Positions 1-9,120 of a stretch of DNA of 9,120 nucleotides are shown here, piece by piece. A program made the translations under genes and the position numbers. The notes beneath the pieces are model-generated. The model ran no database searches. It was given only the letters and a program-made list of their open reading frames with translations, and was not told where the DNA came from. Numbering within the stretch: the stretch's first letter is position 1; the number at the start of each line of letters is the position of its first letter. This DNA is from a virus (Duplodnaviria > Heunggongvirae > Uroviricota > Caudoviricetes): IMG/VR virus record IMGVR_UViG_2778261447_000001, positions 1 through 9,120 of that record; one strand, given 5' to 3'.

Positions 1-130
1 ATGCTTCCATCGGAAACGATGATCTGGCAGCCTGAGTTCACAGATAAAACACTCTCCAGGAAACCCGGGGCGGTTCAATCAGGTTAAATTCACCAATACC
101 TACTGGCTGCAACAGCAGACCAAACAGGCG

Positions 131-553
131 TTGTATAACGGAGCCACACCAATTAGCTTCACAGCAACGGTTACTGCTGATGCTGATTCAGACAGCAGTG
201 GCGATGTGACGGTTACGCTTTCTGGTGTTCCGATTTATGACACTACAAACCCGCAGTACAACTCTGTAAGTCGTCAGGTAGCGGCAGGCGATGCCGTATC
301 TGTGGTAGGCACTGCTAGCCAGACAATGAAGCCAAACCTGTTCTATAACAAGTTCTTCTGTGGACTTGGCTCTATCCCACTACCGAAACTGCACAGTATT
401 GATTCTGCTGTTGCAACATATGAAGGTTTCTCTATCCGCGTACATAAATACGCAGATGGCGATGCCAACGTGCAAAAAATGCGCTTCGACTTACTGCCTG
501 CATATGTGTGCTTTAACCCTCACATGGGCGGTCAGTTCTTCGGTAATCCGTAA
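131..553 (+). CDS. Probable 3' portion of the major capsid (coat) gene; start codon unresolved. The frame is open from nt 23, and the first candidate start is TTG at 131.
   Basis: Long ORF with gene-like, beta-rich composition (T/S/V/G/A) ending at TAA 551-553, followed at once by a strong intrinsic terminator, as expected after a highly expressed capsid gene. It sits just upstream of the gp4-like gene, as coat does in P22-like phages. Similarity to my recalled P22 coat C-terminus is only loose. No ATG/GTG with a Shine-Dalgarno lies in frame. Confidence 0.5.
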   Translation: MYNGATPISFTATVTADADSDSSGDVTVTLSGVPIYDTTNPQYNSVSRQVAAGDAVSVVGTASQTMKPNLFYNKFFCGLGSIPLPKLHSIDSAVATYEGFSIRVHKYADGDANVQKMRFDLLPAYVCFNPHMGGQFFGNP

Positions 554-557
554 TAAC

Positions 558-584
558 AAGGGGCTTACGCCCCTTTTATGTTTT
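558..584 (+). terminator. Rho-independent terminator after the coat-like ORF
   Basis: Perfect 7-bp GC-rich stem AAGGGGC (558-564), loop TTAC, GCCCCTT (569-575), followed by T-tract TTTTATGTTTT. Confidence 0.65.
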
Positions 585-594
585 AAGGAAAAAT

Positions 595-780
595 ATGGAT
601 CGCATGAGTGTATTCCTTGCCGCAGATAACGAATCCGGGCATGTACAGGCCGTTATCGCAGAAAAAGACTTCCAGTTTTTCGAAAAGTTGGGCTTTGTTG
701 CCTCAGTTGATGAATTGAAACCGACCAGTAAGCGAGGTCGTAAGGCGGAAGACAATGGCAACAGTACTGACAAAGGGTGA
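595..780 (+). CDS. Small acidic hypothetical protein (61 aa)
   Basis: ATG at 595 preceded by a strong Shine-Dalgarno (AAGGAAAAATATG) immediately after the terminator. Overlaps the gp4-like start by 26 nt in another frame. No recognisable domain. Confidence 0.4.
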   Translation: MDRMSVFLAADNESGHVQAVIAEKDFQFFEKLGFVASVDELKPTSKRGRKAEDNGNSTDKG

Positions 781-1237
781 GATCGTCCTTTTTGCGCTTC
801 GTAAGTTTGCTATTGCTTCTAATGCATCGCTGACTGATGTTGAGCCGCAATCAATTGAAGATGGTGTAAATGATCTGGAAGATATGATGTCCGAGTGGAT
901 GATTAACCCCGGCGACATTGGTTACGCTTTCGCAACTGGAGATGAGCAACCATTACCAGATGATGAGTCAGGTCTTCCAAGAAAATACAAACACGCAGCA
1001 GGCTATCAGTTATTGCTGAGAATGCTATCTGATTACAGCCTTGAGCCAACTCCGCAAGTTCTCAGTAACGCCCAACGCTCATATGATGCCTTGATGACCG
1101 ACACTCTGGTTGTTCCTTCAATGCGACGACGTGGAGATTTTCCTGTAGGACAGGGTAATAAATATGACGTGTTTACATCTGACCGATATTATCCAGGCAA
1201 TCTCCCTCTGATTGATGGCGATATCCCAAACGCATAG
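755..1237 (+). CDS. P22 gp4-like head completion / tail accessory protein (160 aa)
   Basis: Motif ASLTDVEPQS and overall layout match my recollection of P22 gp4 (166 aa; ...ATLTDVEPQS...). Sits at the expected position before the gp10-like gene. Shine-Dalgarno AAGGCGGA upstream of the ATG. Confidence 0.8.
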   Translation: MATVLTKGEIVLFALRKFAIASNASLTDVEPQSIEDGVNDLEDMMSEWMINPGDIGYAFATGDEQPLPDDESGLPRKYKHAAGYQLLLRMLSDYSLEPTPQVLSNAQRSYDALMTDTLVVPSMRRRGDFPVGQGNKYDVFTSDRYYPGNLPLIDGDIPNA

Positions 1238-1245
1238 GTGAATAA

Positions 1246-2664
1246 ATGCCGATTCAGCAACTTCCGCTTATGAAAGGTGTCGGCAAAGACTTTCGAAACG
1301 CCGACTATATCGACTATCTGCCAGTGAATATGCTGGCTACACCCAAAGAAATCCTCAACAGCAGCGGATATCTTCGCTCATTCCCGGGCATTGCCAAACG
1401 TTCTGATGTGAACGGCGTATCGCGAGGCGTCGAGTACAACATGGCGCAGAATGCTGTTTATCGCGTGTGTGGTGGCAAGCTGTATAAGGGCGAAAGTGAA
1501 GTCGGTGATGTTGCCGGAAGTGGTCGCGTATCAATGGCGCATGGTCGGACATCACAGGCGGTAGGCGTTAATGGTCAACTGGTCGAGTATCGTTATGATG
1601 GCACGGTTAAAACAGTCTCAAACTGGCCTACAGACAGCGGATTCACGCAGTATGAGTTAGGTTCAGTTCGCGACATTACGCGCTTACGTGGGCGTTATGC
1701 GTGGTCAAAAGACGGAACTGATTCATGGTTTATCACTGACCTTGAAGACGAATCGCACCCTGACCGATACAGTGCACAATATCGCGCAGAATCGCAGCCG
1801 GACGGTATCCTCGGTATCGGGACATGGCGAGACTTCATCGTCTGCTTTGGTTCATCGACTATTGAATATTTCTCCCTGACTGGTGCAACCACTGTTGGTG
1901 CTGCTTTGTATGTCGCACAGCCATCACTGATGGTGCAGAAAGGTATTGCCGGGACTTACTGCAAAACGCCATTCGCTGATTCTTATGCGTTCATCAGCAA
2001 TCCGGCAACAGGTGCTCCGTCTGTATACATCATCGGATCCGGTCAGGTTTCACCAATCGCCAGCGCGAGCATTGAGAAAATTCTCCGCTCCTACACTGCT
2101 GATGAACTGGCTGATGGTGTGATGGAGTCTCTGCGATTTGATGCGCATGAGCTGCTGATTATCCATCTTCCGCGCCATGTTCTGGTGTACGACGCATCTT
2201 CAAGCGCCAATGGTCCGCAATGGTGTGTGCTGAAAACAGGTCTGTATGACGATGTGTACCGCGCTATCGACTTCATTTACGAAGGCAATCAGATAACGTG
2301 CGGCGATAAGCTGGAGTCCGTGACCGGGAAATTGCAATTCGACATCAGCAGCCAGTATGGGCTACAGCAAGAACACCTGCTGTTTACTCCGTTGTTCAAA
2401 GCGGATAACGCCAGATGCTTCGATCTGGAGGTGGAATCATCCACTGGCGTAGCTCAGTACGCCGACCGCCTGTTCCTCTCTGCAACCACTGACGGCATCA
2501 ATTACGGTCGTGAGCAGATGATTGAGCAGAATGAACCGTTCGTTTACGACAAACGCGTTTTGTGGAAGCGTGTCGGGCGCATCAGGAAAAATGTCGGCTT
2601 CAAATTGCGCGTTATCACTAAGTCACCTGTCACTCTGTCTGGCTGCCAGATAAGGATTGAGTAA
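1246..2664 (+). CDS. P22 gp10-like tail accessory (tail hub) protein, 472 aa
   Basis: Same length as P22 gp10 (472 aa) and same position between the gp4-like and needle genes. Shine-Dalgarno AGGTGA before the ATG. Stop overlaps the next start (TAATG). Confidence 0.8.
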
Positions 2665-3365
2665 TGGCGGATTCGAATCTCAATGTGCCGGTAATCATCC
2701 AAGCTACGCGGCTCGATACATCAATCCTTCCACGCAATATATTCAGCCAGTCTTACCTGCTGTATGTCATAAATCAGGGTGCTGATGTTGGCGCAATTGC
2801 CGGGAAGGCAAATCAGGCTGGTCAGGGCGCTTACGATGCTCAGGTAAAAAACGATGAACAGGACGTCGAACTGGCAGATCACGACGCAAGAATCACCGCA
2901 AACACAAAAGCGATAAATCTCCTTGAGGTCAGGTTAACAACCGCCGAAGGGAAGATAGTCGTACTGCGTAGCGATGTTGATTACTTGCTGGATGAGGTTA
3001 TCGATATTCAGGCGCATCTGGTCACTGTTGACCAAAGACTGGATGGCGTAGAAAGCGATGTATCTGACATTAAGAGTGATTACGTATCGAAAACCGTAAC
3101 CGAATCGCAGTCTCTTGCGTCACCGCTGGATGTAAAAACATCATATTCAGTTGATGGAATTCAGGTCGTTGGAGCAAGGCAGACCGGATGGACTGCAGCC
3201 ACAGGTACGCCACTTCTTGGCTCATTCAACGCAAACCAGTCATACACTGTCGGCACTACGTACACGCAATCCGAAGTCGCAGCTCTCGCTACAGGTTTGC
3301 AGCAGGCGCGGCAGCGTATTCTGGCGCTTGAAACGGCACTTAGATTACATGGGCTGATTGACTGA
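2664..3365 (+). CDS. P22 gp26-like tail needle (plug) protein, 233 aa
   Basis: N-terminus ([25 protein letters not shown]...[35 protein letters not shown]) and C-terminus (...[15 protein letters not shown]...[21 protein letters not shown]) match recalled P22 gp26. Identical length of 233 aa. Start overlaps the gp10-like stop. Confidence 0.9.
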
Positions 3366-3820
3366 TGATTACATTCAAACCAACGCGAAACATCGACCTG
3401 ATCGAAGCAGTAGGAAATCACCCTGACATTATCGCCGGGAGCAACAACGGTGATGGATACGACTACAAACCTGATTGCCGTTACTTTGAGGTGAACGTGC
3501 ACGGGCAGTTCGGCGGCATTGTTTACTATCAGGAGATTCAGCCGCTGACATTCGATTGCCACGCAATGTACCTGCCAGAGATTCGCGGCTTCAGCAAGGA
3601 AATCGGGCTGGCGTTCTGGCGATACATTCTGACTAACACCACCGTTCAGTGCGTCACATCGTTCGCCGCACGCAAATTCCGCCACGGGCAGATTTACTGC
3701 GCAATGATTGGCCTTAAGCGTGTCGGAACCATCAAGAAATACTTTAAAGGCGTTGATGACGTGACTTTTTACAGCGCCACACGCGAAGAACTAATCGACT
3801 TCCTGAATCACGGGAGATAG
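3365..3820 (+). CDS. Hypothetical virion protein at the P22 gene-14 position (151 aa)
   Basis: ORF translationally coupled to the needle gene (TGATG overlap) and lying between the needle and gp7-like genes. I do not confidently recognise the sequence. Confidence 0.55.
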   Translation: MITFKPTRNIDLIEAVGNHPDIIAGSNNGDGYDYKPDCRYFEVNVHGQFGGIVYYQEIQPLTFDCHAMYLPEIRGFSKEIGLAFWRYILTNTTVQCVTSFAARKFRHGQIYCAMIGLKRVGTIKKYFKGVDDVTFYSATREELIDFLNHGR

Positions 3821-3822
3821 CC

Positions 3823-4515
3823 ATGTTATATGCATTTAAGCTGGGCAGAAAACTGCGCGGCGAGGAACCTTATTGCCCTGAAAAAGGCGGGAAAGGTGGC
3901 AGTTCTGATAAAAGCGCAAAGTATGCAGCAGAAGCTCAGAAGTATGCCGCAGACCTGCAAAATCAGCAGTGGCAGACGATCATGAAAAACCTTGCTCCGT
4001 TCACGCCTCTTGCGGAGCAGTATGTTAACCAGCTTCAGAACCTTTCCAGTTTAGAAGGTCAGGGGCAGGCACTTAATCAGTATTACAACTCTCAGCAGTA
4101 TAAAGACCTTGCAGGTCAGGCTCGTTACCAGAGTCTTGCTGCTGCGGAGGCTACGGGAGGACTTGGTTCGACAGCCACAAGCAATCAACTGGCTACGATC
4201 GCGCCGACTCTCGGTCAGTCTTGGTTGTCAAACCAGATGAGCAATTACAACAATCTGGCAAACGTTGGGCTTGGTGCTCTGCAAGGTCAGGCAAACGCCG
4301 GGCAGACGTACGCCAACAACATGAGCAGCATTGCACAGCAAAGCGCAGCTCTTGCCGCTGCTAATGCCAATAAACCATCAAGTCTTCAGACTGCAATTAG
4401 CGGTGGCACGTCTGGTGCGATTGCCGGTGCAGGTCTTGCCAGCCTTTTGGGAACATCAACGCCTTGGGGCGCTGGCATTGGTGCTGGTATCGGATTGCTT
4501 GGCTCGTTGTTTTAA
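3823..4515 (+). CDS. P22 gp7-like ejection (E) protein, 230 aa
   Basis: Position and size match P22 gp7 (229 aa). Q/N/A-rich body with a Gly/Ala-rich hydrophobic C-terminal tail (GAIAGAGLASLLG...GAGIGAGIGLLGSLF). Shine-Dalgarno GGGAGA before the ATG. Confidence 0.75.
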   Translation: MLYAFKLGRKLRGEEPYCPEKGGKGGSSDKSAKYAAEAQKYAADLQNQQWQTIMKNLAPFTPLAEQYVNQLQNLSSLEGQGQALNQYYNSQQYKDLAGQARYQSLAAAEATGGLGSTATSNQLATIAPTLGQSWLSNQMSNYNNLANVGLGALQGQANAGQTYANNMSSIAQQSAALAAANANKPSSLQTAISGGTSGAIAGAGLASLLGTSTPWGAGIGAGIGLLGSLF

Positions 4516-4524
4516 GGGGTAATC

Positions 4525-5856
4525 ATGGCTACTTGGCAAGGAACAAACGGCGGATTGTTGGCTGGTATCGGCGGCGTCAACTCAAACGCTCCGAGCGTAA
4601 ATGACATCGGCAATACGCTTCAGCTTATCAGGCAGAACAATGATATTGAGCGTTCAGGCGCTAACAATGTTGGGCTGACTGCTTTGCAAGGCCTTTCAGG
4701 TATTGCGGGGGTGTTTCAGCAGGAAAAGCAGGCTCAGCGGCAGAAAGAATTTCAGCAGGCATACGCTAATGCTTATGCGTCTGGTGATCGCGGTGCTTTG
4801 CGTCAGTTAGCTACTCAATATCCAGACCAGATTGAATCCGTTCGTAAAGGCATGGGATTCATTGATGAAGAGCAGCGCAATTCTATCGGCACCTTAGCGG
4901 CTGGCGCACGCCTTGCGTCATCGTCTCCTGATGCGATGGCTAACTGGCTGCAATCTAACGCCGGTGAGTTAGCTCGTGTTGGCGTTAATCCTCAGGATGT
5001 CGCTCAGATGTACCAACAGAACCCGCAGCAGTTCGGCGAATTTGTCGATCACCTGGGGATGGCCAGTCTCGGACCCGAAAAATACTTTGACCTTCAGGAT
5101 AAAATGCAGGGTCGCCAGGTGACCATGCGCGGTCAGGATCTGGATTCGCAAACCGCCGCCCGGAATCAGGCAATCACAATGCGTGGGCAAGATATCCAGG
5201 CAAATTTAGGTCAGCAGCGCATTAATCTGGACGCAGAAACAAACCGCATTAACAACGAAAATAAGCACCTTGACCGGATGCTATCAGCAGAAACTAACGA
5301 CCTGAAGCGCCAGGAAATACAGAGCCGCATAGCAGCCAACAACCAGAAGTTGCAGCAGAAGCAGCAAGAGCTAAATGATGGCTACAAAGACGGCATCAAC
5401 ACTCTCACAACCAGCATGTTCACTCTGAACGATATCGTTAATTCTCCTGCACTTAAGAGCATTACAGGCTTACGTGGAGCAATCCCCAACGTTCCAGGCT
5501 CACAAGCTGCAGACACTCAGGCGCGACTTGATACCTTTAAATCCCAAGCATACCTGACAGCGGTTCAGGCCATGCGAGGCATGGGCGCACTTTCTGATGC
5601 CGAGGGCAAAAAGCTCGACCAGGCTGTTGGTTCGCTGCAGAACTCACAGAGCGAGGAGTCCTTTCGTCGCAACGCTGGCGTCATCCTGAACACGCTCAAC
5701 CAGAAGCGTAATGAGGCGGTTGGTAAGTACGTTCAGCAAAACGGTATCAAGCGAGTGGAAGCGCCTCAGGCTTCTATAGATTACCTGAAGCAGCACCCCG
5801 AGCTGTCAATCGACTTCATTAATCGCTACGGATATCTTCCATCTTTGGGGCAGTAA
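4525..5856 (+). CDS. P22 gp20-like ejection protein, 443 aa
   Basis: Second of three consecutive ejection-protein genes (P22 order 7-20-16). Shine-Dalgarno AAGGGG before the ATG. Q/N-rich with internal short repeats. Confidence 0.7.
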   Translation: MATWQGTNGGLLAGIGGVNSNAPSVNDIGNTLQLIRQNNDIERSGANNVGLTALQGLSGIAGVFQQEKQAQRQKEFQQAYANAYASGDRGALRQLATQYPDQIESVRKGMGFIDEEQRNSIGTLAAGARLASSSPDAMANWLQSNAGELARVGVNPQDVAQMYQQNPQQFGEFVDHLGMASLGPEKYFDLQDKMQGRQVTMRGQDLDSQTAARNQAITMRGQDIQANLGQQRINLDAETNRINNENKHLDRMLSAETNDLKRQEIQSRIAANNQKLQQKQQELNDGYKDGINTLTTSMFTLNDIVNSPALKSITGLRGAIPNVPGSQAADTQARLDTFKSQAYLTAVQAMRGMGALSDAEGKKLDQAVGSLQNSQSEESFRRNAGVILNTLNQKRNEAVGKYVQQNGIKRVEAPQASIDYLKQHPELSIDFINRYGYLPSLGQ

Positions 5857-8250
5857 ATGGCTAATTACCGTGATTTGTTAGAGCAGGCTGGCGCACGTTA
5901 CGGTGTGCCAGAAGGGTTGATGACTGCACTGGGTGCCAAGGAGTCTTCTTACAACCCTGCCGCAGTAAGCTCCGCCGGGGCTGTAGGATTGACTCAGGTC
6001 ATGCCTGGGACATGGCGTGATATGGGTTATACCGATGAGCAAATGCAAAACCCCGAATATCAGGCTGACGCTGGCGCGCGCTATCTGGCAAAGATGTACC
6101 AGCAGTTTGGTAACTGGCGTGACGCTCTTCAGGCTTATCACGACGGTCCCGGCAACGTTATGAAGGCAAAGCGTGGTGAATATACGCCAGGACCTGAAGG
6201 CCGCGGTTACGTTGATGATCGCTTTGCTCAATGGGCGGGTGACCCGGTGACAGACTCAACAGTCGAACAGCGCGCCACCTCTGCAAAGGTACATCCTCAG
6301 CAAGACCCTAACAACCCGTTTGCACAACTGGAAGCACAGTCATCCGAACAAGTATCGGCATCAGGCGTGCAGTCAGACCCAAATAATCCATTTGCTCAGA
6401 TTGAGCAGCAGGCAGCCAGTCAGCAGCCACCTCAACCCGTAAGTTCTGTCGCACCGAAACCTGTTCAGCAGCAAGGCGGAATAATGTCTGACCTTGGTAA
6501 TGGACTTGCTGAAACCGGGCGCGGCTTACTACAGGCAGGAATCAACGTAGCGAACATACCTTCTGAACTCACTGATGCTGTAACAAGCGCGGCGGCTTGG
6601 GCTGGCGGTAAACTCGGTATTGGCGATGGTACATATCAACCAGCACCACGAGTAACAACGCAGGGATTAGAGCAGGACTTTGGCCTTAAGCAAGGCGCGC
6701 TGACTCCACAAACGACAGAGGGAAGGGTATTTGCTGAAGCATTGCCTTACCTCACTCCCGCTGGCATTGAGAGAGCGGCAACACAGGCACCAACACTTGC
6801 TGGTCGAATTGCTCAGGGGGCAACTCGCCTTCTAGCAGAAAACGCAGTTGGATCACTTGCTGCAAATAGTGCGAAAGATGATGCGGAAGCACTCGCCACC
6901 GATTTAGGCGTTGGTGTACTTGCTGGCGGTGCTATTAACGCTGCCGGACGTGGATTAGGTGCTGCTTATCGTGGCGTTCGTGGTGCTATCGCGCCAGAAG
7001 CGCAGCAGGCTATCAGATTTGCAGAGCGTGAAGGAGTTCCTCTGCACACCACAGACCTGTTACAACCCACTTCCCGCGTCGGAAAAATGGCGCAGACTAC
7101 AGCAGAAAATATCCCTCTGGCTGGCACAAGCGGAATGAGAGCAACGCAACAGGAAGCGAGAAGCCAGTTGGTGCAGAGATTTGCCGATAAATTCGGTGAG
7201 TATGATCCAGCGGTTGTTATTGACAGCCTTAAAGCGAAAACATCAGGAATTCGTCGTGCCGCCGGTAATCGACTGGAGCAGGTACAGAATGCAATGGCAG
7301 GAATCAACATTCAACCTGCCAGAGCAATTCAGCAGATAGATACTGAGATATCTAACCTGCAGAAGCTTGGTAAGGTCGCTGATAACGAGACGATTTCAAA
7401 ACTTCAATCCTATCGTGATGAGCTTATTCGCAATGCTGGTCCTGATGGTCCGGTAAATCTGGATTTGAAGCAATTAAGCGATCTACGCAGCCAGTTCAGA
7501 ATGGACGTGAAGGGTGAGCGACCAGTGTTACCAAACCGCTCCGATGCCGCCATTCAGCGCGTTTACAAGGCGATGACAGACGATATCAATGGTGCCATTG
7601 GTCAGAATCTTGGCAATGATACTCTCCGTAAATATCAGCAGGCCAATGCCGTCTACGCTGACGAAGCAGCGAAACTAAAGAATACCAGGCTGAAGAATGT
7701 TCTCATGAAAGGCGACCTGACACCGGAAGTTGTCAACAACATGCTATTCAGCAAGAACAAATCGGAAATTAAGACGCTGTATAACTCAGTTGGTCGTGTT
7801 GGCAGGGCGCAAATGCGCAATGGCATCATTGGGAAGGCGATGGAGAAATCTGGCGGATCCCCTGACCAGTTCCTTCGACAGCTTAACATCCTGCAAAACC
7901 AGACTGGCATCACATTTAAGGGGCAGGACGCTGCTTATCTGAAAGGATTGAAAAACTACCTGCAATCCACGCAGCAGGCTGCAAAAGCGGCAGTAACAAC
8001 ACCAACAGGGCAGCAAACCATCCCGTTCATTATCGGATATGGGACAGCAATGAACCCTGCGACAACTGGCGCAGCAGTAAGCTACGGACTTCTTACTCGC
8101 GCCTATGAGAGTGAGCCATTCAGAAATGCAATGCTCCGAATGGCAAACACCCCACGCGGATCAACAGCGTTTGAGAAAGCCATGCAGCAGGCGCAAAAGG
8201 CCATTAACGCTCTGACGCAGGGGGCTAAGTCTGATGCGTTGTCAGAATAG
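5857..8250 (+). CDS. gp16-like ejection protein with an N-terminal lytic transglycosylase (SLT/GH23) domain, 797 aa
   Basis: ATG abuts the gp20-like stop (TAAATG). The N-terminal ~120 aa carry SLT motifs: catalytic Glu in AKESSYNP, then GLTQVMPGTW and AYHDGPGN. The remaining ~600 aa match the size and position of P22 gp16 (609 aa). Confidence 0.85.
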   Translation: MANYRDLLEQAGARYGVPEGLMTALGAKESSYNPAAVSSAGAVGLTQVMPGTWRDMGYTDEQMQNPEYQADAGARYLAKMYQQFGNWRDALQAYHDGPGNVMKAKRGEYTPGPEGRGYVDDRFAQWAGDPVTDSTVEQRATSAKVHPQQDPNNPFAQLEAQSSEQVSASGVQSDPNNPFAQIEQQAASQQPPQPVSSVAPKPVQQQGGIMSDLGNGLAETGRGLLQAGINVANIPSELTDAVTSAAAWAGGKLGIGDGTYQPAPRVTTQGLEQDFGLKQGALTPQTTEGRVFAEALPYLTPAGIERAATQAPTLAGRIAQGATRLLAENAVGSLAANSAKDDAEALATDLGVGVLAGGAINAAGRGLGAAYRGVRGAIAPEAQQAIRFAEREGVPLHTTDLLQPTSRVGKMAQTTAENIPLAGTSGMRATQQEARSQLVQRFADKFGEYDPAVVIDSLKAKTSGIRRAAGNRLEQVQNAMAGINIQPARAIQQIDTEISNLQKLGKVADNETISKLQSYRDELIRNAGPDGPVNLDLKQLSDLRSQFRMDVKGERPVLPNRSDAAIQRVYKAMTDDINGAIGQNLGNDTLRKYQQANAVYADEAAKLKNTRLKNVLMKGDLTPEVVNNMLFSKNKSEIKTLYNSVGRVGRAQMRNGIIGKAMEKSGGSPDQFLRQLNILQNQTGITFKGQDAAYLKGLKNYLQSTQQAAKAAVTTPTGQQTIPFIIGYGTAMNPATTGAAVSYGLLTRAYESEPFRNAMLRMANTPRGSTAFEKAMQQAQKAINALTQGAKSDALSE
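6304..6411 (+). repeat. Tandem duplication of a short peptide motif (DPNNPFAQ[L/I]E) in the linker of the gp16-like protein, period 72 nt
   Basis: gaccctaacaacccgtttgcacaactggaa (6304-) and gacccaaataatccatttgctcagattgag (6376-) encode QDPNNPFAQLE and SDPNNPFAQIE. The two copies differ mostly at synonymous positions. Confidence 0.6.
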
Positions 8251-8319
8251 CTTCGCAAACACCAGGAACGTGCAAAAACCAAATATGTAGAACGCAATAT
8301 TCAGCATATCTCTTTGCAT
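8242..8319 (-). CDS. Candidate small hydrophobic peptide (25 aa, MQRDMLNIAFYIFGFCTFLVFAKLF)
   Basis: Hand-translated - strand ORF. ATG lies 4 nt after a GGAGG Shine-Dalgarno and 20 nt after the mnt stop. Predicted single transmembrane-like helix. Overlaps the last 9 nt of the gp16-like gene. Too short to judge by composition. Confidence 0.25.
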   Translation of the reverse strand: MQRDMLNIAFYIFGFCTFLVFAKLF

Positions 8320-8339
8320 AAATCCTCCGTAATGGATGG

Positions 8340-8600
8340 TTATCTGCTGTCTTTTTTATATAGCTTCTTGAGCGTATCAAAGACAATTTTCTTAACCATA
8401 TCAGATTGTTGTTCTGCCATACGCTCTGCATCGTCAATGTAAACTGATGCAGAGCTTTGTTTAGCCAACGATTCTTCAATCGCTGCAATTATCTCTGAGT
8501 TCAGCGACCTGTTATTCATCTTCGCGCGCTGTTTAATTTTCGCGTGAAGTTCATGCGGAAGTCTCAAGTGAAACTGCGCCTCGTCGTATTTGCTGTACAT
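8340..8600 (-). CDS. mnt: Mnt-like ribbon-helix-helix (Arc/MetJ family) repressor, 86 aa
   Basis: C-terminal half DAERMAEQQSDMVKKIVFDTLKKLYKK closely matches recalled P22 Mnt (DAERLADEQSELVKKMVFDTLKDLYKK). The N-terminal strand FHLRLPHELHAKIKQRAKMNNRSLNSEI matches the RHH pattern (P22: FNFRMPMEVREKLKFRAEANGRSMNSEL). Start chosen at the internal ATG (8600), which has GAGG 8 nt upstream; the upstream ATG at 8633 has no Shine-Dalgarno. Confidence 0.8.
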   Translation of the reverse strand: MYSKYDEAQFHLRLPHELHAKIKQRAKMNNRSLNSEIIAAIEESLAKQSSASVYIDDAERMAEQQSDMVKKIVFDTLKKLYKKDSR

Positions 8601-8721
8601 CCTTGATGCCTCACCAGTTGGGTGGAATGGCATCGTAACTTACTGGATAAATACTCAATAGTACCATTTCGGTATGCAATCACATCATGGTTGCATCATA
8701 TCATTCGTCTGGAGCAATGAA
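8601..8721. promoter_or_regulatory. Divergent intergenic control region between mnt (-) and tailspike (+); expected site of the mnt promoter and operator
   Basis: 121-bp AT-rich spacer between divergent starts. Contains an inverted repeat ATGCAA-N11-TTGCAT (8674-8696) and a short CACC-N5-GGTG dyad (about 8611-8623). The promoter hexamers are not confidently assignable by eye. Confidence 0.35.
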
Positions 8722-9045
8722 ATGTCAGATATCACCGCAAATGTTGTGGTAAGCATGCCTTCGCAACTCTTCACTATGGCGCGTTCTTTTAAAGCGGTTG
8801 CCAATGGCAAAATTTATATCGGAAAAATTGACACTGACCCGGTAAATCCTGAAAACCAGATTCAGGTTTATATAGAGAACGAAGACGGCTCTCACGTTCC
8901 TGTTTCGCAACCAATCATCATTAATGCTGCTGGATATCCGGTATATAACGGACAGATTGCCAAGTTCGTAACTGTGCAAGGCCACTCTATGGCTGTTTAT
9001 GATGCGTACGGTTCGCAGCAGTTCTATTTCCCGAATGTACTTAAG
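8722..9045 (+). pseudogene. Tailspike gene (P22 gp9-like), N-terminal head-binding domain only; truncated after codon 108 by an IS2 insertion
   Basis: Translation [108 protein letters not shown] is near-identical to recalled P22 tailspike residues 1-108. Shine-Dalgarno GGAG lies 7 nt before the ATG at 8722. After ...FPNVLK the sequence switches to IS2 terminal sequence. Confidence 0.85.
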
Positions 9046-9120
9046 TGGATTTGCCCCTATATTTCCAGACATCTGTTATCACTTAACCCATTACAAGCCC
9101 GCTGCCGCAGATATTCCCGT
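9046..9120 (-). mobile_element. IS2 insertion sequence terminus (partial; the element continues past the window end), transposase on the - strand
   Basis: 9046-9120 is the reverse complement of the recalled IS2 end ...CGGGAATATCTGCGGCAGCGGGCTTGTAATGGGTTAAGTGATAACAGATGTCTGGAAATATAGGGGCAAATCCA. On the - strand it encodes the transposase OrfB C-terminus ...[20 protein letters not shown] with its stop at 9057-9059. Confidence 0.8.

Follow-up and report, generated by a model that had tools for sequence, protein, structure and literature searches.

An IS629 end abutting a truncated coat gene accounts for the broken reading frame at the edge of a P22-like prophage contig

The coat-gene reading frame that appears discontinuous at the start of the phage DNA studied here is interrupted by an insertion sequence. 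The window, by which we mean the whole stretch of 9,120 nucleotides analysed, is an entire draft contig (NOCS01000111.1, 9120 bp) of assembly GCA_002549495.1. It begins with the end of an IS629 element, and this is followed directly by the 3' part of a major capsid (coat) gene of the P22/Sf6 type. What lies between positions 77 and 78 is a junction of IS629 with the coat gene rather than a frameshift, a conclusion that we hold with very high confidence. In the preliminary description of this sequence the discontinuity was ascribed to a +1 insertion in the capsid gene, to a sequencing error in a homopolymer or, as a less favoured possibility, to a programmed frameshift. The correction called for is that the contig-edge 'frameshift' in this phage structural gene is an IS junction combined with a break of short-read assembly; there is neither sequencing error nor recoding at the window start. 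An IS-disrupted coat pseudogene is textbook, already known biology, and the case described here is one more example of IS629 inactivating a prophage, an ordinary route of inactivation. The features on which the analysis is based are collected in Table 1.

Table 1. Position of IS, coat-gene and tailspike features in the window
Feature	Position	Strand	Evidence and remarks
Last 77 bp of IS629 (IS3 family)	1..77	+	Transposase-sense strand; 77/77 identity to the 3' end of IS629 in AP000400.1
3' end of IS629 orfB: last 10 codons (ASIGNDDLAA) and TGA stop	3..35	+	End of the transposase CDS in AP000400.1 corresponds to window position 35
Right terminal inverted repeat (IRR) of IS629, 25 bp, terminal ...GGTTCA	53..77	+	AP000400.1 feature 'inverted repeat from right end of IS629'
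P22/Sf6-type major capsid (coat) gene, 3' 476 nt	78..553	+	Frame 2; bases 2-3 of codon 266, codons 267-423, stop
ATC, candidate right copy of a 3-bp target-site duplication	78..80	+	Also the first bases of the coat remnant
140-codon ORF starting with TTG	131..553	+	Inside the coat remnant; predicted as a gene in the contig's public entry
Intrinsic terminator t_coat	558..585	+	GC-rich hairpin AAGGGGCTTACGCCCCTT followed by a T-run
Tailspike gene, first 108 codons (head-binding domain)	8722..9046	+	PF09008 Head_binding, profile positions 1-108 of 113, E 2e-65
Terminal ~74 bp of IS2, to the contig end	9047..9120	.	100% identity to annotated IS2, e.g. U82084.1 'insertion sequence:IS2'

Results

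The window starts with the right end of IS629

Elements of the IS3 family have terminal inverted repeats with characteristic 5'-TG...CA-3' ends. A complete IS629 is about 1310 bp long and carries orfA and orfB, which are joined via a programmed -1 frameshift. When the window was compared with the 1310-bp reference IS629 in AP000400.1 (E. coli O157:H7 Sakai, VT1 prophage region), positions 1-77 aligned without any indel to its very 3' terminus, and the same terminal 77 bp, the same orfB stop and the same 25-bp IRR were found in both sequences. The peptide encoded in frame 3 is identical in all 10 positions to residues 287-296 of the 296-aa orfB product and is then terminated; since the end of the orfB CDS in AP000400.1 is equivalent to window position 35, the TGA at 33-35 is the orfB stop. 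The transposase gene thus ends just inside the right end of the element, at window 3-35, and the terminal repeat annotated for IS629 coincides with window 53-77. The reverse complement of this repeat, TGAACCGCCCCGG..., agrees with the left end of IS629 (start of IRL). Whereas AP000400.1 contains the full 1310-bp element, the contig carries its 3' end alone, and the remainder would lie upstream, past the contig end. We infer that the copy is of full length.

Searches with the first 600 nucleotides of the window gave a consistent picture. In a megablast against phage records, the segment from 1 to approximately 80 matched IS629/IS3-family transposase loci in Stx phages, and 11 out of 11 long phage matches began exactly at base 78. 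These long matches, which included N7, Gally, HK620, HF4s and Sf6, spanned positions 78-600, mostly with 98-99% identity; the match with phage NM-3 ended at 575 and had 95% identity. The annotation of the relatives beneath the matches reads 'capsid protein' followed by 'terminator'. In complete E. coli genomes the same query matched at 24,900 sites, distributed over 6,251 records, mostly through its first ~80 nt, while the coat part of the query was present in just 239 complete E. coli genomes. Matches of the coat part in intact prophages begin, like those in phages, at base 78.

The coat gene is represented by its C-terminal part

Window 78-553 was aligned with nucleotides 797-1272 of Sf6 gene 5 without gaps, and 468 of the 476 nucleotides were identical. 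At the protein level 154 of 157 residues are the same, the substitutions being N302D, G306S and E334A. The homology to the P22-like major capsid family is supported by a Pfam match to PF11651 (P22_CoatProtein, E 9e-50), which covers only profile positions 273-423 of 423, the C-terminal 36%. The 3' ends of Sf6 gene 5, HK620 gene 5 and the N7 head protein gene (all PF11651) have 98-99% DNA identity to this segment, and these phages share with the window both the terminator behind the coat gene and the genes further downstream; the annotations of Sf6 and HK620 have t_coat in the equivalent position. In intact relatives the coat gene is a single continuous ORF of 423 codons. Compared with the coat genes of Sf6, HK620 and N7, the window lacks codons 1-265 and the first base of codon 266, and what it contains is therefore a gene fragment.

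The fragment keeps the last 157 codons, the N-terminal 63% of the protein being absent, and it has neither a start codon nor a ribosome-binding site. An ORF of about 423 codons with a start of its own was not found in the window: the homology begins at codon 266, and upstream of it there is IS629. Window 78-553 is therefore a pseudogene fragment. The earlier suggestion that the coat gene is discontinuous and non-functional was borne out in this form, with the IS629 end abutting the coat gene from codon 266 onwards.

The location of the boundary could be determined to the base. The last IS base, at position 77, is A, whereas Sf6 has G at the equivalent position, which fixes the boundary exactly between 77 and 78. 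The insertion point is accordingly between nucleotides 796 and 797 of the coat gene, in codon 266 of 423, the transposase gene of IS629 being oriented like the coat gene.

The 140-codon ORF at 131-553 is a gene-caller artefact and a coat pseudogene fragment. An independent gene initiated at TTG 131 was considered and rejected: in all intact relatives the TTG lies within the coat gene and encodes Leu, and there is no ribosome-binding site. The arrangement that had been named as incompatible with a broken coat gene, an upstream coat gene ending cleanly and an independently started gene at 131-553, is not present. In the annotation, 131-553 should be changed to coat pseudogene fragment and 1-77 to IS629 end. 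The 90%-identity protein cluster of the 140-aa coat fragment has E. coli proteins as its neighbours and includes proteins of 80-103 aa named 'phage holin, lambda family'; the presence of these holin-named members is probably a clustering or naming artefact.

Downstream of the terminator a small gene (595-780) overlaps the gp4-like gene (755-1237) by 26 nt. Sf6 genes 6 and 7 are arranged in the same way, and the overlap is ordinary.

The open frames at the window start do not result from a frameshift

The observations from which the preliminary description had started were reproduced. Stops occur in all forward frames near the window start, namely TGA 20-22 in frame 2, TGA 33-35 in frame 3 and TAA 85-87 in frame 1. 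Frame 2 contains no stop between 23 and its TAA at 551-553 (531 nt), and the first ATG, GTG or TTG in it is TTG 131, preceded by cagcagaccaaacaggcg, which contains no Shine-Dalgarno sequence. According to our own calculation, the chance of meeting a stop in each of the three frames within 29 codons is about 0.4 in random sequence. The three-frame stops looked odd because positions 1-77 were assumed to be coat sequence, and this premise is false.

It had also been noticed that the coat frame could be restored by fusing frame 1 to frame 2, and this led to the proposal that a +1 insertion or a homopolymer error in the CCCGGGG run (64-70) had shifted the coat gene from the former to the latter. 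Mechanically the joining is possible: frame 1 is open at 1-84, both frames are open across 23-84, and removal of one base from 64-70 fuses them. The frame-1 peptide, however, has no counterpart in the coat protein. When the conceptual fusion was aligned with the Sf6 coat protein, the alignment started only at fusion residue 26 (Sf6 D266/Q267), and the 25 'frame-1' residues matched nothing. No coat gene resembles positions 1-77, and within 1-35 the coding frame is frame 3, that of orfB. The CCCGGGG run lies inside the IRR of IS629 and is identical to that of the reference element, with no indel, which leaves room neither for an inserted base nor for a sequencing error at this place. The IS629 identity of 1-77 and the fusion alignment together refute the +1 insertion and the homopolymer error, to which we assign a negligible probability.

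The overlap of two open frames, and nothing more, could also be cited for a programmed ribosomal frameshift that leads to a C-terminally extended capsid variant. Against this stand the single continuous coat ORFs of Sf6, HK620, N7 and the 239 E. coli genomes, in which the sequence upstream of the junction is different, and the nature of the supposed slippery region, which belongs to an inverted repeat of IS629. The two-frame arrangement is not conserved in relatives and its frame-1 part has no coat homology; programmed frameshifting is refuted, its probability being for practical purposes nil.

A misjoin is a very improbable source of the junction

The junction is derived from a short-read draft assembly, and this raises the question of whether the IS629 end was misjoined to a coat fragment while the real coat gene is intact. 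Such an artefact would be in line with the draft nature of the contig, both ends of which lie in multi-copy IS elements, and with the length of the 77-bp overhang, which resembles a k-mer; 77 is a k-mer size in common use in assemblers. On the other hand, the join falls precisely on the ...TTCA with which the IS629 inverted repeat ends, where a random misjoin is not expected, and the coincidence of the join with the biological end of IS629 makes a misjoin unlikely. Moreover, an intact coat gene would have been assembled through as unique sequence and would not end a contig at codon 266, and an event of this kind is on record in a finished genome (see below). Taking all this into account, we consider an assembly artefact very improbable. 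The contig would rather stop at the IS for the reason that the short-read assembler could not resolve multi-copy repeats.

Simple insertion or rearrangement

Given that the junction is genuine, the probable course is simple insertion of IS629 and retention of the coat gene's 5' half. On this view the target was codon 266 of the coat gene in an Sf6/HK620-like (P22-like) prophage, and the element cut off the final 37% of the gene from promoter, start codon and N-terminal 63%. As the remnant lacks a start codon and a ribosome-binding site and the N-terminal 63% is missing, no capsid can be made. The simple insertion would be accompanied by a 3-bp duplication of ATC, and the 5' part of the coat gene would reside on another contig. 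The left junction expected in this case consists of the coat gene up to nt 799 (...GCTGGTGATC), with ATC duplicated, and the left end of IS629, TGAACCGCCCCGG...; in other words, TGAACCGCCCC should follow directly after coat nt 1-799.

We infer simple insertion from a precedent in E. coli E2865 and from the habits of IS629, which favours prophage sites and makes 3-4 bp duplications (PMC3271280). In the E2865 genome (NZ_AP018808.1, 4768-6077 of the locus examined) a complete 1310-bp IS629-type element is located in the coat gene of a closely related prophage and is flanked by a 3-bp duplication, TGC on both sides. The prophage kind, the gene and the orientation of the IS are the same as in the window, and the interruption of the coat gene leaves an ORF for the N-terminal part and a pseudogene fragment for the C-terminal part. 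In E2865 the element entered the gene 240 bp upstream of the window's site, behind the His-Ala codons of ...GLHASDQ..., and a few bases distinguish the two IS copies. The E2865 insertion is an event independent of the one described here, and the pair suggests recurrent IS629 insertions in the P22-like coat gene. With regard to the choice of site, 62% of the IS629 copies in O157 genomes are located in prophages (PMC3271280), so that the prophage-gene location of the window copy is typical. Inactivation of prophages by IS629 is well documented in E. coli and Shigella (PMC3271280).

A variant of the IS-junction explanation is that a deletion or rearrangement associated with IS629, either an adjacent deletion or recombination between two IS629 copies, removed or relocated the first 796 nt of the coat gene, possibly along with head genes lying upstream. 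This would be compatible with the absence of the left junction from the contig. In O157 genomes matching duplications were found at only 21 of 47 IS629 sites (PMC3271280), which means that rearranged IS629 junctions are common. The searches for the N-terminal counterpart of the remnant point in the same direction. No truncated cluster of ~275 aa was found among the top 120 homologues of a query composed of Sf6 coat residues 1-266 and the predicted IS629 read-through tail, and an exact look-up in the protein collection returned no match for two guessed, Sf6-based coat::IS629 fusions of 275 and 282 aa, for which duplications of 3 and 4 bp had been assumed. However, fragments of this kind may hide within 90% clusters of full-length coat proteins, and since the fusion look-ups were exact and the N-terminus was guessed, a miss says little. 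In addition, the E2865 element demonstrates that simple insertion in the coat gene does occur. On balance, deletion or rearrangement appears rather unlikely, but it is an alternative to be reckoned with, and simple insertion is the reading that we prefer.

The exact junction was not encountered elsewhere: none of the matches of an 81-nt query (window 40-120) in 5,426 complete E. coli genomes covered the junction, and a 45-nt pattern had 0 matches in species-representative genomes.

One could also imagine that read-through from IS629, together with an internal start (TTG 131 or ATG 326), yields a C-terminal coat fragment that disturbs the capsid assembly of superinfecting P22-like phages. If this were true, the coat remnant would be a retained, domesticated defence function and not debris. 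No observation supports such a role, and we regard it as extremely improbable.

The opposite end of the contig

Homology of the window to P22-like phages spans exactly positions 78-9046. Between the two IS ends lie the coat remnant, homologues of P22 gp4, gp10, gp26, gp14, gp7, gp20 and gp16, an Mnt-like repressor and a tailspike stub. A 9-kb block of late genes between the ends of multi-copy IS elements is a signature of short-read assembly breaking at repeats.

At the right end, IS2 cuts the tailspike gene at 9046/9047, just after the 108-residue head-binding domain. This second insertion agrees with the earlier view that the prophage is decaying. Through the combination of the coat disruption and the IS2 cut in the tailspike gene the prophage is defective; a P22-like prophage in this state cannot make virions.

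A mosaic boundary was located at approximately 1236-1240, between the gp4-like and gp10-like genes. To the left of it, 78-1240 is Sf6/HK620/N7-like (98-99%), and to the right, 1240-9046 matches phage IME10 in one piece (96.1%) and Sf6 in four pieces. Between the gp16-like and the tailspike genes there is a gene for an Arc/Mnt-type ribbon-helix-helix repressor of 86 aa (8340-8600, - strand; Pfam), next to which no ant-like gene is visible among the precomputed Pfam matches.

Follow-up and report, generated by a model that had tools for sequence, protein, structure and literature searches.

A gp16-family ejection protein gene with an N-terminal SLT lytic transglycosylase head in a P22-like gene cassette

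The locus and its ejection-protein genes

The window, which is the whole stretch of 9,120 nt that was analysed, carries the gene order gp4-gp10-gp26-gp14-gp7-gp20-[gp16], as judged from the Pfam and PHROG assignments of the neighbouring genes (Table 1). This order is canonical and is the same in P22, Sf6, Sf101 and IME10. The gp20 homologue shares 97% identity with Sf101 gp20 and is close to Sf6 gp12 in its N-terminal ~180 aa only. The place of gp16 is occupied by an open reading frame that joins an SLT head to a gp16-family body, and its ATG adjoins the stop codon of gp20 (cagTAAATGgct), with the start likewise abutting the gp20 stop in P22 and Sf6. Downstream of the fusion gene lie an mnt-like gene and then the N-terminus of a tailspike, in the immI/tailspike region. 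The tailspike gene of this prophage is disrupted by IS2, so the copy of the fusion in the window is probably not in use here.

Table 1. Position of the features discussed in the text, numbered from the first letter of the window.
Feature	Position	Strand	Basis or remark
gp4 homologue, tail accessory factor	755..1237	+	PF11650, E=3.2e-73
gp7 homologue, ejection protein	3823..4515	+	PF25688 P22_gp7, E=1.8e-134
gp20 homologue, 443 aa	4525..5856	+	PF16928 Inj_translocase, E=3.4e-67; presumed periplasmic-conduit protein and gp16 partner
gp20 C-terminal segment moving with the SLT head	5250..5856	+	Co-occurrence in E. coli genomes
gp20 C-terminal tail GYLPSLGQ	5830..5853	+	G[YF]LP tail co-occurs with the SLT head
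Complete SLT-gp16 fusion ORF	5857..8250	+	797 aa plus stop; single, uninterrupted
SLT/GH23 lytic transglycosylase head, residues 1-128	5857..6240	+	PF01464, AlphaFold2, Foldseek
Glu29-Ser30 codons, predicted catalytic acid and 'ES' motif	5941..5946	+	Alignment to Slt70, conservation
Q/P/S-rich linker, residues 129-207	6241..6477	+	Probably disordered; composition, pLDDT 50-67
Linker motif copy 1, DPNNPFAQLE, residues 150-159	6304..6333	+	Same position in 16/16 SLT-bearing homologues (alignment A4)
Linker motif copy 2, DPNNPFAQIE, residues 174-183	6376..6405	+	9/10 residues as in copy 1
Mosaic junction, Sf101-type head and linker to Sf6-type body, around residues 205-208	6469..6480	+	Partner switch in matches
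gp16-family 'DNA transfer protein' body, residues 208-797	6478..8247	+	phrog_770, P22 gp16 homology, PF26808; predicted all-alpha

Head, linker and body of the fusion protein

The initial annotation had read a GH23/SLT signature with a catalytic Glu at the N-terminus of the protein, joined through a repeat-containing linker to a gp16-like body, and this fusion is real. In a Pfam profile search, residues 7-110 match PF01464 at E=2.8e-25, the score of 88.6 bits lying well above the curated gathering threshold of 21.3 and the match covering positions 2-110 of the 117 in the profile. The search with residues 1-150 by themselves, which had been set beforehand as a test of the signature, also returned a strong match (E=1.6e-26). 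As a profile match, this lies far above chance.

The motifs quoted by the initial annotation are present in the head, as K28-E29-S30-S31-Y32-N33-P34, G44-LTQVMPGT-W53 and A93-YHDGPG-N100. E29, encoded by GAG at 5941-5943, and S30 stand opposite residues 478-479 of E. coli Slt70 in an alignment without gaps, and Glu478 is the well-known catalytic acid of that enzyme. No variation is seen at E29, S30, G44, Q47, Y94 or G97 among 67 diverse SLT proteins or across three phage genera, and E29 and S30 are likewise invariant in the Murrayvirus and Skarprettervirus homologues. The second motif, G44-L-T-Q47, is of the GLMQ type with M to T as its sole change. In the third motif, A93-Y-H-D-G97, His95 replaces the Asn of AYNxG, which is at least 90% conserved in the 67 SLT proteins, and a His at this position is common to all SLT-gp16 relatives; this replacement of a near-invariant residue counts against a catalytic reading of the head.

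The AlphaFold2 model of the head has a pLDDT of 90-98 for residues 1-110 and of 83 for residues 111-120, and the final helix of the confidently folded core spans residues 113-128, so that the end of the core matches the head interval given in Table 1. The best Foldseek matches are Slt70, LtgA, P. aeruginosa Slt, MltE and MltC, with a probability of 1.00, and the sequence match to Slt70 has E=2.3e-11. The modelled fold is thus a lysozyme-like alpha-helical GH23 fold, and the closest solved structures are active transglycosylases. E. coli Slt70, LtgA, MltE and MltC are the best matches in both sequence and structure and share the ES, GLxQ and AYxxG motifs with the head. These bacterial family-1 enzymes differ, however, in their housekeeping role, in their accessory domains and in being secreted to the periplasm or made as lipoproteins, whereas the window protein carries no signal peptide and would be delivered by the virion from outside the cell. 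Neither a signal peptide nor a strong transmembrane helix was found in the 797-aa protein, which also contains no Cys.

The linker has a Q+P+S content of 47% and a net charge of -5. Its sequence varies among homologues except in the two motifs, which form conserved islands. The repeat that had been ascribed to the linker holds at the peptide level, as DPNNPFAQLE and DPNNPFAQIE. Tandem Repeats Finder detected no DNA-level repeat in the linker, and a tandem or direct repeat of the DNA was rejected, the repeat being seen in the peptide alone. The third codon position differs in 8/10 codons between the two copies, which together with the 9/10 identical residues indicates selection on the motif peptide. 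One homologue (P0220) has an extra linker insert of ~100 aa, for which there was no Pfam match.

The assignment of the C-terminal ~590 aa to the gp16 family is borne out by BLASTP, in which residues 212-786 align with residues 60-601 of the 609 of P22 gp16 at 33% identity (E=5e-77). The body matches phrog_770 with E=8.8e-239 (E=3.2e-226 for residues 190-797), the same PHROG that P22 gp16 matches with E=2.3e-266, and PF26808 is precomputed for 99%-identical proteins. Hydrophobicity peaks at residues 345-363 of the body, with a Kyte-Doolittle value of 1.36. The full-length AlphaFold2 model, built on 18 sequences of 73-89% identity, has a mean pLDDT of 47 and a pTM of 0.28; it is good solely for the statement that the body is predicted to be helical and is too poor for head-body or motif docking.

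With regard to its origin, the protein is a mosaic. The first 206 residues show 100% identity to Sf101_0013, whereas body residues 208-797 share 97% identity with residues 76-665 of Sf6 gp13, and the nucleotide matches change partner at nt 613-618 of the gene.

Relatives, spread and the block shared with gp20

The SLT-gp16 fusion is not new, being common and already labelled in public databases, and its novelty was overestimated by the initial annotation. Near-identical proteins are found in the phages IME10, Sf101, Huey, Dewey and phiKp_30 and in prophages of Cronobacter, Klebsiella and Kosakonia, and they bear the database name "lytic transglycosylase domain-containing protein". The same label is wrongly carried by thousands of gp16 proteins that have no SLT domain. 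A near-identical fusion is present in 70 of 5,426 complete E. coli genomes, the same 797-aa architecture was traced across the junction in 53 complete E. coli genomes, and the 99%-identical 797-aa proteins make up many database clusters, one of them with 1,295 member sequences. The fusion is also carried by plaque-forming isolates, namely IME10, Sf101, Huey, Dewey, APC_JM3.2 and phiKp_30. The SLT head occurs in roughly 5-8% of the E. coli genomes with a gp7 homologue and in 19% of 73 sampled IMG/VR loci with the gp7 type of the window. A 2022 review nonetheless states that P22-like phages do not have such a domain. A literature search returned no experiment on any P22-like SLT-gp16, and an earlier mention in print is possible.

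The closest relatives share the gene slot and differ in the body. The E. coli prophage entries of 797 aa named 'lytic transglycosylase domain-containing protein' are 98-99% identical to the window protein, and an unannotated ORF in the gene-16 slot of IME10 has 97% nt identity to the window gene over its full length. Sf101_0013 ('transglycosylase', 911 aa, KJ832078) has the head and linker of the window protein in the same slot; its body is different and longer, with a P22-like proximal segment followed by a region matching phrog_6704, whereas the body in the window is of the Sf6 type. The ejection or 'DNA transfer' proteins P22 gp16 (609 aa) and Sf6 gp13 (665 aa), the latter being the gp16 homologue of Sf6, have a homologous body, belong to the same PHROG and take the same place after gp7 and gp20. 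Their N-terminus, however, is a Q/P-rich stretch of 59-75 aa where the window protein has 206 aa of SLT head and linker. No SLT match was found in either protein, which for P22 gp16 agrees with the earlier statement that its 609 aa lack such a domain (no match at E<=0.1), and neither contains N-x-F-[AD]-Q motifs.

In Skarprettervirus, Murrayvirus and Sortsnevirus, related SLT-gp16 proteins in the same gene slot are the norm among the sampled members. Together with those of Kosakonia phages, these proteins are 977-1,047 aa long and have the same type of head, which is 55-63% identical to that of the window over residues 4-144/159 and keeps the catalytic motifs and AYHDGPGN. Each has two N-x-F-[AD]-Q motifs and is accompanied by a gp20 with the G[YF]LP tail. 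In contrast to the window protein, one copy of the motif stands at the extreme N-terminus ahead of the SLT domain, preceded only by 'MA', and the bodies are longer and more divergent, matching phrog_6704 and/or phrog_770. In Kc166B, head and body are separate genes. A T7-like phage as the recent donor of the head was considered and rejected, as the heads of the T7 group are only ~29-36% identical. The idea that the gp16 N-terminus generally serves to mount alternative 'cargo' heads was also rejected, because the candidates (P0231, P0234 and P0236, 776-798 aa) come from decayed prophages in which a simple deletion has joined gp26, gp7 or NinG to the body.

The resemblance to T7 gp16 that had been suggested holds for the architecture and fails for close descent. 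T7 gp16 (PDB 7K5C, 7EYB) also has an N-terminal GH23 domain, an extended linker and a large body for the inner membrane and cytoplasm, and its gene is the last of a three-gene ejection cassette. The relationship between the two SLT domains is distant, residues 3-112 aligning with residues 11-126 of T7 gp16 at 19-23% identity (E=3e-4), and in the Foldseek search with the head T7 gp16 (7eyb_I, 7k5c_B) appears at ranks 47-50. A phmmer search with the body (residues 190-797) against all PDB chains, T7 gp16 included, gave as its best match an unrelated oxidoreductase (E=0.6). Furthermore, T7 gp16, with its 1,318 aa, assembles into a core stack, a structure absent from P22-like phages (PMC8954989). 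The window protein would thus be T7 gp16-like in its way of working and, to judge from the lack of body homology, outside the T7 gp16 family.

P22 gp4 offers another comparison, as a virion component proposed to handle peptidoglycan at entry; it differs in remaining in the neck and not being ejected. PMC5380687 includes it among the virion-associated lysins with reference to Moak & Molineux 2004, and this existing listing counts against the need for a head on gp16. In the window, the gp4 homologue has P22_Tail-4 as its only Pfam match, with no recognisable lysozyme or SLT domain.

The unit that moves is larger than the head, comprising by sequence comparison the C-terminal half of gp20, the SLT head and the linker. 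In E. coli genomes, the gp20 C-terminal segment was found in 67, the SLT head in 67 and the contiguous block in 66. Among 73 IMG/VR loci, retrieved by gp7 alignment and thus a sample of one gp7 type, the G[YF]LP tail of gp20, the SLT head and two N-x-F-[AD]-Q-[LIF] motifs occur together in 14/14 SLT loci and in 0/59 SLT-less loci (Fisher p=2.7e-15, a value that overstates independence). All SLT-bearing phages that were examined have a gp20 with the G[YF]LP tail, which is missing from the gp20 of P22, Sf6 and VSe13. The co-occurrence of tail and head may simply be due to common descent together with physical linkage, as no more than 40 nt separate the two.

Proposed role in DNA entry and what it would mean

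The fusion probably helps the phage DNA through the cell wall. The preferred reading, with a probability of roughly 70%, is that of a virion-packaged ejection protein of the gp16 family whose Slt70-like head is catalytically competent and would cut peptidoglycan at entry, a reading that draws on sequence, structural models and analogy. P22 and Sf6 gp16 are packaged in the virion, released before the DNA and required for DNA delivery. Since the window protein has no signal peptide, it is proposed to stay in the cytoplasm of the producing cell and be packed into the capsid. During infection, it would leave through the tail after gp7 and gp20, and the head would cleave glycan strands locally in the periplasm, opening the peptidoglycan mesh for a trans-envelope conduit, while the alpha-helical body would interact with the inner membrane, a role that has also been put forward for P22 gp16. 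The two motifs lie in the disordered linker, which would probably serve to attach the head to the gp20 tube at its C-terminal end. Infection by P22 and Sf6 proceeds with no SLT head, which makes the head dispensable for the basic mechanism, and by analogy with T7 gp16 its activity is likely to be conditional (on a highly cross-linked wall, stationary phase or low temperature) and not essential.

How the head might be held in place is suggested by T7, where the gp16 linker (157-228) tapes gp15-C (PMC8954989), a parallel to the linkage between gp20-C and the linker in the window. The linker docking would correspond to the binding of gp15-C by the 'molecular tape' of T7 gp16-N. As the gp20 tail and the motifs track the SLT head, a similar docking pair can tentatively be suggested, although at odds well below even: the gp20 tail (…DYL..P….F…G[YF]LP…) would be co-adapted with both N-x-F-[AD]-Q-[LIF] motifs, and the pair would clamp the transglycosylase to the distal end of the periplasmic gp20 tube, an equivalent of T7 gp15-C : gp16-N that evolved independently or is very distantly related.

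Among the alternatives, the one that survives best, albeit as an unlikely one, is a head that is mainly structural or peptidoglycan-binding, serving as part of the conduit or as a wall anchor like the 'wings' of the T7 tunnel, with catalysis absent or irrelevant. In T7, the gp16-N transglycosylase is built into the gp15:gp16-N tunnel as one of its structural elements, and only some conditions call for its activity (PMC8954989); the His in the third motif and the tight linkage of the head to a specific gp20 C-terminus point the same way. Nevertheless, Glu-Ser, GLxQ and Y..G are strictly conserved across genera at 44-47% identity of head and linker, which a pure scaffold would not need, and the closest structural neighbours are all active enzymes. 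It is far less probable that the head is an auxiliary lysis enzyme acting at the end of the cycle, with unpackaged copies reaching the wall through holin lesions. Free copies of this late-made protein without a signal peptide would be in the cytoplasm when the holin fires, and some of the PHROG matches are labelled 'endolysin', but the head is covalently fused to an ejection-protein body, stands in the ejection-protein and not the lysis cassette and co-varies with the gp20 C-terminus and not with lysis genes, while the internal-virion lysins T7 gp16, SP6 gp36 and phiKMV gp36 are treated as entry enzymes (PMC5380687). An artefact, whether by mis-assembly, a wrong start or a decay deletion joining an unrelated SLT gene to gene 16, is effectively refuted in spite of the decay fusions in databases and the IS2 damage in this very prophage, given that the architecture recurs in complete genomes, in the large cluster, in infectious phages and, diverged, in other genera, and that the gp20 stop is followed directly by the start codon, an arrangement shared with P22 and Sf6.

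For the entry reading, the mosaic provides near-isogenic natural pairs, with the Sf6-type body at 97% identity present with or without the head and the same head placed on different bodies. Whether and when podoviruses must cut peptidoglycan, a question of long standing, thus becomes directly testable in the P22/Sf6 system with its tractable genetics. A periplasm-acting enzyme at the N-terminus would also limit the topologies that gp16 can adopt in the ejectosome of P22. Sf6 gp16 reportedly forms part of the virion and has to be compatible with its own gp20, and the linkage between gp20-C and the head offers a concrete hypothesis for this known compatibility requirement. If the docking pair holds, the N-terminus of every P22-like gp16 would be periplasmic and in contact with gp20-C, and the block of gp20-C and gp16-N would be the exchangeable unit that sets gp16/gp20 compatibility and accounts for the incompatibility seen in P22/Sf6 hybrid phages.

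A transglycosylase head on a gp16-family body

The initial annotation had placed a lytic transglycosylase (SLT) domain at the N-terminus of a gp16-like ejection protein, joined to its body by a repeat-containing linker. In the 797-aa protein, the Pfam SLT profile (PF01464; cut-off 21.3 bits) scores 88.6 bits over residues 7–110 (E=2.8e-25), and the three motifs that had been noted, KESSYNP, GLTQVMPGTW and AYHDGPGN, are all present. Glu29 lies opposite position 478 of E. coli Slt70 (1QSA) in an ungapped phmmer alignment (E=2.3e-11), the position of that enzyme's catalytic acid. No change at residues E29, S30, G44, Q47, Y94 or G97 is seen when the protein is aligned with 66 diverse SLT proteins, or with its homologues in Murrayvirus and Skarprettervirus. 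In the AlphaFold2 model computed for residues 1–210, the pLDDT is 90–98 for residues 1–110, down to 83 for 111–120, and the last core helix of the head is placed at 113–128; for 130–210 the model is poor. Among solved structures, the head comes closest to Slt70, LtgA, P. aeruginosa Slt, MltE and MltC (probability 1.00). Judged by its sequence, the domain looks catalytically intact. The Asn of the AYNxG motif, near-invariant in SLT domains, is His95 here (window 6139–6141), giving AYHDGPGN; all SLT-gp16 phage relatives examined also have His at this position, a clade-specific substitution in the active-site region.

With regard to the body (208–797), it is matched by phrog_770, 'DNA transfer protein', with E=8.8e-239 (2.3e-266 for P22 gp16 itself), and aligns by BLASTP with P22 gp16 at 33% identity (E=5e-77, 212–786 against 60–601). 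P22 gp16 has indeed 609 aa and lacks the SLT domain; no SLT match was found in it, in Sf6 gp13 (665 aa) or in the Sf6-type protein VSe13_013, even at E<=0.1. The SLT match, the catalytic motifs, the fold and the gp16-family body thus uphold both the original observation, which is real, and its interpretation, which is correct.

The proposed likeness to T7 gp16 stands for the layout, as both proteins have an N-terminal transglycosylase, an extended linker and a large body, and both are encoded by the final gene in a three-gene ejection cassette. It does not extend to close kinship: the two SLT domains are no more than distant relatives (E=3e-4, 19–23% identity, fold-search rank 47–50), and no PDB chain, T7 gp16 included, matches the body in sequence. 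By analogy, the protein would work like T7 gp16, yet it falls outside the T7 gp16 family.

A mosaic gene in a P22-like prophage

The sequence of the window is that of a late-operon piece of a P22-like (Lederbergvirus-type) prophage of the Escherichia/Shigella kind, with E. coli prophages as the best whole-window matches (~96% identity). The structural genes were assigned by Pfam and PHROG matches with E-values of 1e-54 to 1e-299.

Genes of the late-operon piece, in window coordinates
Feature	Position	Strand	Basis
gp4	755–1237	+	Pfam/PHROG
gp10	1246–2664	+	Pfam/PHROG
gp26 needle	2664–3365	+	Pfam/PHROG
gp14	3365–3820	+	Pfam/PHROG
gp7	3823–4515	+	Pfam/PHROG
gp20	4525–5856	+	Pfam/PHROG
SLT-gp16 (797 aa)	5857–8250	+	Pfam/PHROG
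Mnt/Arc-type repressor	8340–8633	-	Pfam/PHROG
Tailspike head-binding N-terminus	from 8723	+	Pfam/PHROG

The SLT-gp16 reading frame is unbroken, with its ATG immediately 3' of the gp20 stop. Between gene 16 and the tailspike (8251–8722) the sole gene encodes a ribbon-helix-helix repressor; the immI region is much reduced, as none of the P22 genes sieA, arc and ant was found there. In the tailspike gene (head-binding domain …NVLK), ~108 codons precede the point, 9046/9047, where the end of an IS2 interrupts it; positions 9047–9120 are 100% identical to IS2, and this sequence was found in 3,361 of the 5,426 E. coli genomes. For this reason the prophage is probably defective, with the SLT-gp16 frame intact beside the broken tailspike.

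Sf101_0013 (911 aa), deposited in 2014 as 'transglycosylase', is 100% identical over residues 1–206, residues 76–665 of Sf6 gp13 are 97% identical to 208–797, and the partner of the nucleotide matches switches at gene nt 613–618. A head and linker of 206 aa thus stand in place of the Q/P-rich N-terminus (59–75 aa) of ordinary gp16 proteins. In the Cronobacter proteins P0157 and P0167, head and linker are 100% identical and the bodies only 76–85%, while P0238 has the body at 97% identity without any head. In three other database proteins (P0231, P0234 and P0236; 776–798 aa), a gp16 body is preceded in-frame by an N-terminal portion of the gp26 needle, of gp7 or of NinG; these were rejected as alternative functional heads, being deletion footprints in decaying P22-like prophages.

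Linker motifs and gp20, the proposed partner

The linker is acidic, rich in Q/P/S (47%) and predicted to be disordered. The repeat described initially exists at the peptide level: the two copies of DPNNPFAQ[LI]E (residues 150–159 and 174–183) are identical in 9/10 residues and differ at the third codon position in 8/10, and Tandem Repeats Finder detected no DNA repeat in the linker, which indicates selection at the level of the peptide. Two copies, no more and no fewer, of the core motif [NG]-x-F-[ADE]-Q-[LIFMV] are present in 7/7 fused SLT-gp16 proteins from five phage groups, and none in P22 gp16, Sf6 gp13 and the window's six other virion proteins. In the Skarpretter/Murray/Sortsne/Kosakonia group, one copy lies at the extreme N-terminus (MAN[IVFP]F[DA]QF) and the other C-terminal to the SLT domain, whereas the Lederbergvirus form lacks the N-terminal copy and has both after the domain. 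Across 16 SLT-bearing homologues the motifs are fixed at positions 153 and 177 amid variable flanking residues. P0220 (886 aa, JGI), an SLT-gp16, has ~100 extra aa inserted in its linker past the second motif (residues ~185–290; …GKHLGIF…) with no Pfam match, and P0226 and P0228 (877–880 aa) may be similar.

The window's gp20 is of the Sf101 type (97% identity, residues 244–443 identical). Its N-terminal ~180 aa are ~89–95% identical to both Sf6 and Sf101 gp20, and only there is it close to Sf6 gp12; the C-terminal half is of Sf101 type only. This second mosaic boundary, inside gp20 (residues ~185–240, window 5080–5250), indicates that exchange boundaries track domains, not genes. Among E. coli genomes, 67 have the gp20 C-terminal segment and 67 the head; the two form one contiguous block in 66. 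The gp20 of all SLT-bearing phages has a related C-terminal tail with G[YF]LP (GYLPSLGQ in the window; elsewhere GYLPEGI, GFLPEGL or GYLPEGL, with a GIEPPQP variant in Kosakonia phages), and the gp20 proteins of Sf6/VSe13 and of P22 end differently. In 73 classifiable IMG/VR loci, all of the window's gp7 type, the tail was present in 14/14 loci with SLT, each with exactly two linker motifs, and in 0/59 without, where motifs were also absent (Fisher p=2.7e-15, for loci that are neither phylogenetically nor physically independent, the gp20 tail lying within 40 nt of the head). Studies of hybrid phages have shown that gp16 and gp20 have to match each other and that gp20 requires its C-terminus, and in T7 the linker of gp16-N tapes gp15-C into the periplasmic tunnel (PMC8954989). 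Taken together, these observations suggest that the linker motifs may dock on the C-terminal end of gp20. In phage IME_EC2 (L006:3577–4901), the record splits the gp20 homologue into two CDS of 280 and 161 aa, which together make up one gp20, possibly a frameshift or a real split.

The tight linkage of the head to gp20-C, like His95, would also suit a head that is only structural or wall-binding; this is possible, but fits poorly with the strict conservation of the catalytic residues. Both the gene context and the way in which the head co-varies with gp20 make a role in lysis unlikely. That the fusion is an artefact is excluded, since it recurs in isolated phages and many genomes; the genuine decay fusions look different.

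Distribution, annotation and proposed role

The full-length gene occurs in phages IME10 (97% identity, unannotated there) and phiKp_30 (94%), and the head also in Sf101, Huey, Dewey and APC_JM3.2. Out of 5,426 complete E. coli genomes, 70 carry the head (67 at at least 99% nucleotide identity) and 53 the exact head–body junction at at least 80% coverage, against 1,247 with any match to a gp7 homologue and 819 with at least 80% coverage of it. In a large protein collection, the PF26808+PF01464 architecture occurs in five Cronobacter species, Klebsiella aerogenes, Kosakonia and Enterobacter as well as in E. coli, where one cluster numbers 1,295 members; PGAP names the fusion 'lytic transglycosylase domain-containing protein'. 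Heads 55–63% identical occupy the same gene slot, in proteins of 977–1,047 aa, in phages of Skarprettervirus, Murrayvirus and Sortsnevirus and in Kosakonia phages, and the Lumpael record already remarks on a lysozyme-like domain in its 'DNA transfer protein'. The fusion is thus an already catalogued, common minority variant of P22-like gp16, known to databases and overlooked in the reviews found: a 2022 review states that this domain is missing from P22-like phages, a 2017 review lists gp4 as the only P22 virion lysin (PMC5380687), and no description of an SLT domain in P22-like phages was found in the literature searched, which lay outside the Casjens comparative papers.

The same name is given by NCBI to Sf6-type gp16 proteins with no SLT match in Pfam (P0238 and P0240, both 665 aa; VSe13_013, L004:2722–4719), in clusters of 2,252 and 1,304 members, which looks like annotation spill-over from fused relatives. 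PHROG naming has the same fault: SLT-free parts of P22 gp16 are matched both by phrog_29864, called 'transglycosylase', and by phrog_21143, called 'lytic tail fiber protein'. In Kosakonia phage Kc166B (L013:3908–7058), two neighbouring genes are annotated, one of 310 aa for the SLT head with its linker and one of 734 aa for the gp16 body; this is a naturally unfused form, or else the product of a frameshift or a sequencing error. Sortsne and Kc237 likewise have two CDS under the match.

Beyond the fusion of an intact-looking catalytic domain to a gp16 body, we infer each step of the mechanism. Neither a signal peptide nor Cys was found in the 797-aa protein, which leaves the enzyme no route to the wall of the cell that makes it. 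As with other gp16 proteins, packaging in the virion would be followed by expulsion during infection. From the distal end of the gp20 tube, where it would be held, the head would make local cuts in glycan strands, and the helical body, most hydrophobic at 345–363, would engage the inner membrane. Since P22 and Sf6 do without such a head, the benefit that it brings is probably conditional; such a benefit has been reported for the T7 gp16 transglycosylase (PMC8954989). The finding corrects the literature, offers natural pairs with and without the head for experiments, and draws attention to a newly noted module of gp20-C tail, head and linker motif.

Follow-up and report, generated by a model that had tools for sequence, protein, structure and literature searches.

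A conserved gene for a 23-25-residue peptide at the 3' end of gene 16 in P22-like phages, with a proposed role in superinfection exclusion

Exclusion and immunity loci around gene 16

The described systems closest to the locus considered here are the SieA proteins, the transcript STnc6030 of phage BTP1, and the immI region of P22. SieA is expressed from the prophage, resides in the inner membrane, and blocks DNA injection; its types A, B, and C comprise 164-212 aa, span the membrane with several helices, and have the motif FxRYPxEAxxFNK on the cytoplasmic side (Leavitt et al., 2024; PMC10883804). Escape from SieA maps to residues P546 and G532 of P22 gp16 and needs changes in gp20 as well (PMC10883804). 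The genes for types A and B occupy a convergent slot immediately 3' of a P22-type gene 16.

STnc6030 is a 786-nt transcript that is expressed in lysogens and is antisense to the 3' end of gp16 and the tailspike gene's 5' end (Owen et al., 2020; PMC7067206). An STnc6030 clone confers total immunity to BTP1 and none to P22, and it leaves the titres of spontaneous prophage induction unchanged (PMC7067206). The transcript was called non-coding, with coding potential excluded solely for ORFs > 60 aa (PMC7067206). Four SNPs that permit escape from STnc6030 cluster in 36 bp near the transcript's 3' end, all of them non-synonymous in gp16 (PMC7067206).

The window analysed here, a stretch of 9,120 nucleotides from a Caudoviricetes record (IMG/VR IMGVR_UViG_2778261447_000001), shares with immI of P22 (mnt-arc-ant, sar RNA) a genuine Mnt/Arc-family repressor gene that reads leftward in the interval from gene 16 to the tailspike gene. 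Its product matches PF03869 (Arc; 9.3e-15) and PF11423 (Repressor_Mnt; 8.8e-15), both beyond the cut-offs, as well as PHROG 795 (2e-40). In contrast to immI, arc, ant, and sar are all missing from the window, and the 97-aa Mnt is encoded directly divergent from the tailspike gene, which is interrupted by IS2. The window also carries a small peptide gene that immI of P22 does not include. It sits in the interval from gene 16 to the tailspike gene, in the slot where P22 has sieA, as a first-pass annotation of this DNA had pointed out.

A small conserved gene at the 3' end of gene 16

The small ORF (8242..8319, minus strand) consists of 25 codons and a stop codon, starts with ATG, and encodes the peptide MQRDMLNIAFYIFGFCTFLVFAKLF. 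A Shine-Dalgarno (SD) sequence, GGAGG (8324..8328, minus strand, reading CCTCC on the plus strand), is located 4 nt 5' of the ATG. The ORF is convergent with the gene for a gp16-like DNA-ejection protein of 797 aa (5857..8250, plus strand), which it overlaps by 9 nt, its stop codon and final two codons falling within the last codons of gene 16. On the other side, the stop codon of the gene for the mnt-like ribbon-helix-helix repressor (97 aa; 8340..8633, minus strand) is separated from the ATG by 20 nt, and the interval from gene 16 to mnt measures 89 bp. The first-pass annotation had described this arrangement, i.e. the 25-codon ORF with GGAGG and an ATG 20 nt past mnt, the overlap with the gp16-like gene, the interval of about 90 bp, and a single predicted membrane-spanning helix, and the sequence, the ORF listing, and the hydropathy profile agree with it. 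The peptide has a polar N-terminus (MQRD..N), followed by ~15-16 hydrophobic residues and then K-L-F. Its best Kyte-Doolittle windows (1.84 over 19 residues and 2.31 over 15) fit one membrane helix, the hydrophobic run (15-17 residues) being short for a membrane span. The product is predicted to be a single-helix micro-protein of the inner membrane.

Co-transcription of the small ORF with mnt is very likely in the window, because the two are only 20 nt apart and the scan for terminators between gene 16 and mnt detected none. A promoter-like site facing mnt (CTGACA, 17 nt, AATGAT; 8700..8728, minus strand) was picked up in a consensus scan; as the region has two such sites against an expectation of 1.9, it is a weak candidate for the promoter of an mnt-peptide transcript with mnt as the upstream cistron.

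The stretch 7800-9120 is overlapped by 22 ORFs of >= 20 aa, so a length of 25 codons says little by itself, and the significance of the small ORF comes from comparative data. A set of 164 loci was gathered via the C-terminus of gp16 alone, without reference to the small ORF. It is intact in every one of them (164/164), with an ATG start, 23 or 25 codons, and no frameshift; the 208 occurrences, whatever the route that led to them, are likewise intact except for one that has lost its stop codon. The peptides fall into two subfamilies of 25 and 23 aa, whose genes differ in length by only 6 nt and whose members have the motif M-x-R-D-x-L-N-x-A-F-x-I-F-G in common; residues 2-5 vary in some E. coli prophages (QSG, QSC, QKD, HRD). 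The absence of stop codons by itself yields P values of ~0.2 and 0.04, too weak for a stand-alone test, and an analysis of synonymous and non-synonymous changes was therefore used instead. Between the subfamilies, synonymous sites are saturated (pS 0.99) at a pN/pS of 0.275, and within them pN/pS amounts to 0.29 and 0.22 in the frame of the small ORF. Alternative frames contain stops or show pN/pS > 1.5 in at least one subfamily, and none of them combines an uninterrupted frame with low pN/pS in the two subfamilies. Members of the 23-aa family display 38 of the 39 synonymous changes that are possible, compared with 29 of 124 non-synonymous ones (Fisher p = 1e-17), and synonymous changes are also enriched in the 25-aa family (Fisher p = 0.001). 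Judged by these substitution patterns, the small ORF is a real conserved gene under purifying selection at the protein level and is presumably translated. The earlier suggestion of a small hydrophobic peptide gene is thereby substantiated, and the accompanying reservation that the ORF could be chance is set aside by the conservation check in relatives, which found no frame-breaking indels in the 164 loci.

All 208 occurrences adjoin a gp16 3' end, and the convergent overlap with gene 16 is 9-12 nt across relatives. As far as these genomes indicate, the invariant partner of the small ORF is the 3' end of a gene 16 of the Sf6/L/BTP1 type. The upstream neighbour differs by phage, being mnt, a lipoprotein gene, or nothing, in at least four interchangeable contexts. 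The combination of mnt and small ORF is also present in IME10 and in ~35 IMG/VR loci, mnt occurring in ~1/5 of the loci. An mnt-specific module was considered and rejected: Sf101, with the same mnt, lacks the ORF, and Sf6 has the ORF but no mnt. The coupling to mnt proposed in the first-pass annotation is one of these contexts; the partner conserved throughout is the 3' end of gene 16 and not the ribbon-helix-helix repressor gene. Homology with Sf6, Gally, VSe13, and others stops at 8320, right before the ATG, and homology with other E. coli prophages stops at 8244, in the stop codon of the small ORF. With both of its ends coinciding with mosaic junctions, the ORF together with its SD is, on these alignments, a discrete mosaic cassette. 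Of the 164 loci, 93 have GGAGG and a further 25 have a 4-mer core; in contexts of the Sf6 type and in those with the lipoprotein gene, the SD is weak. The string GGAGGATTT-ATG accompanies the small ORF into unrelated upstream contexts, and GGAGGATTTATG is also found in Erwinia and Citrobacter loci without mnt. Stand-alone contexts show an invariant GTTATAAT ~22 nt upstream of the ATG, which resembles a -10 box and lacks a -35 at 16-18 nt; consensus scans detected neither a canonical sigma-70 promoter nor a terminator beside the stand-alone small ORF, and in the window the scan detected no terminator 3' of it.

The small ORF is a never-annotated gene of P22-like phages: it is contained in none of the annotations searched and was never reported by any gene caller. 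Searches of Pfam, NCBIfam, and PHROGs with both subfamilies gave no meaningful match, and in Pfam and NCBIfam only a chance match (Adipogenin, 0.13) was obtained at E up to 1, with no toxin family matching. Eight variants of the peptide were looked up by exact match in a collection of 15 billion proteins, which contained none of them, and a full-text literature search found neither a peptide string nor small-protein work on BTP1. A search of the region against Rfam at a permissive threshold returned only a chance snoRNA match inside mnt, and structured RNA was found neither at the small ORF (z = -0.48) nor at the escape-SNP region (z = -0.45).

Proposed action on gp16 and rival explanations

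STnc6030 derives from the same locus. The primers NW_295/NW_296 put the 786-nt clone at positions 2095-2880 of the BTP1 locus (L299), where a small ORF at 2501-2572 corresponds to nt 407-478 of the transcript, native SD included. It encodes a 23-aa positional orthologue, convergent with a homologous gene 16, and the 25-aa form of the window is ~50% identical to this orthologue. In the window, mnt replaces the 5' half of the STnc6030 region, whereas the ORF and the part antisense to gp16 are homologous. The published superinfection exclusion is that of the BTP1 clone, and exclusion by the 25-aa form of E. coli/Shigella is putative.

The explanation we favor, with somewhat better than even confidence, is a real gene for a prophage-expressed inner-membrane peptide whose proposed function is superinfection exclusion via gp16. 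Since it would be transcribed leftward, against the late operon, the gene is expected to be expressed from the prophage, as the second cistron after mnt in the window and as part of the lysogen-expressed STnc6030 in BTP1. Located in the inner membrane, the peptide would keep the gp16 of an incoming phage from finishing the DNA-delivery conduit. The putative point of action is a glycine-rich hydrophobic patch ~60-72 residues from the gp16 C-terminus, i.e. residues 725-737 in the window (IIGYGTAMNPATT; 8029..8067, plus strand). The final 200 residues contain two variable patches, of which this is one. It is homologous to residues 583-595 of BTP1 gp16, to which the escape SNPs correspond when the published coordinates are mapped onto BTP1. 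That four of four SNPs are non-synonymous is statistically indecisive. The further proposition that the exclusion ascribed to STnc6030 is really performed by the encoded 23-25-residue peptide, by blocking the gp16 conduit, seems to us evenly poised.

On the favored explanation, the peptide would act on Sf6/L/BTP1-type gp16 as the larger SieA does on P22-type gp16. In the alignment, BTP1 gp16 583-595 pairs with P22 gp16 540-552, which includes the SieA-escape residue P546, and G532 sits 8 residues upstream. SieA goes with P22-type gp16 and the peptide with the Sf6/L/BTP1 type; SieA types A and B are never found together with the peptide, a mutual exclusivity that is confounded by gp16 type. Unlike SieA, the peptide has only 23-25 aa and one predicted helix, and it shows no sequence similarity to SieA. 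P22 SieA matches PHROG 7745 (9e-109) and the motif FxRYPxEAxxFNK is present in the type B protein of HS1, whereas the peptide has no PHROG or Pfam match and lacks this motif. The proposed relation is one of functional analogy, not of family membership.

In the published model, the leftward transcript is an antisense RNA that acts by pairing with late mRNA where this covers gene 16 and the tailspike gene; the ORF would then be irrelevant to exclusion and have another membrane role. This agrees with the antisense orientation of the lysogen transcript, with the authors' proposal that the SNPs, lying so close together near its 3' end, mark an RNA-RNA kissing site, and with the behavior of P22, which lacks nucleotide similarity in this region and is insensitive to the exclusion (PMC7067206). 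STnc6030 is still given as a cis-antisense RNA in a 2025 review. However, a single mismatch should not abolish pairing in a perfect duplex of several hundred nt, the SNP region is not unusually structured, as would be expected of a kissing loop (z = -0.45), and every escape SNP alters the gp16 protein. The chief Northern bands run at ~500 nt rather than 786 nt, and there is no effect on induction of the resident prophage, an observation that the authors could not account for (PMC7067206). The selection on the ORF at the protein level, moreover, goes beyond what an RNA role can produce. An antisense RNA as the only agent is therefore unlikely, though it is to be taken seriously.

Type I toxins such as Ibs, ShoB, TisB, DinQ, and Hok/Ldr comprise 19-50 aa with one hydrophobic helix, and an antisense transcript overlaps their genes. 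The peptide is similar to Ibs, ShoB, TisB, and DinQ in size and hydrophobicity, its ORF is wholly overlapped by an antisense transcript in lytic growth, and in the window it follows a ribbon-helix-helix repressor. A type I-like or mnt-regulated toxin would depolarise the membrane, with either Mnt or the antisense transcript of the late operon restraining it. We regard this as improbable, given that mnt adjoins the small ORF in so few loci, that searches of Pfam, NCBIfam, PHROGs, and Rfam brought no match, and that neither a dedicated antitoxin sRNA nor a promoter or structure was detected. Defective prophages, including the one in the window, retain the small ORF despite a silent late operon, and unlike type I toxin genes it occurs strictly in linkage with the gene for a phage ejection protein. 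The BTP1 homologue was expressed constitutively from a plasmid in lawns and plaque assays, with no toxicity reported (PMC7067206). Where the first-pass annotation had suggested a small-toxin or exclusion module, exclusion is the best-supported reading and the toxin part finds no support.

An ORF that arose by chance in a non-coding, T-rich spacer, or what a larger gene such as sieA left behind on deletion, might be suspected from the abundance of short ORFs, the silence of all gene callers, and the weak significance of stop-codon absence, but it is effectively refuted by the comparative data, i.e. the intact frame in 164/164 loci with subfamilies just 6 nt apart in length, the conserved start codon and SD, the strong enrichment of synonymous changes, and the lack of similarity to SieA (which also rejects a sieA remnant) or to other neighbours, among them the upstream 171-aa gene, which encodes a lipoprotein unlike SieA and of which the peptide is no remnant.

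Significance for P22-like phages

Although Sf6, L, ST64T, and BTP1 are heavily studied, none of the annotations, family libraries, and protein collections searched includes the gene. Cut-offs on ORF length (> 60 aa in this case) can misclassify prophage transcripts as non-coding, and should the effector be the peptide, what textbooks list as a phage 'antisense RNA' would be the mRNA of a micro-protein. The uninhibited induction of the prophage, a puzzle left by the discoverers of STnc6030, would then be explained, because a block of entry spares a genome that is already inside the cell. A peptide of 23-25 residues would do the job of the 164-212-residue SieA at the same gp16 patch, and it would offer a minimal tool to dissect how the ejection proteins of podoviruses cross the inner membrane. 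Sf6, L, ST64T, BTP1, and ~6% of complete E. coli genomes would, if this is true, harbor an exclusion system that has gone unrecognised.

A small reading frame at the end of gene 16

The window belongs to a P22-like (Lederbergvirus) prophage of Escherichia/Shigella; its virion genes are followed by a gp16-like gene, an mnt-like gene, and the beginning of a tailspike gene. The gene for the gp16-like ejection protein (797 aa; 5857..8250, + strand) is overlapped at its end by the final 9 nt of a small ORF on the - strand (8242..8319; ATG start, 25 codons, MQRDMLNIAFYIFGFCTFLVFAKLF). A GGAGG Shine-Dalgarno (SD) sequence (CCTCC on the + strand, 8324-8328) lies 4 nt before the ATG, and 20 nt separate the ATG from the stop codon of the mnt-like gene (97 aa; 8340..8633, - strand). 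The tailspike gene starts at 8723 (+ strand), and a candidate promoter-like site is located upstream of mnt (8728..8700, - strand). The first-pass annotation had described this ORF, and its coordinates and sequence match the ORF listing exactly; the SD, the distance from mnt, and the overlap are all seen in the sequence, and hydropathy is compatible with the single predicted membrane helix. Since the examined stretch 7800-9120 is overlapped by 22 ORFs of 20 aa or more, a 25-codon ORF alone is unremarkable, and the case depends wholly on comparison with relatives.

The neighboring genes show peculiarities of their own. The gp16 of the window is longer than that of BTP1 and Sf6 (797 vs 655-665 aa) and harbors a near-duplicate motif, DPNNPFAQ[LI]E.Q, inside a Q-rich linker; its close relatives carry the PGAP annotation label of lytic transglycosylase domain proteins. 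The mnt gene (region 8340-8722) is an 'orphan' without arc, ant, or sar, a layout also found in Sf101 and IME10. Its Mnt has 97 aa vs 83 in P22, the gene diverges directly from the tailspike gene, and the 89-bp intergenic region contains an inverted repeat, TGCAA-N11-TTGCA. An IS2 terminus at the window end (9042-9120) interrupts the tailspike gene after ~107 codons, and the prophage is therefore defective; the BTP1 counterpart of the insertion site, inside the tailspike gene, holds the promoter and transcription start site of the transcript STnc6030.

Conservation and selection

The ORF is intact in phages Sf6, IME10, vB_EcoP-683R2, 720R6, Gally, and VSe13 (the latter with ~85% nucleotide identity). 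For unbiased sampling, the bait was restricted to the 199 C-terminal residues of gp16, giving 5 usable loci from one-genome-per-species contigs (Escherichia, Ca. Erwinia, Pseudescherichia, Citrobacter) and IMG/VR loci gathered via the window's gp16 (80) and via a diverged Citrobacter gp16 (80). All 164 loci with enough flank carry, at the same position and in the same frame, an ORF that opens with ATG and has 23 or 25 codons; frameshifts are absent among the loci compared, and the length difference between the two families is exactly 6 nt. The 25-aa subfamily, MQRD[MTL][LIM]N[IL]AFYIFGFCTFLVF[AE]KLF, is found in E. coli, Shigella, and some Salmonella, its region being present in 334 of 5426 complete E. 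coli genomes (~6%). The 23-aa subfamily, M[EDN]RD[LW]LNFAFLIFG[LIV][VC]VG[KV][LA]LF[AT], occurs in Salmonella, Citrobacter, Klebsiella, Erwinia, and others, and both share the motif M-x-R-D-x-L-N-x-A-F-x-I-F-G. A single variant with a lost stop codon was found (IMG/VR contig 2713896831_000006, L173, 224 onward), its peptide lengthened to 52 aa by antisense reading into gene 16.

Inside the families, pN/pS is 0.29 and 0.22, and between them pN is 0.27 at a pS of 0.99 (synonymous sites saturated); each of the remaining five frames is either interrupted by stops or exceeds a pN/pS of 1.5 in at least one family. Among possible single-nucleotide changes, 38 of 39 synonymous vs 29 of 124 non-synonymous ones are seen in the 23-aa family (Fisher p = 1e-17), and 18 of 36 vs 33 of 156 in the 25-aa family (p = 0.001). 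The intact loci, the low pN/pS, and the synonymous enrichment contradict the earlier reservation that the ORF could be chance; an origin by chance or as the remnant of a gene is practically excluded, and the small ORF is almost certainly a real gene.

It is annotated in none of the phage records of Sf6, IME10, Gally, VSe13, 683R2, 720R6, BTP1, L, ST64T, and phiKp_30, nor in PGAP annotations of E. coli. A family was not found in Pfam, PHROGs, NCBIfam, or Rfam, none of eight peptide variants occurs in a 15-billion-protein collection, and a literature search gave no match to the peptide strings. The locus itself is known in part, through the RNA STnc6030 of BTP1; the gene, its conservation among P22-like phages, and the role it probably plays appear to be unreported so far.

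A small mosaic cassette with gene 16 as invariant partner

The proposed coupling to mnt does not hold as a specific linkage, as Sf101 carries the same mnt adjoining gene 16 without the ORF and Sf6 the ORF without mnt. The same-strand upstream neighbor is mnt (20-nt gap) in ~35 of 164 loci and a gene for a 171-173-aa lipoprotein (PHROG 6067, 21-nt gap) in ~25; ~60 loci of the Sf6/BTP1 type have none, with a divergent tailspike start ~95 nt away. A lipoprotein gene (orf62) lies beside the ORF, divergent from it, in L, ST64T, and phiKp_30. Gene 16 is the partner that never changes: each of the 208 ORF occurrences, however found, is convergent with a gp16 gene of the Sf6/L/BTP1 type and overlaps its end. 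Homology with Sf6, Gally, VSe13, and others ends at window position 8320, one base past the ATG, and with certain E. coli prophages at 8244 (the ORF's stop codon), followed by an unrelated AT-rich segment. The SD string GGAGGATTT-ATG travels with the ORF into unrelated contexts. These mosaic junctions at both ends, together with the travelling SD, therefore define SD and ORF as a small cassette joined to the 3' end of gene 16.

In E. coli 504239 and MS6192 (L297, L298; 1565-1762), the window's gp16 is common up to the stop-codon base of the ORF, and ~190 bp of unrelated AT-rich sequence stand in its place, a precise cassette replacement. The ~95-nt region between ORF and tailspike start (Sf6, L001 1669-1763; BTP1, L299 2406-2500; L011 2170-2265) is as conserved as the ORF. 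It contains a hairpin differing in sequence by lineage (CCGGACA-N10-TGTCCGG vs CCGCACAAG-N6-CTTGCGC), TTGCGY direct repeats, and a highly conserved GTTATAAT, with no -35 box at normal spacing, and may serve as a promoter/operator or as an element of the tailspike 5'-UTR. In different phages, the peptide gene is adjoined by one of two small lipoprotein genes that are unrelated to each other but have a LAGC lipobox, one co-oriented 21 nt upstream (Gally, L006 1362-1877), the other divergent (phage L orf62, L300 1129-1422); both may be further exclusion or conversion genes.

STnc6030, SieA, and superinfection exclusion

In tblastn, the 23-aa form matches BTP1, L, ST64T, ST104, g341c, MG40, and SPN9CC. 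From prophage BTP1, STnc6030 was described as a 786-nt transcript of lysogens (D23580 403942-404727), antisense to the gp16 3' end and the tailspike 5' end and classed as non-coding for its absence of an ORF >60 aa (Owen et al., 2020, PMC7067206). Cloned with a constitutive promoter, it confers total immunity to BTP1 and none to P22, while the titre of spontaneously induced BTP1 stays unaltered, a result unexplained per the authors; four distinct escape SNPs within 36 bp (404041-404078) are all non-synonymous in gp16 (PMC7067206). Mapping of the cloning primers places the clone at L299 2095-2880 of the BTP1 record. The 23-aa ORF (MERDLLNFVFLIFGLVVGKLLFA) with its own GGAGG occupies transcript nt 407-478 and is one of only two sense-strand ATG ORFs of at least 15 codons; the escape region corresponds to nt 650-687, gp16 residues 583-595 (ILGIGTVTNPALV).

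Mutants escaping SieA, the P22 exclusion protein that blocks DNA injection, carry gp16 G532W and P546S, plus gp20 changes (Leavitt et al., 2024, PMC10883804). In aligned gp16 C-termini, P22 P546 pairs with BTP1 V589, midway along the STnc6030-escape segment, and G532 is an invariant Gly 8 residues upstream; residues 532 and 546 being G and P validates the P22 numbering. This segment (window residues 725-737, nt 8029-8067) is one of two variable patches within the otherwise conserved last 200 residues. SieA types A (33 loci, L303-L335) and B (E. coli HS prophage HS1, L336 25463-26101) are always convergent with the P22-type gene 16, 21-22 nt after it, and the peptide always accompanies the Sf6/L/BTP1 type; SieA is absent from all 164 peptide loci, and the two never share a locus. 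They are alternative occupants of one slot, which bears out the suggested correspondence to the position of sieA in P22. The peptide is outside the SieA family, and the proposed likeness is one of working.

On balance, with considerable reserve, the peptide is taken to be the exclusion effector. That antisense RNA alone causes exclusion, as published for STnc6030, is possible but rather doubtful: it fits poorly with protein-level selection on the ORF, escape via single gp16 amino-acid changes, and their coincidence with SieA-escape sites, all explained by a micro-protein, and with the unaffected induced prophage, whose genome is already in the cell and so beyond the reach of a block at entry. 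A type I-like toxin is unlikely, given that no toxin family match and no antitoxin gene were found and that the cloned BTP1 homologue was constitutively expressed with toxicity unreported; of the earlier toxin-or-exclusion idea, only exclusion is favored, by STnc6030 immunity and the SieA-site alignment. The RNA may be dual-function. Translation, membrane insertion, and a causal role in exclusion are steps that we infer. The mnt transcript would be the source of the peptide in the window, given the 20-nt gap without terminator and the promoter-like site. Most likely, the prophage would express an inner-membrane micro-protein that stops gp16-dependent DNA entry of superinfecting phages with the same gp16 type.

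Follow-up and report, generated by a model that had tools for sequence, protein, structure and literature searches.

The element that separates the gene 16 homologue from the tailspike gene in the 9,120-nt stretch of DNA analyzed in the present study (hereafter, the window), which represents the right-hand end of a late operon in a P22-like (Lederbergvirus) prophage, is almost certainly an ant moron that consists of mnt only. This minimal, cargo-free element would comprise mnt, a leftward promoter of its own, and an operator of its own, and autoregulation, one of the roles proposed in an initial annotation of this DNA, is the most plausible local role of the Mnt protein. We assign a probability of approximately 0.55 to the mechanism as a whole, in which the leftward promoter, autoregulation at the operator, and expression of the tailspike by read-through are all predicted. 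The arrangement is already known from phages L, ST64T, Sf101, and IME10 and is common in E. coli.

The features of the locus are listed in Table 1. Homologues of P22 genes 4, 10, 26, 14, 7, and 20 were assigned by ORF order and sizes, not by a search. The SLT domain of the gene 16 homologue was identified at residues 7-110 (Pfam, 2.8e-25), and its RefSeq neighbors carry the names "lytic transglycosylase domain-containing protein" or "P22-gp16 family." P22 gp16 itself, a protein of 609 aa, is not known to have this domain. The gene 16 position in relatives is occupied by the SLT form or by the plain P22_gp16 form. The extent of the moron was obtained from a pairwise alignment to the gene 13-14 junction of Sf6, with which the megablast pieces to Sf6 agree. 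Both flanks are homologous between the two and each has a leader stem-loop, but Sf6 is without the ~370 bp that hold mnt, its promoter, and its operator, such that the insert relative to Sf6 corresponds to mnt plus the control region and hairpin.

The N terminus of the tailspike matched the Pfam family Head_binding (2.3e-65), and the 5' end of the gene showed 83-96% nucleotide identity with those of HK620, Sf6, CUS-3, epsilon34, and IME10. The gene is interrupted after codon 108 by an IS2 end, within which the window ends, the sequence being visible only up to position 9120. Since the tailspike gene is cut by IS2, the prophage copy is probably defective, and a functional tailspike is likely not made. 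No ORF lies between the 3' end of mnt and the convergent gene 16 homologue. A small ORF on the plus strand (8622-8720) was rejected as a gene because it had no family match and was missing from other spacer types.

Table 1. Positions of the features at the mnt-tailspike junction, counted from the first nucleotide of the window.
Feature	Position	Strand	Details
Gene 16 homologue, last late gene before the moron	5857-8250	+	797 aa, N-terminal lytic transglycosylase (SLT) domain
Mnt-only ant moron, extent	8336-8705	.	DNA missing from Sf6; edges approximate (~10 bp)
mnt	8340-8600	-	86 aa; stop 8340-8342, start ATG 8598-8600
Inverted repeat	8605-8634	.	GATGCC 8605-8610 / GGCATC 8629-8634; encloses CACC-N5-GGTG 8612-8624
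Proposed Pmnt	8632-8658	-	-35 TTGAGT (8658-8653), 15-bp spacer, -10 TACGAT (8637-8632)
Candidate Mnt operator AGTACCATTTCGGTATG	8660-8676	.	Core TACC-N5-GGTA 8662-8674, center 8668
Stem-loop in the tailspike leader	8674-8696	+	9-bp stem with one G-U, 5-nt loop
Tailspike ribosome-binding site and first 108 codons (head-binding domain)	8711-9045	+	GGAG 8711-8714, ATG 8722; gene truncated
IS2 end	9046-9120	.	75 nt, 100% identical to IS2-annotated records

The mnt reading frame was listed as 8340-8633 on the minus strand; the start given in Table 1, which the initial annotation had also used, is the likelier one, with GGTGAGG located 8 nt upstream, and an alternative ATG at 8633 was rejected because it has no ribosome-binding site. 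The product had been described as Mnt-like in the initial annotation, and this was borne out by profile searches, in which residues 7-49 matched the RHH DNA-binding domain (Pfam Arc, 6.8e-15; Mnt family PF03869 + PF11423) and residues 57-82 matched the C-terminal coiled-coil tetramerization domain (Pfam Repressor_Mnt, 9e-15). The solved structure of Mnt (PDB 1mnt) was matched over residues 6-78 (5e-19), and PDB 1qey matched the tetramerization domain (4.4e-8). The 86-aa protein is, by these matches, a true Mnt homologue, for which a tetrameric state is predicted.

It shares 49% identity with P22 Mnt, and its DNA-contacting beta-strand reads QFHLRL, herein designated type A, while that of P22 Mnt reads HFNFRM. 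The type-A N-terminal domain, ...DEAQFHLRL(P/T/S)HELHAKIKQRAKMNNRS..., is almost invariant, although the C-terminal halves vary widely, and this near-invariance spans proteins from Escherichia, Salmonella, Citrobacter, Serratia, and Rahnella. The identity of an RHH antitoxin was rejected because the corresponding Pfam matches were weaker (HicB, 1.2e-6; FitA-like, 1.7e-6) and no toxin ORF was adjacent. The label "partition protein ATPase," which Sf101 gp14 (locus L001, 3007-3300) inherited from PHROG 795, was also rejected: the protein is 86 aa long and has no significant match to an ATPase domain, the sole match of this type listed for Mnt being AAA_22 (E = 0.069, 13.9 bits against a cutoff of 27). 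The same label is found on the RefSeq records of epsilon34, ST64T, ST104, and SPN9CC, and is a mis-annotation that has spread.

Villafane et al. (2008, PMC2629481) and the phage L genome paper (2020, bioRxiv 10.1101/2020.10.05.325894) have already described mnt-only ant morons in ST64T, ST104, and L. As in the window, the mnt of phages L, ST64T, ST104, and SE1/ST160 stands alone and is divergent from the tailspike gene, with the gene 16 homologue on its other side, and arc, ant, and sar are all missing. Other P22-like prophages were searched for the same adjacency, as the initial annotation had recommended, and it proved to be widespread: the gene 16-mnt-tailspike junction, at about 95-97% identity, was found in phages IME10 and Sf101, in 441 IMG/VR stretches, and, out of 5426 complete E. 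coli genomes, in 142, in which the gene is annotated as "Arc family DNA-binding protein." Sf101 gp14 and its unannotated equivalent in IME10 share the 121-bp spacer with the window at ~95% nucleotide and 98-99% protein identity; unlike the IS2-interrupted gene of the window, their tailspike genes are intact. An mnt gene directly divergent from the tailspike gene was also present in L (135-bp spacer), ST160, vB_EcoP-720R6, VSe13, JEP4, and the Proteus phage Brookers, and the genera with the mnt-only module are Escherichia, Shigella, Salmonella, Citrobacter, Serratia, Rahnella, and Proteus.

The distance of 121 bp between mnt and the divergent tailspike gene (8601-8721) was as initially described, and so was the absence of arc and ant. 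P22 Arc, Ant, and SieA gave no tblastn match in the window, and the complete genome of Sf101 contains no arc/ant pair. Arc and Ant were likewise not found by tblastn in the best 80 of the 441 IMG/VR loci, which are at least 95% identical and, thus, biased toward close relatives, and in most of which the spacer of exactly 121 bp is kept; across 92 loci searched with Arc, Ant, and SieA, none of these adjoined a type-A mnt. The Kapi1 RNA-seq paper deals with a phage that has the full mnt-arc-ant locus and holds no data on type-A mnt. Longer distances between mnt and the tailspike gene in some loci were attributed to insertions of homing-endonuclease genes, not to arc/ant. Such an HNH/AP2 gene (162-179 aa) was inserted on the opposite strand after approximately codon 5 of the tailspike gene, between mnt and the tailspike, in loci L012, L019, L044, L069, L073, L079, L084, and L098-L100; the insertion leaves a short duplicate of the tailspike start beside mnt, and the site has been used by at least three unrelated endonuclease sequences.

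Regarding the control region, the sequences to the right of the mnt start were compared among P22, epsilon34, L, 720R6, ST160, VSe13, JEP4, and the window. P22 immI resembles the window in the Mnt fold and tetramerization domain, in the leftward orientation of mnt between genes 16 and 9, and in the presence of an operator at a similar distance immediately past the -35 of Pmnt. In contrast to the window, it has arc, ant, sar, the Arc operator, and a strong Pant; the window lacks both arc/ant and a strong Pant, as found in the complete immI of P22 and epsilon34. P22 and the window also differ in the sequence of the operator and in the residues that contact DNA, and the 60 bp beside mnt cannot be aligned except for CTCAATAG.

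Promoters were scanned with a simple weight matrix, the hexamer frequencies of which did not come from a curated file, and which recovered the annotated Pant (15.5) and Pmnt (13.1) of P22. In each of the five mnt-only loci scanned, namely, the window, L (TTGTGG-17-TATGAT), 720R6 (TTGAGG-17-TAAGAT), and VSe13 and JEP4 (both TTGTTG-17-TACGAT), the best leftward promoter fell on the Pmnt-homologous position. Both hexamers of the proposed window promoter were invariant in 55 haplotypes, and transcription is predicted to start near 8625, while its score was reached by 18% of shuffled sequences and is not significant by itself. Promoters with a 15-bp spacer are usually weak, and the spacing in the 121-bp type suggests a weak promoter.

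The site at 8660-8676 is the best candidate for the operator, to which Mnt is predicted to bind. Its center is 68 bp from the mnt ATG, and that of the annotated P22 operator, AGGTCCACgGTGGACCT, is 66 bp from the mnt ATG, just past the -35 of Pmnt. The core TACC-N5-GGTA was found in every QFHLRL locus at 67-74 bp from the ATG, including Serratia and Rahnella loci with diverged surroundings, and was invariant in the type-A loci of five genera, with the exception of one Citrobacter copy with TACT. The central five bases varied (ATTTC, GTTTC, ATTTA, and TTAAC), and the perfect arms were limited to 4 bp in the window, while the Rahnella-type site was perfect (GTACC-TTAAC-GGTAC). The motif occurred once in the 38.7-kb genome of Sf101 against 0.2 expected, and essentially once per type-A locus. 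A second copy of this motif or of the dyad at 8674-8696 was not found in the whole Sf101 genome; therefore, a second, hidden cis target of Mnt is unlikely. A perfect palindrome that matches the operator core, CTACC-ATATT-GGTAG, was observed inside the P22_gp16-type gene of two distant loci (L098, 5341; L101, 7210) and may be due to chance.

The operator candidates differ with the beta-strand of the cognate Mnt. HFNFRM is paired with AGGTCCACgGTGGACCT, which was present not only in P22 but also in two loci with the P22 strand; QFNLRL with AGACCACnGTGGTCT, which forms in L, ST160, and 720R6 the perfect dyad A(A)GACCACnGTGGTCT(T) at 71-74 bp from the mnt ATG; QFNFRM, in a Phlomobacter locus, with ATATCACgGTGATAT; and QFHLRL with GTACC-N5-GGTAC. 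The L/ST64T/ST104 type shares with the window a homologous control region, comprising the GATGCC...GGCATC repeat, a leftward promoter, and a dyad 70-74 bp from the ATG, but differs in the QFNLRL strand, the operator AAGACCACcGTGGTCTT, the 135-bp spacer, and a leader hairpin of the P22 type. It also has one extra ORF between gene 16 and mnt, where the window has none.

Two other dyads in the spacer, ATGCAA-N11-TTGCAT and CACC-N5-GGTG, were initially listed as candidates and were considered not to match P22 Omnt. The mismatch was confirmed against the Omnt sequence AGGTCCACGGTGGACCT, which is itself absent from the window, and both dyads are real; however, CACC-N5-GGTG is located at 8612-8624, one base from the position first given, has arms of 4 bp, and, similar to the other dyad, is not the best operator. 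It is conserved in Escherichia and Salmonella, but changed in Serratia-type loci, and lies downstream of the inferred start of mnt transcription; it may be a second site, but was not adopted as an operator. The surrounding inverted repeat overlaps the proposed -10 as well as the ribosome-binding site of mnt. Together with this inner dyad, it is conserved in type-A and type-B mnt-only loci and was not found in P22 or epsilon34. The few changes observed within the repeat were wobble-compatible on the plus strand only.

The dyad at 8674-8696, ATGCAATCA-N5-TGGTTGCAT, has 9-nt arms that are 89% complementary and was found only in the 121-bp spacer type. It was rejected as an Mnt operator because it is absent from the VSe13, JEP4, 135-bp spacer, Serratia, and Rahnella loci, which encode the same Mnt DNA-binding strand. 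Located 26-48 nt upstream of the tailspike ATG, it behaves like an RNA stem and appears to be a leader hairpin of the tailspike unit rather than a part of Mnt control. The nine stem pairs were 97.9% paired across 21 distinct 121-bp spacers (4 of 189 cells unpaired), with one two-sided compensatory change from G-C to U-A (locus L087), and most one-sided changes (U-G, U-A, C-G, and G-U) pair in RNA of the plus strand, but give A-C mismatches on the other strand. Since 10 of 500 and 25 of 500 shuffles reached the observed values, this conservation is only suggestive. The fold of 8655-8740 was no more stable than that of shuffled sequences (z = -0.6), and the hairpin is accordingly proposed on the basis of comparison, not energy.

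An unrelated stem, CCGUAGC/GCUGCGG, is found equally far from the tailspike start in P22-type leaders, and RNAalifold gave six pairs for it, three of them with compensatory changes; the leader of Sf6, which has no moron, carries the stem GGACAGG/CUUGUCC ~25-45 nt upstream of the tailspike ATG. Across P22-like phages, stem-loops were thus observed ~25-48 nt upstream of the tailspike start, at 8674-8696 in the window, 4669-4685 in P22 (L004), and about 474-493 in Sf6 (L109), with the position and the plus-strand pairing (G-U pairs included) kept and the sequence varying between lineages.

In the mechanism that we favor, the mnt gene of the prophage would be transcribed leftward from 8658-8632, and the Mnt tetramer would bind TACC-N5-GGTA at 8662-8674, which abuts the -35 just as Omnt adjoins Pmnt in the P22 geometry. 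Mnt may thereby set its own expression and, in relatives, also that of cargo genes in the same operon, and its binding would prevent rightward transcription of the divergent region. Late-operon transcription that reads through mnt in the antisense direction would express the tailspike; in P22, it is established that the tailspike is reached by late-operon read-through (PMC2629481). In the cargo-free form, this mechanism leaves unexplained the benefit that keeps mnt under selection.

In more distant type-A loci, cargo genes directly follow mnt in the same direction and encode a Rap1a-like protein, a ClpP-like protein (SieA being located further along), a 106-aa product in Rahnella, or, in the very common 88-aa variant, a 161-aa ORF. 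A lipoprotein gene follows mnt in a Proteus phage, and orf59a follows it in P22; the mnt gene of the window is the empty form without cargo. L104 and L105, two metagenomic contigs that are independent of each other, both carry two RHH repressor systems within a single ant moron (3203-5617): a complete but different mnt2-arc-ant set (Bro-N/P22_AR_C) is located just upstream, and a type-A mnt with its own TACC-N5-GGTA still adjoins the tailspike gene. This coexistence argues for the type-A cassette being a separate module rather than an immI that has been stripped of its target. A broader reading, which we advance only tentatively, is that the QFHLRL-type Mnt represents an independent cassette with its own operator class, which coexists with mnt-arc-ant, regulates a cargo slot, and is kept through a further role when this slot is empty; it also holds that all P22-like tailspike leaders carry an RNA hairpin of conserved structure and variable sequence that affects tailspike expression.

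It appears unlikely that the role of Mnt is instead to control the tailspike, either by repressing a weak tailspike promoter (e.g., CTTACT-17-TACCAT, the -10 of which is inside the operator) or by roadblocking late read-through. The operator occupies the positions 46-62 bp upstream of where the tailspike gene begins, many phages retain the adjacency, and Villafane et al. (PMC2629481) suggested a possible influence of Mnt and Arc on late read-through into gene 9. However, the promoter reading into the tailspike that the initial annotation envisaged Mnt to gate could not be substantiated: a rightward sigma-70 promoter was not detectable in the window, in which the best score was 5.7, a value reached by 65% of shuffles, the rightward scores of all mnt-only loci were 5.8 or less against 15.5 for P22 Pant, and a consensus scan of the plus strand of the window found none. 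The conserved TACCnT fits the -10 pattern TAnnnT, but TACC would be conserved anyway as an operator arm, and type-B loci have no -10 at that place. Furthermore, the insertion of homing-endonuclease genes that separate mnt from the functional tailspike start is tolerated.

A role in trans as secondary immunity is also rather improbable. According to this explanation, the lone Mnt represses the ant promoter of incoming related phages with the same operator type, which spares the prophage from induction by antirepressor. The resident Mnt acts in this manner on superinfecting P22, as shown by established genetics cited in PMC2629481; mnt is under purifying selection, as detailed below; and the specificities of Mnt and its operator have diversified into types, as immunity determinants do. 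On the other hand, no type-A Mnt or operator preceded arc/ant in ~100 loci and eight phage records, the operator motif was found only at mnt itself, and the ant genes beside a type-A mnt in L104 and L105 have their own, different repressors. In addition, phage L, which carries a lone mnt, was reported to be without a functional immI (10.1101/2020.10.05.325894).

The lone mnt gene is, as judged from its sequence variation, under purifying selection and is not a relic. The reading frame was of full length (261 nt) in 83 of the 88 related copies, pN/pS was 0.15 over 56 distinct sequences and 0.11 in the DNA-binding half, and variable sites clustered at third codon positions. Nucleotide diversity in the 121-bp spacer (pi = 0.020) was ~3-fold lower than that at the 4-fold sites of mnt (0.065, from only 19 sites). 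The loss of a canonical target by the repressor, as stated initially, would imply that a deletion took place recently and is not upheld, given that the module is old, widespread, and selected, and that its control region differs from that of P22. A decaying remnant left by the deletion of arc-ant and devoid of a present function, a possibility raised by the authors of the phage L study (10.1101/2020.10.05.325894) and one to which the absence of cargo, the 15-bp promoter spacer, and the IS2-broken tailspike in the window, as well as a single Citrobacter copy with a stop and a mutated operator arm, would be suited, is very improbable in view of these values and of an operator core that is invariant across genera. 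In that Citrobacter sp. copy (L088, 5001-5252), the stop is at codon 5 and the operator arm reads TACT where TACC is expected; in no other case seen do the gene and its site seem to decay jointly.

The discovery value of the arrangement is low because it has been published and is frequent in databases, and the correction of the "partition protein ATPase" label, which is carried by many records, is of modest value. The lone mnt is also of modest interest in that purifying selection acts on it even without cargo or ant. The leader hairpin could bear on the level of the last late protein, and the four types of Mnt beta-strand, each with its own operator, may provide a recognition code, open to testing, for a repressor that is a classic model.

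Follow-up and report, generated by a model that had tools for sequence, protein, structure and literature searches.

An IS2 right end directly behind the head-binding domain of the tailspike gene in a P22/Sf6-like prophage remnant

What became of the tailspike gene at the end of this contig? The DNA considered here, called the window throughout, is the whole 9,120-bp contig NOCS01000111.1 of draft assembly GCA_002549495.1. Its last reading frame opens with the head-binding domain of a P22-type tailspike and runs off the contig in codons of another origin. The original prediction was that an IS2 element had cut the gene at the boundary between the head-binding and receptor-binding domains and that the prophage was on this account probably unable to make adsorption-competent virions. 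We consider it very probable (about 0.9) that a canonical IS2 lies directly after tailspike codon 108 in an E. coli or Shigella prophage of the P22/Sf6-like (Lederbergvirus) type, and that this prophage is a defective remnant whose coat gene has been cut by an insertion sequence as well. The features on which this reading draws are collected in Table 1.

Table 1. Features of the window, with coordinates, strand and the basis for each assignment
Feature	Position	Strand	Basis
IS1203/IS629 right end, transposase stop at 33-35; adjoins truncated coat gene	1..77	+	77/77 identity
Coat (major capsid) gene, 3' remnant, last 157 codons	78..553	+	PF11651 P22_CoatProtein, profile 273-423/423
Seven intact late genes: homologues of gp4, gp10, gp26 (needle), gp14, gp7, gp20, gp16	755..8250	+	Uninterrupted ORFs, Pfam families
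Mnt/Arc-type repressor gene (immI-like), divergent from tailspike gene	8340..8633	-	PF11423 Repressor_Mnt E 9e-15, PF03869 Arc E 9e-15
Ribosome-binding site GGAG, 7 nt 5' of ATG 8722-8724	8711..8714	+	Direct sequence reading
Tailspike gene, 5' part, codons 1-108, complete head-binding (particle-binding) domain	8722..9045	+	PF09008 match, Sf6/P22 identity
Fusion ORF, 108 tailspike codons plus IS2-encoded residues (first 25 in window)	8722..9120	+	Translation; read-through of the IS2 copy in L006
TTAAG, predicted 5-bp target-site duplication, one copy in window	9041..9045	.	Inferred from other IS2 copies
IS2 right end, reverse orientation, running off contig end; right inverted repeat (IRR) ~9046-9086	9046..9120	-	75/75 identity to annotated copies
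IS2 OrfB/OrfAB transposase, last 20 codons plus stop (TAG, 9057-9059)	9057..9119	-	Identical to annotated CDS end in L006

The affiliation of the prophage is readily recognized. Pfam families along the contig follow the order coat, gp4, gp10, gp26, gp14, gp7, gp20, gp16, tailspike, which is that of a P22/Sf6-like late operon, and DNA identity is 95-96% to phages IME10 and Sf6 (96% to IME10 over 1240-9046). The homologue of gp16, the DNA-transfer (ejection) protein, is encoded at 5857-8250 and has 797 aa; an SLT lytic-transglycosylase domain (PF01464, E 3e-25) lies in its N-terminal part. The corresponding gene of Sf6 measures 1998 bp (about 665 aa). The Mnt/Arc-type gene has counterparts in relatives that are annotated 'Arc family DNA-binding protein', and its place directly upstream of the tailspike gene differs from the Sf6 annotation. 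Neither an ant gene nor an arc-ant pair was found between it and the tailspike gene (window 8340-8721). The intergenic region separating the two genes carries a 9-nt inverted repeat (8674-8682 and 8688-8696; ATGCAATCA/TGGTTGCAT), a putative control site that could be an operator.

Going by its sequence, the gene that closes the window is a truncated tailspike gene. Codons 1-108 match the Head_binding family (PF09008) with an E value of 2.3e-65 and a score of 218 bits (cut-off 24), protein residues 1-108 aligning with positions 1-108 of the 113-position profile; this part ends in FYFPNVLK, with K108 as its last residue. Of the solved structures, Sf6 gp14 (7sg7, E 1e-62) matches best, and the P22 gp9 entries (1lkt, 2xc1) come next. 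Exact identity amounts to 99 of 108 residues for Sf6 gp14 (91.7%) and to 82 of 107 for P22 gp9 (76.6%), while E. coli prophage alleles of the same part are up to 97-98% identical. The domain had been described as almost exactly of the P22 type, a statement that holds for the type of domain but overstates the likeness to P22 itself. Both Sf6 gp14 and P22 gp9 have this head-binding domain in common with the window gene, and their genes likewise close the late operon. In contrast to the window tailspike, however, they continue into a YDPDQ linker and a beta-helix receptor-binding/endoglycosidase domain.

What follows the tailspike codons is the end of an IS2 element. All bases of 9046-9120 (75/75) agree with the right end of elements that carry the annotation 'IS3-like element IS2 family transposase', which bears out the earlier placement of an IS2 terminal inverted repeat, in reverse orientation, from 9046 onwards. 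The C-terminus of the transposase had likewise been read on the minus strand, and the codons at 9057-9119 indeed give the same C-terminal residues as the annotated IS2 coding sequence. OrfB, the DDE transposase, reads towards the right inverted repeat and ends inside it, only the last 20 of its codons lying in the window. Our reference copy of IS2, found beside galF in strain E2863 (L006, 2501-3831), measures 1331 bp and has GTTAC on both flanks. Because the copy is bounded in this way, T9046 can be taken as the first base of IS2 and TGGATTTGCCCC... as the true terminus; comparison of the two ends of the copy makes an imperfect 41/42-nt inverted repeat visible. The window thus shares with the IS2 of E. 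coli, without a mismatch, the terminal 75 bases, in which lie the right inverted repeat of 41 nt and the final 20 transposase codons with their stop. Canonical IS2, at 1331 bp, also has a left inverted repeat and the orfA/orfB pair with its programmed -1 frameshift, whereas the window has 75 bases of the element. Seen from the other side, every alignment with phage and prophage tailspikes ends at 9046. These alignments run one base past 9045 because the T with which IS2 begins coincides with the first base of the TAY codon (Tyr109) of the relatives.

One might object that, with an IS2 part of just 75 bases right at the edge of a draft contig, the assembler has created a chimeric junction and the gene is in reality intact. 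We regard this as very improbable. De Bruijn short-read assemblers break contigs shortly inside multi-copy repeats at true junctions, and the overhang to be expected in such a case is at most about one k-mer length. Of 5426 complete E. coli genomes, 3126 contain at least 80% of the 75-base IS2 end (E 1e-30), in a median of 2 places per genome and a maximum of 29. The window stops inside IS2 because IS2 is a repeat, its end having been placed there by the breaking of contigs in short-read assembly. Furthermore, the Logan contig of SRR3974397, a separate assembly made with another assembler, corresponds to window positions 50-9072 and has the same two junctions; it extends 27 bases into IS2, compared with 75 bases for NOCS01000111.1. 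Finally, the break coincides precisely with the first base of the IS2 terminus, which is the pattern that transposition should leave; a random chimera would not be expected to show it.

The junction itself was present in none of the 5426 complete E. coli genomes, where the best tailspike match (97.5%) ends at 9046, and the exact junction gave no match in GTDB species representatives, IMG/VR or JGI metagenomes. At the protein level, a search with the reconstructed 136-aa fusion retrieved other IS2-tailspike fusions, the window's own fusion being absent, and exact look-ups of its 136-, 133-, 125-, 124- and 117-aa forms showed them to be absent from the protein collection.

Where does the cut fall relative to the domains of the protein? 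The 108 residues were aligned with 116 related proteins obtained from the protein search. Column conservation among these relatives is 88-99% at residues 99-113 and then drops to 68%, 53%, 47% and 34% at residues 114-117, staying mostly below 50% beyond. The YDPDQ linker, directly after the position of K108, is 93-99% conserved in 117 relatives. The cut after K108 is therefore five codons upstream of the similarity boundary (residue 113/114) of P22-like tailspikes, and it removes the linker, together with all sequence beyond, from the tailspike frame. The crystallised head-binding fragment of P22 (1lkt) aligns up to query residue 108, which is the residue at the cut. In the epsilon34 genome paper, the shared head-binding domain is given as residues 1-115, the C-terminal portions being unrelated (PMC2629481). 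The view that the break lies at the boundary between the head-binding and receptor-binding domains can be maintained on these grounds, with the refinement that it comes five codons before similarity is lost and at the end residue of 1lkt.

Past K108, an in-frame YDPDQ linker and receptor-binding domain are absent from the window, and the frame reads IS2-derived residues beginning WICPYISRH. When the missing part is reconstructed with the L006 copy, the fusion frame continues through 28 codons of IS2 on the strand antisense to the transposase and yields a product of 136 aa that ends 9 nt beyond the contig end, provided that the IS2 of the window is canonical. In mechanistic terms, IS2 severs the gene between its particle-binding and O-antigen-binding domains; translation would then proceed through these 28 codons to a stop, and the product, at most 136 residues long, would have no receptor-binding part. 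Since the receptor-binding endoglycosidase part would be missing from such a product, it is probable that no functional tailspike can be made.

The opposite end of the window presents a similar picture. The first 77 bases are identical (77/77) to the right end of elements bearing the annotation 'IS3-like element IS1203 family transposase', the coding sequence of which ends at window position 35, and homology to coat genes of the P22/Sf6 type (Sf6 and E. coli prophages) starts at base 78. What remains of the coat gene is an open reading frame of 157 aa (80-553), to be compared with a gene of 1272 bp in Sf6. From the homology on either side of base 78, the coat gene is interrupted too, by IS1203/IS629. 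Two different insertion sequences are thus found in one prophage, IS1203/IS629 at the coat gene and IS2 at the tailspike gene.

How IS2 reached its present position is a matter of greater doubt. For comparison we used the flanks of two other copies, the one beside galF (GTTAC) and one in E. coli DETEC-P829 (CCAAG), in which 5-bp duplications stand directly beside TGGATTT... and ...CAGTCTA. By analogy, the element of the window would have entered by transposition with duplication of TTAAG (9041-9045). A simple insertion predicts an opposite junction in which the left end of IS2, ...GGAGATTCAGGGGGCCAGTCTA, is followed by TTAAG TAY GAY CCN GAY CA; a search for this junction in the form GGGGGCCAGTCTA+TTAAG+TAYGAYCC gave no match in IMG/VR and GTDB representatives. 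We consider ordinary transposition, with the TTAAG duplicated and the rest of the tailspike gene lying beyond the element, to be the likelier course of events. Simple insertion is favoured by roughly two to one over a deletion or rearrangement bounded by the IS because the flanking late genes are intact, which we take as the mark of a recent event.

The copy in DETEC-P829 deserves closer attention, as it can be followed across its full length. In the complete genomes of this strain and of strain F8, a 1331-bp IS2-type element (L001, 6366-7696) is inserted after codon 83 of the tailspike gene of a prophage at argW/intS, in the same orientation as the IS2 of the window and with the 5-bp duplication CCAAG, the gene resuming directly behind it. 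The resemblance to the window extends to the homologous gene, the IS family, the orientation and the location within the head-binding domain. The site is nevertheless another one (codon 83, CCAAG) and the element a diverged IS2 variant, indicating an independent event. The annotation of DETEC-P829 shows nothing more of the tailspike behind the IS than a short partial fragment (locus 7687-7824), after which some 1.6 kb pass before another annotated gene starts.

This last circumstance is among those that lend some weight to a different history, in which the IS2 of the window is the edge of a deletion, an inversion or another IS-mediated rearrangement. In that case the gene's 3' part, perhaps along with the adjacent O-antigen-modification and integrase end of the prophage, would have been lost or moved, and excision of the IS could never restore the gene. 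IS ends are found at both ends of the 9-kb contig, and a related prophage in GPEC1292 has a large internal deletion. In yet another contig (JAQQHJ010000079; L009, 4277-5160), the aerobactin genes iutA/iucD/iucC, in place of the remaining tailspike gene, come immediately after an IS2-type stub at tailspike codon ~169, so that rearrangements bounded by an IS do occur. We rate such a rearrangement as possible but distinctly less probable than simple insertion. The genes enclosed by the IS ends are all intact, which suggests recent insertion events of the simple kind; DETEC-P829 itself exemplifies a clean insertion with duplication, and the window shows no sign of a deletion within it.

A further IS2-type end was found after tailspike codon 99 in metagenome contigs that end inside the IS (L007/L008, 6001-6436). 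We regard the four tailspike insertions as independent events because their sites differ and because three of them involve variant IS2 elements. Their common orientation is no finding in itself; it reflects a bias of the searches, whose queries held the right end of IS2 or its read-through peptide. In all four, the bases directly 5' of the IS2 right end are AG (AAG in three; window 9039-9045), and in the galF copy they are AC. A target preference may lie behind this, or chance; the sample is small and biased. A free-standing head-binding-domain reading frame of 109 aa, ending ...FPNILNV*, occurs in a small prophage remnant on contigs of 290-377 kb (L013/L014, 3001-3330), near a folD-type gene (Pfam THF_DHG_CYH); here the tailspike is truncated at nearly the same residue with no IS read-through. 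Hundreds of 'partial' head-binding proteins in the database are exactly 109 aa long (P0056, P0066). The idea that these represent IS-truncated genes was dropped: the one example looked up, P0056 (L012, 2309-2636), is due to a contig end at codon 109, near the end of the conserved module.

The recurrence of truncations near the same point (IS2-type elements after codons 83 and 99, the 109-aa frame near folD) might invite the speculation that the truncated product is functional. One could imagine a free head-binding domain being kept as a competitor of full tailspikes for the tail hub or, more specifically, the 136-residue product, consisting of the domain and a 28-residue IS2-derived tail, acting as a decoy that occupies the tail-hub sites of co-resident or superinfecting P22/Sf6-like phages and hinders their assembly. 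The domain is complete to the residue that ends the crystallised fragment, and its ribosome-binding site is intact. If the idea were true, the recurrent truncations near the domain boundary would reflect selection and not chance. We nonetheless find it most unlikely, in the general form as in the decoy version. Its support consists in the intactness of the domain and a few other truncated copies, the insertions lie at different codons, and the search that brought the other cases to light was biased towards them. Moreover, the exact allele with its junction occurs in no other collection searched, and random IS insertions together with decay account for everything. The coincidence of the cut with the end of the crystallised fragment does make the locus a natural test case for interference of a free domain with phage assembly, although nothing here suggests such interference.

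What, then, would the two interruptions mean for the prophage? As argued above, a canonical IS2 after codon 108 would leave it without a usable tailspike, and IS1203/IS629 cuts the coat gene about 9 kb upstream in the same prophage, in what would be an IS-rich host. With the coat gene cut, the prophage is probably unable to build capsids, and spike-less particles are no longer the phenotype to be expected; they are improbable unless the genome carries an intact coat gene at another locus. The original prediction was therefore correct in that IS2 severs the tailspike gene, and the part of it that does not stand is the appearance of spike-less particles, since the second IS, which the prediction had not taken into account, interferes at an earlier step of assembly. 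Loss of virion production may thus be inferred. Expression of the truncated head-binding domain is plausible from the sequence signals, because the ribosome-binding site is intact and a consensus scan found no terminator-like site on the plus strand between gp16 and the tailspike ATG.

For annotation, the 133-codon open reading frame at the contig end is best described as a tailspike/IS2 fusion, an artefact of a truncated gene, and not as a 'head-binding domain protein'. More generally, the contig ends of draft assemblies carry readable IS junctions that expose gene disruptions. Beyond annotation the significance of the locus is slight. IS2, the architecture of P22/Sf6 tailspikes, the exchange of modules at the linker and the inactivation of prophage genes by insertion sequences are all well known. 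The junction itself, although absent from every collection searched, just adds one more example of a familiar process, ordinary prophage decay. Interruption of prophage structural genes by insertion sequences is common in IS-rich E. coli and Shigella hosts. In the IS-driven decay of lambdoid prophages in such bacteria, as with IS629/IS1203 in the prophages of STEC, late structural genes are interrupted likewise, and the present case shows no difference in kind. Since its coat and tailspike genes are both interrupted, the prophage is to be called defective.
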